DNA of 64,000 nt, from positions 345,839-409,838 of the forward strand of contig JANJXX010000001.1 in the NCBI GenBank assembly GCA_024720975.1, written 5' to 3'. A model generated the notes under the pieces. That model worked only from the letters and a program-made list of their open reading frames with translations, did no database searches and had not been told where the DNA came from. The first letter of the stretch is position 1; every line of letters starts with the position of its first letter. This DNA is from Thermoproteota archaeon (GTDB lineage Archaea; Asgardarchaeota; Njordarchaeia; Njordarchaeales; Panguiarchaeaceae). The position numbers were made by a program, and so were the translations under genes. This document shows, piece by piece, positions 1-64,000 of the stretch.

Positions 1-1845
1 ACAACAATAGCTGATGCAGAAGTAGAATACATAGAGGAGATCACAGACCTTGTCTATATACGCTTTCCATTAGTTAACGGCGGAGTCATAACAGTCGCTA
101 CTACGAGGCCTGAAATGCTGGCTGCATGTCAAGCTATCCTTGTGCATCCAGACGATGCTAGATACAGAAACCTGCAAAACAATGAGGCTATTGTTCCGAT
201 GTATGAAAGAAGAGTAAAAATACTACCACACCGCGAAGTTAATGTAAATTTCGGAACTGGCGCTATGATGCTTTGTAGTTATGGGGACGAAACTGATGTT
301 AGATTATTCCGCGAACTTCAATTGACTCCTATAATTATAATAAGCGAAAACGGGGTCATGACGGAAGCGGCAGGAAAATATGCAGGACTACATGTTAAGG
401 ATGCTAGAAGTAAAATAGTCGAAGATTTGACGAAAGCGGGTTATATAGAAAGAATAGAGAAAATCAAGCACGAAATTCCAGTATGTTGGCGTTGTAAAAC
501 TCCGATAGAATTCATACCGATGAAAGAGTTTTATCTAAAGCAAGTCGAATTCCTAGATTCACTAAGAGAAATCATTGACCAAATAACCTTTTATCCTAAG
601 GAGAGTAAACAATTGTTGTTAAATTGGATAAATTCCGTTAAGAGCGACTGGCCTATATCTAGACGCCGCTACTATGGTACCGAGATCCCAATTTGGTACT
701 GCGAAAATGGACATATTGTTTTACCAGAACCCGGCAGGTATTATCGGCCATGGGCTGAAGCTCCACCTTTTAATGAGTGTCCATACTGCAAATCTAAAAA
801 GTTTATTCCAGAGACGCGAACGTTTGATACATGGATGGATTCAAGTATTTCAGCCCTGTACATTAGTGGGTATAAGAGAGACGAAAAACTGTTTTCAAAA
901 GCTTTTATAGTTGATTTGCGACCCCAGGGAAAAGAAATCGTTCGAACTTGGCTATTCTATACAATACTTCGAACGTATCAGCTCACTTCCAAGCCTGCAT
1001 TTAAGTCTGTATGGATAAGCGGACTTGTGATGGACGAAAAAGGCAGGAAAATGTCAAAAAGTCTTGGCAATATAATTTATCCAGGACCGCTGATAGAAAA
1101 ATACGGTGCCGACGCTCTTCGATTTGCTGGAGCAGCAGAAGCGAAGCTGGGTTCGGATTTATTTGCCTCAGAATCCAAAATAGAAGCAGCTTCAAAGTTC
1201 ATCCAGAAACTATACAGTATAGCTAGATTCATCTCTGCATTCCCAGAACCAAGCAGAAGCGAGATTGAACTGCTAGCTCTAGATGAGTGGATCATCGCAG
1301 AAGCTAACGCGACGCTTGAAAAAGTGATAGAGTACTACGATAACTTTGACTTCTTCGCTGTAAATTTTGTTAGAAACTTCGCATGGTATACATTTGCTGA
1401 CCATTACATAGAACTCGTCAAGAGTCGAGCATACGGAAATGTCGGCAATGATAAACAACAAAAGGCTGCCTGGTGGACACTTCATTATGTATTAAAGCTC
1501 GTTCTCAAAATGCTTGCACCAGTAACACCGTTTATTACTGATTATATTTACCATGCATTATACGGGAAAACCATCCACTTAGAAGCTTTTCCAAAGGTCG
1601 ACAAGTATAATCCTGAACTACTAAATTACACTGGGCTTATTAAGGAAACTAACGCACGCGTGTGGACACTTAAAAAAGAGAGAAAGCTGCCACTTAATGC
1701 TCCATTAAAATCAGTTCTTATACCAATTGAACTTAAACCCTTTGAGCTAGATCTCAAATCAGCTTACGTTGCAGATAAAATAGAATACTTTGAGGCTGAA
1801 GGACAAATTGCAGATAAAGTCTCCAAAGTTTGCATCATCATCTAG
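1..1845 (+). CDS. valS: Valyl-tRNA synthetase (5'-truncated by window edge)
   Basis: Frame is open from base 1 (TIADAEVEY...VATTRPE); DWPISRRRYYG, FDTWMDSS and KMSKSLGN motifs; archaeal-type ValRS. Confidence 0.95.
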   Translation, partial: TTIADAEVEYIEEITDLVYIRFPLVNGGVITVATTRPEMLAACQAILVHPDDARYRNLQNNEAIVPMYERRVKILPHREVNVNFGTGAMMLCSYGDETDVRLFRELQLTPIIIISENGVMTEAAGKYAGLHVKDARSKIVEDLTKAGYIERIEKIKHEIPVCWRCKTPIEFIPMKEFYLKQVEFLDSLREIIDQITFYPKESKQLLLNWINSVKSDWPISRRRYYGTEIPIWYCENGHIVLPEPGRYYRPWAEAPPFNECPYCKSKKFIPETRTFDTWMDSSISALYISGYKRDEKLFSKAFIVDLRPQGKEIVRTWLFYTILRTYQLTSKPAFKSVWISGLVMDEKGRKMSKSLGNIIYPGPLIEKYGADALRFAGAAEAKLGSDLFASESKIEAASKFIQKLYSIARFISAFPEPSRSEIELLALDEWIIAEANATLEKVIEYYDNFDFFAVNFVRNFAWYTFADHYIELVKSRAYGNVGNDKQQKAAWWTLHYVLKLVLKMLAPVTPFITDYIYHALYGKTIHLEAFPKVDKYNPELLNYTGLIKETNARVWTLKKERKLPLNAPLKSVLIPIELKPFELDLKSAYVADKIEYFEAEGQIADKVSKVCIII

Positions 1846-2009
1846 TTAGGATCTTTCTATCTTTCCAACTATAGGTCGACGTTCAAGGCCTGGTTAAACA
1901 TTAGTGCACTATTGTGGAGACCAAGATACTTGCGCTCACACACTCCTAGTTTAAAGAAGTCATCTTTATCTCGAGTGAATTTTATAAAGATGAGTTCGTC
2001 GGGAAGCTG

Positions 2010-2765
2010 GTGTTTTGCTTGGCCCTAAAATACACCTATTTCTGCCCTAGATGCGGAAAGCCAACACAATATAACAAGGAGAGAAACGGTCTTTGCATTG
2101 ACTGCTTCGTAGAACTTGAAAAGGCTGAATTAGAAAACGAAGACTTCAAGTTCGACGTTACAATATGCATTGGTTGTGGAAGAATTAAACATGGTAACTT
2201 ATGGCTAGAATTAAATAAGGAAGTCCTCAAAACAAGGTTGTATAGCTTAATTCATGGTACGAAGCTGAAATTTTATGACTTTGAAGTAGAACTACCAACA
2301 AATATAGACTTATCATCAGCATATCAGTACGATAAGCTAGACATTATAGCAAATGTATCCGTTAGGGACCAAAAAATCATAAGAAAGCAAATAACACTTA
2401 GGATAAATAAGGCCTTCTGTCCACTATGTTCCAAAAAGCAGAGCGGAAAATACTATGAAAGTGTTATTCACATCAGGTTTCAGCGCGAAAGTCGATCCAA
2501 GCTTACGGAGGTTCTAAGTGAATTCATCAACACCACTACTACCAGATTGGAGAAACTGGAGACAATAGATGTTAAGAAGGAAGGCGAGGGAATCGTAATT
2601 AGGCTTTCCAGTAGAAAGTTAGCTAAAGAGTTGCTATCGGCTTTGAACAGGAAATTCTCACTTGCTATCCTTCGTAAATATCGAACGCCAGTAACTGTTA
2701 ACATCAACAATAGACAACAACTCATCAACATTGATGTCTTCATAATTAGGTTATTTCAAGCATAA
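2010..2765 (+). CDS. nmd3: NMD3-family ribosome biogenesis protein
   Basis: Four CxxC pairs (CPRC, CIDC, CIGC, CPLC) and YYESVIHIR motif; probable start TTG 2019. Confidence 0.85.
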   Translation: MFCLALKYTYFCPRCGKPTQYNKERNGLCIDCFVELEKAELENEDFKFDVTICIGCGRIKHGNLWLELNKEVLKTRLYSLIHGTKLKFYDFEVELPTNIDLSSAYQYDKLDIIANVSVRDQKIIRKQITLRINKAFCPLCSKKQSGKYYESVIHIRFQRESRSKLTEVLSEFINTTTTRLEKLETIDVKKEGEGIVIRLSSRKLAKELLSALNRKFSLAILRKYRTPVTVNINNRQQLINIDVFIIRLFQA

Positions 2766-2800
2766 GGTTGAGGGACTGCAGCGAAGATCATGATGTATTG

Positions 2801-3472
2801 TCACTCTAGAAAAGCATCAACTTGCGCAAGCCACTCATATAGCTTTTTAAGGGCCGATCTGATTTGATCTAAACCCTTAGCTCCGGTGCAGACAGCTCTG
2901 CCCGATCTAAACAGTAATAGCACTACTCTATGTATTGTGTCCTTGTATATGCATCCGGGAAATATCTCTGGCTCATATATCACGTTATAGCCGCCAGAAA
3001 GCGCTATAAGGTCCAGATTTAGCTTTCGTCCGAGGTCTGCACTAGCGACTATGTTCTGTATTTTAAGTCCAATATCGCTGGGTACTTCATATCCGCAGTG
3101 TTTTAAAATACTGATGAACCTATCAACTGCCTTCTTTAATTGTCCCTCCGAGCGCGTTCCTGTAACTACGCAGTTACCTGAGGAGAATATAAGCATAGAA
3201 GCCTTGACATCAGGAAATCTCATCTTTAATATGAGTCCTGGGAATTCTTGAGGCGAGTGCCGAGCAATTAGGGGAAATTCCTCGGTTCTTTCATGCTCTT
3301 CTCGAAACTCGTATATTTTCTGCAACTCTGTCTGCATTTTTAGAAGATCTTTGTACAATTGCGGTAAATTGAGTCTGATTCCTAGAATCAGCGAACCGAC
3401 AATATTTTCAACTTTAAATTTGATTGATGGTTCTACAAATTCATATCCTGTTTCTTCTTCGGACACCCTCAT
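2801..3472 (-). CDS. tbp: TATA-box binding protein with insertion in repeat 1
   Basis: Two direct repeats: ENIV...FPGL...LIFSSG..VVTG and QNIV...FPGC...LLFRSG..VCTG. Confidence 0.95.
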   Translation of the reverse strand: MRVSEEETGYEFVEPSIKFKVENIVGSLILGIRLNLPQLYKDLLKMQTELQKIYEFREEHERTEEFPLIARHSPQEFPGLILKMRFPDVKASMLIFSSGNCVVTGTRSEGQLKKAVDRFISILKHCGYEVPSDIGLKIQNIVASADLGRKLNLDLIALSGGYNVIYEPEIFPGCIYKDTIHRVVLLLFRSGRAVCTGAKGLDQIRSALKKLYEWLAQVDAFLE

Positions 3473-3567
3473 TCACCTTTATAAAAAGACAGATTTATAA
3501 ACCTCTTATATTTAAACCAATATTAAACCTGCTGTATATATTCGAGTATTTTGTTAGACGCGGACAA

Positions 3568-4695
3568 TCATGCGCTCGGAGTGTCCACGTCGGCTTCTCT
3601 CAGAAGGGAATCTTTTCCAAGTGGGCTTTTGAAAATCTCCTCACTATTGTTGAAATTACCCAATGGAACGTCTATACCAGTTATCATGCAAAATACGCGT
3701 ATCTTTGACTTATACTGTGGAAGTATTCTTAATCCAAATATTATTTCTTTATCCTCGCCCAGAGTTGTTGTAAATGTATTAACTATGTCATAGGATTCAC
3801 TTAAAGTTAGGTCCTCTCCTCCTACAATCTCCATTAGGCAGGACTTTCCTAGCGCTGGATTAATATCTAACAGCGGATTGTTCAATATCTTTTCAGCAAC
3901 TTCCGTTGCACGCTTCTGGTCGGTTTTTTCTAAGGATGCAACACCAACAACGGCTATTCCCTTGTAAGATAACACTTTACAAACGTCTGCAAAGTCTACA
4001 TTAATCAAGCCAGGTTCGATTATTAGATCCTCTAGAGACTCCATTGACTGAACAAATAGGTCACCAGCTAAAGAGAATGCGCTGTGCATTGTTTGATGCG
4101 GAGCTACTTTTGCTAAACGTTCATTTGGAACAATTACTGTAACAGTTTGCATCCTCAAAATCTCACTTAAAGCCTCAAGCGCATTTCTAATACGCACACG
4201 CCCTTCGCACTTGAATGGTAAAGTGAGGAACGCTATTGATAATATACCCAGCTCACTAGTTAGCTCTAATAGAGCCGGTGCTGCGCCTGAACCTGTTCCT
4301 CCCCCGAGTCCCGAGACAACAACCACTAAATCAGCATCAGAAATTAGCTTCTCCACTTGCTCTCGAGATTCCTCAAAAGCTTTGCGACCTAGTATTGGGT
4401 CATTGCCAGCACCATAGCCCCGCGTTACTGTGCGCCCTATTAGAATACGCTGATGGGCTTTGCTTACACTCAACTGGCTTGCATCTGTATTTATAGCTAA
4501 TGTTTCAACGATTTTAGAACTGCGCATTCTTTCGAATAAAGCCGTGACAAAATTATTTCCAGCTCCTCCTATTCCAATAACCTTTATCTTGGGAAGTTGA
4601 AGAGGAGTACTATCCTCGATGATTTTAGGACTACTTTCCATGCTTTCAGAGACTGATTCCGCAGCTAACTGAGCAATCAAGCTTTCTATATCCAT
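3568..4695 (-). CDS. ftsZ: Cell division protein FtsZ
   Basis: GIGGAGNN, INTD, GLGGGTGSGAAP tubulin signature, INVDFAD T7 loop. Confidence 0.95.
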   Translation of the reverse strand: MDIESLIAQLAAESVSESMESSPKIIEDSTPLQLPKIKVIGIGGAGNNFVTALFERMRSSKIVETLAINTDASQLSVSKAHQRILIGRTVTRGYGAGNDPILGRKAFEESREQVEKLISDADLVVVVSGLGGGTGSGAAPALLELTSELGILSIAFLTLPFKCEGRVRIRNALEALSEILRMQTVTVIVPNERLAKVAPHQTMHSAFSLAGDLFVQSMESLEDLIIEPGLINVDFADVCKVLSYKGIAVVGVASLEKTDQKRATEVAEKILNNPLLDINPALGKSCLMEIVGGEDLTLSESYDIVNTFTTTLGEDKEIIFGLRILPQYKSKIRVFCMITGIDVPLGNFNNSEEIFKSPLGKDSLLREADVDTPSA

Positions 4696-4787
4696 ATCTA
4701 TCTCCTATGAGCTTAAAAGCAAGAGAATTATTAAGACGACGAGATATCTAGATAATACTTAGCTAACGCATTACCAAGGTGTCATGA

Positions 4788-5237
4788 ATGAAGAAGGATT
4801 TCGAAATCATTGAAAAATATACAGCAGATGTAGCATTTATTGCATATGGCAGAGATCTAGAGGAATTACTTATTAACAGTGCTCGGGCACTGACCGCGAT
4901 CCAGGTTGACCTAAGAAATGTTGAACCAAAGGAATGCGTTGAAATATCTATCGAGGCGCAAAACCTACTAGGTTTCCTCAGGAAGTGGTTAGAAGAGTTC
5001 CTTTATTTGAGAGATGCGAGACGCTTATTTATTAGCAGGATCACGGATATTTCCATCAACATAAAGTTATCCTCCCGAGAAGAGGACATTATCAGTGTGA
5101 CAGCTAAAGTTTGTGGTGAAGAGTTCAATCCTCAAAAGCATGGAGGCTCCGTTGAGATAAAAGCCGTCTCATACCATGATATGGAAGTTGGTTTTAAAGA
5201 TAATATGTGGTATGCGCATGTACTAGTTGACATCTAG
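4788..5237 (+). CDS. Archease (cofactor of RtcB tRNA ligase)
   Basis: TADV, EIKAVSYH and C-terminal VDI motifs. Confidence 0.92.
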   Translation: MKKDFEIIEKYTADVAFIAYGRDLEELLINSARALTAIQVDLRNVEPKECVEISIEAQNLLGFLRKWLEEFLYLRDARRLFISRITDISINIKLSSREEDIISVTAKVCGEEFNPQKHGGSVEIKAVSYHDMEVGFKDNMWYAHVLVDI

Positions 5238-5797
5238 TGATATTCTTGCAAGCCGAAGAAATTGCAATTGTCTTGGACACTTCTGCAGTAATAAGGGGCC
5301 TGACATTCATAGAGGGTCTGAATGGTGCTGATAAAGTTGTGCGAACAGAAAGAATATTTCTCTTCTTACCGCATTCAGTTGTTGAGGAGACCAAATACGA
5401 GAGTACGAAAGTACAACTAAACCTACTTTCGGATAGGATTACTGTTATAAAAGCGGGAAGGAAATATCTGGATCAAGCCATGAAAATTGCAGCTAAAGTT
5501 GGACTTAAATCCGAGTTGTCCGAAACCGACTTAGAAGTTATAGCATTGGCTTTAGAACTTAAGGAGCGATACAAAAGAGTCTATGTTGCTACTGACGACG
5601 CTAGGATTCAAAACGCCTGTGTTTTTTCAGGGATAGAAGTTATCGGATTCAAAAAGCGTATTAAGTATCTGCTGTTAAGGATTAAGAAGTGCTCAGTATG
5701 CGAATTTGAGTTTGACAGCGACACTAATGAATGCCCCAGCTGTGGTTCAGAAAAATTTAGATACATTGTAAGAAAGATAAAATTGCCATCTCACTGA
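5237..5797 (+). CDS. nob1: Nob1-like PIN endonuclease with Zn ribbon
   Basis: VLDTSA, LSETDLEVIALA, TDD..IQN, CxxC...CPSCG. Confidence 0.88.
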   Translation: MIFLQAEEIAIVLDTSAVIRGLTFIEGLNGADKVVRTERIFLFLPHSVVEETKYESTKVQLNLLSDRITVIKAGRKYLDQAMKIAAKVGLKSELSETDLEVIALALELKERYKRVYVATDDARIQNACVFSGIEVIGFKKRIKYLLLRIKKCSVCEFEFDSDTNECPSCGSEKFRYIVRKIKLPSH

Positions 5798-6099
5798 AGA
5801 ATTTCGCATCTTGTATTAAGATAAAATTTTCCTCACGCTTCAAGACGTAAATCACTGTAAGCAACATATGTAAGGAAGCTATCTTTGAGACGTTAAAATT
5901 GCCTCCAAGCGCAAATATGCAGTCATGTTGGTAAAGTTATGAGTAGCCTATCTGCTTAGGAATACAGCCACAAATGAACAATCTGTATTATTTTTGTATA
6001 TGACAGAGGCAACAATGTTGATAGCGAAAATATTGCAATTGAAGGCTAAAAACATTAAAATGACAGGCCAATTGATGCTCTGCCAATCTTACGACTAAT

Positions 6100-6957
6100 T
6101 TGCAGGTGATTATATTGCATGATAGCAACATCTTGCTGGTTGCATCAAAACAGGATCTTGCTAGCATGAACATCTTAAATAATTTGATGGAGCTAATAGA
6201 TTTTGAGCCAACGAATATAATCTTCCACGGCAATAGACTACTTTTTTCCAAGACTTTGAATGCGTACTTACTGGTAATAGAGTGCGATTTGATAAGAGCA
6301 GATTTCTTAGACGAATTATCAGACGACTTCAATCGTCTTATATTTTTGTCAAAACATGCTTCAGAGAGCAAACTACCTAGCCTGCTCGTACATTTTCCTG
6401 GGAATTGGACGGCGGACAATAGCATGGGTGGAAGACCTGAAGAACTTTCAATAGCAGATCCTGAGGTTCTTAAGGAAGTTGCGGTGAGATTATATCAGTA
6501 TAAACATGATGGACTCATACCAGAGATTTATACCATAGGCATTGAAGTCACCCACCACGGGCCAACAATAGGTAAGGCCTGCACATTTATTGAAATCGGC
6601 AGCGACGCCGAAAGCTGGAAAGATCCGAATGCGGGACGAGTAATAGCTGAAATAATTATCGACTCTGTGAAAAATTTGAAAGATAAAAAAGGCACTGCAA
6701 AGCTAGGTCTTGGTGGTCCACATTATGGTCCTAAATTTTGGAGTATTTTGATCCATGAGAAGGAGATTCTAATGGGCCACATCGCACCGAAGTATGTTAT
6801 AGATGACCTAAACAAGGACACTATTAGAAAAGCTGTAAGCAAATCATTGCTTCCAATAGATTGCGCTTTGATAGATTGGAAGGGTCTTACTAGCAAACAA
6901 AGAACTAAACTTGCGCAAATTCTAGCGGAGCTTGGTTTAATCTACAGACGCATATAA
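6100..6957 (+). CDS. dtdA: D-aminoacyl-tRNA deacylase (archaeal DTD2)
   Basis: FLSKH, HFPGN, EVTHHGP, FIEIGS, GGPHY motifs. Confidence 0.93.
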   Translation: MQVIILHDSNILLVASKQDLASMNILNNLMELIDFEPTNIIFHGNRLLFSKTLNAYLLVIECDLIRADFLDELSDDFNRLIFLSKHASESKLPSLLVHFPGNWTADNSMGGRPEELSIADPEVLKEVAVRLYQYKHDGLIPEIYTIGIEVTHHGPTIGKACTFIEIGSDAESWKDPNAGRVIAEIIIDSVKNLKDKKGTAKLGLGGPHYGPKFWSILIHEKEILMGHIAPKYVIDDLNKDTIRKAVSKSLLPIDCALIDWKGLTSKQRTKLAQILAELGLIYRRI

Positions 6958-7131
6958 CACCTCGCAATGTTCATAAATAGACAAGCAATAGAAAATGCCA
7001 AACTAAGTTTTATGAACACTTTTTATTCCGGTGAAATCCTACTTTGTAGTGTTAGTAAAATGATATTGGAGTGCATTTAATCTCTGTCCTTTTATTTTAT
7101 ATATTTTAGTAGACATTTGAAGGGGTGCAAA

Positions 7132-7932
7132 ATGAGCTTCATAGCAGTACTAGAGGATGTAAAAATCGCACGAAGTCTCTTCAAAGGTGTTTCGAGTTTA
7201 TTGTCGGAGGCTAATATGTACATTGATCACGATGGAATCCGAATTCAGGGTCTTGACGATAGCCGAGTAGCTATGCTATCGCTTAAAATGCCATCATCAG
7301 CTTTTCACACATTTGACTTCACACCACCCGAGGGCTCTGAAGCAATTCAAATTGGTCTAAATTTCTCGGATGTAATAAAAGTAATGGCACATGCAAAAGC
7401 AAAAGATTCTGTTAAGTTTGCACTAGTGCAGGAGGAAAGACCCTACTTTGAGATGACATTCTTCAGAGGCAGCATGGAAGATATGACACAAGTGAGGATC
7501 TTTAAGCTGCCAACACTCGAAATCCCTGCTGAAACAATAACACTACGCGAGCTTGATCTTGATGTCACTGTGGAATTTGCTACAGGATCTTGGGTGGCCG
7601 AACTTGCTGCCAGTGCAGCAACAATCGCAGACGATTTACAAATTATTGCTAAAAAAGACGAGGAGAAGCTTATCTTTTATGCAGAAGGTGACCTAGGAAA
7701 GTTTGAGTTTCCTATACTGCTTCCTCGTGATGAAATGGTAACACGATATGAAATTGTGAAAAACGCTAAATCCGTTTACTCCCTAGACTACCTTAGGAAA
7801 ATGGGTATACCAGCAAAAATTGCTGATGGCGTATTACTAAGATTCTCTGAGAACATGCCAATGGAACTTACTTATATCGTCGGGGGCGGCTTCGAAATAA
7901 AATACTTGCTAGCACCAAGGGTCATTGGATAA
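7132..7932 (+). CDS. pcn: DNA sliding clamp PCNA
   Basis: LDDSRVAM, YSLDYL, C-terminal YLLAPR; ATG 7132 follows a GGGGTG SD. Confidence 0.92.
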   Translation: MSFIAVLEDVKIARSLFKGVSSLLSEANMYIDHDGIRIQGLDDSRVAMLSLKMPSSAFHTFDFTPPEGSEAIQIGLNFSDVIKVMAHAKAKDSVKFALVQEERPYFEMTFFRGSMEDMTQVRIFKLPTLEIPAETITLRELDLDVTVEFATGSWVAELAASAATIADDLQIIAKKDEEKLIFYAEGDLGKFEFPILLPRDEMVTRYEIVKNAKSVYSLDYLRKMGIPAKIADGVLLRFSENMPMELTYIVGGGFEIKYLLAPRVIG

Positions 7933-7955
7933 AAATCAAACACAGGTTATTTGTC

Positions 7956-8378
7956 TTGCATGCAGCTATAATCGCATTAGCAGCAGCAATAATCATTAAT
8001 GGAATTCGTGTTTTTTCGGAGCTTCTCTTTGTAAATCCACACCAAGTTCGCGTGTTTAATCGCCTAATGAAGGAGTGGAGACAAAAAGCCCAAGAAGCAA
8101 TCAAACGAGGGGATCCAAAACAGATGGAACGCATTAAACGAGAGAAGGCTAAAATAGACAGCCTGACAATGGCTGTATCTAAAATGCGATTCAAATCAAT
8201 GATGACGACACTAACTGCATCGCTGTTAGTATTTTTTGTAGCCATCCAGAGCCTTTCCGAAAGCCTTATACTGGTACCTTTACTTGGTGAAATAACAGCA
8301 GTTTGGTTTCTGATTCTTTGCTCATTCGCGTGGAGCTCTATTTTCAGCATAATCTTAAAGCTTAAAGGATATGAGTAG
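7956..8378 (+). CDS. DUF106 / EMC3-TMCO1-Get1-like membrane insertase
   Basis: TM, coiled coil (EAIKRGDPKQMERI), TM, TM layout; conserved position upstream of eL34-cmk. Confidence 0.75.
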   Translation: MHAAIIALAAAIIINGIRVFSELLFVNPHQVRVFNRLMKEWRQKAQEAIKRGDPKQMERIKREKAKIDSLTMAVSKMRFKSMMTTLTASLLVFFVAIQSLSESLILVPLLGEITAVWFLILCSFAWSSIFSIILKLKGYE

Positions 8379-8461
8379 ATCCGGCTCTCTGACGTTTTTT
8401 AAAAAATGTAAACATGGGATTATATTTGTACGCTCATCTTTAGTACTTTAACGTGATTCAC

Positions 8462-8743
8462 ATGCCTGCGCCTAGATATAGATCGCGCTCCCTCAGAAGA
8501 CGAAACATAAGAACGCCAGGGGGTAGACTTGTTGTGCATTACAAGAAAAAAATCAAAGGAAAAGCACACTGTGCCATATGCGGTAAAGAGTTGTCTGGCG
8601 TTCCTAGAGAGGCCAAAGAACACCCTAAGTCATCACGACGACCTGAGCGCCCATATGGAGGCTTTCTTTGTTCAAGTTGTTTACAAAGGTACCTAACAAG
8701 AGCCACTATAGGAAAGTTTGCTCCGAGAATTTATTCAACATAA
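8462..8743 (+). CDS. rpl34e: Ribosomal protein eL34
   Basis: RTPGGRLVVHY, CAICG, RPERPYGGFLCSSC. Confidence 0.96.
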   Translation: MPAPRYRSRSLRRRNIRTPGGRLVVHYKKKIKGKAHCAICGKELSGVPREAKEHPKSSRRPERPYGGFLCSSCLQRYLTRATIGKFAPRIYST

Positions 8744-8760
8744 TTTGAGGTTCAAATTAC

Positions 8761-9354
8761 ATGGAATCTCAAACTAGAAGCAAAAAAATAGTGATCTTAT
8801 TCTCCGGACCGCACGCTTCCGGTAAGACTACCGTAGCAAAAGCGATCTCTGAGAAATTAGGCTTGAGGTATTTTTCGACCGGGGAGCTGTTTCGAAAAAA
8901 AGCTAAAGAGCTCGGAATGAGTTTAATTGAGTTTACAAAATACGTTGATGAGCACCCAGAGGTAGACTATGAGATAGACTCAATTGCAAAAGAGGAAATT
9001 AAAAAGGGAGACGTTGTACTCGATTCCCAACTTGCCTACTTCTTTGCGAAGGAGATAAACGATCCTGATATAATTAAGATAAGTATCATGCTACATGCAC
9101 CACTTAAAACACGAATAGAAAGACTCATGGAAAGAGAAAACTTGACTTATGATGAGGCAGCTAAGGAGCTCTCGGTGAGAGAGAAAAGAGAATACACTCG
9201 ATTTAAACGGCTGTATAATGTTGATCTTTGGAGACCCGATGATTTTGATGTAATCGTAAACACGTCAAATATGGATAAAAACTCGGTTATCGACTTATGC
9301 CTAGCCATTGTGGAAAAACTTATTAAATGTAGAGAGGAACCAGGCGAGAAATAA
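8761..9354 (+). CDS. cmk: Cytidylate kinase (archaeal type)
   Basis: SGPHASGKTT, STGELFR, RFKRLY; follows eL34. Confidence 0.9.
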   Translation: MESQTRSKKIVILFSGPHASGKTTVAKAISEKLGLRYFSTGELFRKKAKELGMSLIEFTKYVDEHPEVDYEIDSIAKEEIKKGDVVLDSQLAYFFAKEINDPDIIKISIMLHAPLKTRIERLMERENLTYDEAAKELSVREKREYTRFKRLYNVDLWRPDDFDVIVNTSNMDKNSVIDLCLAIVEKLIKCREEPGEK

Positions 9355-9367
9355 ATACAGGAACTAT

Positions 9368-9661
9368 TTAGAGGTATTCGCGTGGAATTCTGATAGGTTC
9401 TTTCATAAAGTTCTCTAAATTATGTTCTTTAATCGCTTTTAGAACGCTCTCATCACTTGCCCCTCGATCGATTGTAACCCTAATATTTAGTGGTATTAAA
9501 TGATCAATGTTCATTCGCCTTCGCTTTACGCCGTTCAGTAGGGGCGGTCCTGTTATCAATACGAAGTTTTCATCGATTATATCGACAACAATTGCTTTTT
9601 TACCTGCGCGTCTTCCCCTTGATATAACGCAGCAGCGACCAATATCAAAGAGCCTAGGCAT
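9368..9661 (-). CDS. rpl14e: Ribosomal protein eL14
   Basis: [24 protein letters not shown]...GVKRRR; ATG 9661 chosen as start. Confidence 0.95.
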
Positions 9662-9786
9662 GTACCTTCCACCAGCAGCAACCTGCTGATTTAGCAACTT
9701 AAAATTCGCAAATGAATCTCAATTTTTCAATAATTAAAAAATAGTAGTTGTTGCATTATCGACTTACATAAAAGTGCAAAAGCAAT

Positions 9787-9870
9787 TTTGTATGGCCCGG
9801 CGGACTAACACCTGCTGGTCCTTGCGCGCTATTCCAGCTTACGCTCCCAGAGGCTCTCTCAGCCGGGCCT
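9787..9870 (-). ncRNA. H/ACA guide RNA with K-turn, probable target 23S helix 69
   Basis: GC-rich hairpin GGCCCGGC/GCCGGGCC, internal pocket, K-turn (CUGG-GA-GCG / CGC-AAG-GA-CCAG), 3' AUACA; pocket strands complementary to 23S 46962-46976. Confidence 0.75.
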
Positions 9871-9902
9871 ACAAAATAAGAAACTTTTGAAATTAATTAA
9901 CT

Positions 9903-10478
9903 ATGAATTTTAGGTTGATGGGAGACTTCATGAACAAAGTATACGTTTTAAGACTTGGCCATAGAGTCTCCCGCGATAAACGCATAACAACACACGTATG
10001 TTTAGTAGCCAGAGCCTTCGGCGCTAGTGGCTGCTTTATTACAGGTGATTTTGATCCAGGCGTAATTAGAACCATTGATAATGTATGCAAAAGGTGGGGC
10101 GGAAGAGAGTTTGAATGTACATATGTAGAATCCTGGCGGAGTTTTTTAAAGGACCTGAGAAAAAACGAACAAAACATCATAGTTCATTTAACGATGTACG
10201 GTTTGAATTTACCTCAAGTAATAGATGACATCAGAGCGGCTTATGCCGCTGGAAGAAATATTATTATAGTGGTAGGATCGGAGAAGGTCCCTCGCGAAGT
10301 ATACGAACTTAGTAACTTTAATGTCGCTATAGGCAATCAACCGCATTCTGAAGTAGCTGCTCTAGCAGTGTTCTTAGATTGGCTCTTCGAGGGAAAAGAA
10401 CTTAGCTTGCGTTTCTCGGATGCTAACCTAGTGGTAATACCACAAGCTAGGGGAAAGAAAGTTGTCCGAGTCTCCTAG
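9903..10478 (+). CDS. trm56: tRNA (cytidine-56-2'-O)-methyltransferase aTrm56
   Basis: LRLGHRVSRDKRITTHVCLVARAFGA, HLTMYG, GSEKVP, NQPHSEVAALA; start may be 9930. Confidence 0.96.
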   Translation: MNFRLMGDFMNKVYVLRLGHRVSRDKRITTHVCLVARAFGASGCFITGDFDPGVIRTIDNVCKRWGGREFECTYVESWRSFLKDLRKNEQNIIVHLTMYGLNLPQVIDDIRAAYAAGRNIIIVVGSEKVPREVYELSNFNVAIGNQPHSEVAALAVFLDWLFEGKELSLRFSDANLVVIPQARGKKVVRVS

Positions 10479-10504
10479 TTTCGAGCACTTTTAGAAAGTA
10501 GACA

Positions 10505-11578
10505 TTAAGAACTTCTCAATCTCGCGCGAGCTGCGAAGTCAAGTCCAAGTTTATTCTCGAGTAATATCCTAGTCAATCTCTTTATTGTCTTCAATTCGTC
10601 GTTCTTAGGGACTGTGTTAAGATCAACTACATCAAGCACTCTGAGAAGTTCGGAGCGATATATAAGGTCTTGAGGAATTCGATCTATTTGCCGCAGTAAT
10701 AACTCAAGGGCTTTGATTTTGACTCTTGAATTTTTCTCTCTCAGTAGTATCTGCTTCCCAATTATGTCTAAATACGCATCGGCCAGTCTGGGGTCTATAG
10801 AAAGTATTGCATCAACTACATCGAGTGCTGCCATTCTTATTGCAGCTTTCTCAGATCGGAGCTTTTTTCTGAGCATCATAATTGTATCGTTTTCTAACTG
10901 CACTTTGCGATCCCTTATGAGCACTGCTAAGTTTCTGAGCGCTTCTTCAAGAACAAGATGCGATTCATCAGAAAGTGCATTTATTGTTGATTTCCTGAGA
11001 AATTCGGCTGCGGCTTCCGGATATTTAGTATAAATTTCACGCGAGTACCTTAGAGCATCTCTTTTAACCAATGGCGGTAGATCAGAGATAACTTCGCTAA
11101 TAGCATTTATTGTCGGACCTACCTTATCCTCGCACTGAATAGCAATCTGACTCAACAACAATATTGAGCCGTGCTTTATATCTCCATTAGGATGTTTGAT
11201 TGTCTCAACACCAATCTTAAAGATTTCATCTGTATTATCAACAACTCCCTTGTTGATGATCCTTGAAATGCCGCGTAACACATTTCCAAGTACATTTGGG
11301 TGCTCCTCTTTTTTTAAGCAATCAAGTAGTATTGTATGGATTTCTTTCCTGAGACTATCCTCCACAATAGCAATATCAGCAATGACATTTACTGCAACAG
11401 CCCTTATTTTCCAATCTTCGTCACTCAACGCCTTCTTTGCTTCTTCAAACAATTTTTTCCTGTCATATTTTCCCTGGATGGCATACTTTCCTAGAAGTTT
11501 CAAGGCTTTTCTCCGTCTACCAACGTATGGTGAATTAAGCCAGGCCTCCAAATACTTGATTATCACTTTAGCCACCAT
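10505..11578 (-). CDS. HEAT/ARM-repeat protein
   Basis: Repeated units L.D....R..A (ALSDEDWKIRAVA, LSDESHLVLEEA, LRSEKAAIRMAA, EKNSRVKIKA). Confidence 0.75.
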   Translation of the reverse strand: MVAKVIIKYLEAWLNSPYVGRRRKALKLLGKYAIQGKYDRKKLFEEAKKALSDEDWKIRAVAVNVIADIAIVEDSLRKEIHTILLDCLKKEEHPNVLGNVLRGISRIINKGVVDNTDEIFKIGVETIKHPNGDIKHGSILLLSQIAIQCEDKVGPTINAISEVISDLPPLVKRDALRYSREIYTKYPEAAAEFLRKSTINALSDESHLVLEEALRNLAVLIRDRKVQLENDTIMMLRKKLRSEKAAIRMAALDVVDAILSIDPRLADAYLDIIGKQILLREKNSRVKIKALELLLRQIDRIPQDLIYRSELLRVLDVVDLNTVPKNDELKTIKRLTRILLENKLGLDFAARARLRSS

Positions 11579-11583
11579 GGTTA

Positions 11584-13422
11584 CTACTCTTTGGAGATGA
11601 ATTGATCTAGAGTGTCCGTCATCTCTTTTTTCGTGCTTTTTCTTTTTGTCCCTTTTTTAGCAGTTTTTAATTCTTCTTTTTTAGTTGGGATTGCTTTCTC
11701 TTTTTCAACTCCTTTTTCCTCAGCAGCTTTGGGCGAAGATACCTCTTCTTTGCCAGAAATTTTGAGTCGATGCCCCTCTTTAAGAGATCTTTTATACGCA
11801 TCTCTAATTCTACTTCTCGTTTCCTCATCAGTGATGTATTCGCTGAGGAATGCCTCCACAGTATCTTGCGAGCAACCCAAAAACGTAAGTAAAGCGCCGA
11901 TTATGTCCGGATTTGTCTTAGCAAAGTGAATAATTAGAGGAATGGACTTTATTACATCACGCCGTGATGTGTGCCAGTATTTAGCCAGAGAGACTACAAA
12001 TTTGCCTAATGGGCCCTCGCCAGCCAGAGTCTGGTAAAGTTTCTGGAACTGCGTACCCAGTTTCGGAATATTTATGCGTTTTTTTCTCAAAGTCCAGTAG
12101 TCAGATCGGATACCATATTTAGCCATTCCGTAAGCTAATTTATCGAAAGCATTCACATATGCGACATACCAGTTGCCCTTTAATGCCCCGATTTTGTAGT
12201 AATAATCAGCATCCGCAATAGCCTTATAGAAACCGAAGATCTCATCCTTCTTTATGAATTCCCAAGAGTTGTCCCAAACGGCTAGAATCAGATCGTAAAT
12301 GTCCTCTCCTGACTCTTCTAGATATCTTTTAGCGAGATTAATGTCGTCTTCAAGTTTTCCTGAGGAGCTCTTTAATCCGAATGCAAATCTAATAGAGTCT
12401 TGAAGCGAAGTCATCCTATCATGCCAGAGGGTAGGAAGCTTACCGGAATAGTAGTAAGTCTCAAGCGCTAATACGATACTTCTAAAGTCAGTTGCATATT
12501 TGGTAAGTTTATCTACGACGTCATCAGGTAAGTCCATCTTTACAGTACTTGCTATGCGCTTAATGAGGGCCTCTGCTTGATATTTCATGGGTCTATCAAA
12601 GAACACACTGATGCAATACCTAAATAACTGACGCACCTTAGGATCATGAAGTATGTTTGCAGTTAGTATGGGTGGGATTTTTATATCTTCAAGAAGCTTG
12701 AGTAATGCCTGAAAGCCTCCTTTATCTCTTTGACTACTCATACCATCCACTTCATCTAAAAGCAGGAGTCTGGGAGGTTTTTGAGGAAAATCGAGCCAGA
12801 TAAAGAAGCCAGCACTCATAGATGCTTCTTTGATTACCCTTCTCACAGCCGCTCTACTTCGCTCGTCACTTGCATTAAATTCTACTACGTATACACCCTC
12901 ATCGTTAGCAAGTGCATATGCTGTAGTGGTTTTCCCGCTTCCAGGGGGCCCTACCAGAAGCAACGGTTTGTAAGGTGGCATGGGATACATTATCGACATT
13001 AGAGCTTCTTTTCCCTCGGACTTCTTGTCAGAGATGTAGGAGATCCATACATCCTCGAGAAATCTCTCAAGAACGGGTTTTGCTGTCTTTTTAATATCTG
13101 CAATACTTCCCTGCTGAAAAATTTTTGATTCTACTTCTGGGTTGCCAAGCCATTTCTCGAATGTTCCTAGGAAGTGCTCATGCCATGAATTTTTATGTCG
13201 CTGCCATAAGCGTCTATTTTCCTTATTACCAATGAATTCTCTCCAGCTACTGTAATATTTCTGAATCCAAAGAACTTTTAGGTTCCACAAACATACCCAA
13301 GCACGCCACCACTTTACTATGCTGTCCCTTTGAGACTTGGTAAGTATGACTTCGCTAAGTGACCTTGGACGAAATAGTTCAGTCCATGGAACTTGTACAT
13401 GTTTTTGCCTGTCCTTAAGCAT
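11584..13422 (-). CDS. rfcL: Replication factor C large subunit with N-terminal insertion
   Basis: PWTELFRP, GPPGSGKT, EFNASDER, LLDEVDG, C-terminal PIP-like TLDQF; directly downstream of rfcS. Confidence 0.9.
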   Translation of the reverse strand: MLKDRQKHVQVPWTELFRPRSLSEVILTKSQRDSIVKWWRAWVCLWNLKVLWIQKYYSSWREFIGNKENRRLWQRHKNSWHEHFLGTFEKWLGNPEVESKIFQQGSIADIKKTAKPVLERFLEDVWISYISDKKSEGKEALMSIMYPMPPYKPLLLVGPPGSGKTTTAYALANDEGVYVVEFNASDERSRAAVRRVIKEASMSAGFFIWLDFPQKPPRLLLLDEVDGMSSQRDKGGFQALLKLLEDIKIPPILTANILHDPKVRQLFRYCISVFFDRPMKYQAEALIKRIASTVKMDLPDDVVDKLTKYATDFRSIVLALETYYYSGKLPTLWHDRMTSLQDSIRFAFGLKSSSGKLEDDINLAKRYLEESGEDIYDLILAVWDNSWEFIKKDEIFGFYKAIADADYYYKIGALKGNWYVAYVNAFDKLAYGMAKYGIRSDYWTLRKKRINIPKLGTQFQKLYQTLAGEGPLGKFVVSLAKYWHTSRRDVIKSIPLIIHFAKTNPDIIGALLTFLGCSQDTVEAFLSEYITDEETRSRIRDAYKRSLKEGHRLKISGKEEVSSPKAAEEKGVEKEKAIPTKKEELKTAKKGTKRKSTKKEMTDTLDQFISKE

Positions 13423-13469
13423 GTCAATTCCCTTAGGATTGTTAGAATAGTTGCTATTCTAGAGATGCA

Positions 13470-14486
13470 CTAACGTGCGCTCTTTCTGTATTTAGTGCCG
13501 AAATCCGTAATAATTGCAAGCAACGCCGACAGCTGTAGATAATCAGTAGCACCTTGAGATATTCTAAAGTCCAACTCACCGATGAGCTCCATTAATTTAA
13601 TCTTGTCCTCGGGATCAATGGGAATAGCATTTCGAGCGATAGCTGCATAGATATCACGCAGTAAATCCACACCACTAACTCCTTCTTCGGCTAGCATTGT
13701 GATCAACATTTTTCTGGCATCCTCGAATTTACCTGCAAACGCCAGTTGCAAGAGTTTGTTAACATGCTCCGGGAACACTATACCTGCGGTACGATAGACG
13801 AGGTCTTTATTAACAGGCACGCCAAAGTACGCAACACTTTGAAGCAAGTTTATCGCCTTTCTAAGGTCGCCTTCTGATACTTCAACCAGAGCGTCTAGAC
13901 CATCTTCTTTTAGATCAACGTGTTCATTTTTTGCAATGAATCTTAGTCGCTCCTTTATAGCATCGTTTGACAGTCGTTTAAAACGAAATACAGCGCACCT
14001 TGATTGTATCGGCTCGATGATTTTCGATGGATAGTTGCATATTAATATGAACCGAGAGATATTAGCAAATTTTTCCATCATCCTCCTCAACGCATGTTGG
14101 GCTTCACTTGTCATCTGATCAGCTTCATCGAGGATTATTATCTTAAATGGAACTTCACCAACAACCATAGTTTTAGCATAGTTTTTCAGTTTTGTTCTGA
14201 CAACTTCGATTTTGCGTTCATCACTTGCATTTAGCTCAAGTGTGTAAGTACGCCATGTATCACCGTATAATTCATACGCTATGCACAGGGCTGCTGTTGT
14301 TTTACCAGTCCCAGGAGGACCAGAGAAAAGCAAATTCGGAATATTCCTATTTTTTACAAACTCTTTTAAGGCAGCAACGATTTCTTCCTGATTTACAATA
14401 TCGTCAAGTTTTTTAGGACGATATTTCTCAACCCAAAGAATATCTTCTCCCTCAATTCCCGTTTTTGCTGCCAAGTTCGTCACCAT
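13470..14486 (-). CDS. rfcS: Replication factor C small subunit
   Basis: WVEKYRP, GPPGTGKT, ELNASDER, DEAD, SRC motif; no intein. Confidence 0.97.
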   Translation of the reverse strand: MVTNLAAKTGIEGEDILWVEKYRPKKLDDIVNQEEIVAALKEFVKNRNIPNLLFSGPPGTGKTTAALCIAYELYGDTWRTYTLELNASDERKIEVVRTKLKNYAKTMVVGEVPFKIIILDEADQMTSEAQHALRRMMEKFANISRFILICNYPSKIIEPIQSRCAVFRFKRLSNDAIKERLRFIAKNEHVDLKEDGLDALVEVSEGDLRKAINLLQSVAYFGVPVNKDLVYRTAGIVFPEHVNKLLQLAFAGKFEDARKMLITMLAEEGVSGVDLLRDIYAAIARNAIPIDPEDKIKLMELIGELDFRISQGATDYLQLSALLAIITDFGTKYRKSAR

Positions 14487-14596
14487 AATTACATGAACTC
14501 AACCAACATAAAACCCAGATTTAATGCGATTCCTTATCTAATTTCAATAGGTTTCAAGAATAAAGCTAGAAAAAGGCAAAAATAGAGAGTCTAAAT

Positions 14597-15790
14597 TCAA
14601 AGTTTACCTTCGATGTATCTTCGCCAAAAGTTCGGTAGCGACTTTAATACTTCCTCGACTATCGATGTAATTTCACTCTTCACATTACTACCACCTTCTT
14701 CTCCAATGTATTCAACATAGACCATTTGCGGTTCAGTTATGGGCTTTCCTATTGTAGAAACTAGAACGACGTATACCTCATCAAGGCACAATTCTTTTTG
14801 GATATTTTCTGCAGCTTTTTGCGCAGCATACTGATATATCTTACCAACATGCGATACCGGATTTTTTCCGGAGTGGGCCTCTATAGACATATACCTTAGG
14901 GGTGTTATCAATCCATTCCATCTGTTTCCTCTACCTATTTGCCCGTCGTCACCAGCTTCTGCGCTGGTACCAGTCACTGTAAGATAATATATACCTTTTT
15001 GGGGATTATCCGCCGTATTTATTTCTACATATAGTTCTCGATCCGTTAATTTTGATAGATGCTCATATAATTCAGATTTGACGGATTCCTTCAAACTAAG
15101 ATAGTCATCTAAAGAGCTTAATTCGCGATCAACAGCAGCCATAGCAACCGTAAGTCTGATCTTATCATTTCTTCGAACAGCCATTACTTTTATGTCCTCT
15201 CCTACTGCAGGATATCTCCTTTTAAATTCCCTGCTGTTTAGCAACTGTTCTGCCCCCAGGCAAACTCTTTCAGTCTCACTTAGAGGGGCGAACCCAACAC
15301 CTATACTTGTATCATTTGCTAATGGTGCTGGACTGTCTTTCACAGCCTCGAATAATTTCCTCAGATCTGTGCTTCCGGGTCTTATCGAGTATATTATTGA
15401 TACATGCCTAAGTGGATCTAAGTATCTAAAGTTTTCTGAGAACCAATCAAAAGCTGCACTCCTAACGAGGACTCCTATGGGCACTTCCTTTTCTAGTTCC
15501 CCATACACATGAAGAGTCGCTCGACCCACAAAATGAAGCAGAATTGGTTCCAATACTATTCCGCCGCCGAATTGTGGTTGTGATCTGCCTCCAACTAACA
15601 CACACTTGTCTATGTTAAAGTGCAGGGGAACACCGAAGTTTTCATAATAGTATTTAGTTAGATAGAGTGAGATTTTTTCGCCTATTTCGTCGCATATCGT
15701 GTCAGGGTGACCAATGCCTTTCCTCTCGACTATTTCCACAGGTCTCTTATCCATTGGCGAGATTTTCTCTAGTTGATGAATCTCAATCAC
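14597..15790 (-). CDS. mat: S-adenosylmethionine synthetase (archaeal type)
   Basis: [43 protein letters not shown]. Confidence 0.96.
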
Positions 15791-15917
15791 TTGAAAAACA
15801 CCAAAAAAGCGAGCTCATTGAAAAATCAAACATTTAAAAGTAACTGCACCAATTTAAAGCTGAAGAAATACACTTACGAAATTCACCCAACGACTACAGA
15901 AAGAATTTTTCGATTCA

Positions 15918-16376
15918 TTATGAGCTCGTGCGCAACTCTTTAATGTACTTATAGTAAGAGAATCCTTGAGGAAGTCTACCTTTGGTCTTATAGTAGTCTA
16001 TTAAGCGATTTATTTTTCCCTCAACTAATTGAAGCGCACGTTTAGAAACGAAATCCTTTTTATGCTGTAGAAGATGTTTCCTAATACTGACAGCCTGTCT
16101 GATTAAGCTCATTAAATCCTCTGGAATCTCCGGTTGCAGATTATGCTCTCTAAGTATCTGGTTTAACTTCTTACCAAGTACGAATCTGACGGATGGTATC
16201 CCATATTGGTCTCTTAATATTAAGCCTATTTTTGCTGGGGGTTCACCTTTCTGTGCGAGATCAATAATTATGTTCTCTATTTCCTTTGGGGTAAGCGCAA
16301 CGAAGCTGGGTCCACTGGTTCTATATAGCCTCTTAGATTGCGCCTTTCCACATTTTCGAGCATATAGCTTTGCCAA
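15918..16376 (-). CDS. rps15: Ribosomal protein uS15 (S15P/S13e)
   Basis: IGLILRDQYGIP, IPEDL, KINRLIDYYK; TTG start after GGTGAG. Confidence 0.96.
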   Translation of the reverse strand: MAKLYARKCGKAQSKRLYRTSGPSFVALTPKEIENIIIDLAQKGEPPAKIGLILRDQYGIPSVRFVLGKKLNQILREHNLQPEIPEDLMSLIRQAVSIRKHLLQHKKDFVSKRALQLVEGKINRLIDYYKTKGRLPQGFSYYKYIKELRTSS

Positions 16377-16473
16377 TACACTCACCAAGCAATATTATGT
16401 TGGCAAAACCCCAATGAATCATTTCATTAATGTTTAAAGTAAAGAGAAGATATTGATATTTAAACGTTGAAAA

Positions 16474-17019
16474 TTGGTGGGTGCTCTGGCAGAAAAACTC
16501 GTGTGTGAAATTTGCGGAAGACCAGTGCATGGCAAAAAGTTTTATGTATTCCAAGACATAGAACTTTTGCTATGTGAAATTTGCGCTAAACAACTACGTG
16601 CCAAGGAGATTGTCGCAGCCCCTGATACACTAACTCCCAGAAAACTAAAGGATGACACAAGAAAAACAGTAATGGAGCTTCCAAAACAGCAGCCCAAAGA
16701 GCTCGAGTATGATTACGTAAAGGGCTTTGGGGATTTGATAAGAAACGCCCGAATTAAAAAAGGGCTCAAGCCTGAGAAATTAGCTATGATACTAGGTATC
16801 TCGCCCTCATATTTGCTTAAAATTGAACGAGAAAAAGTAAAGCCCGAGCTACACCTAGCACAAAGAATTGAGAAGGTTTTGAATGTAAGAATTCTAGTAA
16901 GAGTAGACACAAAATCACTTAGCCTTACTAGCGAACTTAAAGATGAACCTAAACCATTCACGCTAGGCGACATACTGCTGATAGAAAAACCAAAGAAAAA
17001 ATCAAGTAAAATGACGTGA
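16474..17019 (+). CDS. mbf1: Multiprotein bridging factor aMBF1
   Basis: N-terminal CEICG...CEIC Zn ribbon, Xre-type HTH, C-terminal TLGD. Confidence 0.9.
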   Translation: MVGALAEKLVCEICGRPVHGKKFYVFQDIELLLCEICAKQLRAKEIVAAPDTLTPRKLKDDTRKTVMELPKQQPKELEYDYVKGFGDLIRNARIKKGLKPEKLAMILGISPSYLLKIEREKVKPELHLAQRIEKVLNVRILVRVDTKSLSLTSELKDEPKPFTLGDILLIEKPKKKSSKMT

Positions 17020-17025
17020 GAGAAG

Positions 17026-17607
17026 ATGCTAGGCGTTGGAATCGTCGGCATGCCAGGAAGTGGTAAATCCGCATTAGGTGACGTTGCGAGAAAAAGAGGC
17101 GTCTTGGTTCTCAATATGGGCGACGTCGTCCGCGAGGAAATTATAAACAACGGCCTAGAACTTACATCAGAAAATTTATTGCATTACGCTGAAGAGCTTA
17201 GAAAGAAGCATGGGAGAGGTGCTGTAGCCGTTTTGGTAATAAATAGACTTAAGAAACTTCTCTTCGAAGAGGGAAAAGCAAAGGCTTTACCAAAAGTTGT
17301 TTTAATTGAGGGTCTCAGATCCCCAGAGGAAAAAAACGTTTTTGAAAAGTTCTTTGATAAGTTTTATGTAGTCGCTGTGCATGCTTCTCCCAAGACACGA
17401 TACGACCGCATATTGTCGAGAAATAGACCCGATGACTTCAAGACTATTCCAGAGCTCAAAGAGCGTGATTATAAAGAATTGAGCTTCGGTATAGGTGAAC
17501 TAATGGCTATGGCAGATTTTCACCTAGTGAACGATAACAAACCAGTACACGAATTCATAAAGGAATGCGAGGAACTTATTGAAAAGATACTGAATCTAGA
17601 TTGTTAG
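17026..17607 (+). CDS. COG0237 P-loop kinase (CoaE-like fold)
   Basis: GMPGSGKS, MGDVVRE, IEGLRSPEE, RD..EL..GIG. Confidence 0.85.
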   Translation: MLGVGIVGMPGSGKSALGDVARKRGVLVLNMGDVVREEIINNGLELTSENLLHYAEELRKKHGRGAVAVLVINRLKKLLFEEGKAKALPKVVLIEGLRSPEEKNVFEKFFDKFYVVAVHASPKTRYDRILSRNRPDDFKTIPELKERDYKELSFGIGELMAMADFHLVNDNKPVHEFIKECEELIEKILNLDC

Positions 17608-20354
17608 TTCCTAGTGAATTCCTCTAAAATCCGTTTCCTTATGATGATTAGTAGGTTATCTGATGGTATCTCTAGTTTTCCAAAGATCCTATCTTTTGCT
17701 TCTTTATATTCGGCGCGTAGTTGTTTAAGAACTTCTTTTATGGTATTTCTAAAAGCCTCGTCACCCTTAGCAATGAATATATTCTCTGCAAGCGTCGTGC
17801 TGACTAACAAAATGTTATCTGTTTTGCTCTCTAGTCTATTCACGATATTGAAGAGTGAGTTAAGATCTAGATCAATTCTTTCTAGCAGGAATTTCTTACC
17901 ATCTATACTGACCACTTTATCCGAGACTAGCTTTTCTATGTTGTCTGAAATATACTTCCAGAGTTTTTGGAGTTCATCTTTCTGCCTCTTCCACTCAGAA
18001 AAGAATCTTGATGAAGTTTCTGCAAGCTTCTCTGGTCGTACCTTAAAGACTTCACAAGCCTCGTAGAGATGCCTGTCGCTAGAAATTATATGATCAATTG
18101 CGTATTCACCAACCGTGAATTCTAGTCGAATGATTCCATCATGAATTTTTTTAGAACCTAGAATTTTTATGGGTCCTACGAGAATTGTTTGCGGTAAATG
18201 CGTTCCACCACACGCTTCGACGTCCCAACCATCAATGTTTACTATTCTCAATACAGCTGATGGCACTGCTCCTCCTTGATATATCTTAACGCCAAATTTA
18301 CGCTCTGCGTCAGTTCTATTCATAAATTCTATATAAACTGGTCTATTCTCTAAAACTACCTTATTTGCAAGCTTCTCGATTTCCTTTAATTCTTCAAAAC
18401 TCAGATTTTCATAGTGCGAAATATCCAAATGAGCCTTATCAACCTTTTTTTCTGCACCCATTTGCCATACGTGAGGCCCTAGTACTCTTTGAGCTGCACC
18501 ATTTATTATATGTGTTGCGGTATGGTGACGCATGAGCTGGAGTCTTCTATTCCAGTCGATAATACCCTTTACCTTTCCAGTGTTTTCATGAATCGCTTCA
18601 TTTAGTTCATGTATTATAACGTCTCCTACCTTGAAGACATTTACTACTCTGTATTCCTTACCGCCCGCTATAATTATACCAGAGTCTCCTTCTTGGCCAC
18701 CGCCTCTAGGATAGAAGGCTGTCATGTTCAACACAAGAAATCTATCCTTTGAAAATACAATTTCAGCCTCAAATTCCTTCAGGAACTGATCTTCATAGTA
18801 AAGCTTCCTTGTGTGTGGAAGATTATTTATTTCCTTTCCCAGGAGCTCAACAATCTCGCGCTCAATCGTTTTCCTGTCGGTGCTTTCTACGTCTGGTTTA
18901 TTGTACATTTCCTTAAGCCTATCATAGAAGTCGGATGAAATTTTCACGGTAATTCCTAAATCCAGTTTGTTGGATAAATACTCGACCTCTTCGGGGGGTA
19001 TCCCATAGTTTAAGTATAAGTCCCGTAGTATAGGAAAATCAATGATTTTTTTCTTGGTCTTTCTAGCTATATTCTTGAGCTCCCGAATAGCATTTTGTAT
19101 GGTTTCCAAGAACCTATCCTGTTCTAGATGCCAGATTTTGATGGCTATTTTTTCGATTCCCTTTATCCTGTGAAACGTTCTAGAGAAGTATTCCACGGAA
19201 CGTAAAATTAGCTCATCCCAAGCGATCTCTAGCTGATATTTTTCGGCCAATGAAATTGCTCGCCTTAGAATTGCTCGGAGATTAGCCGCACCCCCAATGT
19301 TAGCCGGTATGCCACCATCGGGTATTGCCATGATAACTGTCTTAACGTGATCTAAGATTGCATACATCGCCTCCAGTGGACCAAATATGCTTCTAAATTC
19401 ATCTTCTGAAATCCCAAGTTTATCAGCAAGAGCCTTTCGAGTTGAACTAAAAATCTCATCGCTTTCGGTTTTAACCATACCTACATAGCGTCCATAGAGG
19501 AGCATTAAATCCTTATCTACTGAAATTCCCAGGTCCTTTTTTAACCATATGAAAATAGGGCCGAATGTGGCTTCATATATAGTTGGAGTTCCTTGTGTAA
19601 ACCATGAGACCCTCTCAAGTCCCCAACCTACATCAAGAACTCTTATTGGTATTCGCTGAAGAGAACCATCAACTATCTTGTACTGCATAAATACTCCGTT
19701 GACTATTTCTAGGCCGTGTGAGAAGGTTTCTAGAGATGGGCCACAATTGCCTCCCCCCTTCCACCAATCCTCTTTATATGTAAGTTCTTCAGGAGGCACC
19801 CCCAGAACTTTTGTCATGAATTCAAAGTTCAATTCCAGATATCGATCTTTCCAGTATCCTCCTTTCCATTTGTCACTGATGAATGCATGCTGACCACCCA
19901 TCGTGAAACTCGATAGATGCCTGCCTGTTTTTCCAATGCGATCAATGTCACTAAATTCGCCTCCAAAGCGAATGCACGGTTGAGGGACGACAAGTGGATT
20001 TGCGGGAGGATCAACATAACCCTCAACAACCCAGGGTTGGAATATAGCTATGCTTGCTATCGTGAAGTATATATCCTCCCTCCACCGAGCTACAACCGGG
20101 TAGTAATCCAGAACTTCATGTCCCCGCTTCTTGAAAAAGTCTAACCAACGTGATATTGTATTATGTATGTCCCAGTGTTCCACTGGATCAAGTCTTCTTA
20201 CAAATCTGTACTCACCCTCACATTCAACATCGCCGCAAGTTTGTCTCTCTTCATTAAGAGTCCAAAAGAAACCGCCGCATTTCGGACATTGCTTCCTGAC
20301 AAAATTTTCGCGTCTGAAAAACTCGTTTTCATATTCCTTAGGATCTACTTGCAT
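17604..20354 (-). CDS. alaS: Alanyl-tRNA synthetase (archaeal type) with atypical tRNA-recognition domain
   Basis: N-terminal Zn motif, YPVVARWR, QPCIR, GGGNCGP, DVGWGLER; editing motifs HHTATH and ACGGTH. Confidence 0.97.
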   Translation of the reverse strand: MQVDPKEYENEFFRRENFVRKQCPKCGGFFWTLNEERQTCGDVECEGEYRFVRRLDPVEHWDIHNTISRWLDFFKKRGHEVLDYYPVVARWREDIYFTIASIAIFQPWVVEGYVDPPANPLVVPQPCIRFGGEFSDIDRIGKTGRHLSSFTMGGQHAFISDKWKGGYWKDRYLELNFEFMTKVLGVPPEELTYKEDWWKGGGNCGPSLETFSHGLEIVNGVFMQYKIVDGSLQRIPIRVLDVGWGLERVSWFTQGTPTIYEATFGPIFIWLKKDLGISVDKDLMLLYGRYVGMVKTESDEIFSSTRKALADKLGISEDEFRSIFGPLEAMYAILDHVKTVIMAIPDGGIPANIGGAANLRAILRRAISLAEKYQLEIAWDELILRSVEYFSRTFHRIKGIEKIAIKIWHLEQDRFLETIQNAIRELKNIARKTKKKIIDFPILRDLYLNYGIPPEEVEYLSNKLDLGITVKISSDFYDRLKEMYNKPDVESTDRKTIEREIVELLGKEINNLPHTRKLYYEDQFLKEFEAEIVFSKDRFLVLNMTAFYPRGGGQEGDSGIIIAGGKEYRVVNVFKVGDVIIHELNEAIHENTGKVKGIIDWNRRLQLMRHHTATHIINGAAQRVLGPHVWQMGAEKKVDKAHLDISHYENLSFEELKEIEKLANKVVLENRPVYIEFMNRTDAERKFGVKIYQGGAVPSAVLRIVNIDGWDVEACGGTHLPQTILVGPIKILGSKKIHDGIIRLEFTVGEYAIDHIISSDRHLYEACEVFKVRPEKLAETSSRFFSEWKRQKDELQKLWKYISDNIEKLVSDKVVSIDGKKFLLERIDLDLNSLFNIVNRLESKTDNILLVSTTLAENIFIAKGDEAFRNTIKEVLKQLRAEYKEAKDRIFGKLEIPSDNLLIIIRKRILEEFTRN

Positions 20355-20465
20355 GTAGCTCTTCCTTGGTTTAATCTACATTGAGATTAAGACCAAAATA
20401 GAACATTATGATGTAGTCCTATATTCTAATCTCTTAAGTATCAATATGTCGAATTGACCACTGCA

Positions 20466-21203
20466 CTATAACTGCATGTAGTCTTCGATATAATCCAATA
20501 CTATCTCTTCTAATCTCCTGCGGTCCTCTTCAAATATTTCGAGGGATTCTACACGCCCTCCTACATGCTCAGAGGAGCCTACTAAGATCTTGCCGTCGGG
20601 TCCTCTAACAAAAATACCCTCACTATAGAAGTGGTTCACTTTTATCGGAGGAGTATGAGCAAAAGCAACAACTTCTCCCTTACTTATTTCAAGAGAAGAG
20701 GCAACTTCATACACTGACTCTAGATCAGTACATTCGTAGACGTACATTTCTTTAGCCCAGCGCAGAGGTTTTTTGTCAATGACTCTCACGAATAGTATGT
20801 TAAAAGCACTCAGTAGAGAGCTATCCTCAGTTTTCTTTATTCGTGATCCTAGGCTTCTTAGATTTAGTAACGCAAACCTTAGTAATTTTGCAGTATAGTC
20901 ATCGCGATTTTTTGCTATTTGGAACCACTTCGTCCCCATTGCAGAAACATATGTAGATAGCAATTGGTTATATGCTCTAAAAAGTCCTGAGAAAATGAGT
21001 TCATGCTTGCTCATTCGTGATTCTCGAATTTTATTCAGTGTTGAAGTCAAACGCTCCAGGATTTGCATGGCTTCATCCTTTTTAATTCCTGGGACTTTTC
21101 CCATCTTGGTTAATTCGTCAAGTTTTTCAAGCATTGCAATGGCCATAAGTATGCGAGCGTCAGTCTCTGTATTAAACTTTTTACCTTTCATTTCACCACC
21201 CAA
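20466..21203 (-). CDS. Predicted tRNA-binding protein with C-terminal EMAP/OB-like domain (COG2517-like)
   Basis: N-terminal TETDARILMA; C-terminal VAFAHTPP....FYSEGIF resembles the OB-fold motif P..F.G..SEGM. Confidence 0.6.
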   Translation of the reverse strand: MGGEMKGKKFNTETDARILMAIAMLEKLDELTKMGKVPGIKKDEAMQILERLTSTLNKIRESRMSKHELIFSGLFRAYNQLLSTYVSAMGTKWFQIAKNRDDYTAKLLRFALLNLRSLGSRIKKTEDSSLLSAFNILFVRVIDKKPLRWAKEMYVYECTDLESVYEVASSLEISKGEVVAFAHTPPIKVNHFYSEGIFVRGPDGKILVGSSEHVGGRVESLEIFEEDRRRLEEIVLDYIEDYMQL

Positions 21204-21322
21204 GTCTTCAGCACTTAAAGGCCTCGTTTAAACACCTGTTGCTTCTAAAAGGCAAATTCTAAAAAGCTATTTTATTTAATTCATGTTCTTTTAAACGAGT
21301 GAAGTAAAAAAGGCAGAAGCTT

Positions 21323-21940
21323 ATGCAAGATGCAGAGAAAGCTGTCGACTACTTCATAAAAATCTTAAGACTAGAACTAGGAGTAGAAATTAAAGAAACA
21401 GAGCAACCTACGAGTACCATCAGTCCAACAATTGCTGCTGAGATTCAAACCAGAGTGACAGGCCCTCCAAATACCTTGCCTGCCGCTGGCAGCCAAATAG
21501 CCACTGCTGAAGGTTTAGCCCAACAAACTGGATACCAAGAAATAATAACTCGCATGAACGAAGCTTTGCAAAATCTCAGGGCATCAATAATGTCCAGGAT
21601 TGAAGCACTTGAAAGGCGCATTTCCAACCTAGAAAAGGTTTTACAAACAAAATCAATCGAGCAACCTCTTATTGAAAGTAGAACAAACACAGACATTCTT
21701 TCAAAATCGATCACAACAAGTATTAGCGTTGATCAGATAGACTTATTAGTTCATGAAGCGCGGGAGGAGTTAGCCAGAAAGGAAACCTCACTAGAGCAAT
21801 TAATAAAAATTGAAGCCATCGAATGGCAATTAATCAAAGCACTGGAAAACAATGAGCGAGCAAGTGAGAAAATACCTAAGGATCTCTTGTCGGCTCTCAG
21901 ATTTGAGATAGCTCGGTTGAGAAAGAGCCTCCTGGAATAA
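21323..21940 (+). CDS. Hypothetical coiled-coil protein
   Basis: 205-aa ORF with heptad segment IMSRIEALERRISNLEKVL and S/T/P-rich linker. Confidence 0.65.
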   Translation: MQDAEKAVDYFIKILRLELGVEIKETEQPTSTISPTIAAEIQTRVTGPPNTLPAAGSQIATAEGLAQQTGYQEIITRMNEALQNLRASIMSRIEALERRISNLEKVLQTKSIEQPLIESRTNTDILSKSITTSISVDQIDLLVHEAREELARKETSLEQLIKIEAIEWQLIKALENNERASEKIPKDLLSALRFEIARLRKSLLE

Positions 21941-21956
21941 CACATTAAAACACACT

Positions 21957-23057
21957 CTATTGTTTATTTCCAACATCAACACTTTGCATTTTCAAGAGCA
22001 AATCTAGAGCATTCTCCTTGTGGTCGGAATCTACAATGAAGTAAATAAGTTTCTTTTTAAATGGATCGCCATATACGACAAGCGACCCCTCGGGAGCAAG
22101 CATCGTTGCTGGGAACCCTAAAAGATCCTCTTCACCATATACTGTTACTATGGTGGGATTTTCTTGAACAAAAGCTATTAGAGTAGCATACCAAGATTCC
22201 GTTGATATTCTGCCCGGCGGATTTATTACAGGAATCATTGGTGGAACATCAATAAGTTTCGTCTCTTCATTAATGCAGTAGAAAGTCGCGTAACTGACTC
22301 CTTTCCGCTGAATTTTAAAATCCACCAGGGCAACCGAGACCGGGTAGCCAAACCTCAACAAATTCACAAATGCTGCATCACCAATCGCTATTACCCCACT
22401 TTTCTTAAACAGCTGGTAGTCAGGTAGGTACTTTGGCGATGTTATAGCTGCACCTTTTGGCTCCCGAATTTTCTTGATAACTTCATTTGTAAGTCTAAGC
22501 TCTGGTGGTCTAGGCGGTGGGAAGAAATCATTTAGTCTGTATCTTGTCGATGATATTATTTCTCCATAAGGATCTCTAAGGAGGGGAATTCGAAGTATCT
22601 TTAACGGACTCAATCCATACTCTAATCTCAACTCGTTAAGTTTAAACGTTCTTTCTGTTACAGCAGGCTCGTTTGAAATCACTATTGAGTCAATATCCAC
22701 AGCAAATTCTGAAGTAGTTGCAGGAGAGTACGGATCCTCGAGTTTATACATGTATGTTGCATTAGACTTACCTAAGCTAGAAATGAATTCCTCAACTCTT
22801 TTCTTCCTCAAATCATAGGGTTCTATTAACTCCGCCGCAATTTTTCTTAGGCTTTTAGCATATTGGTCTGAGGTGACACAAACAAGAACTCTCTTAGAAA
22901 AGATTAAAGCGACATTAATTAAGGTTTTGTGGCCAATGTGCAGGCGATCAAATGTACCTCCTATTGTACAGAAATTGAAGTTTACATTCCCAATTTGTAA
23001 TTTATTCGGCGTTGGTAATCTTTTAATAAACCTCTGAAGTTGCGGTATGTTCCACAA
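21957..23057 (-). CDS. coaD: Fusion of phosphopantetheine adenylyltransferase and GTP-dependent dephospho-CoA kinase (DUF359)
   Basis: GGTFDRLHIGH...ISSTRYR N-domain; IGD, VINPPGRI, GEEDL, VVYG C-domain. Confidence 0.88.
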   Translation of the reverse strand: MWNIPQLQRFIKRLPTPNKLQIGNVNFNFCTIGGTFDRLHIGHKTLINVALIFSKRVLVCVTSDQYAKSLRKIAAELIEPYDLRKKRVEEFISSLGKSNATYMYKLEDPYSPATTSEFAVDIDSIVISNEPAVTERTFKLNELRLEYGLSPLKILRIPLLRDPYGEIISSTRYRLNDFFPPPRPPELRLTNEVIKKIREPKGAAITSPKYLPDYQLFKKSGVIAIGDAAFVNLLRFGYPVSVALVDFKIQRKGVSYATFYCINEETKLIDVPPMIPVINPPGRISTESWYATLIAFVQENPTIVTVYGEEDLLGFPATMLAPEGSLVVYGDPFKKKLIYFIVDSDHKENALDLLLKMQSVDVGNKQ

Positions 23058-23167
23058 ATCGAATCCCAGTTAGATTTGCGGGCTCTATAAGGATTCCATA
23101 AAATTCAAGAAACTTAACTTCTGAAATACATTTAGCTTCAAAGCGATATTCACCTCGTCCTCTAAGG

Positions 23168-25297
23168 TCAAAGCTTTATCTGGATCCCGCATCTATTTTT
23201 TGCAGCAATGCCACGCTTAAATTCTAACACTTCCTTTGCACCTATAACAGCCCGTCCTAATGCAATCAAATCTCTATTTTCATTGAGTACGAGAACTTCA
23301 TCAGAAGCTCTGATTTGCGGATCCACATCAACGACAAACTTCGAGAATATACTCTTCCCATCTCTAACAAAGGGCTCTGCTTCATCTTTTAGAATTATAC
23401 TGTATTGGAGCTTGTCTTTGAATTTCTCCCATAGTCTATAGGCGAGAAGTGGTTGCGGAACGATTTTGAAGCTTTCAGCAACTAGGGAGGCCATAAGCCA
23501 CGTTCTACCTCTATTAACAAAAAGTTCTTGATATGGATCTTCGGGTACTTCCTCACCTTTCTTGATTTTATCCTTAACGATTTCCTCTAACTCCCATTGA
23601 ATTATTCTCTCTTCACGCTCCCTAACGTCTGTGGCATAGATCTTTCGGAGCACTCCAGTCGTACGGGAGTACTCGAACTTTACTCCTTCAACGACACTAT
23701 CTGCTTCTTGTCCAAATTGAAACTTAAGCATTGCCTTAGTGACGTAGAGTCTAACTTTTTCGATGGGTATTACTCCTACGTCTTGACCTGTGTATATTTC
23801 TCCAAATCCCAGATAATCTCGAAGTTTCAAGGCATACTCTTTGTTTTCATCGTAAATGTATACCTCCTTGAACTTGCTTAATAGGTATGTTTCTATGGTA
23901 TCCTTAGTCCATCTCAATGCATCCTCGGATATTGCCGTGCGGTAGGATATATGTTGGAAGAGAGGGTATACCATTCTAATTTCTCGAGGAATGAGACAGA
24001 AAATATCGTCTAGTATCATTACCTGCGCATCAAGATACGTGGGTAATTTATGAGCACCCCTGGGCGTTGTAACTATAAGTTTGTCACTCCAGATGAAGAT
24101 ACGCTCTTTCATGCGACTTTTATACCTCAGCACTGCTGGCAGGTTTATCTCTTCAGGTCTCGTTATGAGAATTCCCCTCCTTTTAAATGTTGGTTCGTAC
24201 AACTCAAAGAATTTGTAGATAGCATCTTTTCCACTTAGTAAGAGATTATATGCACGAGCTAGCTCTGGATGCGAAGACGCTCTTTGTGCAACAAGTTCCC
24301 AAAGCGTTCCCTCCCATATTGACTGTTTTATTCTCTTCAGCTCAGCCATAATTACATACAAGTTATGCATAGCTAAGTGATGCTGCCGCTCAATAGGAAC
24401 CATTTCTAAGAGTTCCTTTGGTGAGTACTTGGTACAAACTGGACAGCTACATGGAAAATATTCCATGCGTTTAATGTTGTAAGTTCCATGCGTAGTCAAA
24501 TAGCGACCGTCTTTCGCGGCCAGAGCATAGAGTGCACTATCAAAAGTATCGAATCCTAATAGAACAAAGAAACTAAAGGTCATGGGATGGCCAACACCAA
24601 ATAGGTGAAGTGGATAATTTGATGGAAAATTCTGTTTAACGAACAAAGCCGATCTTACGAGCTGATATATCTGGTATTCCTCTACATAGGGTACCAAACT
24701 TCCTAGCGCATACATTTTGAATGGAAATTTAAGCATTTCTCGAGCGGAGTACTCCAATAAGGTTTCTATGGGATTGCCGTGCAGAGGACCTACCCAAATA
24801 ATCTCACTCTCCTCGTTAATAAAACCACTTTTGCATGCTTCCTGAGCTCGTCTTATAGTTTCATCAATAGCTTTCTTTCTGGTTTCTAGATCGCCAGTAT
24901 ATAATGGAACATCGAGAATTACGCCAATGTCCACTCCTATGTCATTTTGAAACTTAACAATCTCTACGTTCGAAACTTCAACGTCACCATAAACAGAAAG
25001 CTGATACGCACCAGAGTCAGTCATAATGGGTCCTTGCCAGTTTCCGAACAACTTATGAATTCCGTTCTCGAGGGCCAATGTATGAAGCTTTTCATCGCGC
25101 CAGATTGTGTAAGCATTAGTTATGAATGCATTATAACCGAGAGTTCTAAGGTCCTCAGGAGATATTACAGGCACGTGTATATTAACTACAGGAAAGAAGT
25201 AAGGCGTGTTTATTATGCCATGTTTGGTAAATATTTTTCCAATCCTTGCAGCAGCGTCTTTTTCTACTATCTCAAATACATGCTTCAATATAATCAC
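23168..25297 (-). CDS. tgtA: Archaeosine tRNA-guanine(15) transglycosylase
   Basis: MTDSGAYQL, HLFGVGHP, DTFDSA, CSCPVC...H Zn site, C-terminal PUA domain. Confidence 0.95.
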   Translation of the reverse strand: MIILKHVFEIVEKDAAARIGKIFTKHGIINTPYFFPVVNIHVPVISPEDLRTLGYNAFITNAYTIWRDEKLHTLALENGIHKLFGNWQGPIMTDSGAYQLSVYGDVEVSNVEIVKFQNDIGVDIGVILDVPLYTGDLETRKKAIDETIRRAQEACKSGFINEESEIIWVGPLHGNPIETLLEYSAREMLKFPFKMYALGSLVPYVEEYQIYQLVRSALFVKQNFPSNYPLHLFGVGHPMTFSFFVLLGFDTFDSALYALAAKDGRYLTTHGTYNIKRMEYFPCSCPVCTKYSPKELLEMVPIERQHHLAMHNLYVIMAELKRIKQSIWEGTLWELVAQRASSHPELARAYNLLLSGKDAIYKFFELYEPTFKRRGILITRPEEINLPAVLRYKSRMKERIFIWSDKLIVTTPRGAHKLPTYLDAQVMILDDIFCLIPREIRMVYPLFQHISYRTAISEDALRWTKDTIETYLLSKFKEVYIYDENKEYALKLRDYLGFGEIYTGQDVGVIPIEKVRLYVTKAMLKFQFGQEADSVVEGVKFEYSRTTGVLRKIYATDVREREERIIQWELEEIVKDKIKKGEEVPEDPYQELFVNRGRTWLMASLVAESFKIVPQPLLAYRLWEKFKDKLQYSIILKDEAEPFVRDGKSIFSKFVVDVDPQIRASDEVLVLNENRDLIALGRAVIGAKEVLEFKRGIAAKNRCGIQIKL

Positions 25298-25373
25298 GAC
25301 CTAAGCGATTTTCATCATAACCTTTAAATGATTCAAGAGATATAATAGTGAGTTTCGAGATGCGTGATTATTA

Positions 25374-25637
25374 ATGCGAACTGCATCAGCTTTATTTATT
25401 GTAACATTGATAGCATCGTTGATCATACTGCTTCTTATAGTTATGCATATCCTTCCTATGGGATTCTTCCTTATCGTACTCCTACCCTCTATAGGAGTAA
25501 TCAAAAACACCAAGGGTTTAAGAACGCTACACCATTTTAAGGAGCATCCGAGTAAAGTGTTGTTCTGTCCGAATTGCGGGTTCCCGCTAGGAGGGTATGA
25601 GAATTTCTGTCCGAGATGTGGATTTAGAATTCGGTAA
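25374..25637 (+). CDS. Small membrane protein with C-terminal zinc ribbon
   Basis: Two hydrophobic helices followed by CPNCG...FCPRCG. Confidence 0.7.
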   Translation: MRTASALFIVTLIASLIILLLIVMHILPMGFFLIVLLPSIGVIKNTKGLRTLHHFKEHPSKVLFCPNCGFPLGGYENFCPRCGFRIR

Positions 25638-25652
25638 AGAGCCGGTGTAATT

Positions 25653-27254
25653 ATGGATGATCCAATTAGCGAACTCAGAAGACTTGCAGACAGGTTGCAG
25701 AATCTGTTGAAAAGCAAAAATATTGAGCCCCGAGCTTATCAATTTTGGATAGTCAATGCCATATGTAAGGCTAAGATTGAGGGAAAAAACGTAATACTAG
25801 AACTCGATGCCGGTATGGGAAAACGGATAATAATGTACATGATTACTCAACTTTTTGATAATGAAAGAATACTGATAATAAGCCCTTCTCGTGCGTCGAT
25901 CTGGGATATGGCTATAAAATTCCGAGAGCTTTCAGGCAGTGATGAATGGTTTGGCGTCTTAACTGGCGGAACGCCGAAATGGTTGAAGAGAGGACTTTTA
26001 TTGAATAGACGTGTAATTCTTGCAACTCCGATATCACTTGCAGGAGCGCTAAGGCACCAAGAAGTCGTTCCCAAGTTTGATATAATCATTATAAACGAAG
26101 CCGACAAAGTGATTCGACGTGTTGCTAGGACAAAGTGCACGGGAGTATCCTTTACTCACAAAATTAGATTCTTTGAAGACCTTATTGGAGAGAAAAATAA
26201 ATTTGAAGAAGCACCAGATGTTTCATTAGCATACCCTTGGAATATCCTAAAAAGAATTCTACCGAAAGACGCGTGCTGGATTGGAATGAGTGGTACGCTG
26301 AGAGATGAACATTATACCATAGATAGTGAAGGGAGGGTTGTTGTTAGGAAAGAGATCGACACACTAGCAAATGAACTTTTCCCAAGCAAGGAACTTGTGA
26401 TATTAACAATGGATTCCCTCCTCGAGAGGACCGACTTAGGTGAATATATTATCAGGAACCTAACGATAATCAGGCCCGTGGGTGTCGAAGATCCTAATGT
26501 AGAGATCATATCGAGTGAAATCTCTGCCGAAATCGAAAGAGTGGTAGATAAAATACTCGAGCGCAACCGTGAATTGTATCCGGCCGAGGAGACCCAATTC
26601 CGGACGCGGGAGAAAGTTATGGACACAATTGCAACCCTACCAAATACCGATCCATTAAAAGTAAAGTTTCTCAAGTTGGCCTTAGCTCGAAGACACCTAT
26701 TTGCTGGAACGCCGTCAAGTTACTTTAAATTCTTAGCGCGACCTATGATCAAAAAGTTAATCAAGGAGCACAGGCAAGTGGATTTAGAGGATATACTACC
26801 TCGTGAATCGAAAAAAATGCAAGCAATAATCGAAATTATGAGAAGCTGGTGGGAGCATAGGGAGAGTAGTATTGTAATATTAGCGTCATTTGTACGAACC
26901 GCACTTGATATTATCAAGCGCCTAAGGAATGAAGGCGTTAATAATGTGTTGCTACTAACGGGGAAAGTGAAAAACAAAAAGCTAGTACTCGAAAAATTCA
27001 AAAGTATGAAACAATCTGTTCTAGTGCTAACACCCGTAGCTGAAAGGGATTTAGATCTTCCCGAAGCTGGCCTAGTTATAGTTCACGACGTTGTATCCAC
27101 TGCGAAGAGTATGTATCAACGCATCAAGCGCTCCAGACGTGGCTTGGTTATTATCTTGTACTACAAAAACACCCATGAAGAAAAGAAAGTTAAGGTATTG
27201 CTTACAAGGATTATAAAAAGATATCCCTGGAGTGTAAGGATTCTTAGCAGGTAA
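25653..27254 (+). CDS. SF2 (Hef/FANCM-like) helicase-fold protein with degenerate ATPase motifs
   Basis: PRAYQ Q-motif, DAGMGKR, ATP, IINEAD, GMSGT, VAERDLDLP, YQRIKRSRR. Confidence 0.75.
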   Translation: MDDPISELRRLADRLQNLLKSKNIEPRAYQFWIVNAICKAKIEGKNVILELDAGMGKRIIMYMITQLFDNERILIISPSRASIWDMAIKFRELSGSDEWFGVLTGGTPKWLKRGLLLNRRVILATPISLAGALRHQEVVPKFDIIIINEADKVIRRVARTKCTGVSFTHKIRFFEDLIGEKNKFEEAPDVSLAYPWNILKRILPKDACWIGMSGTLRDEHYTIDSEGRVVVRKEIDTLANELFPSKELVILTMDSLLERTDLGEYIIRNLTIIRPVGVEDPNVEIISSEISAEIERVVDKILERNRELYPAEETQFRTREKVMDTIATLPNTDPLKVKFLKLALARRHLFAGTPSSYFKFLARPMIKKLIKEHRQVDLEDILPRESKKMQAIIEIMRSWWEHRESSIVILASFVRTALDIIKRLRNEGVNNVLLLTGKVKNKKLVLEKFKSMKQSVLVLTPVAERDLDLPEAGLVIVHDVVSTAKSMYQRIKRSRRGLVIILYYKNTHEEKKVKVLLTRIIKRYPWSVRILSR

Positions 27255-27260
27255 GTTAGG

Positions 27261-28241
27261 TTGAGGTACATACTAGGGATAGAATCAACATCACATACCT
27301 TTGGAATAGGTCTAGTTGGACTTGACACCGGTGAAATCATTGATATATCAAGCACGTATACTCCTAAAGTAGGCGGAATACATCCTAGAGAAGCAGTTGA
27401 ACATCACACAAAAGTCGCTCCACAACTACTTCAGAAAGCAATGGAGTACCTAAAACGAAGAGGAGGAAGGTTAGTAGCAATTGGTTTTTCAAGGGGACCT
27501 GGACTTGGTCCATGTCTACGTTTAGGAGCTACTTTAGCAAGAGCTCTCGCAGCACAGCTCTCTCTTAAGCTGTATGGTATACATCATGCGATAGCACATA
27601 TTGAAATTGCGAAAAAAATAACGAATTCAAATGATCCACTCGTTGTTCTAGTATCAGGAGGACATACAACCATAGCGTCTAAGGAAGGAAGTAGATACAG
27701 AGTTTGGGGTGAGACTCTAGACATATCCCTCGGAAATCTGATAGATATGTTCATGAGAGCTGCTGGATATCCATCACCCGCCGGACCCCTGTGCGAGAAA
27801 TTTGCGGCGGAGACGCAGGAGTACGTCGAGATTCCATATGTTGTAAAAGGAACTGACCTTTCCTTCTCGGGAATGCTATCAGCATTGAAAGCGAAATTAA
27901 ATGAGGGTCTTGATGTAAGGATCCTCTGTAAAAGTCTTCAGGAAACCGCCTTTGCCATGTTGTGCGAGGTCGTCGAACGCGCGCTAGCTCACTCAGAAAA
28001 AGCTGAAATACTCCTATGCGGTGGGGTAGCAAATAACAAGAGGCTCCAAGAAATGCTCAGCTTAGTAGCAAAAGAGTGGAATGCAAAATTTGCAGTCTCG
28101 CCGCGCTGGAATAGTGACAATGGGTGTATGATTGCCTACACTACTATGTTGTATTACTTAAATGGTGCCAAGCCGTTAGAAATAGAAGAAAGCTACGTTC
28201 TACCACTCTGGCGAATGGACAGTGTAGATTTGCCCTACTAG
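27261..28241 (+). CDS. kae1: KEOPS subunit Kae1 (t6A synthase)
   Basis: LGIESTSHT, GPGLGPCL, HHAIAH, VSGGHT, GETLD, DNGCMIA. Confidence 0.96.
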   Translation: MRYILGIESTSHTFGIGLVGLDTGEIIDISSTYTPKVGGIHPREAVEHHTKVAPQLLQKAMEYLKRRGGRLVAIGFSRGPGLGPCLRLGATLARALAAQLSLKLYGIHHAIAHIEIAKKITNSNDPLVVLVSGGHTTIASKEGSRYRVWGETLDISLGNLIDMFMRAAGYPSPAGPLCEKFAAETQEYVEIPYVVKGTDLSFSGMLSALKAKLNEGLDVRILCKSLQETAFAMLCEVVERALAHSEKAEILLCGGVANNKRLQEMLSLVAKEWNAKFAVSPRWNSDNGCMIAYTTMLYYLNGAKPLEIEESYVLPLWRMDSVDLPY

Positions 28242-28371
28242 AGTTATACAGAGCTCGTTTAGGCTTGTTTAATGACAATTTATGCCTCACTTTTACTATC
28301 ATACGACTGTTTTAATAATCCCGAATAGTGAGTATTCATCTCGAAAGTTCATGATATGGTGTTTTTGACAT

Positions 28372-28575
28372 ATGCCGAAGGAGATAACTGATGTAAGCAA
28401 GATTGACGATATCCTCAAACAGACCTCGGAGATTAGAATTAAACGCCGCGAGGATTCTGTGAAGGTCAAGTTTAGAACTAAGAGGTACTTATACACAATA
28501 AAGCTTTCACCAAAAGAATTCGAAGCCATTTATCCTAAGCTACGTGAATTAGGAATAAAGATCGTCGAATTTTAA
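28372..28575 (+). CDS. rpl38e: Ribosomal protein eL38
   Basis: MPKEITD...KVKFRTKRYLYT. Confidence 0.9.
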   Translation: MPKEITDVSKIDDILKQTSEIRIKRREDSVKVKFRTKRYLYTIKLSPKEFEAIYPKLRELGIKIVEF

Positions 28576-28607
28576 ATCCTGCCATAATTAGCGGAGGTAA
28601 TCTGCCT

Positions 28608-29858
28608 ATGACAAAGCATAAAATAAAAAGCATTGACCTGGCTGAGGATGGACAAAAGCGTATATTGTGGGCACAGAGCTTAATGCCAACATTAAAGCTT
28701 ATAGGAGAGGATTTTTCTAAAACAAAACCTTTGAAGGGATTGAAAATAGGGGCATGTCTACATGTAACAAAAGAAACCGCAAACTTAATGATAGCTCTCA
28801 AAAACGCTGGTGCAGAAGTTTTCTTATGCGGGTCAAATCCACTCTCGACACAAGATGACGTAGCTGCAGCCCTTGTAAAGTACCACGAAGTTAGCGTATT
28901 CGCATGGCGCGGTGAGACTGAAGATGAATACAAAGAGATGTTAAGAAGAGTAATTGAAAGCGAACCGAATATAGTCATAGATGATGGCGGAGATTTAATC
29001 GTTATGCTTCACGAGGAATATAAAGACTTAGCTAAGGATATTCTGGGAGGTGCTGAGGAGACAACTACAGGGGTTTTAAGGGAAAAATCTTTGGAGCGTG
29101 ATAGGAGACTTTTGTTCCCAGTTATTGCCACCAATGATGCCACCATAAAGAGACTGGTAGATAACAAATTTGGCACTGGACAATCCACAATTGATGGTAT
29201 ATTGCGAGCTACATCTATTCTCCTAGCTGGAAAAACTGCTGTCGTCGCTGGATACGGTTACGTAGGGCGAGGAATAGCCCAGAGATTAAGGGGTCTAGGA
29301 GCTAGAGTTATTATAACTGAAGTTGATCCTATAAAGGCCCTAGAGGCACACTATGATGGCTTTCAAGTCATGCCAATGGATGAGGCAGCTGAACTCGGTG
29401 ATATATTCATAACAGCAACAGGGAATATTGATATAATACGCAAAGAGCACCTGTTAAAGATGAAGAACGGAGCAATACTATGCAATGCTGGCCACTTCGA
29501 CGTCGAGATAAATCTTAAAGACTTAAGAGAGATCTCCACTGGAACAGAAAAAATCAATTACTGCGTAGAAAAGTATAGTTTAGAGAATGGACGGTATGTT
29601 TACTTACTGGGATGCGGAAGACTTGTCAATCTTGTCTGCGGCGAGGGGCATCCTCCTGAAGTCATGGACATAAGTTTCTCACTACAAGCGCTAGTAGCGA
29701 GGTATATTGCAAATAATTACGACAAACTTGAGAAAAGAATATACCAGGTCCCATATGAGATTGAGGAAGAAGTTGCTATGTATAAATTAAAAGCCTTAGG
29801 AATAAAGCTTGATGAATTAACACCCAGGCAGAGGGAATACTTAAAGAGCTGGAAGTAA
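28608..29858 (+). CDS. ahcY: S-adenosylhomocysteine hydrolase
   Basis: ACLHVTKET, SNPLSTQD, EETTTG, GYGYVG, NAGHFD, GEGHP. Confidence 0.97.
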   Translation: MTKHKIKSIDLAEDGQKRILWAQSLMPTLKLIGEDFSKTKPLKGLKIGACLHVTKETANLMIALKNAGAEVFLCGSNPLSTQDDVAAALVKYHEVSVFAWRGETEDEYKEMLRRVIESEPNIVIDDGGDLIVMLHEEYKDLAKDILGGAEETTTGVLREKSLERDRRLLFPVIATNDATIKRLVDNKFGTGQSTIDGILRATSILLAGKTAVVAGYGYVGRGIAQRLRGLGARVIITEVDPIKALEAHYDGFQVMPMDEAAELGDIFITATGNIDIIRKEHLLKMKNGAILCNAGHFDVEINLKDLREISTGTEKINYCVEKYSLENGRYVYLLGCGRLVNLVCGEGHPPEVMDISFSLQALVARYIANNYDKLEKRIYQVPYEIEEEVAMYKLKALGIKLDELTPRQREYLKSWK

Positions 29859-29916
29859 GTTTTTAAATGAAAAAACGTAAAGGATTAGGAAGAGAACTGA
29901 ATGATGGTGATGCTAA

Positions 29917-30291
29917 ATGTCATACGTAGACTGGCAGGCACCTGAACCCCTAATGGAGGAAGCTACCGAATTTGTTAGAAAGGCTAGAGAGGCAGGGGGA
30001 CTCATCAAAAAGGGAATTAATGAGACTACTAAAGCCATCGAGAGAGAACAAGCTAAACTTGTCCTGATAGCATCTGATGTTAATCCTCCTGAGATAGTAA
30101 TGCACTTACCACCACTGTGCAAAGAGAAGAACATTCCATACATTTTCGTTAAATCAAAAGAGGCGCTAGGAGCAGCTGCTGGTATCAAACGCCCAGCGAG
30201 TAGTGTAGCCATTGTCGATCCGGGGAAATTAGCCAGGGAACTTGAATCTCTAATACGAAAGATAAATGAAGCCCGATTAGGAAAACGCTAG
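29917..30291 (+). CDS. rpl7ae: Ribosomal protein eL8/L7Ae (K-turn binding)
   Basis: [31 protein letters not shown]. Confidence 0.97.
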
Positions 30292-30301
30292 GTGCTCTCA
30301 C

Positions 30302-30604
30302 TTGTCTTCAATTGAAGAGAGGAAGCGAATAGAAGAAGCCGAAGCTTTGCTAGAAAGCCGCAGTCCGGAAGAAATGGAAAACATAGTAAAGACCATAGGA
30401 ATGCCTTGCATTGTTGAGTGGATAGACCCCGATCGCTACGGACGCGCAGGCGAAATTATACGAGTCCGATGCCGACTTATGGCAGGTAAGGACAAGGGAA
30501 GAATTATAACTCGAAATGTTAAAGGACCTGTACGCGTAGGAGATATACTAATGTTACGTGAATGGGAAAGAGAAGTCCCAAAGGTAAAAGCGCGCTCCCG
30601 CTAG
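30302..30604 (+). CDS. rps28e: Ribosomal protein eS28 with N-terminal extension
   Basis: GRIITRNVKGPVRVGDILML.E.ERE; L7Ae-S28e-L24e synteny. Confidence 0.93.
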   Translation: MSSIEERKRIEEAEALLESRSPEEMENIVKTIGMPCIVEWIDPDRYGRAGEIIRVRCRLMAGKDKGRIITRNVKGPVRVGDILMLREWEREVPKVKARSR

Positions 30605-30644
30605 CGGAGGATCTACTATCTATCAGTAAGCAGTAGATACTTGG

Positions 30645-30866
30645 GTGTCTAAGCTGACCAAATGCGATTTTTGTGGCAGACAGATAATAAATCCGGCAAC
30701 ATTGTTCATCTACGTCCTTAAAACGGGGCGTGTGTTGCATTTCTGCTCCGGAAAGTGCCGAAAGAATTATCTACTTGGTCGCTCACCACGTAAGACTCTA
30801 TGGACACTTTATCGCAGGGGAGCCAAGCAGACTAAAACTAAGGAAAGCCCAGAAAGAGCTAGATGA
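30645..30866 (+). CDS. rpl24e: Ribosomal protein eL24
   Basis: CDFCG...FCSGKC...PRK..WT. Confidence 0.95.
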   Translation: MSKLTKCDFCGRQIINPATLFIYVLKTGRVLHFCSGKCRKNYLLGRSPRKTLWTLYRRGAKQTKTKESPERAR

Positions 30867-31242
30867 GATTGAACAGTCGAAGCATATCAAGAGATTTTTG
30901 CGATGTTTTTTCAGACCTTCCAGAATTGATTAATAATATCCTAGCGATCAGTGAGACCTCTTGCTGCAGCAGTTTAATTAAACCTTCTATGTCCTTAGCA
31001 CTTGTAGAATCATAATAAACAGTCATATCTATTCGGATAAACTCTTTGTTTACATCAACGACAGCATTCATAGGAACCTTAAGCATGTAGTCCTTTCCCC
31101 CGACGATTAAGTATACAGTCTTTGTCCTTAAATCCAAAAACATGCCCAGACAAACGCCTACGAGTGCTGAATTTTTGTCAATGACCTCTTTTCCGACAAT
31201 TTCACCAGGTACGTTATACTCAAATAGCTTAACAGCAGTCAT
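30859..31242 (-). CDS. PRC-barrel domain protein
   Basis: IVGKEVID.....VG....FLD......YLIV pattern plus C-terminal helix. Confidence 0.7.
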   Translation of the reverse strand: MTAVKLFEYNVPGEIVGKEVIDKNSALVGVCLGMFLDLRTKTVYLIVGGKDYMLKVPMNAVVDVNKEFIRIDMTVYYDSTSAKDIEGLIKLLQQEVSLIARILLINSGRSEKTSQKSLDMLRLFNLI

Positions 31243-31321
31243 ATAAACTCATCAAGTTTATCAGCGGGTCTCTCTTTATGAGCTTTATAAATGTAGAAAA
31301 TATTGTGACAATATCTCACGG

Positions 31322-31384
31322 TAATGATGATTCTAGGCGTTTCTGAGAGGGCAACTCTATGACGAACTGTAGCCCATCTGAACA
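31322..31384 (+). ncRNA. Box C/D sRNA
   Basis: C box ATGATGA 31324-30, 12-nt guide, D' CTGA 31343-46, C' ATGACGA 31359-65, 12-nt guide, D CTGA 31378-81; TTTATAAA at 31284. Confidence 0.85.
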
Positions 31385-31403
31385 CTCTAAGGTGCATTAT
31401 TAA

Positions 31404-32120
31404 TTGCCAAAAACTCATGCAATGAGAAACACCGAAATAACCGAAATTATGTACAGTGAGGAGCATTGGAAACTCTTGCGATCAAAAAGAGATAAAGGCG
31501 TAAGCATTCTGACATTTCTATCTCATCATGGTTTAAATCCATTCATATTCGGGAGTGTTGCACGTGGGGATGTTCATAAGGATTCTGATGTAGAGATTGT
31601 TGTTACGAACCATAAAGCGTTGTCTCAAATCGAGCTACTACTTCTAAATAATTTCAACTTGGAGGAAAAAATTATAGTTATGGCTACTCCTAGAAGTGCT
31701 CCTAAGGTCTATTTTAACATAAACCTTGAGGTAACAGTGGCAGTTCCTGCTGTCCCCCTCAATAAGAGCGAATACGAGTTTTATAGCTTTGGAGGAAAAA
31801 TACAGCTTCCAGAGGCCGCTGATTTTCGCAAAAGAGTCCCAGGAGTTAACAAGAAGCTTTGTTTAGTTTTACCAACGCGATATGGACATAAAGAATACTC
31901 CATAATCGGCCGCGAGAGTGAAGTTGCAAGAATTTTGGGGATTAGCATACAAACGGTCATCGAGCGAGAAACTATGTTGCTAAGAAGAAGACGAGCTGGC
32001 AGAGCTGGTGTTTTCTTAAAAGTCTACCTAGAACCATATGAAAGCACAGAGAAAGAGCTGGCAAAGCTTCAGGACTCTAATCCTGCTGTTAGAAGACTTC
32101 TCAGGGAGAGGGGTATTTAA
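31404..32120 (+). CDS. Predicted nucleotidyltransferase (COG2413-like)
   Basis: GSVARGDVHKDSDVE, FYSFGG, RVPGVNKKL, GRAGVFL. Confidence 0.85.
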   Translation: MPKTHAMRNTEITEIMYSEEHWKLLRSKRDKGVSILTFLSHHGLNPFIFGSVARGDVHKDSDVEIVVTNHKALSQIELLLLNNFNLEEKIIVMATPRSAPKVYFNINLEVTVAVPAVPLNKSEYEFYSFGGKIQLPEAADFRKRVPGVNKKLCLVLPTRYGHKEYSIIGRESEVARILGISIQTVIERETMLLRRRRAGRAGVFLKVYLEPYESTEKELAKLQDSNPAVRRLLRERGI

Positions 32121-32160
32121 AAATTCAGTGCGTGCTTGAAAGCTTAATTATGTTCAGGAT

Positions 32161-32844
32161 CTATATGTTCAAGCGATTGCCTGAATGACCACCTTCCCTT
32201 GATACAACGACTTCTAGTGGAGTCAAAATAAGCTCCTTAGGAGTTTCCTTGAAGATTTTCTTTAGTATGTAGTCTCTAAAACCAAGCAGTTCTAAACAGT
32301 CTCTCAGAAATCTTGGACTTATCATTTCATATATAGATGATGCCCTGGAGCCTACCAACAATCTTAATCTTTTACTGTTAAGGAGCTTGTTGTTTCTACG
32401 AATGAGTTTAACATAACCCGCTCTTGTGCGAGAATCGGCGACTATAAAATCTCGAAACTGCAACTCTATAAATTTGTAGTACTGTGAGAAAATATGCAGT
32501 GTTCTTGGATTTATCAACTCAGGTAAGGTCTCGAGACGTACACTTATCACAGAAACCTGTGGAATCTTAAGCCCCTCAATAAATTCTCGATTACTCCTAG
32601 CCTGGAGGAATATTATTTTACGACCGAAGGCCTCACTTAGTGTACTTTTGCTGCGTGAATCTATCGTTATTATGGGTATTAATTTGGGGCTATTTTCAAT
32701 TTGAATTTCACTGATGTCTACATCTAGGTTTGAGGTCTCAACCAATAGGTACTTGAGGCCCATGTGTTTACCTAGGAGCACCATCTGCTTTAAGCTTTCT
32801 AGATCTTTCGGGTTAATTACATCGATCAATGCTCCTGGCACCAT
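32161..32844 (-). CDS. Probable divergent RNase P subunit Rpp30 (PHP-like fold)
   Basis: Size, IELQF...R pattern, SRASSIYEMISPR...LLGF resembling Rpp30 C-terminus; start 32844 avoids overlap. Confidence 0.55.
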   Translation of the reverse strand: MVPGALIDVINPKDLESLKQMVLLGKHMGLKYLLVETSNLDVDISEIQIENSPKLIPIITIDSRSKSTLSEAFGRKIIFLQARSNREFIEGLKIPQVSVISVRLETLPELINPRTLHIFSQYYKFIELQFRDFIVADSRTRAGYVKLIRRNNKLLNSKRLRLLVGSRASSIYEMISPRFLRDCLELLGFRDYILKKIFKETPKELILTPLEVVVSREGGHSGNRLNI

Positions 32845-32848
32845 CTGA

Positions 32849-34018
32849 TCAATCTTTGGTATAGATTGTGAGTATGTCGCCATCTTGAAGTTCATAGTCT
32901 AAACCCACAATTTTGTGCTTAATTGGAGATCCTTCGCGCTCAATTACAGCATATCGAAACTTCTCAACAAAACTGTTGTGAATTTTTTCGCATGCATCCC
33001 TAACAGTTGCCGGCCTTCTGAGAACTAGCGCTCTATCTCTATTGACCTTACCTCCTTTTTTAGTCCATACGCGCAGTAGATTCATCTCCTCGAATATTGT
33101 TCTTCCAAGTAAATCAACATAATTATCGCGATACACACTGAATGGAATTATTGATAACACTCTGCTTACTTCCGATAACTTCCCCTTCACATGTTCTAAG
33201 ATCTTATTTTCGTCGTCAGCAGCATCGACCTTATTCAATATAATTACCCCTTTCTTGAATGCGATCTTTGGGTTAAGAGCAAGGTATAAGTCAAACTCGG
33301 ACACGTGGTCTTTAAACTCTACTATGCAATTTACTAGACGGTAACTCGCGAGGATTTCCTTCAGTTCCTCAATAGAAAACGGAGAAAACTCATGTCCAAT
33401 TATTGTGATACCTCCCCTAGAAAGTTTCTTAACCTCAATTGGTGGTTTAGGTCGAAGAGTGATGTTCGCATCCTGCATTGCCGAGATCAATGTCGAAAGT
33501 TGCCAGTCTATGTCCTGCGTTACGTCAATTACGAGCCCTACGAGGTCTGAATTATAGGCAATCCCCATTATCGCTCTTCCATTGGGTGTCTTATCGATAT
33601 CATCACTTAGTATTGGGGGTGTATCGACGATATGAAATTCACAACCTTCCCACTTGAAGATCCCATCTTGGGGAATTTGCGTTGGCCTACCTATAGCATA
33701 TTTCGATCCCGTAAGCCTATTCACAATACTAGTTTTACCAACGTAAGGTGTTCCTAAAAGGACTACCTGACCATCCCCTTTTTTACGGAGCGAGAATAAT
33801 GTGCTCGTTCTGCTTTTCCTAGCCTCGGCTTCCTTCGCTAGCTCTGCACGCAACTTTGCAAGCTTCAGTTTTAGATCTTTCAAAAGCTTCTCTGTTCCCT
33901 TATGTTTAGGAATACAGCCTATTAGATCCTCTAGCGCAACTATTTTCTCTTTTGTCGTTTGCGCCTCTTCGTATTTCTTATAGTATTCAGCACATCTAGG
34001 CGGAACGTTCGTTACCAT
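32849..34018 (-). CDS. DRG/Obg-family GTPase with TGS domain
   Basis: PKHKGTEKL, GTPYVGKTS, NKVD, C-terminal TGS (IH...VGLDYELQDGD). Confidence 0.9.
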   Translation of the reverse strand: MVTNVPPRCAEYYKKYEEAQTTKEKIVALEDLIGCIPKHKGTEKLLKDLKLKLAKLRAELAKEAEARKSRTSTLFSLRKKGDGQVVLLGTPYVGKTSIVNRLTGSKYAIGRPTQIPQDGIFKWEGCEFHIVDTPPILSDDIDKTPNGRAIMGIAYNSDLVGLVIDVTQDIDWQLSTLISAMQDANITLRPKPPIEVKKLSRGGITIIGHEFSPFSIEELKEILASYRLVNCIVEFKDHVSEFDLYLALNPKIAFKKGVIILNKVDAADDENKILEHVKGKLSEVSRVLSIIPFSVYRDNYVDLLGRTIFEEMNLLRVWTKKGGKVNRDRALVLRRPATVRDACEKIHNSFVEKFRYAVIEREGSPIKHKIVGLDYELQDGDILTIYTKD

Positions 34019-34183
34019 AGCGAAGTTAACCCGGACAGCTTAATTTTGTACATGATCAAAGGCGATATGTGTCAAAGACATAATTAAAGTACAATAACAA
34101 CAGATTAAATTCGATTTTGCTTTTCAGATTAGATCTATACTAATAACGCACAAATAGGGCTTTGTAAGAATTGGTGAATTTTT

Positions 34184-36130
34184 ATGAGGCGGTTTGTAAA
34201 ACTAAGCACAACAATGATATTAATCTGCTTAATTCTAGCAATTCCGACGATGTCCATGTTAACCCTAGCTACTCCGCCTGACATTGTCGTTCACATTAGA
34301 AGTCCGGACAGCACACCTGATTACGCACCTGAAATAATACTACCCCAGAATCAAACAGAAATCTGGCTTAATCGAACCGTCAGAATTTCTGAGTTTCTAT
34401 TCATCAGAGTTATTGATGAGTTTAATATTAGCAATACTAAGGATCGACCGTTTACTGCAATCGTTGTATACTATCCAGTAAAATTCTGGGAGGACATGAT
34501 ATCAATTACTGTACTGGGTGCCTATAGAAATGACAGTTTCAGATCTTTAGAGTATGCGCTTTACTATAGGTCAAAAGAATACGTCGGTGTGCTGGTAAAG
34601 TTCTATACGTTACTGGATAAGTATTCTCTGATACTTCAAAACACATTCAAAGTCAGAGTAATTTTCGAACTCAGAGAGGGCCTGTTCGAAATCAAACCAT
34701 ACGGAACTAAGCTAGGCATATACCTAAACATGACCCCAACACCATTTGTTCCCTATCCAATAAAAAGTCTAGTAGTCAGCTTTATATCACCAGAAGACAC
34801 TACGCTTGAGTTCGATTACGTTAAACCAACTTCCGGCAAGACGCTTTTTGGCGGTAACAACTTCAGGTATTCTAAAGAAAATCTTCCTCCGATGGATCCC
34901 TCACTAAATCTAACAAAGCAATTAAGTAGGTACGGCTTTGAGAGTGAGGTATGTGCCCTTTGGTCCACTACTAAGGCAATACCTGTCGTTAGGCATGCGA
35001 ATCGCTCTGTATTTGTAACTAGATCTTACCAGGTTTACATTGTTGATAATTTAGTCGTATCCTGCTATTCTCTTGAAGCACCCGCAGAAAATCCGGAGGA
35101 GTCAAAATGGAAACTTTCAAGCATAAGAGTTGGGTTGGCTGCAAATGTTTCTCAGATCATAGAGGTCAAAGATAACACAAGGAAACTAAGCTATGCGAAG
35201 GACCTAGATAAAGACCTACCAGAGTCCATTTACGTGCTAAGAGTGGACTTTCCAACACCTATTGTCGCTGGAGAAAGCAGGAATATTTACATAAAGTACC
35301 TCATAAAGCTAGATAAAAAGTTCATAAGCGGTGATAAATTTAATTTGAAGTTGCCAATAGCACCCCTTTTGAACACTTCGCTATATACACTTAAATTGTC
35401 GATAAAGACATCAGCTCCTACAATTATTAACTTGCCTAAGGGTTATATTGCAAGATACTATAGCAGCGGTATGGAGAACCTCTTCATTTCACAATTCAAG
35501 CAAGTAGTTCTTGCATTCGAAAGATTGAATCCCAAAGACATCGACTATGCACTGCTGACTATAGGCTATGACTGGAAGATATTCTTGAGCTCATACTTTA
35601 TACTTCTAATCTATGTGCTTATAGCCTCGATAGCTACAGTCGAGATCTCGTGCAGTATTCATAGGCTGGCTCGTAAACCAGTTAAACCCAAGGAGGTCAA
35701 GAAAATTGCGGACTTAGAAAAGTTTATCACGAACTATGAAACAATAATAGCAACTGATAAGGACTTATGGGCTGCAGCCTATGAGAATTTGCTGCTTAGA
35801 AGACCAGTAATGACGTTCATTAGCGATTATTCTAAGAAGATTATCAAACTTGGCGAAAAAATAGACTTGATGTTCATTACAATGAAGGGATTAAAATCTA
35901 TTGCTGAGCTCTATGATTACCTAATCGAGTTGGAGAAAGTTGAAGAAAGATTAAGCATCTACAAACAAAGACTCATAGAGTCTGCGGAGCGATATACGCG
36001 GGGTGAACTTCCCGATGCTGTATACACAACTAGAGTTGAAGCGATTCTACTAAACCTAAAAGACGATCTCAATAGAAGAGAAATGTTAATCGCGAAGATA
36101 CGTGACTGGTATTTGTCCTTAACAACGTAA
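34184..36130 (+). CDS. Ribophorin-I (Ost1/RPN1)-like type I membrane protein
   Basis: Signal peptide, two repeated beta-rich domains (NRTVRIS...IDEFNISN; NRSVFVT...IVDNLVV), one TM near residues 467-490, helical cytosolic tail. Confidence 0.6.
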   Translation: MRRFVKLSTTMILICLILAIPTMSMLTLATPPDIVVHIRSPDSTPDYAPEIILPQNQTEIWLNRTVRISEFLFIRVIDEFNISNTKDRPFTAIVVYYPVKFWEDMISITVLGAYRNDSFRSLEYALYYRSKEYVGVLVKFYTLLDKYSLILQNTFKVRVIFELREGLFEIKPYGTKLGIYLNMTPTPFVPYPIKSLVVSFISPEDTTLEFDYVKPTSGKTLFGGNNFRYSKENLPPMDPSLNLTKQLSRYGFESEVCALWSTTKAIPVVRHANRSVFVTRSYQVYIVDNLVVSCYSLEAPAENPEESKWKLSSIRVGLAANVSQIIEVKDNTRKLSYAKDLDKDLPESIYVLRVDFPTPIVAGESRNIYIKYLIKLDKKFISGDKFNLKLPIAPLLNTSLYTLKLSIKTSAPTIINLPKGYIARYYSSGMENLFISQFKQVVLAFERLNPKDIDYALLTIGYDWKIFLSSYFILLIYVLIASIATVEISCSIHRLARKPVKPKEVKKIADLEKFITNYETIIATDKDLWAAAYENLLLRRPVMTFISDYSKKIIKLGEKIDLMFITMKGLKSIAELYDYLIELEKVEERLSIYKQRLIESAERYTRGELPDAVYTTRVEAILLNLKDDLNRREMLIAKIRDWYLSLTT

Positions 36131-36209
36131 TTTCTGCGAACCTTTTCACAAAACTTAATTACAATTTTTCCAGAATTTGGTATAACTTTGCTTATTAATG
36201 CCGAATACT

Positions 36210-36653
36210 CTACGTTTTTCTGTGTGTCCTCAGGTAATTTTGTAAACTGACTATTTCCCTTTCTAACTCCTCTGCTACTTGAATCAAATCTTCTATCGTT
36301 TTTGAGATTTTATTCAACGATTCGCGTAGACTATCCTCTCTTTCCCTCAGCGTTGATATGGCATCATCGATGGTCATGTAAACACACGTATTAGCACCAA
36401 CGTTAACTAGTATTTTGTCCCCTATTTCTCCTTTTACATAGATAAACACATTAGGCCCCAAAGATATGAATCCGTTTAGCAGCTTCAAATTTCTGTTTTT
36501 TATCTTTTCTAGGGCATCTATCGTTATTAGAAGTTCCTCTAAGTCTCTCCTGTTATTTTCATAGAGCAACCTATAGGCCTGTACAGTCTGCTGAATGTTC
36601 AAATAACGTGCATATTTTTCGCGAAGGACTTGCTCGATCTGCTCCGAAGCCAT
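36210..36653 (-). CDS. pfdA: Prefoldin alpha subunit
   Basis: Coiled coil, ISLGPNVFI...ILVNVGAN hairpins, coiled coil; follows eL20. Confidence 0.92.
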   Translation of the reverse strand: MASEQIEQVLREKYARYLNIQQTVQAYRLLYENNRRDLEELLITIDALEKIKNRNLKLLNGFISLGPNVFIYVKGEIGDKILVNVGANTCVYMTIDDAISTLREREDSLRESLNKISKTIEDLIQVAEELEREIVSLQNYLRTHRKT

Positions 36654-36901
36654 TATTCCTCAACATACAAAACTGGATCCTTGCTTAGAGCGATTTTTTG
36701 TAGTTTCCGATTTTTAAGCTCAGTGGGACTTATCTCATCAACTTTTATAATTTTTATGTCAAGTCTCTTGATTTTTTGCGAACCAAGGAGGCTATAGAAT
36801 TTCTCGAGCGCTTCGTTAATACTCAAAGCTCGTATTTCTTTATATAGGGTAAAGATCCTTCCTTGGCTACGATATTTTGCTAATATCCTGAAGTTCTTCA
36901 C
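36653..36901 (-). CDS. rplX: Ribosomal protein eL20 (LX/L18Ae)
   Basis: KEIRAL...ALEKFYSLLGS..IKR..IKI; GTG 36901 chosen as start. Confidence 0.9.
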   Translation of the reverse strand: MKNFRILAKYRSQGRIFTLYKEIRALSINEALEKFYSLLGSQKIKRLDIKIIKVDEISPTELKNRKLQKIALSKDPVLYVEE

Positions 36902-36920
36902 ATACAACTTCCACACCAAC

Positions 36921-37313
36921 TCATGAACTAAGTACATATATAAGCACTAATAAAGTCAAGGAAGGAAGTATAAGTATTGGGACGAAAAACTTTATAGGAT
37001 CAACTGTTGCTGAAACTAGGTTTGAAAAACCCATGGCAAAAACAAGTGATATGAGTACATACACCGGAGTTACCAGTATATGTGCAATCAGAATCGGCTC
37101 AATGTCATATTTAGAGATAATTTTAGTGGACAAATAACTGCCCACCACCATAGAAATAAAAGCAAAGCATAGCGCTGCAATCATTACCGTTAGCAAGATT
37201 AGGATCAACTCATAAATCCCCCCTATGGTAATTCTATAAGCGAAGGCATGTATTATAGTGCTATTCACAGTGAAACCTATCCCATATGAAAAAATCCACG
37301 ATCCTTTTTTCAT
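36921..37313 (-). CDS. Hypothetical 4-TM membrane protein
   Basis: 130-aa strongly hydrophobic ORF within a minus-strand gene string. Confidence 0.65.
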   Translation of the reverse strand: MKKGSWIFSYGIGFTVNSTIIHAFAYRITIGGIYELILILLTVMIAALCFAFISMVVGSYLSTKIISKYDIEPILIAHILVTPVYVLISLVFAMGFSNLVSATVDPIKFFVPILILPSLTLLVLIYVLSS

Positions 37314-37324
37314 GGTAACCTACC

Positions 37325-37876
37325 TTATTCCTCTGCTTCAGTTAATTCGAGATATATAACTTCATCTGACGCATTTTTAAGCGCTGTTGAAAACCCTTGT
37401 TCATAGCCAGCAATGATGGCTTTTATACCCTTCTCTTTTATCTTATGAACGATAGGAAGACATCTGCTGTCTCTACTTACAATTACAAAAAAATCGGGCG
37501 AGCATTCGTATATCATACGCGCAGCTTCTATGGCTAGCGTTACGTACGTTATATTTTCTTGAGTTAGAATAACCTCAAAACCACTGGTTTGGAGTGCTTT
37601 TATGAGTGATGTTGGTGCATCTGATGTTACTATGGCTTTGGCTGCCCTTATTCGACCGTAATTCTTAGCTTTTCTTATAACATCCTTTAGAGACAACCGC
37701 TTTCCGTCAATTTTACGCAACATGTTAGGTCCGTCGATCAGAATTACAACCTCGTAACTTAAGCTTTTGAAAATCCTCTTGAAGTATTCTTTAAGTCGAT
37801 TCAAAGTGCTGAGGCCTCCGGTAATTTCTACTAATCCTGAAGTTTCTTCAATATTTTCTTCCATGTAATCTCCCAT
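37325..37876 (-). CDS. NYN-domain protein (TIGR00288-like)
   Basis: LIDGPNML, SRDS, GFSTALKNASD. Confidence 0.85.
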   Translation of the reverse strand: MGDYMEENIEETSGLVEITGGLSTLNRLKEYFKRIFKSLSYEVVILIDGPNMLRKIDGKRLSLKDVIRKAKNYGRIRAAKAIVTSDAPTSLIKALQTSGFEVILTQENITYVTLAIEAARMIYECSPDFFVIVSRDSRCLPIVHKIKEKGIKAIIAGYEQGFSTALKNASDEVIYLELTEAEE

Positions 37877-37916
37877 AAGATGATAGTTCTATTAGAACAC
37901 ACCATTAATTACTGAG

Positions 37917-38747
37917 TTATGTTTGAATTATGTTCACTGTAGTTTTGTATTTTTTTGCGTCTGGCATACTAGCTAGCAGCGACTCCACTTTCTTAGCAAA
38001 CTCCATTGCTGTATTTCGTATCTCATTTTTTTCGAATCCTTCAACCCAGATTGCATATCTGGGTGCGCTCTCATATTTCACCTCTACATTCTTGAAATCT
38101 TTCAGTGCTTCTAATAACGCATTTCGTATGCGGATGACACCGTCTGGGGCCAAGGTTGATATATCAAGTAAAAATTTCATCTTCTGTCTTCTGATAGATA
38201 TACTTTCGCTGGCTGTTTTGAAGACAATGTCAACGTACTCCGGGGGAACGCCACACTCTTCAAGAATTTGTTTACCTCTAATCACTGCATCTTCCATACC
38301 ATCGAACGGTGTCTCATAGCAATTCATTAACGGAACATATATCTTCTCAACAACAGACTTCCAATCGAGTCCTATCTTGCTGCTTATAAGCAAAGCAAGA
38401 CGGATAGATCTATTTAGCTTTCTCCAATATGATAACTTTGACTGAGACTCTTTCTTAGATAAACGCCTGAGCGAAGCATCGATATAACCTCCCTTCCCAA
38501 CTTTAATAACCCTGGCAACGACTATTTGCTCTAGCTTATAGTATTGTCTCAGCGAGCGAACGATACCCCACTCGAGCTCTCTTAGGGGAACATAAGCTGT
38601 CTTGCCATACTCAGGCAAGTGAATGTATAGGCCATGATCTTGAATATCCACAACTCTTCCTACGACGATTTCGCCGGGGTGTGGAATGTCACGACGATAC
38701 AATATGCTGCAAAATTCATGAATGGGAATTTCAACCTCAGTAGACAT
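37917..38747 (-). CDS. eif2a: Translation initiation factor aIF2 alpha
   Basis: S1 domain (PHPGEIVVG...LPEYG...IDASLRR), DGVIRIR, APRY; ATG 38747 chosen as start. Confidence 0.93.
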   Translation of the reverse strand: MSTEVEIPIHEFCSILYRRDIPHPGEIVVGRVVDIQDHGLYIHLPEYGKTAYVPLRELEWGIVRSLRQYYKLEQIVVARVIKVGKGGYIDASLRRLSKKESQSKLSYWRKLNRSIRLALLISSKIGLDWKSVVEKIYVPLMNCYETPFDGMEDAVIRGKQILEECGVPPEYVDIVFKTASESISIRRQKMKFLLDISTLAPDGVIRIRNALLEALKDFKNVEVKYESAPRYAIWVEGFEKNEIRNTAMEFAKKVESLLASMPDAKKYKTTVNIIQT

Positions 38748-38962
38748 TATTGCATCCCTATTATTAACTCTAATGCAGAAACCCCAATGCTTTATCAAGT
38801 CTGAATTTTGCTAATAAACTTTTAACGTTAATAACCTAATGGCTTCCCAGGGGTATTATTATTTATTTAATATCAGCAAATGTTTGTAAAAAGCAGTGCC
38901 ACACATACAACATTAGTAGGCTTGATGTTCAAGACTGAATTCCTACAAGCTTGGTGTTAGAT

Positions 38963-39691
38963 ATGGGGAAGAGAACAAGAGCTCAGCGCTACGGAAGAGG
39001 GACTAATGCATTTAGATCTCCGCCCAATATTCACATAGCACCAGCAAAAATCCCAGATTGGCCTGAAACAATGTCAGAAGGACAAAAAATTATTGGCGTG
39101 ATCGAGGATATTGTACATGATGCAGGACGCTCCGCACCTCTTGCTGTCATAAGAACCTGGAGAGAGAACCGCGTTGAACGCATTTACTTGCCTTGTGTAG
39201 AAGGTTTATATGTTGGGAAGGAAATCCACGTTGGGATGGACGCGGAGTTAGATCTAGGAAATGTAGTTCCATTAGGAAAAGTTCCAGAAGGGTTCTACGT
39301 GTCAAACATCGAAAAAACTCCTGGTGATGGAGGCAGATATGCACGCGCTGGAGGTTCATACGCGATAGTTAGAGCGCATGATCCCAAACGTGGTGTGACA
39401 GAACTTATTTTACCATCGAAGCGCATAATAAGCATTGACTCAAGGTGTAGATGCCAGGTAGGTATAATCGCAGGCAGTGGCCGAGAAGAGCTGCCACTTG
39501 TGAAAGCTGGAAATGCTTATTACAAATGGAAAAAACGCCCACGAAAATGGCCTAGAACACGCGGAACTGCTATGAATCCTGTAGATCATCGCCACGGAGG
39601 CGGCCGAAGGCGCCGACCCGTAGCGCGAAATGCACCCCCCGGGAAGAAAGTTGGTATAATAGCACCAAAGCGCGTAGGAAAGCGCAGTTAG
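38963..39691 (+). CDS. rpl2: Ribosomal protein uL2
   Basis: MGKR...QR.GRG, HDAGRSAP, WPRTRGTAMNPVDH, PPGKKVG. Confidence 0.97.
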   Translation: MGKRTRAQRYGRGTNAFRSPPNIHIAPAKIPDWPETMSEGQKIIGVIEDIVHDAGRSAPLAVIRTWRENRVERIYLPCVEGLYVGKEIHVGMDAELDLGNVVPLGKVPEGFYVSNIEKTPGDGGRYARAGGSYAIVRAHDPKRGVTELILPSKRIISIDSRCRCQVGIIAGSGREELPLVKAGNAYYKWKKRPRKWPRTRGTAMNPVDHRHGGGRRRRPVARNAPPGKKVGIIAPKRVGKRS

Positions 39692-39793
39692 AGCACAATA
39701 CTACCTTCATGACCCTGCGTACACTTATCATACCATCAATACTTTTTATTGCTAATTCCACTTCTTTGCAGATACGGATAGAGTACAGGATAT

Positions 39794-40528
39794 CTACCTT
39801 ATCAGCACGTTATGCATACGAGCCAACTCGACTCCGGATGTTTTGTTTCCGACTAATAAAGCATAGTCATTCGCAACTGCCCCACTTCGCACAATAGGAC
39901 TCCCCATGTTAACTGTGCTTACGATTGTTTTCTCTGGCAAGATGTTGAACAATTTTCTGAGTTCTTCTATTTCATTCTCGTTGAATAAGGGTGACAGAAC
40001 TAAAGCTCTACTGTTCACTAAAGCAAAACTTCCTAATGCTTCAGTAAGGCTTGTTTTGAAGGGAACAACCTCCACATTGAGAACATCTTCGATTTTATTC
40101 ATAGCCTCTCGATTTCTTCTGTATAGGTTATCATGGATTACAGCTATCATATCGTTAAGAAGGATAAAGTTTCCGAATGCATTGTTGGGTGTATTCTTGA
40201 GCTCAATTTTCTCGACAATAACTGCATCACCGAGAAATCTCTTGACATTCATTAATTCAACATCTAGTGTTTGAGGAGGTAATACGACACCATGCGAATT
40301 TGCCGCTACAAAGCAACCAACAAGATCTTCTTCGTAGATTCTTTGCATTAGTAGGGGGATTTTGGTGATTTTTCTTATTATATCCAGTGTCTGTGGTCGA
40401 AAACCCTCTCCTACTATGCAAAACTTGTTAGTGAGGACTATGTACGCACCGATATTCCAGGAGCCCATGTAGTCTATTACGGCATAGTTCTCCATTGTTT
40501 CGAGATTTTTCTGTATCTCTATCACCAC
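39794..40528 (-). CDS. eif6: Translation factor aIF6
   Basis: NIGAY, VGCFVAANSHG, TVNMGSPIVRSGAVAND, TSGVEL. Confidence 0.93.
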   Translation of the reverse strand: MVIEIQKNLETMENYAVIDYMGSWNIGAYIVLTNKFCIVGEGFRPQTLDIIRKITKIPLLMQRIYEEDLVGCFVAANSHGVVLPPQTLDVELMNVKRFLGDAVIVEKIELKNTPNNAFGNFILLNDMIAVIHDNLYRRNREAMNKIEDVLNVEVVPFKTSLTEALGSFALVNSRALVLSPLFNENEIEELRKLFNILPEKTIVSTVNMGSPIVRSGAVANDYALLVGNKTSGVELARMHNVLIR

Positions 40529-40592
40529 ACAGACTTTTCCTAATTACGTTTTTTGGTATTATACTATTCGTTGTTGAAAAATAGGTGTCTTA

Positions 40593-41108
40593 ATGCCAAG
40601 AGCACTTTTCGTTGGACGCTTTCAACCTTTTCACAAGGGACATGAACATGCACTTAATCAAATACTTGAGCATGAGAATGAAATTATAATTGCTGTCGGA
40701 ACTACTCAGGAGAACTATACCTTTGAGAATCCATTAACTGCTGGGGAACGAATAGATCTTATCTGGACATATCTTAAGAGTGAGGGGCTTTGTGAACGCG
40801 CAATTATATGTGCTGTCCCGGACATAAATAACAATTACCTATGGCCAAGACATGTGATGTCTTTAGTTCCAAAGTTTGATGTAGTCTATTCTGGGAATAA
40901 TCTCGTCTTATTGCTGTTTGAATCGATGAACATCCCAGTTAAAAGAATCATTGAGGTAAATCGCTCGGAGTATCAAGGAAGAGTCATTCGCCAAAGGATT
41001 CTCGAAGGAAAACCGTGGGAGCAGCTCGTCCCAGATGTCGTAGCTGATAGATTGAAGATTGTTGGTTTTGAGGAGCGCATAAGACGCTTGGCTAAATCTC
41101 ACATTTGA
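40593..41108 (+). CDS. nadM: Nicotinamide-nucleotide adenylyltransferase
   Basis: GRFQPFHKGH, NPLTAGER, WEQLVP. Confidence 0.94.
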   Translation: MPRALFVGRFQPFHKGHEHALNQILEHENEIIIAVGTTQENYTFENPLTAGERIDLIWTYLKSEGLCERAIICAVPDINNNYLWPRHVMSLVPKFDVVYSGNNLVLLLFESMNIPVKRIIEVNRSEYQGRVIRQRILEGKPWEQLVPDVVADRLKIVGFEERIRRLAKSHI

Positions 41109-41193
41109 ATTTGCTGGATGCTAATTTTCGATTGACTTAAATTTCCTCAAAACAGCATTAGGTCAGATTTACTGCAACATATGGCGGAAGCTT

Positions 41194-42069
41194 ATGCCTA
41201 AAGTAACTCTCATGTTCAAATCTAGAGATAATCTGTATTATGAATTCTTCATAGAGAACAGCGATGTGCATATTATGAATACTCTCCGAAGGACCATACT
41301 AGCCGAAACAGTAACTTTAGCTATACACGACGTCTACATAAATCAGAACACATCTGTCATCCCAGATGAAGTAATAGCACAAAGATTGGGGCTTATTCCG
41401 CTGAGAGTTGAACCTTCAGAGCTTAATCTCACTGAGGAGGCCGCTGCTGTAGAGCCTGACCTAAAGAGACTTTATAAACTCACTGCAAGACTCAGATTGC
41501 GGAAAATAAACACTGAAGACGCCACCAAGGTTACTAAAGTCATAACCGTTTACTCAGGCGATTTGGAGTCTATTGATAAAAAAACCTTGAGACCTGTTTA
41601 CGATAATATTCCGATTGTTAAACTTGGACCGAAGCAAGAAATAGACCTTGAGTGCATTGCGAAAGTTGGTCGCGGCAAGGACCACGCAAAATTCTCCCCT
41701 GTCTCCACAGTAGCCTATAAGATCATGCCAACACTGAATGTTAAGGATAACTGCACCTCGTGTGGTGAGTGCGTTAACGCATGCCCATATAATTGTTTAG
41801 AGATGGAACTAGGCAAACCCGTCTTAAAAAGCCTCGGCCTTTACAACTGCGACCTTTGCCGCATCTGTGTAAGGCATTGTCCAGAGAAGGCACTGGAGAT
41901 TGAACCCAATAACAGGGACTTCATATTCCGCATCAAACTCATAGGGCAGCTTCAAATTGATGAAATTCTAGACCAAATAGACGCAATATTCGAAAGAAAA
42001 CTTGACTACTTAGTTGATAAGATCGAGGAATCAATAAACGAATACCTCAAACAAACTACTCAAGAGTAA
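41194..42069 (+). CDS. rpoD: RNA polymerase subunit Rpo3 (D) with two 4Fe-4S motifs
   Basis: NTLRR, NTSV..DE.IAQRLGLIP, HAKFSP; CTSCGECVNACP and CDLCRICVRHCP. Confidence 0.96.
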   Translation: MPKVTLMFKSRDNLYYEFFIENSDVHIMNTLRRTILAETVTLAIHDVYINQNTSVIPDEVIAQRLGLIPLRVEPSELNLTEEAAAVEPDLKRLYKLTARLRLRKINTEDATKVTKVITVYSGDLESIDKKTLRPVYDNIPIVKLGPKQEIDLECIAKVGRGKDHAKFSPVSTVAYKIMPTLNVKDNCTSCGECVNACPYNCLEMELGKPVLKSLGLYNCDLCRICVRHCPEKALEIEPNNRDFIFRIKLIGQLQIDEILDQIDAIFERKLDYLVDKIEESINEYLKQTTQE

Positions 42070-42754
42070 ATCTCCACTTAGTTCTGCGTTCAGCAACGTA
42101 TCTACCACGCATAAAAATCTCTTTCACTCTCTTAATTACTACATCCGCATTTCCATATTCAGATTCGTAACCCGAGAGGAACTCCGACCAATACTCCTGG
42201 TAATAATTGAAGTGGTATATTTCAAGACCTCTACTGAAGACTCTAAGTTCTACTGCATAATCCTCCGGATCTTTACTCCCGGTGTAGTAGCCTAGTCCAA
42301 AGTCTATAACGAATAATCTTCCACTTGGAGTTAATATTAAGTTCGAGGTAGTAAAATCTCCATGGATTACTCCCACATCATGAAGCCTACCAAGATAAGC
42401 TCCAGCCAGCCTGATATATTTTAGAGCCTGCTCCTGACGATGCTCAACCTCGAGCTTGAGGATAGCGCGCCTAAGAAGTTCCCCCTCTATATACTCAATG
42501 ATAAGTGCGCAGGCATCCTCATCAACGTATAATACGTACGGCACTGGCACCCGAGCCGCCTTAGCCATACTTAGGAGTCTAGCCTCGCGTCGGGTTCTTC
42601 CTCTACGTATTTTTATATCAAGCAGTGGGTGCCTGTATTCTTTGGGAAACCTTAACTTTCTTACAGCTGGGTGTCCATAAAAGACTCCTTTATATACTTC
42701 AGCTTCAGCACCCCTAGATATCAGAATCCATTCCTCTCTCACCCAGATCCCCAT
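42056..42754 (-). CDS. bud32: KEOPS kinase Bud32
   Basis: GAEA, K.YRHP.LD, HGDFTTSN, IDFGL, RGRY. Confidence 0.95.
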   Translation of the reverse strand: MGIWVREEWILISRGAEAEVYKGVFYGHPAVRKLRFPKEYRHPLLDIKIRRGRTRREARLLSMAKAARVPVPYVLYVDEDACALIIEYIEGELLRRAILKLEVEHRQEQALKYIRLAGAYLGRLHDVGVIHGDFTTSNLILTPSGRLFVIDFGLGYYTGSKDPEDYAVELRVFSRGLEIYHFNYYQEYWSEFLSGYESEYGNADVVIKRVKEIFMRGRYVAERRTKWRFTLE

Positions 42755-43814
42755 GTAATCTATATCTTAGTAGTGCTATTATACCTCCGAAATTTTTTAT
42801 CTTATCGTGCAAAGGATGAACCCTAGAAATTATCCTAATCTTAGCACGAAAATCGTTAGCACGCTTTATATACTCCAGAATTTTACTGCGAACTGTGCAT
42901 TCGGGATTATTTATGAGATCTATAATGACCAGGAGCTTTTTAGCAGCACCCCATTCTATCGCTTTCGAAACAGCCTCTAGACCATAGCATGCTAACCCAT
43001 CCCCCCTCCCTAAATGCTCTAGGAATTCTTCATAATCCTTCAGGTCCGAAGCTACGAGAAATTCGTTTGTTATCTTTAATACCGTACCCCTACGCAATAC
43101 TTCGTTTATAGCTGCTTCCGTCCCTGAGCTTGCTTGATCTAATATAATTGGAACTCTATCTCCTAAATTTCTTCTCAAGAATTCAGCAAATTCCTCTTTA
43201 GTCAAACTAGGGCCCGCGATTATTATTCCTGAGATATTCCTGTATTTGCTCATAACCTCCGATGCCAGCTCCAAAACTTTCTTGAAGAATGCATTTCTCA
43301 AAGATGTAGCATCTGATGCATCCTTATATGAAATGTGCTGATAAACTGACGAGAAAATCTCAAGACTTCTGCCAGTGAGAACACCTATAGTAGCTTCATC
43401 ACGCTCTATTGCAATTATGATTATTGGATTTAATCTACGCAGTGTATCAGCCTCCTTGAGTACCTCAATTTCAGCTTCTGAAAAACCATCTGAACGCATA
43501 ATTTTAACTTTTGATCCTACCCTTAGTTGGATTGTGTGATATGCACCGAGCGGAGCAAAATTCTCAGGACCACTGAATATTCTTCCCCCGATTCTTAGAG
43601 TTTCCAGCATTTCATGAAAGGCTAGTTTTTCAACTACGATGGTTAGTTTCATTTTCTTTCGTTCGCTTGTACCTTCGAATTTCACTTTTCTGGCGGTAAT
43701 AGCTTCTACTAGATCCCCAGGTCTGAGGAAATTCCACAAGGCAAATAAATCGTTTATATCCTCGACCTGTGCTTCTAGTACTCCTTTATTCATATCGATA
43801 TTATAGATCCTCAT
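42714..43814 (-). CDS. pelA: Ribosome rescue factor Pelota/aDom34
   Basis: DLFALWN, LRIGG, GAYHT, IAGP...KEEF, CYG, FGGIIALLRY. Confidence 0.94.
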   Translation of the reverse strand: MRIYNIDMNKGVLEAQVEDINDLFALWNFLRPGDLVEAITARKVKFEGTSERKKMKLTIVVEKLAFHEMLETLRIGGRIFSGPENFAPLGAYHTIQLRVGSKVKIMRSDGFSEAEIEVLKEADTLRRLNPIIIIAIERDEATIGVLTGRSLEIFSSVYQHISYKDASDATSLRNAFFKKVLELASEVMSKYRNISGIIIAGPSLTKEEFAEFLRRNLGDRVPIILDQASSGTEAAINEVLRRGTVLKITNEFLVASDLKDYEEFLEHLGRGDGLACYGLEAVSKAIEWGAAKKLLVIIDLINNPECTVRSKILEYIKRANDFRAKIRIISRVHPLHDKIKNFGGIIALLRYRLHGDLGERGMDSDI

Positions 43815-44391
43815 ATATCTCCAACGCGTTAATTTTCTTGAGTCTGAGGTAAAGTTCCTCTACAAGACTATCAACTTTGCTTCTGGGAATGGCCATAACG
43901 TATGCATCTTCGCCATCTGCATAATAATTAGCAACCCTTGCAACGACCTCAAAGCCAAGTTTATGATACAAATTTTGGGCAGGAATATTCGATACTCTTA
44001 CCTCTAGAAAAACTTCCGAAGCATTAAGCTTGAACATGTGTCTCATAGACACAACCATCAATGCAGATGCTATTCCTCTACGTCTATAGTCAGGAAGCAC
44101 ACCAATACTAAATACATGACCCTTAGTTACTTTCCGATTTCTCTCAAAAAAAGACTTTGCGTCGAATTCAAGTTTGTTCATGCAATACCCAATTACTTCG
44201 TCATTCTGTAAGTCAACAGCAACGAAGAAAATGCTCCCAAAATTCCGTAGCATAGCCAAGAAGAGGGAGGTACTATAGTTCTCTGGAAGAGTCCTTCTAT
44301 TAACGCTAATGACACCAGCGATGTCCTCAATGCTACATCTCCGTATTTTTATACCATCTAGATTAAACTTAAACTCGCTAGTACTTGCCAT
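43801..44391 (-). CDS. N-terminal acetyltransferase (Ard1/RimI type)
   Basis: LPENY, GHVFSIGV.P.YRRRGIA, LEVRVSN, YYADGEDAY. Confidence 0.93.
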   Translation of the reverse strand: MASTSEFKFNLDGIKIRRCSIEDIAGVISVNRRTLPENYSTSLFLAMLRNFGSIFFVAVDLQNDEVIGYCMNKLEFDAKSFFERNRKVTKGHVFSIGVLPDYRRRGIASALMVVSMRHMFKLNASEVFLEVRVSNIPAQNLYHKLGFEVVARVANYYADGEDAYVMAIPRSKVDSLVEELYLRLKKINALEIYEDL

Positions 44392-44456
44392 AAATGACAC
44401 CAGAGCTTGACTTAAAACTCTTTAATGAATCTAAAACCTTTCATATGGGAATAAAG

Positions 44457-44723
44457 ATGAAGCTTGAAGAAATTTTCAAAACAAACTTACAAACAAGACT
44501 ACTGGAGATATTCTTAGAGAACCCTAACGAGTTATTCTCAATACGAGCATTAGCAGAGAAACTTTCAACATCTCCATCATCTGTGATACCGAGACTAAAA
44601 GCGCTTAAGGAGCTGGGAGTAATAAAAGAAACAGGTACAAACAGGCTCAAATTATATCAACTGAACCGAAACAGATTGACAGAGGCGCTTGTTTCATTCT
44701 ACAGGCAAATAAAGAGCCTCTAG
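44457..44723 (+). CDS. Winged-helix DNA-binding protein
   Basis: SIRALAEKLSTSPSSV...L..L...GVI...LYQLN. Confidence 0.8.
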   Translation: MKLEEIFKTNLQTRLLEIFLENPNELFSIRALAEKLSTSPSSVIPRLKALKELGVIKETGTNRLKLYQLNRNRLTEALVSFYRQIKSL

Positions 44724-44893
44724 ATTTAAGTTATATACCCATTAGAACATTCTTAGATACAACAAATAATAAACAAAAATTGTAAATATGTCAGCAGTTA
44801 GCACCGTTATATACGAATTAATAAATTTAACCCAAACACTGTAGTATAGACTTCTGGCACCCCCAAACAAAGGGGGTACATTTATCAACGGAA

Positions 44894-44920
44894 AGGAGAG
44901 GTAGACACACCTAGGGCAAA

Positions 44921-44933
<13 letters not shown>
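44894..44933 (+). other. 5' arm of the 23S processing stem (pairs with 47916-47954), with relaxed BHB motif
   Basis: AGGAGAGGTAGACACACCTAG pairs with CTAGGTGTGTCTACCTCTCCT; GGGC/GCCT helix flanked by AAA and AC(T) bulges; inner helix GACACCGAAGGCA/TGCCTTCGGTGTC. Confidence 0.8.
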
Positions 44934-47928
<2,995 letters not shown>

Positions 47929-48081
47929 GCCTACTAGGTGTGTCTACCTCTCCTAGCATTTCTCCAGCGCTGATTTCCTACTTGCCCTCTCGACTTTGAC
48001 TCGCTACTTTTGATTGCAGAACTTAAAAAGGGAGAATTATAGATACGTTAGGTATAAGTAGCTGTAATTAAGAAGGAAGAA

Positions 48082-48156
48082 GGAGGGGTAGTGTAGGGGT
48101 AGCACGCAGGATTTGCAATCCTGAGGCCGCGGGTTCAAATCCCGCCCCCTCCACCA
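48082..48156 (+). tRNA. tRNA-Ala(UGC) with A3-U70 pair and encoded CCA
   Basis: Acceptor GGAGGGG/CCCCTCC, D stem GTGT/GCAC, anticodon arm CAGGA-TT TGC AA-TCCTG, T arm GCGGG-TTCAAAT-CCCGC, A73, CCA. Confidence 0.92.
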
Positions 48157-48728
48157 TCAATTCTTAGAATCTAATTATCCAAGCAGATTTTCCTTGAGAA
48201 TGTCTCCTTTGTTCTATGCTGTTGGGAAATACGTTATGGGAGATTGATTCCACACCGACTGACGCATTCTAGCTAAACCTTGATTCGCTATGAACACTTC
48301 TTGAGTCTTAAGAACAGGATAACTCTACGCGCATATAAACGTCGGAATATAGAAGTAAGCTATTGCCCTACATTAAGGATCTTCAAAATGCGCAGGACTG
48401 AGAAGTTTAGACACTAAACAAGTTGACCAATATTACAATCCAACTAGGACTAACATTAGAGAGGCGACCGCAAACCGAATAGTGAACAATATAAAAAATT
48501 CGGATTACTCGAGGGCATTCTAGTCATGCTTACTAATATGCTCCTGATTTATCTCTAAATGAATATGCTTTGAAATAGGGGCGAAATTACATTATCAGCA
48601 GCAACTGAAGGACGCTAGCCAATAAGCAAGATGAAAGTATGTATTGTGTAACAACACCACTGCAAAAACAGCAATACCTGCACAATCAAATATATTGCTG
48701 AATGAGTGGAGTTAGAAAGAGAATTAGG

Positions 48729-48753
48729 GGGTATCATGCTCAACATCCGGTCC
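48729..48753 (-). repeat. 3' arm of the 16S processing stem: perfect 25-bp inverted repeat with 50331-50355
   Basis: GGGTATCATGCTCAACATCCGGTCC is the exact reverse complement of GGACCGGATGTTGAGCATGATACCC. Confidence 0.9.
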
Positions 48754-48756
48754 ACC

Positions 48757-50272
<1,516 letters not shown>

Positions 50273-50365
50273 CTGCTTGGCGTGCCTCCCTTTTCCGGGA
50301 GGCATTATCGCCGTGGGACGTTTGAGGCGGGGACCGGATGTTGAGCATGATACCCTTTCCGTTAT

Positions 50366-50427
50366 TTTTGTTGCAGTCCCCGGATGCCCTTACCTTCATT
50401 CTTTTCAGGTGGGCTTTTGGGACTGCC
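50366..50427 (-). ncRNA. H/ACA-like hairpin with K-loop, just upstream of the 16S leader
   Basis: GCAGTCCC/GGGACTGC stem, pocket AAAA/ATCCG, GCCC/GGGC, ACCT-GA-loop-ATGA-AGGT K-loop, ACA 14 nt from the pocket top. Confidence 0.6.
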
Positions 50428-50703
50428 AATAGTATAATACATTGGCTCCTGGTAGCTTTTTTTATTATTGTATATATTATTATTATCATCGTTCATATTT
50501 GTGTTTTTAATTTATTATAAGTCTGCTTGTTTAAACTTTTATTAGATATATATTTTTCTGCAGTGCTGGAAGACTTTGCAGGTTGATGCCGGAAGCTTCG
50601 CAAATATCAGTTGATTTTCATTTTCGGGTGTGTTTATTTTTCATCTCATGTTTTTGAATTAATTATAGGAATAATCTAAAGGGAGAGATTATAGTGCTCA
50701 ACT

Positions 50704-50762
50704 CTGTGATGAGAAGAAGTACCTCTGAGCTCTGCAATGACGAGTTGGTCCTTCTCTGATGA
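50704..50762 (+). ncRNA. Dual-guide box C/D sRNA targeting 16S rRNA
   Basis: C GTGATGA 50706-12, D' CTGA 50725-28, C' ATGACGA 50737-43, D CTGA 50756-59; guides match 16S at 49637-45 and 49599-609. Confidence 0.92.
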
Positions 50763-50787
50763 ATCTATAGATTATACGGGTTGCTGT

Positions 50788-51936
50788 ATGTCAGCACGTG
50801 ACGTAATTGCAGATTTGGATTTGTCAGGTATTCCTACAGTTCCTTTCTGGCGCCCAGATAGTGTAGCTATTTTGAGGGATAAGGATGCTATAATTCGTTT
50901 TAATCGCTACTGGCGTATATTGTCTGGAAAGAGTCTGGCTAAGTATTTAATTGCGAAAAAATTCGCTGTCGATGAGTATGATCCTCTGGATGAGAACTCT
51001 ATGTGGCGTATACATCGCGATTACATGGAGGAATTTCACGATTTCTTAAATACAAGAAACGATAGGGAGATTTTAGATTGGTACGAGAAAAGCAGTTTTC
51101 CTCACTATAATTTGCTTCGACTTAAGCATGACTTATCGAATGCAATTGTAAAGAGCTGTAGGTTTTGTGAATTTAAATGCAATATAAACAGGGCAGAGGG
51201 CGCTGTAGGAAGATGCCGAGTTGATGCTAAATCTCGTATAGCGTCAATTTTTGTTCATATTGGAGAGGAACCCGAGCTCGTTCCATCATACACAATATTC
51301 TTCTCCGGATGTAATTTTAGGTGCGTCTATTGTCAAAACTGGGACATCTCGCAAAGAATAACAGGAGTTCACCTGCCACCCATTGAAGTCGCTATCCGTA
51401 TTGATGAACGATTTCAAGCGAACGAAATTAGAAATGTTAACTGGGTCGGCGGGGATCCTACACCTAACATACACTTTATTCTAGGTGTATTGCTATACAC
51501 TAATTCGAATGTTCCACAAGTCTGGAATTCAAATTTTTACAATAGCATTGAAGCCCTCCAAATACTTGACGGCGTTATAGATTTATGGCTACCGGACTTC
51601 AAATATGGAAATAATGAATGCGCAACTAGGCTTTCAGGTGCCCCAAGGTATTTTGATGTCGTGACTAGAAATTTCAAGATAGTTAACGGAAATGGCGATG
51701 AGATATTAATAAGACACTTAGTTTTACCTAATCATTTAGACTGCTGCACAAAACCTATTTTGCGTTGGATACATGACAATTTAGATCTCTCTAAAGTACG
51801 TGTTAACGTGATGGCTCAATACCGACCTGAATATCAAGCCAGTGCGTATAAAGATATCTCTAGACGACTTACGAAAGATGAGTTCAATGAAGCAATACAG
51901 TATGCACGAAAGCTCGAACTACCGTTAACCAGTTAA
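50788..51936 (+). CDS. Radical SAM protein (PflX/COG1313-like)
   Basis: C.FC...C..NR, GEEPELVPS.TIFFSGCNFRCVYCQN, GGDPTP, DFKYGN, RHLVLP; ATG 50788 chosen because 50737 lies inside the sRNA. Confidence 0.9.
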   Translation: MSARDVIADLDLSGIPTVPFWRPDSVAILRDKDAIIRFNRYWRILSGKSLAKYLIAKKFAVDEYDPLDENSMWRIHRDYMEEFHDFLNTRNDREILDWYEKSSFPHYNLLRLKHDLSNAIVKSCRFCEFKCNINRAEGAVGRCRVDAKSRIASIFVHIGEEPELVPSYTIFFSGCNFRCVYCQNWDISQRITGVHLPPIEVAIRIDERFQANEIRNVNWVGGDPTPNIHFILGVLLYTNSNVPQVWNSNFYNSIEALQILDGVIDLWLPDFKYGNNECATRLSGAPRYFDVVTRNFKIVNGNGDEILIRHLVLPNHLDCCTKPILRWIHDNLDLSKVRVNVMAQYRPEYQASAYKDISRRLTKDEFNEAIQYARKLELPLTS

Positions 51937-52064
51937 GTGAGGGTATCTCCAACGTATGTATAAGAATACACATAAGTGCTCTTGTTGAGAAAGTGCAACA
52001 TTAATTTTAAAAATCATGAAGATAACTATTGATATCCACTTAATGGGGCATGGAAAACTTCCGA

Positions 52065-52157
52065 GGGCCGGTAGCTCAGCTGGAAGAGCGTCAGGCTTTT
52101 AACCTGAAACTCCGAGGAGGAGCAGGATGGTCGCGGGTTCGAATCCCGCCCGGCCCA
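52065..52157 (+). tRNA. tRNA-Lys(UUU) with 20-nt intron at non-canonical position 44/45 (52109-52128)
   Basis: Acceptor GGGCCGG/CCGGCCC, anticodon arm TCAGG-CT TTT AA-CCTGA, T arm GCGGG-TTCGAAT-CCCGC; removing the intron restores an AGGTC variable loop and 73 nt. Confidence 0.9.
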
Positions 52158-52332
52158 CTTCTAAACTACATTTTGTCGACTCGATTACCTTGCTATCCTT
52201 TTAGTGCGAGTCTTTACAGCCACCTACGAGAATAGGACCTTTATCTTGCAATGGGTCAAACAACCTCTTAGCTTGTAAATACCAGAAAAACTAGCATAAC
52301 ATGATGTTTGCAACATTCAATCATACAGTTAC

Positions 52333-54873
52333 TTAGACAATTCCTTCCTCAAAAACCTTCAGCAAATCCACGGCCTTATCAGCGTTCGGAACTCTCTCTC
52401 CACTTAGCATCTTCCGTAATATCTCTCGAGCCCCCCTTTGATTTAACGGCTTGTTATTGTTTCCACAATGATAGGAAAAGACGCATTTATTGAAGGACTC
52501 CTTTGCCATACAGGATGGTGTTGATAATATCTTGTATGCTTTCTTCACAGCTTCTTCGAATCTGTCAAACAGAAGTGATGTTATTCCATTTCCTCCTGGT
52601 AGCGATTCATACACAACTATAAGTCCTGACTTTCCAAAGGATACTCCGCCGAGGTCATATTCTGAGCCACCTGAGATCATGTAAGTACCCTCAATCAGGA
52701 TGTGTTCAACAGCATGATAAGCACCAGTTATCGCTTCTTCGTCTTTTTCCTCTGAGTACTCAGGAGCCAAGAAAAAGAGTCCATATGTGACATATTTGTA
52801 ACTGATTACATCTTCTAGTAGCATATGAGCTATAGGTTCCTTCTGACCCTCTTCGTACAAATTGTATCCCCAAACACTTATTTTCATTTCTAGTAGCCCG
52901 TGGTGTATTATTGTTCCACAGGCTTCCCGCTTAGTAATGCTACCAATTGGTACGGCACTATAACTATACAGAGGTTTTGTGTAGATACGCTCATATTCAG
53001 GAGGTGCAGGTTCTACCTCTGCCCTTAACTTTGTCAGATCCAACGATCTAACTAAATATTTATTACCTTGAACGATGTGTATCGCTCCTGGGTGAAGCTC
53101 TTTCACAGCTGTAACTATATCTCTACGGTCAATCCTTCTGTTGTTGCAATACACATCCACCTGGATATCTACTCCACGTATATTCCTGCTGAAGTACTTA
53201 TAGAATAGCACTCCATTTGCTACCCAGTGATCACCAACCTTCAGTAAGGCCCGTTCACTCTCGAGTTCGGCTATTACCTCTCTTGGCAGGTTGAATTCGT
53301 GAATGTCAGCTTCCGAGAGTGGTTTTTCATAGGCCATTATATATATGTGCTGCTTTGCAATAAGTGGATTCCTTGGCTCTAGGTATCTACTGGAAATATC
53401 CCTAAAGTACTCTTCTGGATTAGTAGCATAGTACTCGGATATGGGATCATCTGATCTGAGAAGAAGTATAGCAGCACCGCTCTCTTTTCTCCTACCTGCT
53501 CTACCACTGCGCTGGATAAATCTATCCGAGGGCGCAATCTCCGTTACTACAGCCGATACGTTACCAATATCTATTCCAAGTTCTAGTGTTGGCGTAGATA
53601 TTATACCCAGCAGCTTACCGCTCTTAAAATCGCGCTCAATTTTCCTACGCACCTGAGCTGAAATGCCAGCTCGATGTATGTTCACCCTCTGAAAAACTTC
53701 GTAAAGCTTTGATCTCTTGATGAAATTATACGTAAGCTCTGCGCATGATCTAGTGTTACAGAAAACCAGAGTTTTAGTTCCATGCCTAATGAGCTCTGCC
53801 AATATTTTTGCGTTGGCATGAAACGTGGGAAGTTGGGTGTATAAGAAGAGAACATCGAGAGAAACTTTACGTCCGCTTCCGATTACAACCTTAACTTCAT
53901 CATCTATAAGCTTCCTGGCTAGATCAGCCGGATTGTAAATTGTTGCTGATGCTAAGACTATTTGCAATTTTCTTTGGCTCGATTTTGCTAGTCTTCGCAT
54001 CCGCTTTATAATGTAGTGTACATGACTTCCGAATGCGCCTGAATAAACATGCACCTCATCTAGGATCACTAATTTTGCCGACAGGAAAAGTTTTGGTATC
54101 GCATTATTTTTAGAAATTTTAGGGAGCCAGTAATGTATCATATCGAAGTTCGTTATGAGTATATGCGGCGGATCCTTGGTTATTTTCAGGCGTTCCTGTG
54201 CAGGAGTATCCCCATCAAGGACTGACACCCTAAGACCCAGAGGCCTGGAGTAGTATAGTATCTTCTCTAGCTGGTCTCTAGCCAGTGCTTTAGTAGGGTA
54301 TATCATCAACACTGAAGGACATTCACCAGTTTCATAGGCGATGTCTAGAGCCGGTAGTAAAAAAGCTTCTGTTTTTCCCATAGCTGTCGGTGCTGTAATT
54401 ATCACATTGTTACCACTACGTATAGATTTTATAGCCTCCTCCTGGAACTTATAGAGCCGCTCGATACCTCTAGCTAGGAGACTCTTACTGATCTCTACAG
54501 CAGTATTTTTAAGACCCAAAGTATAGAGGCTCTCTGGTGAAACTTCAACCCCTAGCTCTGGTGGTTCATTATAGAGATTCCCATAGTAAATTGGTAACAA
54601 CTCCAGGTAGTTACTTTCTCGTGCTTTTTCCATAATTATTTGGATAGGTTTGGATGCGCTTGGAGGTATCTCTCGCAGGGGAGACACGATTATCTTATCA
54701 TCCTTCTTTTGTTCGAAACTTTCCGCAGTCTTCTCATCCTTCGTTCTGGCGAGTAGCTCTTGATAGTATCCACACGATCTACAAATTATAACTACTTTTA
54801 CTAGGTCAGTGTCAACTTTCCTCTTTTGAATCATCAATTCCTTCGAACAGTTAGGACACTTTGCGTTTAACAT
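52333..54873 (-). CDS. DEAH helicase of the Hrq1/MrfA/SftH type with DUF1998
   Basis: APTAMGKT, YPTKALARDQ, DEVH, SAT, TLELGIDIG, QRSGRAGR, HAVEH, YE...GGNG, CGNNNKPL; N-terminal Zn ribbon. Confidence 0.92.
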   Translation of the reverse strand: MLNAKCPNCSKELMIQKRKVDTDLVKVVIICRSCGYYQELLARTKDEKTAESFEQKKDDKIIVSPLREIPPSASKPIQIIMEKARESNYLELLPIYYGNLYNEPPELGVEVSPESLYTLGLKNTAVEISKSLLARGIERLYKFQEEAIKSIRSGNNVIITAPTAMGKTEAFLLPALDIAYETGECPSVLMIYPTKALARDQLEKILYYSRPLGLRVSVLDGDTPAQERLKITKDPPHILITNFDMIHYWLPKISKNNAIPKLFLSAKLVILDEVHVYSGAFGSHVHYIIKRMRRLAKSSQRKLQIVLASATIYNPADLARKLIDDEVKVVIGSGRKVSLDVLFLYTQLPTFHANAKILAELIRHGTKTLVFCNTRSCAELTYNFIKRSKLYEVFQRVNIHRAGISAQVRRKIERDFKSGKLLGIISTPTLELGIDIGNVSAVVTEIAPSDRFIQRSGRAGRRKESGAAILLLRSDDPISEYYATNPEEYFRDISSRYLEPRNPLIAKQHIYIMAYEKPLSEADIHEFNLPREVIAELESERALLKVGDHWVANGVLFYKYFSRNIRGVDIQVDVYCNNRRIDRRDIVTAVKELHPGAIHIVQGNKYLVRSLDLTKLRAEVEPAPPEYERIYTKPLYSYSAVPIGSITKREACGTIIHHGLLEMKISVWGYNLYEEGQKEPIAHMLLEDVISYKYVTYGLFFLAPEYSEEKDEEAITGAYHAVEHILIEGTYMISGGSEYDLGGVSFGKSGLIVVYESLPGGNGITSLLFDRFEEAVKKAYKILSTPSCMAKESFNKCVFSYHCGNNNKPLNQRGAREILRKMLSGERVPNADKAVDLLKVFEEGIV

Positions 54874-54887
54874 CCCAATCTTTCAAG

Positions 54888-56582
54888 TTAAGCAGATATA
54901 AAATCCATGAGTTCTGACGACGGCGCTTCCTTAGATATTAGAACAAGTATCCCCTTTGATCCTCTAAAAACTACAATGCTTCTAGAGCCTACTACTACTA
55001 ATAGCTTATAATCGGGAAAGACCTCACTTACAGTCCTGTTCACTGAATACAATTTTAACAAAAATTCCCTCTGTTTCTCCGGGTCTCTCACAACTCCAGC
55101 ATAAGCAAATTCTGCTTTTTCACCCTCGACAATCAATACGAAGCATTCGTCGCTCTTTAGTTTTTGTTGGATGTTATCAACTAACTTTCTGAGGCTCTGA
55201 TTTTTCGTTTGCTCTATGCTTAGACTTGGTTTTGATGGCATCCCCAGCTCTATTCGTGCCCACTTCTCGCTGCGTCCAAGTTTCGTAAGCGCTGAGTATA
55301 TTTCTCTAGCGAGGGCGCTATTTATTTTAATTATGAGAATCTTCTCGCCCCTTATTGTAACGCACATTTCTTTACTCAAAACGAGCATGGCTTTTAGTAT
55401 TCCAACATCTTCATCTACAACTGATATCACGCCCAGTAATTTCTTTATCATCTCCTCTTCATCAATATCGAGCTTGTCGCCTCGGATATTTCTAGCTACA
55501 AGTAACTTGTCCGGCTTAGCATCAACAATATAGACTTTGGAATCATATCCTATGCTAGCCTGAATATTGCTAGCCATAACCCAGCTTGAATCTTCTGGTG
55601 ATGCCAATATTTGTGGAGATTTTGTCTCCGCAACCGAGATTATCTCCTCCGTTATAGAGAGCTCCTCAATGCTTGGTATTTTCTCTGGAACTTCTGTTTC
55701 TGGGATTCCAGTGGTTTCGACGATTTCTTTAGCAGCCTCGAAAATCTTGCCCTCTTCCTCGGGCTTGCCAAATACCTTCTCAGCTTCTTTAGGAATTTCT
55801 GGTAATGGAGGAAGCGAAATCTCTTCAATTTTTTCGACAATCTCTGGTGCTTCTAGTTCTTTGGTACCGACTAACACTTCTGCTTCTTCCACTTTAATCG
55901 GTTCTGAAACCGCAACTGCTAGTTTGGAAGTTTTGATAATATATTGCTCTGATCTTTTTTTAAGTTGGCCGACAATGTCATCCGGCAACTTAAGCTCGAA
56001 GTTAAGTCGCTCCACGCAGAAGAAAGTAAGATCTACATCTTCTGAACTTAGACATGAAATTATGAAGTGCGGAATTTCGTAACCATAGTAACTTACAACT
56101 TTCGATAAGTACTTAGCTATGTCATCACCAATTTTAACTGCCTCTGGATTTGGATTAATATCTCCTTTTGTACCTACAACAGCCATAGCAATAGCAGATT
56201 TTAGGATCTCCTTCTTCTCAAGCTCGCTTTTAATCATATTGTATAATTCGTTGGCTGATGCTGGATTGGTGGAATCATAAAAGAATAACCAAATTACGGC
56301 CTTTTTAACTGCTTCTGTTCTCTGCTTTTCCAGTTCTTCCCTCCCTGGAACGTCGATCAACACGAGTTTGTAATTCGTTACTGTTTCGAGAGTACCCATG
56401 ACTGTTCTACGCTTGTAAGCTCTAGTTATCTCTATTATTTCTGGTTCCGTTGTTGTTTTTTCCTCGGGAACATTTCTCCTTATTAGCGTATTGAGAAATT
56501 TTGACTTGCCGGAGCCCGATGGACCATATAATGCTACGCGTACTCTTGGAATCGCCCGCGGTATGAATTCGTCTTCTGACAT
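54888..56582 (-). CDS. Ras-like small GTPase fused via acidic linker to two roadblock-like domains
   Basis: GPSGSGKS (G1), DVPG (G3), TKGD (G4), ISCL (G5); E/P-rich linker; two about 100-aa alpha-beta-beta-alpha-beta-beta-beta-alpha repeats. Confidence 0.75.
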   Translation of the reverse strand: MSEDEFIPRAIPRVRVALYGPSGSGKSKFLNTLIRRNVPEEKTTTEPEIIEITRAYKRRTVMGTLETVTNYKLVLIDVPGREELEKQRTEAVKKAVIWLFFYDSTNPASANELYNMIKSELEKKEILKSAIAMAVVGTKGDINPNPEAVKIGDDIAKYLSKVVSYYGYEIPHFIISCLSSEDVDLTFFCVERLNFELKLPDDIVGQLKKRSEQYIIKTSKLAVAVSEPIKVEEAEVLVGTKELEAPEIVEKIEEISLPPLPEIPKEAEKVFGKPEEEGKIFEAAKEIVETTGIPETEVPEKIPSIEELSITEEIISVAETKSPQILASPEDSSWVMASNIQASIGYDSKVYIVDAKPDKLLVARNIRGDKLDIDEEEMIKKLLGVISVVDEDVGILKAMLVLSKEMCVTIRGEKILIIKINSALAREIYSALTKLGRSEKWARIELGMPSKPSLSIEQTKNQSLRKLVDNIQQKLKSDECFVLIVEGEKAEFAYAGVVRDPEKQREFLLKLYSVNRTVSEVFPDYKLLVVVGSRSIVVFRGSKGILVLISKEAPSSELMDFISA

Positions 56583-56739
56583 TAAAACACCCAGAACTAT
56601 CTCTGATTCACCAATTGCTCAACTCTTGCCATTTTCATATGGTCAAGTAGCTTCGTAGCAGCCTAGGATTAGAACTGCAATTTATCTATTATGATATAAA
56701 ATAGCAAGTATTAAATTTTGAATGAGTGTGAAGGGATGA

Positions 56740-57795
56740 ATGAGTAATAATATCAAAGGCAATCCTTTTAAGTATGCCATCACTATTGATCCGAAACAGC
56801 TTTTGGAAACCGCAGTTGGGAGATCTCTAAAGCTATCCTTACCGAAGATAAAAACAAGTAAAACCGAGAGATTAAGGATCTTATTACTGAACAGGATCAG
56901 ATACATTGAGAAGAACCTTGTAACAAATTTGCTTGAATTTCTCAGAAGGATACCCGATCTGGACAATACGCATGAATTTTACAGAGCCGCTGTTGACGTT
57001 TACTTCAGCATAGATGAATTTAAGAAGACGCTAGGTCGCATTAGTGGCACGATTCGAGTTATTGAGAAACTCTCTGAGGAATACTTGCGAAACATTCGCG
57101 GAATAAAAGTAAATATTTACTTGCCAGAGACTTTTTTCGTGAGACACCTTAAGAAATTATGGCGTCAGTATTTAGCAAGAATGAATTCCTTCATATACGA
57201 AATCTCTGAGGCTTTTGATTACTTAAACTCAGCTATTAAAAAACTCAAGGCTCTTCCTGATTACAATCCTGAGCTGGAGACTATAATTGTCTGCGGTCCG
57301 CCAAATAGTGGAAAAAGCAGCCTCGTGGGGAAGTTATCAAATGCGCGGGTTCAGATAGCAGAGTATCCATTCACTACAAAGAATGTTGTATTTGGCCATA
57401 TCAAACTGAGGTCGCGGTTTGAGAAGACGATCCAGATAGTAGATACACCAGGACTTTTCGATAGGCCTTTAGGAGATAGAAAAAAGGAGGAGCTACTAAC
57501 ACTTCAATCCATAAGGACGATAGCTAATGGTGTTATATTTCTATTCGATTGCAGTGTCGAAAGGACTCTTAGTGCAGAGCAGCAAATTAGAATCTACCAG
57601 GAGGTAACCAGTTTTCTTCGTAATAGCAAGATAATAGCCGGCCTAAATAAGATTGACATTATGGATGAGAAAGTCTATAACGCTATATACGACTTTATTA
57701 CAAGAGACATAAACATAAAGCCCATACCACTTAGCATAAAGCAGAGTATTGGTTTGGATCAAATCCTGAGTGAAATTGAACGTCTGTTCGGGTGA
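56740..57795 (+). CDS. NOG1-family GTPase
   Basis: HEFY, GPPNSGKSS, YPFTTK...GH, DTPGLFDRP, NKID. Confidence 0.93.
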   Translation: MSNNIKGNPFKYAITIDPKQLLETAVGRSLKLSLPKIKTSKTERLRILLLNRIRYIEKNLVTNLLEFLRRIPDLDNTHEFYRAAVDVYFSIDEFKKTLGRISGTIRVIEKLSEEYLRNIRGIKVNIYLPETFFVRHLKKLWRQYLARMNSFIYEISEAFDYLNSAIKKLKALPDYNPELETIIVCGPPNSGKSSLVGKLSNARVQIAEYPFTTKNVVFGHIKLRSRFEKTIQIVDTPGLFDRPLGDRKKEELLTLQSIRTIANGVIFLFDCSVERTLSAEQQIRIYQEVTSFLRNSKIIAGLNKIDIMDEKVYNAIYDFITRDINIKPIPLSIKQSIGLDQILSEIERLFG

Positions 57796-57801
57796 GAGCT
57801 C

Positions 57802-58584
57802 TTGGACGTTTTTCGCGAAGGAGATCTTGTAACCCTTTATGAACCGACCAAAAGGAGAAAACTTGTAGTAAAAGTCTCAAAGAACAAAAAAATACACACG
57901 CGCTGGGGATACATCGACTCTAACGATATCATAGGAAAGACTCCAGGTAGCTCGGTCAATACACACCTGGGAAAAAAACTCCTCATATTCAAACCGCTTT
58001 TATATGAGAAAATAGAACACTCAAGGTGCTTTACTTACGCTACGCAAATTGTAAGACCACGAGATTGGGGCTTAATAATAAGCTTTGCTGACATCTATCC
58101 TGGGAAGCGCGTTCTTGAAATAGGAACAGGGAGTGGAGCATTTACAGCAGTTCTCAGCCACCTTGTCTCACCTGGTGGTCGTGTATATTCATATGAAATA
58201 GACCAAAAGAGAGCACAAATCGCGATGGAAAATCTTAGGAACATAAATGCACCACCCGTATATGAAATCAAGATCCGAGACGCTACCAAGGATGGTATTG
58301 AGGAAACCGACATCGATGTTGCCTTCGTCGATATACCAGAACCCTGGTTAGTAGTTGATAAAGTTCATAATGCTCTCAAACCATGTGGAATGCTAGTGTG
58401 CTACGTCCCTACATTTAATCAAGTCCATAAATTACTGGAAAGCATGCAGGGGCTATTCGAAGACATAAGAATAGTAGACCACTTTTACAGAGAGTTACAA
58501 GCAAATCCAACCGCAGTTCGTCCCGTGCTGGAGGGTTATGTATTCTCTGCCTTCGTTGTATTCGGACGGAAGATACTACAATGA
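57802..58584 (+). CDS. trmI: tRNA (adenine-N1, 57/58) methyltransferase TrmI
   Basis: TQIV.P.D, LEIGTGSG, YE, VDIPEPW, YVPT..Q. Confidence 0.94.
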   Translation: MDVFREGDLVTLYEPTKRRKLVVKVSKNKKIHTRWGYIDSNDIIGKTPGSSVNTHLGKKLLIFKPLLYEKIEHSRCFTYATQIVRPRDWGLIISFADIYPGKRVLEIGTGSGAFTAVLSHLVSPGGRVYSYEIDQKRAQIAMENLRNINAPPVYEIKIRDATKDGIEETDIDVAFVDIPEPWLVVDKVHNALKPCGMLVCYVPTFNQVHKLLESMQGLFEDIRIVDHFYRELQANPTAVRPVLEGYVFSAFVVFGRKILQ

Positions 58585-58695
58585 GACTGCTAAGAAATCT
58601 AACAATCAGCATATGATATGCTATTTTAACCATCAAATTAATTTGATTTATAAGAATGTCTCGTGCTACTACTTCGTTGGCCCATAGTGTTATAG

Positions 58696-59142
58696 ATGAT
58701 GATACTAATGCTCTCAGAGCAAAAAGATATCACTACTCCAGAAAGTCGCGTTGCTATATTGATTGATGCAAACAGTGTTAGGGATCTTAAGACAATAATT
58801 AAAGCATATGAATCCGCACAAAACTTTGGAAGATTGATCTATGCTGGATTATATGTGGAAGAAAAAGACTTAACGCTGATTGGCGCGATAAGCAGCGAAC
58901 TCACGAAACGAGGAATAGATGTAAAGGTAACAATAGGACCCAATGAAATTAGCATGTCTTTAGATGCCATGGAAATAGCGTATGAGAAAAAGGCGGAATG
59001 TATAATCATATGCACCCGACGGGACAGTTTAACACCGGTATTTAAGGAGATCAAGAAATTAGGCACAAAAACCGTCGTTTTTTCACCTATATCCGTTCCA
59101 CTTGGATTCAACGAAATAGTCGATGAATCATATACAATATAA
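58696..59142 (+). CDS. Degenerate NYN-domain protein
   Basis: VAILIDAN, SLDAME, L.PV...IKKLG.K. Confidence 0.7.
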   Translation: MMILMLSEQKDITTPESRVAILIDANSVRDLKTIIKAYESAQNFGRLIYAGLYVEEKDLTLIGAISSELTKRGIDVKVTIGPNEISMSLDAMEIAYEKKAECIIICTRRDSLTPVFKEIKKLGTKTVVFSPISVPLGFNEIVDESYTI

Positions 59143-59289
59143 CACTCGACTTTGATTTAACATTTGCTTCCAATTCTGTAATACTTAGCGGTTATCTTCT
59201 ACAATAGTTAATGTTCAAGTTATGTACTTTCATTTGGTCATATTGCTCTAAAGATCAAGTCTACCCCAAAATATCAACGAGACCTTTGG

Positions 59290-60531
59290 GTGAGACCGGT
59301 GTCAAACCCCGAAGCTAGAGGTCCAGAAGCTAGAAGACCACTATACATAAACAAGATCATTGGCACAGCGTCTAGAAACTACAATTTCTCTCCTGCAATC
59401 ATAGCTAGACTCTCTTTCTGGTACTCGTACAGTAGGGCTATATCATTGGTTGAAACTCTAAGAAAACCTCCTAGAAATGTTGTTATCTGCGTAAATACAC
59501 TACGAAGTAACGTTAGATATGTTATTGACGAACTTAAAAGAGCGGGTTTACCAACGACAATTAGCAAGATTTTCAAGGATACAATCCTGGTTCCAATCGA
59601 AGGACCTTTTCAACTTGAAGCATCCGAACTTAAGAAAATTATAGTTAAAGTACAAGCCGCCGAAGACATCATGATGGGAGCTCCGAGACTCTACCATCCG
59701 GGGGTAGTACGATTGGAAGATGATATAAAGCCCGGGGATACTGTTGCTATATCAACGAGATTTGGCGATATTGTAGCTGTCGGAAAAAGTCTCATCGCGT
59801 CAACTGAAGAACCCTCCGGACCTGTTGCTGAAATAACTAAAAGCATCTATCAGAAACCTAATCTTAAGGCTCTTAAGATTTTCATAAGGGGCTTCGCTTA
59901 TGAATCCAATCTGGCCTCACTCCAGGCCTTGGAAATGTGGGATGTTAAACCTGATTCTAGGATACTTATAATCTCCCCAAAATTATCTGACTTGATCTGG
60001 ACACTGAATCAAACTCGCTGTAAAGCTAATATCGTAATCATTTCAAAAACTTCTGCTGAAGAGAAAAAGCTCCAGGAGGGGTTAAGAAGCCTAAAAATGG
60101 AACAATACATCGATAAGATAGAGTGGATTGCTGGAAATTTAAAAAAGATAGATATAAGCGAGGGTGCCTTTGATTATGTTTACATAAGACCCAAAAGTAC
60201 AAAGCTAGGATTGCGACCTAGATTAGCTGCTCTTTTTAAAGAAAGAGATTTCATTAGTTGCTTCCGTGACGCACTATTTTTAGTAAAGAAGTTCTCACCT
60301 GGCCTTAGAAAGGGAGGCAGGCTCTTGTATATAACAGAATCTCTTGATCCAATTGAAGGGGAATATATCCTAGAAATTCTCATAGAGAAACTCAAATTTA
60401 AGGCCGTTCGTCATCAAATAAAATTCGGTGAAACTGGCCTGCCCGGATTCGTTGGATCTGATTGCGCTTTGAGAGTATTCCCAGATAAACACGATGATGT
60501 AGGATTATTTGCTGCGGTAGTAACACGATAG
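59290..60531 (+). CDS. RsmB/NOP2/NSUN6-like protein with PUA domain; catalytic cysteines absent
   Basis: VNTLR, PUA (GAPRLYHPGV), LGLRP, LRKGGRLLY, RVFPDKHDDVGLF. Confidence 0.8.
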   Translation: MRPVSNPEARGPEARRPLYINKIIGTASRNYNFSPAIIARLSFWYSYSRAISLVETLRKPPRNVVICVNTLRSNVRYVIDELKRAGLPTTISKIFKDTILVPIEGPFQLEASELKKIIVKVQAAEDIMMGAPRLYHPGVVRLEDDIKPGDTVAISTRFGDIVAVGKSLIASTEEPSGPVAEITKSIYQKPNLKALKIFIRGFAYESNLASLQALEMWDVKPDSRILIISPKLSDLIWTLNQTRCKANIVIISKTSAEEKKLQEGLRSLKMEQYIDKIEWIAGNLKKIDISEGAFDYVYIRPKSTKLGLRPRLAALFKERDFISCFRDALFLVKKFSPGLRKGGRLLYITESLDPIEGEYILEILIEKLKFKAVRHQIKFGETGLPGFVGSDCALRVFPDKHDDVGLFAAVVTR

Positions 60532-60549
60532 GAACTTGTAATTACACTT

Positions 60550-61845
60550 CTAATTGCATTCCCATACATATGTACCACTCTTAGATGTTATGTACTCATT
60601 CTCGTAAACTAATCGCCCCCTGAGAAATGTAGCAATGACCTTTCCTCTAACAAGCATGCCATTATATGGATGCTGCGTGGCTTTTGATAGAGATTTGTCA
60701 GGATCTATAACTTCTTTGCACTTGGGATCGAAGACTACAAGGTCTGCTAGGTTACCTACTTTTATTCTTCCTTTTTTTCTAATGCCAAAAATTCTTGCTG
60801 GATTTTCAGAGGCCATTCTTACCAATAACTCAAAGTCTATGTTTGTTACTTTAGAAATGCTATAGAGGAGCGGAAGCAGGTATTGTATCCCAGCGATCCC
60901 CGGTGGAGCCTCACTAAAATCACATTCCTTTTCCTTATGCGAGTGCGGAGCATGATCCGAGGCTATAGCATCAACAAGTCCTCTTGCTACAGCTTTTATC
61001 AAGCTTATATGCGCATCTCTATTTCTTATAGGTGGAAGAACTTTGTATAGGGGCGATCTAGGATTTATTCTCTCCAGGAAAAACACTAGGTGATGTGGTG
61101 TTACATCACAAGTGATTCTAATTCCCTTTTTGCGAGCTTCAGCAATTTCTTTTACGACGGCATATGAGGTTACGTGAGTTATGTGTACACGACATTTATT
61201 TTCCATCGCAAACTTTATAGCAACATCTAGGCCTTTCAACTCAGCCTGAATCGGGCGAATTGAATCAAGTTCATGTGCATCTTTTGCTTTATTGTGATCA
61301 GTTACGTACTCTGGATGTTCTGCATGAAATACGTACAACAACTCCCTAGGTAAGCTCCACTTAAAAAGGTTCTCGATAGAGTTCCTGTGATATAGGTATA
61401 CTTTAACGGGAACGGACCCATACTTCTTGTATATGTTTGACAATTCCGATGGAGAAGTCAACATTACATATAGAAAAAAGTCTGTGTAAGCATTTTTGGA
61501 AACTATCTGTAGCTTTTTTTTAAAATTTTCGAGGGAGTCTATGGGAGGGCGATTGTTAGGCATATCACCTACTGTAGTTATACCAGAAGCTAAAGCCGCC
61601 TTGGATCCGGTTGCAAAGTCTTCCTTATACTCCTCACCAGGCTCCCTAAAATGAACATGTACATCGACTAATCCAGGAATTATAAGATACTCTGAGGCAT
61701 TATAGATAGCATCTACCTTCGATAAAATTTGCCTATTTACATAGCTAGATCTCCATATTCTAACTATATATCCACTGTCTGAAATTGCTATGTTAGCTCT
61801 TTGCCACTTTTCTCCAATGAACGCCAAACCCCTTAAGACTAACAT
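60550..61845 (-). CDS. pyrC: Dihydroorotase (type I) / cyclic amidohydrolase
   Basis: PGLVDVHVHFREPG, DMPN, HAE, HITHVT, DVTPHHL, ASDHAPH. Confidence 0.85.
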   Translation of the reverse strand: MLVLRGLAFIGEKWQRANIAISDSGYIVRIWRSSYVNRQILSKVDAIYNASEYLIIPGLVDVHVHFREPGEEYKEDFATGSKAALASGITTVGDMPNNRPPIDSLENFKKKLQIVSKNAYTDFFLYVMLTSPSELSNIYKKYGSVPVKVYLYHRNSIENLFKWSLPRELLYVFHAEHPEYVTDHNKAKDAHELDSIRPIQAELKGLDVAIKFAMENKCRVHITHVTSYAVVKEIAEARKKGIRITCDVTPHHLVFFLERINPRSPLYKVLPPIRNRDAHISLIKAVARGLVDAIASDHAPHSHKEKECDFSEAPPGIAGIQYLLPLLYSISKVTNIDFELLVRMASENPARIFGIRKKGRIKVGNLADLVVFDPKCKEVIDPDKSLSKATQHPYNGMLVRGKVIATFLRGRLVYENEYITSKSGTYVWECN

Positions 61846-61870
61846 GTAATCACTTTATGGACTAGGATTT

Positions 61871-62596
61871 TTAGATTTCGCTCATTGGAATACCATATTT
61901 ACCCTTAAGCGGCACAAATCTAACTGGTTCTAGTTCTCTTGTAATAAACTCTTTTTCTCCGACCCTTACCATCTTAACTAGAATCTGCCAATCGTATCCG
62001 ATCTCGAGAGGCATGACCAATATGCCACCGATTTTAAGCTGGTATTTTAGAGGCTCCGGTATGCCTTTCCCTGCGGCTGTAACGATTATTGCATCGAATT
62101 TTCGATCTTTTTCTACCCATCCCATGCTTCCATCCCCAAGTCTTACGTCAACAACCTTTAGATAGTTTAACCGTTCTAGATTGGACTTGCCGAACTCGTA
62201 GATGTCAGGATCAATTTCCATAGAACAAACGGGTCTAGGGTTCATTTCCCTCTTATGACCACCAGTAACTACTTCAGCGCATAAAGCAGCTTGATAGCCT
62301 GACCCTGTACCGACTTCAAAAACAGTCTTACCTTGCTTTAGTTCTGCATAGTGACACAATAGTAGACACATAGATATAGCTGATATTGTAGCATCTTTGA
62401 TTATAGGCAAGGGCGTATCTACATATGCGTATTTTACATACTCTGGTAAGACGAAATACTCGCGAGGAACTCGCATGAATGCGTCTAAGTATATATCGTT
62501 AACTATACCACTATTTTTGAGTAGGACGTAGAGTGTACTTTTATCCTCCTCGAGCTTTTTGCGCAATTTAGAGTCAATGTAAGTACCTCCTAGCAA
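61871..62596 (-). CDS. pcm: Protein-L-isoaspartate O-methyltransferase
   Basis: VPREYF, AYVD.PL, TISA, EVGTGSGYQAA, GDGS.G, VRFVPL. Confidence 0.93.
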   Translation of the reverse strand: MLGGTYIDSKLRKKLEEDKSTLYVLLKNSGIVNDIYLDAFMRVPREYFVLPEYVKYAYVDTPLPIIKDATISAISMCLLLCHYAELKQGKTVFEVGTGSGYQAALCAEVVTGGHKREMNPRPVCSMEIDPDIYEFGKSNLERLNYLKVVDVRLGDGSMGWVEKDRKFDAIIVTAAGKGIPEPLKYQLKIGGILVMPLEIGYDWQILVKMVRVGEKEFITRELEPVRFVPLKGKYGIPMSEI

Positions 62597-62609
62597 AAAC
62601 TAGACACCA

Positions 62610-63131
62610 TTAGCTCAAGGTCTCATTCATAACTTTTTCGTACAAACCTTTCTGCTTAAGGAGATCTTCTAACCTTGCTAACGCTTCTTTGGGATGAAGG
62701 CCTTCGACTCTAACTCCCATGGAGACGCAAGTGCCTATTACTTGCTTTATGCAAGATAAGAAATTCCTAGCAATCATATTCTTTTTCTTGATACGTGCAA
62801 TTTCAATAACATCCTCAATTTTAAGATTTCCTACGAATTCCTGTCCTGCTTTTCCAGATCCCTTTTCAATTTTAGCATATTTCGTGATTAGGGCTGATGT
62901 ATAAGGCGTACCAACCTCTATTTTGTATTCTCTGGTTTCTTTGCTGAAAGTTATTTTAACGGGAACACGCATACCTTGATACTCAGCGGTAAGCTTGTTT
63001 ATTTCTGTAATCACCTTACCAACCGGTAGACCCGCCTGTCCGAGAGCTGGGCCCATTGGGGGTCCGGGACTTGCCTGCCCTCCCTTGACTAAAAACGTTA
63101 ACTCTTCCTTCTTTGGCAAAAACATCACCAT
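62610..63131 (-). CDS. rpl11: Ribosomal protein uL11
   Basis: GG.ASPGPP.GPALG, GTCVSMGV. Confidence 0.96.
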   Translation of the reverse strand: MVMFLPKKEELTFLVKGGQASPGPPMGPALGQAGLPVGKVITEINKLTAEYQGMRVPVKITFSKETREYKIEVGTPYTSALITKYAKIEKGSGKAGQEFVGNLKIEDVIEIARIKKKNMIARNFLSCIKQVIGTCVSMGVRVEGLHPKEALARLEDLLKQKGLYEKVMNETLS

Positions 63132-63279
63132 CTCTCGTGAGACCTACTAGTATTAATCTAAAACATTTAAAGATGTAGAATTCCGCTTACAAACCTTATA
63201 GGGATATTCCCAAAGCTTTCCTTTGGTAACATGTGACTTTATAAGAGAGTCAGACTTATTCTGACACACGGGGTTTAAT

Positions 63280-63693
63280 TTGAAGTTGTCGGTAGATCAA
63301 CAGGCATTCCTTACATTGAGAAAACTTGGAATCCAAGCAATAGGTATTATTGAATTCGATGAAGTCTACGGACCAATGCCAAAATTTATACACTCTCAAC
63401 ATGCGAAACTTGTGAGGAGAATCCTGCAGGATCAATTATTCTCTATGAAGCTATCAGTTCTCTCTAAGTATGCTTCGGAGGCCACATTAGCCGATGATCT
63501 GAGGGTAATAATCGAAACCTTCAGAAGCTCCGGTGATAATAGAGCAAAGATTAATTTCATAGTAGCGCAAGTCTCAGAAGAGGCCGACTATGCAAGAGTA
63601 CGAGCACTTTTACGCGATATTTCCAAGAGGTTGAGCACAGCCGAAAGGATTGATAAGGAGAGCCTGGAGCGCATCCTATGTGAAGCACTATAG
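63280..63693 (+). CDS. Longin/uDENN-like small protein
   Basis: IGIIEFDEVYGP motif followed by helix, three strands, two helices. Confidence 0.55.
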   Translation: MKLSVDQQAFLTLRKLGIQAIGIIEFDEVYGPMPKFIHSQHAKLVRRILQDQLFSMKLSVLSKYASEATLADDLRVIIETFRSSGDNRAKINFIVAQVSEEADYARVRALLRDISKRLSTAERIDKESLERILCEAL

Positions 63694-64000
63694 CTTACTC
63701 CTAATTTGCTTTATTAACTCAAACATTTTAGTGTAGTCCGTTATTCTTAGTTTAACCCTTTTGCCTTTCATCATCAGATCCCATATCTTCGTTATTTCCC
63801 CTAGTTGATCAGTTAAATTTGAAAGATCTGGTCTTACTCTCTTTAGATGTTCAAGTATTCTATCCCATTCGGTTTCAGTTGTGCCAGTCTTGAGTTTTAT
63901 AGCTTGCTTGAGGTCACCCACGATAATCTTAAATGCTTCCTCGAGACCACCTTTATACATATACCAGAGATACCTACCATAGTATGGAGGAATTCCTTCT
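63688..64000 (-). CDS. Hypothetical protein, 3' part (frame open to window edge)
   Basis: No in-frame stop between ATG 63960 and base 64000 (EGIPPYYGRYLWY-MYK...). Confidence 0.6.
   Translation of the reverse strand, partial: EGIPPYYGRYLWYMYKGGLEEAFKIIVGDLKQAIKLKTGTTETEWDRILEHLKRVRPDLSNLTDQLGEITKIWDLMMKGKRVKLRITDYTKMFELIKQIRSKL

Follow-up and report, generated by a model that had tools for sequence, protein, structure and literature searches.

The G3:U70 wobble pair of tRNA-Ala is a textbook tRNA identity element, and exceptions to it have so far come, to our knowledge, from animal mitochondria. The 64,000-nucleotide window analysed here, from the hot-spring genome of an Asgard archaeon of the class Njordarchaeia, raises the question of which pair an alanyl-tRNA synthetase (AlaRS) reads when both its 3:70-reading peptide and its tRNA depart from this standard. 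The alaS gene (positions 17604 to 20354, minus strand) was identified as an open reading frame with matches to TIGR03683, PF01411 and PF07973. It encodes a full-length archaeal-type AlaRS of 916 amino acids (P0001), which passes the cut-off of the NCBIfam archaeal AlaRS equivalog TIGR03683 (899.1 bits; cut-off 744.7) and matches the Pfam families PF01411 and PF07973 with 296.8 and 48.1 bits. The editing zinc motifs HxxxH and CxxxH are present as HTATH at residue 611 and CGGTH at residue 715, and both are invariant across the alignment of the class; together with the equivalog match, this agrees with the initial annotation, which had described the editing motifs as intact. P0001 is the sole intact AlaRS of this 1.36 Mb genome (81% complete). 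A second AlaRS was considered and rejected, as the only other match is an AlaX-like editing fragment.

The residues facing the 3:70 pair were located with a phmmer alignment to the AlaRS of A. fulgidus (3wqy; E 8e-183, residues 5-845), which has no gaps over the motif. The minor-groove peptide that reads 3:70, Tyr447-Leu448-Asn449-Tyr450-Gly451 (19002 to 19016, minus strand), corresponds to Y449-D450-S451-H452-G453 of A. fulgidus, from which its role is taken (PMC6055181, PMC6451123). Leu448 (codon TTA, 19011 to 19013, minus strand) falls in the Asp450 column, Tyr447 and Gly451 pair with Tyr449 and Gly453, the major-groove reader Asn352 (codon AAC, 19299 to 19301, minus strand) is kept and pairs with Asn359, and Ala356-Ala357 (19284 to 19289, minus strand) take the place of Gly363-Tyr364. 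One helical turn ahead of the reader residue, column counts point to Arg444 (19023 to 19025, minus strand; Ile446 in A. fulgidus). The codons of Leu448, Asn352 and Ala356-Ala357 were checked base by base, and the motifs RDLYLNYGIPPE and PANIGGAANLR are present as first described, including Leu in the Asp450 column, the retained Asn and the exchange of Gly-Tyr for Ala-Ala. P0001 reads Y-L-N-Y-G and does not match the canonical peptide Y-(D/E)-(S/T)-(H/Y)-G, with the Tyr and Gly backbone readers kept. Asp445 as a displaced acidic reader was ruled out: it pairs with Glu447 in a column that is ordinarily E/D in AlaRS, and the gapless alignment places Leu448 and not Asp445 in the Asp450 column, as had been assumed.

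P0001 shares with the complex between A. fulgidus AlaRS and tRNA-Ala (PDB 3WQY/3WQZ) the archaeal-type architecture, Asn359, Tyr449, Gly453 and the editing motifs, and differs from it by Asp450 to Leu, Ser451 to Asn, His452 to Tyr, Gly363-Tyr364 to Ala-Ala and Ile446 to Arg. As these contacts are relayed in PMC6055181 and PMC6451123, the carboxylate of Asp450 in A. fulgidus forms a hydrogen bond to G3's 2-amino group and rejects Watson-Crick pairs. The D450A and N359A variants still charge wild-type tRNA, and specificity is lowered only by substitutions of Asp450 (PMC6055181). According to the published description, as passed on by PMC6451123 and PMC6055181, an A3:U70 pair is rejected by the enzyme of A. 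fulgidus, whereas this pair is the predicted substrate of P0001.

The tRNA-Ala(UGC) gene of the window (48082 to 48156, plus strand; ARAGORN and sequence) has the acceptor stem GGAGGGG/CCCCUCC with A3 at 48084 and U70 at 48150, followed by A73 and an encoded CCA. According to ARAGORN, all three tRNA-Ala isoacceptors (GGC, UGC and CGC) of the query genome (G000), located on two contigs, have A3:U70, and no variant of positions 48084 and 48150 was found in contigs from three independent hot-spring studies. This bears out the A3-U70 substrate with which the initial annotation had connected the loss of Asp. In the class set (n=14), which was assigned to Njordarchaeia through the NCBI names carried by near-identical proteins, A3:U70 was found in 11 further species genomes, of which G008 combines a tRNA-Ala(UGC) with A3:U70 and a tRNA-Ala(CGC) with U3:A70, and G3:U70 is kept in G007 and G013. 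Since the compared genomes are MAGs with a completeness of 66-91%, further tRNA-Ala genes may have been missed. On metagenome and assembly contigs, the tRNA-Ala(CGC) adjoining alaS has A3:U70 in L083, P0017, P0010, P0012 and P0018, and U3:A70 in P0011 and P0019. An assembly or sequencing artefact was rejected on the basis of three genes on two contigs, three independent studies and about 20 lineages. A3:U70, sometimes U3:A70, has replaced the near-universal G3:U70 in this organism and in almost the whole class. The roughly 40 tRNA-Ala genes, representing some 20 lineages, include none with G:C or C:G at 3:70. Among the 46 ARAGORN predictions of G000 (one of 195 nt is likely spurious) and the 38 tRNAs of G009, the only non-G:C pairs at 3:70 are those of tRNA-Ala, and none of the real tRNAs of either genome contains a G:U pair in the acceptor stem.

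On the side of the enzyme, the Asp450 column of 80 archaeal metagenome AlaRS loci contains Asp in 58, Glu in 13, Lys in three, Val in two and Gln in one, with Leu or Ile confined to sequences closely related to the query; the substitution is rare. Within Asgard archaea the column is more variable: the 95 other Asgard AlaRS have E (43), Q (31), T (12), D, R, I and S (2 each) and V (1), while 22 of 24 Njordarchaeia sequences have Ile or Leu, and P0007 has Thr. The Asn352 column, in turn, is Asn in 81/81 sequences of the archaeal set and 119/119 of the column-count set. Several features set the class apart: the peptide reads Y-(L/I/V)-N-(Y/H/F)-G, residue 444 is basic, one residue is inserted at 436, and position 356 is not Gly. 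Position 356 is A, Y or C in Njordarchaeia and Gly in 95/95 other Asgard sequences, and column 444 is Lys, Arg or Gln compared to Ile, Val or Leu in the other Asgard AlaRS. These other enzymes (Odin-, Heimdall-, Loki- and Jord-like; 41-50% identity) are the nearest relatives, and many of them also have no Asp in the reader column (E/Q/T/V/R). Unlike Njordarchaeia, they are accompanied by G3:U70 wherever checked and have Gly356, Ser449, a hydrophobic residue 444, no insertion at 436 and a recognisable DHHA1 domain.

These data allow the role of Leu448 to be weighed. The exchange of Asp for Leu could be a specific adaptation to A3, in which a bulkier aliphatic residue occupies the room left by the missing 2-amino group and L448 acts as the main determinant. 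Among linked enzyme-tRNA pairs, Leu and Ile enzymes (16 lineages) occur only with A:U or U:A tRNAs and never with G:U, column 448 is among only seven of 916 columns that separate A3:U70 from G3:U70 genomes in the first 30-genome alignment, and the nested genome G013 combines Val with G3:U70. However, the lineages are related, and the association of Leu/Ile with A:U does not consist of independent observations. Loss of the acidic residue is also common in Asgard lineages with G3:U70: five lineages pair Val with G3:U70, among them the nearest outgroups and a Njordarchaeia genome nested in the class, and Val, Arg or Gln enzymes stand alongside G3:U70 in the Odin-like G014, G025 and G035, in G017, G036, G007, G015 and G027, and in the nested G013. 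A strict rule by which Val goes with G:U and Ile or Leu with A:U was rejected, as it is broken by the Val enzyme P0011, which adjoins a U3:A70 tRNA-Ala (the G008 bin also has a tRNA-Ala with A3:U70), and weakened by the Ile enzyme P0073, which is 92% identical to the enzyme of G036, whose genome has G3:U70. The Thr of P0007 likewise does not fit an aliphatic reader; no tRNA linked to P0007 or P0073 was found within the flanks examined. G013 shows the class remodelling despite its G3:U70, and no residue set tracks the tRNA state perfectly. As the change from Asp to Leu appears to predate that of the tRNA and to reach further across lineages, it is not sufficient alone to explain the tRNA change, and we regard L448 as the main determinant as unlikely. 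The initial annotation had read the loss of Asp together with the retention of Asn as the signature of an A3 substrate; the retained Asn and the restriction of Leu and Ile to A:U or U:A tRNAs speak for it, whereas the frequent non-acidic residues in Asgard archaea with G3:U70, P0011 and the P0073/G036 pair speak against it. A non-acidic reader is common alongside G3:U70 in the form of aliphatic Val, and not strictly in that of Leu. The proposed contribution of the Gly-Tyr to Ala-Ala exchange to the change in G:U reading was not supported. This exchange is limited to the small subclade of the query, Tyr357 is replaced by Ala in 5/24 Njordarchaeia sequences, and, with Tyr357 retained in most A3:U70 lineages, it does not follow the state of the tRNA.

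With a probability of roughly 60%, we infer that the lineage swapped its alanine identity pair G3:U70 for A3:U70 (U3:A70 in some tRNA-Ala(CGC)), that 3:70 is still the mark, and that the rule of the enzyme changed from 'G:U wobble' to 'A/U pair' on a remodelled surface; what the enzyme charges and in which order the changes arose are deduced from sequence comparisons. Position 3:70 would still be the mark because it holds the sole non-G:C 3:70 pair among the tRNAs found in two genomes and has not drifted to G:C. Alanine identity might instead have moved to other elements of the acceptor stem or tRNA body, for which mammalian mitochondria give an example; the A:U pair would then be a remnant without selection, and relaxed constraint would account for the altered peptide. 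The three pairs A:U, U:A and G:U within one class would fit this, as would the precedent of the human mitochondrial AlaRS (PMC6451123) and the C-terminal domain of the Njordarchaeia AlaRS, which has diverged and gives no Pfam DHHA1 match. Without selection, however, drift to the G:C and C:G pairs missing from the tRNA-Ala genes would be expected in a thermophile, given that its remaining acceptor stems consist almost wholly of G:C. Tyr447, Gly451 and Asn352 stay invariant in the compared sequences, and since the D-arm and the 4:69 pair vary between tRNA-Ala families, no other conserved element specific to tRNA-Ala stands out. We consider such a relocation quite improbable. Deamination of A3 to inosine after transcription, giving an I:U wobble without 2-amino group whose geometry the enzyme still reads, would fit the loss of the carboxylate that reads this group and has no direct support; we know of no tRNA deaminase acting at position 3. 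Nor could deamination rescue the U3:A70 variants, and classical systems show no activity with U3:G70 (PMC6451123). In the single RNA run found, reads do not reach the 5' half of the tRNA. We hold this explanation to be highly implausible.

Under a swap of the identity pair, Leu448 would be one part of a remodelled reading surface next to the kept Asn352. In AlaRS trees, the nearest outgroups are G017 and a G007-like enzyme (both with Val and G3:U70), and G013 branches within Njordarchaeia. The carboxylate, which in A. fulgidus bonds the 2-amino group of G3 and rejects Watson-Crick pairs, may have been lost in an ancestor shared with G3:U70 lineages, which would have relaxed specificity; this loss looks to have preceded the tRNA change and to have been permissive. 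The class-specific remodelling and the change from G3 to A3 would have followed on the stem of the core Njordarchaeia. The resulting enzyme may tolerate A:U, U:A and probably G:U, which would account both for the G3:U70 genome nested in the class and for the two lineages with U3:A70. This order is drawn from AlaRS gene trees built quickly and rooted on the outgroup, whose branches are long; support is moderate (SH-aLRT 84-96).

Known deviations from G3:U70 recognition differ from this system in informative ways. The YDSHG peptide fits the minor groove of G:U, and in mammalian mitochondrial AlaRS it has diverged, alongside recognition that does not depend on G3:U70 (PMC6451123). The human and mouse mitochondrial enzymes resemble P0001 as natural enzymes with a diverged minor-groove peptide and a cognate tRNA without G3:U70 (PMC6451123). 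Their peptide is, however, fully diverged (CGDLG or SGNLG), and their tRNA has G3:C70 and a translocated G5:U68 (PMC6451123), whereas the Njordarchaeia system retains Tyr and Gly, has a stem without G:U and a unique A/U pair at 3:70, and belongs to an archaeon that is free-living and has a complete set of tRNAs. The P0001 peptide has diverged only in part. That G:C is strictly avoided at 3:70 suggests that the pair may still be read. Recognition also departs from strict G3:U70 dependence in Drosophila mitochondrial AlaRS (translocated G2:U71) and in the split AlaRS of Nanoarchaeum equitans, which charges minihelices independently of G:U (PMC11392972). The tRNA-Ala acceptor stems of both still contain G:U, unlike those of Njordarchaeia with A3:U70 or U3:A70.

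A literature search on natural A3:U70 tRNA-Ala in archaea, Asgard archaea or Njordarchaeia returned nothing relevant. It may tentatively be proposed, at slightly less than even odds, that Njordarchaeia are the first free-living lineage with a changed alanine 'second genetic code', in which AlaRS positively selects A:U or U:A at 3:70, for example by an aliphatic residue sensing the groove without 2-amino group, and which was reached via a dual-specificity intermediate that is still extant (G013-like). Such a route would represent a tRNA identity switch in progress that is directly testable, and an entire Asgard class relying on A3:U70 or U3:A70 would offer a natural experiment in how an identity rule can change while translation is maintained. 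Near relatives with retained G3:U70 supply variants of the reader position (Val, Ile, Leu or Thr) for dissecting the change. The components could yield orthogonal AlaRS/tRNA pairs, and there may be consequences for expressing Asgard genes and tRNAs in other hosts. Rules for annotation need to be revised where they presuppose Y-(D/E)-(S/T)-(H/Y)-G and G3:U70. The invariant alanine columns of AlaRS itself are still encoded by GCN codons.

The window encodes alanyl-tRNA synthetase (AlaRS) in a single long open reading frame of 916 amino acids (alaS, 17604-20354, minus strand). The protein scored 899 bits against TIGR03683, the NCBIfam equivalog for archaeal alanine-tRNA ligase (cut-off 745), matched both PF01411 and PF07973 of Pfam, and was the only full-length AlaRS in the genome (G000; 1.36 Mb, 29 contigs, 81% complete). 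A phmmer search against PDB sequences aligned Archaeoglobus fulgidus AlaRS (3wqy) to residues 5-845 (E 8e-183), gapless through the reading motif. Counted along this alignment, Asn352 corresponds to A. fulgidus Asn359, Ala356-Ala357 to Gly363-Tyr364, Tyr447 to Tyr449, Leu448 to Asp450, Asn449 to Ser451, Tyr450 to His452 and Gly451 to Gly453. This confirms the initial annotation, which had described Leu448 in the Asp450 column, a retained Asn352 and Ala-Ala in place of Gly-Tyr; its codon coordinates for the reading residues proved exact at base level, and the HTATH and CGGTH editing motifs are intact, as it had stated. Asp445, which it had considered as a displaced acidic residue, was rejected as a shifted reader, since it aligns with A. 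fulgidus Glu447, a column that holds E or D in nearly all AlaRS. GCN codons are still found at invariant Ala columns of AlaRS itself.

The genome carries three tRNA-Ala genes (anticodons GGC, UGC and CGC), of which tRNA-Ala(UGC) lies in the window at 48082-48156. All three share the acceptor stem GGAGGGG/CCCCUCC, which gives A3:U70, and have A73. This agrees with the predicted substrate, and three independent metagenome studies of hot springs supplied covering contigs, none of which varies at position 3 or 70 of tRNA-Ala(UGC). Among 46 tRNA predictions in G000 (one, of 195 nt, likely spurious), only tRNA-Ala lacks a G:C pair at 3:70; none of the real tRNAs contains G:U in its acceptor stem. 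Within 44894-50430, a highly conserved rRNA-like stretch lies just upstream of tRNA-Ala(UGC); contig depth from many organisms is concentrated at 47754-47860, and wide sharing extends to the 3' half of the tRNA.

Near-identical proteins carry NCBI names that assign G000 to Candidatus Njordarchaeia/Njordarchaeales within the Asgard archaea. Across the 14 Njordarchaeia species genomes in the collection searched, A3:U70 was found in G000-G006 and G009-G012, A3:U70 (UGC) together with U3:A70 (CGC) in G008, and G3:U70 in G013 and in G007, which belongs to a separate family. None of the Njordarchaeia tRNA-Ala examined had G:C or C:G at 3:70, and in G009 the three tRNA-Ala are the sole tRNAs with a non-G:C pair there (38 tRNAs). 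Other Asgard genomes checked have G3:U70. In the family of G009 and G012, tRNA-Ala(CGC) lies approximately 0.1-1.2 kb upstream of alaS, so that enzyme and substrate can be scored together on short metagenome contigs; this linkage is absent from the genus of the query. Linked loci are L006 (G012), L007 (G009), L008 (G013), L162, L176, L178, L179, L191 and L193. In the reader column, Ile stands beside an A3:U70 tRNA-Ala at locus L083 and in the proteins P0017, P0010, P0012 and P0018, while Leu (P0019) and Val (P0011) stand beside U3:A70. Several Njordarchaeia tRNA-Ala genes (L043, L065, L079, L083, L191) contain introns of approximately 13-20 nt within the anticodon loop or next to it, and ARAGORN mislabels two intron-bearing tRNA-Ala as Gly(acc) and Ser(cga).

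The co-occurrence of an altered AlaRS reader and A3:U70 tRNA-Ala is real, although its interpretation as loss of Asp predicted by an A3:U70 substrate is only partly supported: the Asp-to-Leu change lacks specificity and does not suffice. The Asn and Asp pair has been reported in >95% of approximately 2,500 AlaRS (Chong et al., PMC6055181), and the reading peptide as always Y-(D/E)-(S/T)-(H/Y)-G (PMC6451123). In 80 archaeal metagenome AlaRS loci the reader column contained D58, E13, K3, V2 and Q1, with Leu or Ile limited to three close relatives of the query. To this extent Leu448 is rare, but non-acidic residues are common in Asgard archaea: 95 non-Njordarchaeia Asgard AlaRS (P0027-P0121) showed E43, Q31, T12, D2, R2, I2, S2 and V1, with G3:U70 kept where checked. 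Val occurs with G3:U70 in three Odin-like genomes, G017, G036, G007 and G013, Arg in G015 and Gln in G027. Asgard archaea are therefore an exception to the usual pair, and the published peptide rule does not hold for this phylum.

A first comparison of 30 genomes revealed seven of 916 AlaRS columns separating A3:U70 from G3:U70 genomes, including column 448 (I/L versus V or polar). Wider sampling weakened the separation at 448 through P0011, P0007 (Thr) and P0073 (Ile), the last being 92% identical to the enzyme of G036, whose contig carries a G3:U70 tRNA-Ala. By column counts, a block of altered positions near the two readers goes with the core of the class, namely one inserted residue at 436, Lys/Arg/Gln at 444 (others Ile/Val/Leu), Asn at 449 (others Ser), an aromatic residue at 450 (others Arg/Lys/Asn) and non-Gly at 356 (others Gly, 95/95). 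G013 has this block yet retains G3:U70; G007 lacks it. The suggested tie between Gly-Tyr to Ala-Ala and the tRNA state was not found, the replacement being confined to the query's subclade (5/24 sequences).

In AlaRS trees (quick searches, SH-aLRT 84-100, rooted on the Odin-like outgroup), the nearest outgroups are the G017 and G007 enzymes (Val, G3:U70), G013 is nested within Njordarchaeia and the two U3:A70 lineages lie apart from each other. Parsimony on this tree requires four changes of the 3:70 state, which may have been one G:U to A:U, one reversal and two A:U to U:A. Topology and outgroup states suggest that the carboxylate was lost before the tRNA switched. This agrees with biochemistry on A. 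fulgidus AlaRS, where wild-type tRNA is still charged by the D450A and N359A mutants and discrimination falls only when Asp450 is substituted (PMC6055181).

As a permissive step, losing the acidic reader would have relaxed the wobble requirement, and class-specific remodelling could then have enabled a Watson-Crick A/U pair to bind productively. Any A/U pair at 3:70 would remain a unique alanine mark, because all other tRNAs in these thermophiles have G:C or C:G there. The synthetase probably tolerates A:U, U:A and G:U at this position, which would permit the drift seen among these three while excluding G:C. Where the minor groove has no 2-amino group, an aliphatic residue facing it could plausibly contribute, rather than being an established determinant.

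The closest parallel is found in mammalian mitochondrial AlaRS, in which the peptide is fully diverged and recognition is independent of G3:U70 (PMC6451123). In contrast, Njordarchaeia are free-living, keep the Tyr and Gly backbone readers and Asn, and 3:70 still appears to be selected. According to a 2023 review, G3:U70 is a conserved feature of every known tRNA-Ala outside mitochondria (PMC9976931), and our literature searches found no report of a Njordarchaeia exception. Judged from sequence, AlaRS and tRNA-Ala of this class would represent a known system in altered form, and one of high interest.

The C-terminal domain of Njordarchaeia AlaRS (approximately 165 amino acids; 17604-18100 in the window) is diverged: PF02272 (DHHA1, Pfam) matched most other Asgard AlaRS and none of the full-length Njordarchaeia enzymes. 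In A. fulgidus this domain contacts the tRNA elbow (PMC6055181). In G004, alaS (L012, G004:C10:52759-55469) reads as two adjacent open reading frames of 597 and 349 amino acids with a break near residue 577, which could be a frameshift, an assembly error or a true gene split. G000 also encodes a stand-alone AlaX-like editing-domain protein (L002, G000:C24:48876-49358) of 221 amino acids with 36% identity to AlaRS residues 512-672.

Follow-up and report, generated by a model that had tools for sequence, protein, structure and literature searches.

Alanine tRNAs without the G3:U70 pair in most species of the archaeal order Njordarchaeales

The alanyl-tRNA synthetase (AlaRS) does not read the anticodon, and the major identity element of its substrate is a pair in the acceptor stem, G3:U70. 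This pair is described as conserved in every known tRNA-Ala of bacteria, archaea, and the eukaryotic cytoplasm, the only exceptions being those of animal mitochondria (PMC9976931, a 2023 review; PMC6451123, 2019). A tRNA-Ala(UGC) gene with A3-U70 in place of G3:U70 lies in the genome of a free-living Asgard archaeon from hot springs, of the order Njordarchaeales, within a stretch of 64,000 nucleotides that was analysed as a whole and is referred to here as the window. The locus raises the question of whether such a gene can be a working alanine tRNA and, if so, by what feature its synthetase might tell it from other tRNAs.

The tRNA-Ala genes and the AlaRS of the window genome

The features around the tRNA gene are as follows.

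47000-47926, plus strand: 3' part of the 23S rRNA gene, on the same strand as tRNA-Ala(UGC) and 155 nt upstream
48082-48156, plus strand: tRNA-Ala(UGC) gene with encoded CCA (direct reading, ARAGORN, Rfam tRNA model)
48084, plus strand: A3, which is G3 in nearly all alanine tRNAs (direct reading; unchanged in the contigs of three studies)
48150, plus strand: U70, the Watson-Crick partner of A3 (direct reading; same contigs)
48757-50272, minus strand: 16S rRNA gene, convergent with the 23S rRNA and tRNA-Ala(UGC) genes

The 75-nt gene has the anticodon UGC, is called tRNA-Ala(tgc) by ARAGORN, and scores 74.9 bits against the Rfam tRNA model, for which the gathering score is 29. Its acceptor stem, GGAGGGG/CCCCTCC, sets A3 against U70. 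All 7/7 pairs of the stem are Watson-Crick, with no G:U at any position, and a G:U shifted to 2:71 or 5:68, as in mitochondrial-type systems, is likewise absent. The remaining alanine features are in place, namely the discriminator A73 at 48153, G1-C72, G2-C71, an NGC-anticodon cloverleaf, and CCA encoded at 48154-48156. The first-pass annotation of the window had reported A3-U70 in a stem free of G:U, and this is borne out by direct reading of the stem and by the cloverleaf that ARAGORN and Rfam recover. Between 47000 and 50272 of the window, the 23S (plus) and 16S (minus) rRNA genes converge, so that the tRNA gene is located 3' of the 23S and does not occupy a 16S-23S spacer position. Farther along, at 52065-52158, a 94-nt tRNA-Lys(UUU) gene has an apparent intron adjoining the anticodon loop.

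ARAGORN finds exactly three Ala-anticodon tRNAs in the whole genome, GGC, UGC, and CGC, in one copy each. They have the stem GGAGGGG/CCCCTCC in common, and with it A3-U70, and all have A73 and good cloverleaves. The source assembly comprises 1.36 Mb in 29 contigs and is 81% complete; in it, no canonical G3:U70 tRNA-Ala, and hence no second, canonical tRNA-Ala(UGC), was found by ARAGORN with or without intron mode or by a tRNA-Ala covariance model, and the tRNA searches of this genome found no non-Ala tRNA with an NGC anticodon. The stretch with tRNA-Ala(UGC) is present in hot-spring metagenomes of several studies, with no RNA data set among the sources listed, and positions 48084 and 48150 are identical in covering contigs from three of them, one contig being that of a slightly diverged strain with nine differences elsewhere and none at these two sites. 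A sequencing or assembly error as the source of A3-U70 is rejected because the isoacceptors, the relatives described below, and the contigs of the three studies agree.

The meaning of the GCN codons was examined at conserved alanine columns, defined as those with Ala in at least 90% of 21 outgroup AlaRS sequences. The AlaRS of this genome has Ala in 14/15 such columns, coded by GCA, GCT, GCG, and GCC, on which ground a reassignment of GCN is rejected. GCA has therefore kept its meaning, as the first-pass annotation had supposed, and all four GCN codons stand at conserved alanine positions. The use of GCN, together with the finding of no other NGC tRNA, is indirect evidence for the charging of tRNA-Ala(UGC) with alanine.

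The window also encodes the AlaRS, with the following features.

17604-20354, minus strand: AlaRS of 916 aa, the sole full-length AlaRS found (PF01411, tRNA_SAD, alignment with 3wqy)
19011-19013, minus strand: codon of Leu448, equivalent to A. fulgidus Asp450, the minor-groove reader of G3 (alignment with 3wqy)
19299-19301, minus strand: codon of Asn352, equivalent to A. fulgidus Asn359, the major-groove contact of U70, which is kept (alignment with 3wqy)
20223-20225, minus strand: codon of Glu44 in the N-terminal Cys-rich segment, a candidate co-varying site (AlaRS comparison)

The enzyme scores 298.4 bits against PF01411 (cut-off 30.3), and its editing domain scores 53.2 bits against tRNA_SAD, with the HxxxH/CxxxH zinc motifs present as HHTATH and CGGTH. 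It aligns nearly full length with A. fulgidus AlaRS (3wqy; E 8e-183). A search of the genome for a second full-length AlaRS returned only an AlaX-like frame of 221 aa, and throughout the order there is a single full-length AlaRS per genome, with AlaX-like proteins as the remaining matches (for G008 and G011, see the survey below). The AlaRS gene and the nearest tRNA-Ala gene are 28 kb apart here; in family f3, the AlaRS gene lies about 0.2-1.2 kb from tRNA-Ala(CGC) (G012 C173, G009 C1, G013 C39, and G008 C114).

An account of A. fulgidus AlaRS (PMC6055181) describes hydrogen bonds from the side chain and backbone of Asp450 to the 2-amino group of G3 in the minor groove, as well as a contact between Asn359 and O4 of U70. 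The main role of Asp450 in A. fulgidus is the exclusion of Watson-Crick pairs. The motif LYLNYGIP of the present enzyme stands against LYDSHGIP in A. fulgidus, so that Leu448 takes the place of Asp450. The pentapeptide Y-(D/E)-(S/T)-(H/Y)-G, a constant feature of cytoplasmic AlaRS that has diverged in the human mitochondrial, G3:U70-independent enzyme (PMC6451123), reads Y-L-N-Y-G here and has lost its acidic residue. The asparagine that contacts U70 is retained as Asn352 in the motif PANIGG. The 3wqy alignment, which equates Leu448 with Asp450 and Asn352 with Asn359, thus upholds the earlier report of leucine at the aspartate that reads G3.

Distribution of the 3:70 pair and of the AlaRS residue among Asgard archaea

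The survey of the order covered 14 GTDB species genomes, coded f1-f4, for which a tRNA-Ala covariance model was built and its top matches were tabulated. The residue given is that at the A. fulgidus Asp450 position.

f1 (the genus of the window), G000-G004: A3-U70 in all, GGAGGGG/CCCCTCC; AlaRS Leu
f2, G005: A3-U70, GGACGGG/CCCGTCC; AlaRS Ile
f3, G009, G012, and G011: A3-U70; AlaRS Ile (AlaRS of G011 not found)
f3, G006, G008, and G010: A3-U70 in UGC, and also in GGC of G006 and G010 (no GGC gene found in G008); U3-A70 in CGC, GGTCGGG/CCCGACC; AlaRS Leu in G006 and Ile in G010, AlaRS of G008 a fragment without that region
f3, G013: G3:U70 in all three isoacceptors; AlaRS Val
f4, G007: G3:U70 in all three isoacceptors; AlaRS Val

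The 37 tRNA-Ala genes of the 14 genomes comprise 28 with A3-U70, three with U3-A70, and six with G3:U70, and a G-C or C-G pair at 3:70 occurs in 0/37. The six G3:U70 genes are confined to G013 and G007; in the other 12/14 species, whose genomes were assembled independently, no canonical copy was found. The departure seen in tRNA-Ala(UGC) of the window accordingly extends to the two other isoacceptors of that genome, GGC and CGC, which have the same stem, and to 31/37 genes of the order. The acidic residue at the Asp450 position is absent throughout the order, with Leu or Ile accompanying A-U or U-A and Val accompanying G:U, and the equivalent of Asn352 is conserved throughout. Many tRNA-Ala genes of the order have introns in the anticodon loop, D arm, or variable region (G001-G004, G006, and G010), and ARAGORN wrongly labels several of the intron-bearing genes as Gly or Ser.

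In the AlaRS tree, the order is monophyletic with G007 at its base, and G013 falls inside f3 with moderate support only. The best tree, with two further Asgard genomes added (G144 and G145, described below), needs three changes for the A-U state, and its well-supported branches force two. Grouping the nine A-U enzymes of Njordarchaeales in one clade gives a p-AU of 0.072, and a single origin is not rejected. G013, a G:U species, is nested within A-U species on the best tree and also by its genus in GTDB. The co-occurrence of the 3:70 state with the AlaRS residue rests on two to three independent contrasts, too few for statistics. Co-occurrence across the clade is found in part: Leu or Ile goes with A-U and Val with G:U, but the G:U species lack the acidic residue too.

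Outside the order, the Asp450 position is Glu in 17/21 outgroup Asgard AlaRS sequences (LYES.G). The exceptions are Arg in G015 and G026, Val in G017, and Thr in G032, and G3:U70 tRNA-Ala is kept in these three lineages without the acidic residue (confirmed in G015, G017, and G032, and not in G026 itself). The lineages of G017, G015/G026, and G032 may be 'permissive' intermediates. The first-pass annotation had gone further and matched the Asp-to-Leu change specifically to A3; this does not hold, as the acidic residue is also absent in the two G3:U70 species of the order, which have Val, and in the three Asgard lineages.

When 400 Asgard genomes were scanned by pattern for tRNAs that combine an Ala anticodon with a base other than G at position 3, the Njordarchaeales and one further genome, G145 of family f25, were left once offset matches had been removed. 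Matches in family f12 were discarded as false positives: they are the 3' portions of canonical tRNA-Ala genes, preceded by a GG that does not pair. All three tRNA-Ala genes of archaeal type in G145 (CGC, UGC, and GGC) have GGACCGG/CCGGTCC and hence A3-U70, and the AlaRS motif of this genome is FYTNYG, with Thr at the acidic position. G144, from the sister genus of G145, has G3:U70 tRNA-Ala and the AlaRS motif LYDSHG. By these sequences, G145 is a second, independent case in which G:U and the acidic residue have both been lost. The tRNA-Ala(UGC) of G145 has an odd T-loop that starts with A (ATCGAAG). The assembly, listed with 6% contamination, also holds bacterial-type tRNAs, including a canonical GGGGCTG tRNA-Ala on contig C521, which are probably contamination. 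Residue 44 of AlaRS is Glu in 10/10 Njordarchaeales A-U enzymes and in G145, and in 0/24 G:U enzymes; this strikingly convergent site between the two A-U lineages is a candidate co-varying site.

The 3:70 pair as a mark of alanine tRNAs

In the genome of the window, 42/42 non-Ala tRNAs have G-C or C-G at 3:70, and A-U is confined to the three Ala tRNAs (an ARAGORN call with an 'intron' of 106 nt was set aside as spurious). The same is true of 28/28 non-Ala tRNAs fetched from relatives. Because all the non-Ala tRNAs examined have G-C or C-G at this position, 3:70 still marks the alanine tRNAs. In G005, tRNA-Val(CAC), with GGGCGGG/CCCGCCC-A, differs from tRNA-Ala, with GGACGGG/CCCGTCC-A, at 3:70 alone. 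In the genome of the window, G1-C72, G2-C71, and A73 occur also in many other tRNAs, among them those for Val, Lys, Ile, Met, Arg, and Pro. Judged by the stems compared, A-U or U-A at 3:70 is the sole acceptor-stem feature that distinguishes tRNA-Ala in these genomes. The phrase 'G:U-independent alanylation', used in the first-pass annotation, is apt insofar as G:U is missing from all isoacceptors across the lineage and the one AlaRS has intact catalytic and editing motifs. However, it does not amount to independence from 3:70, which alone distinguishes the tRNA-Ala stems. Alanine tRNAs may not be alone in having A-U at 3:70 in the family of G145, where A3-U70 is present in at least one other tRNA, the tRNA-Arg(CCU) of G144, which has G73; the uniqueness of the mark is shown for the Njordarchaeales only. 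Two further peculiarities of the window genome are that all of its tRNA-Ser have A73 and not the usual G73 (contigs C7, C11, C19, and C27) and that its tRNA-Pro(CGG) has A2-U71.

The A3-U70 and U3-A70 genes appear to be working alanine tRNAs that would be charged by the single archaeal-type AlaRS. As a whole, we regard it as fairly probable that most Njordarchaeales exchanged G3:U70 for A3-U70, or for U3-A70 in some CGC isoacceptors, that the enzyme changed first, and that 3:70 came to be read anew. The order of events and the mode of read-out proposed here are drawn from sequence patterns. In a first step, AlaRS would have lost the acidic minor-groove residue at the A. fulgidus Asp450 position, and in a second step, G3 would have become A3 in all isoacceptors. 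This enzyme-first order fits because G007, and possibly G013, combine a neutral residue with G:U. Position 3:70 probably remains an identity position under a new rule, by which a pair without a guanine 2-amino group in the minor groove (A-U or U-A) would be accepted. A bulky Leu or Ile at the old Asp site could accommodate such a minor groove but would collide with the amino group that G-C and C-G present there, and non-Ala tRNAs would be rejected in this way; the smaller Val occurs in the species with G:U. A pair can pass from G:U to Watson-Crick equally well by G3-to-A or by U70-to-C. Because G-C and C-G are absent from all 37 genes, A-U and U-A have been interchanged, and the stems are GC-rich, 3:70 appears to be constrained to a pair other than G-C or C-G; given the small number of evolutionary events, shared ancestry could account for part of this absence.

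The loss of the acidic residue looks permissive and not sufficient because G:U is kept by G013, G007, the three Asgard lineages, and N. equitans (PMC11392972). Asp-to-Leu as a sufficient cause is rejected on the same evidence, as Asgard enzymes with Val, Arg, or Thr and that of N. equitans retain G:U (PMC11392972). Further changes in the enzyme were probably needed, for which residues 44 and 449 are candidates. A more far-reaching proposal is that of a second alanine 'operational code', in which the AlaRS of two independent Asgard lineages would have ceased to select the wobble shape of G:U and would select A-U or U-A pairs for their lack of a 2-amino group and the aliphatic residue would sterically exclude G-C and C-G. 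We consider it plausible but put it forward tentatively.

It is also conceivable, though in our judgement unlikely, that a relaxed AlaRS ignores 3:70 and finds alanine identity in A73, G1-C72, G2-C71, the elbow contacts of C-Ala, or other features. G3 would then have drifted to A3, where a Watson-Crick pair is stabler under hot conditions. The A. fulgidus variants N359A and D450A still charge wild-type tRNA, and substitutions of Asp450 reduce discrimination, in particular against G3:C70 (PMC6055181). The AlaRS-alpha of N. equitans alone charges minihelices regardless of 3:70 (PMC11392972), human mitochondrial AlaRS is indifferent to this pair (PMC6451123), and within the order itself the position varies among G:U, A-U, and U-A. 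However, G1-C72, G2-C71, and A73 are common to many non-Ala tRNAs here, and the valine and alanine stems of G005 would be alike to an enzyme that did not read 3:70. Moreover, a free 3:70 in a thermophile with GC-rich stems predicts changes of U70 to C and thus G-C pairs, none of which is observed, and the change from A-U to U-A retains a weak pair.

RNA editing is very improbable. Deamination of A3 to inosine would give an I3:U70 wobble without a 2-amino group, a purely logical fit to an enzyme whose Asp reading that group is gone; however, the U3-A70 of three species would require editing of the opposite strand, and we know of no archaeal enzyme that deaminates adenosine within an acceptor helix. 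Hardly any credence can be given to the suggestion that the A3-U70 genes are nonfunctional (pseudogenes, decoys, or artefacts, with canonical copies in the 19% of the genome that the assembly lacks) or that GCN is read otherwise: the genome is indeed incomplete and sporadic A3-U70 Ala-anticodon genes do occur in metagenomes, mostly in AT-rich tRNA arrays, but all three anticodons occur once each with A3-U70 and good cloverleaves, the same state recurs in the 12 species without a canonical copy, the contigs of the three studies agree, and the conserved AlaRS alanine columns are coded by GCN.

Known alanine systems, occurrence elsewhere, and significance

[quoted passage not shown] The equivalents of A. 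fulgidus Asn359, Tyr449, and Gly453 are retained, as are A73, G1-C72, G2-C71, and the NGC anticodon in the tRNA. The A-U species of Njordarchaeales differ from A. fulgidus in having A3-U70 or U3-A70 for G3:U70 in every isoacceptor, Leu or Ile for Asp450, and Asn for the Ser that follows it. In A. fulgidus itself, an A3-U70 variant is reported to be bound, with its CCA end misrouted, and left uncharged (cited in PMC11392972 and PMC6451123).

Mitochondria likewise have natural tRNA-Ala without G3:U70 (G5:U68 with G3-C70 in humans and G2:U71 in Drosophila) and a diverged pentapeptide (PMC6451123, PMC9976931). However, these systems are organellar, have few tRNAs to distinguish, and usually carry a G:U elsewhere in the stem, whereas the archaeon described here is free-living, has about 45 tRNAs, a stem without any G:U, and a pentapeptide that is only partly changed (YLNYG). 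The split AlaRS of N. equitans has an aliphatic residue at the Asp450 site, as in the order, namely the Ile of LYISKG in AlaRS-beta; its alpha part alone is G:U-independent on minihelices, but alpha and beta together are strongly G3:U70-specific on them (PMC11392972). In Njordarchaeales, by contrast, the tRNAs themselves lack G:U. In E. coli, selections in a tRNA-Ala knockout have given active variants without G:U (cited in the review PMC9976931), and alanine acceptance without G3:U70 is thus possible. These are laboratory mutants, often with 3:70 mismatches and with the enzyme unchanged, and are neither natural nor lineage-wide.

A metagenome-wide pattern scan returned at least 120 matches, of which 100 of the 120 listed are offset false positives. 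Among the matches listed, 20 have a fully paired A3-U70 stem with an Ala anticodon, and four of these are of Njordarchaeales type. The others listed are mostly from AT-rich tRNA arrays like those of organelles or phages (L178, L244, L249, L263, and L277), with L191, L269, L203, L256, L280, and L290 as singletons. The contigs that are not of Njordarchaeales come from soil, gut, and water. Outside Njordarchaeales and G145, therefore, A3-U70 genes with an Ala anticodon do occur in isolation, and L280 and L290, which look archaeal, could represent further lineages. A full-text search of the literature, incomplete in its coverage, turned up no description of tRNA-Ala without G3:U70 in Njordarchaeales or Asgard archaea.

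G3:U70 is a textbook tRNA identity element, and it has been given up here across most of a free-living archaeal order. The putative orthogonality of this AlaRS/tRNA pair may hold in one direction only, because G:U is in use in sister species whose enzyme is similar. If the operational-code proposal is true, the enzyme and its tRNA would be orthogonal to every canonical alanine system in at least one direction, and a near-universal identity element would be replaceable in a free-living cell without recoding. The pair may serve engineering, and AlaRS positions 448, 449, and 44 are concrete sites to probe. With intermediates in which the enzyme has changed but G:U persists, and derived species that use A-U or U-A, the Njordarchaeales offer a natural series on how an identity rule can change without wrecking translation.
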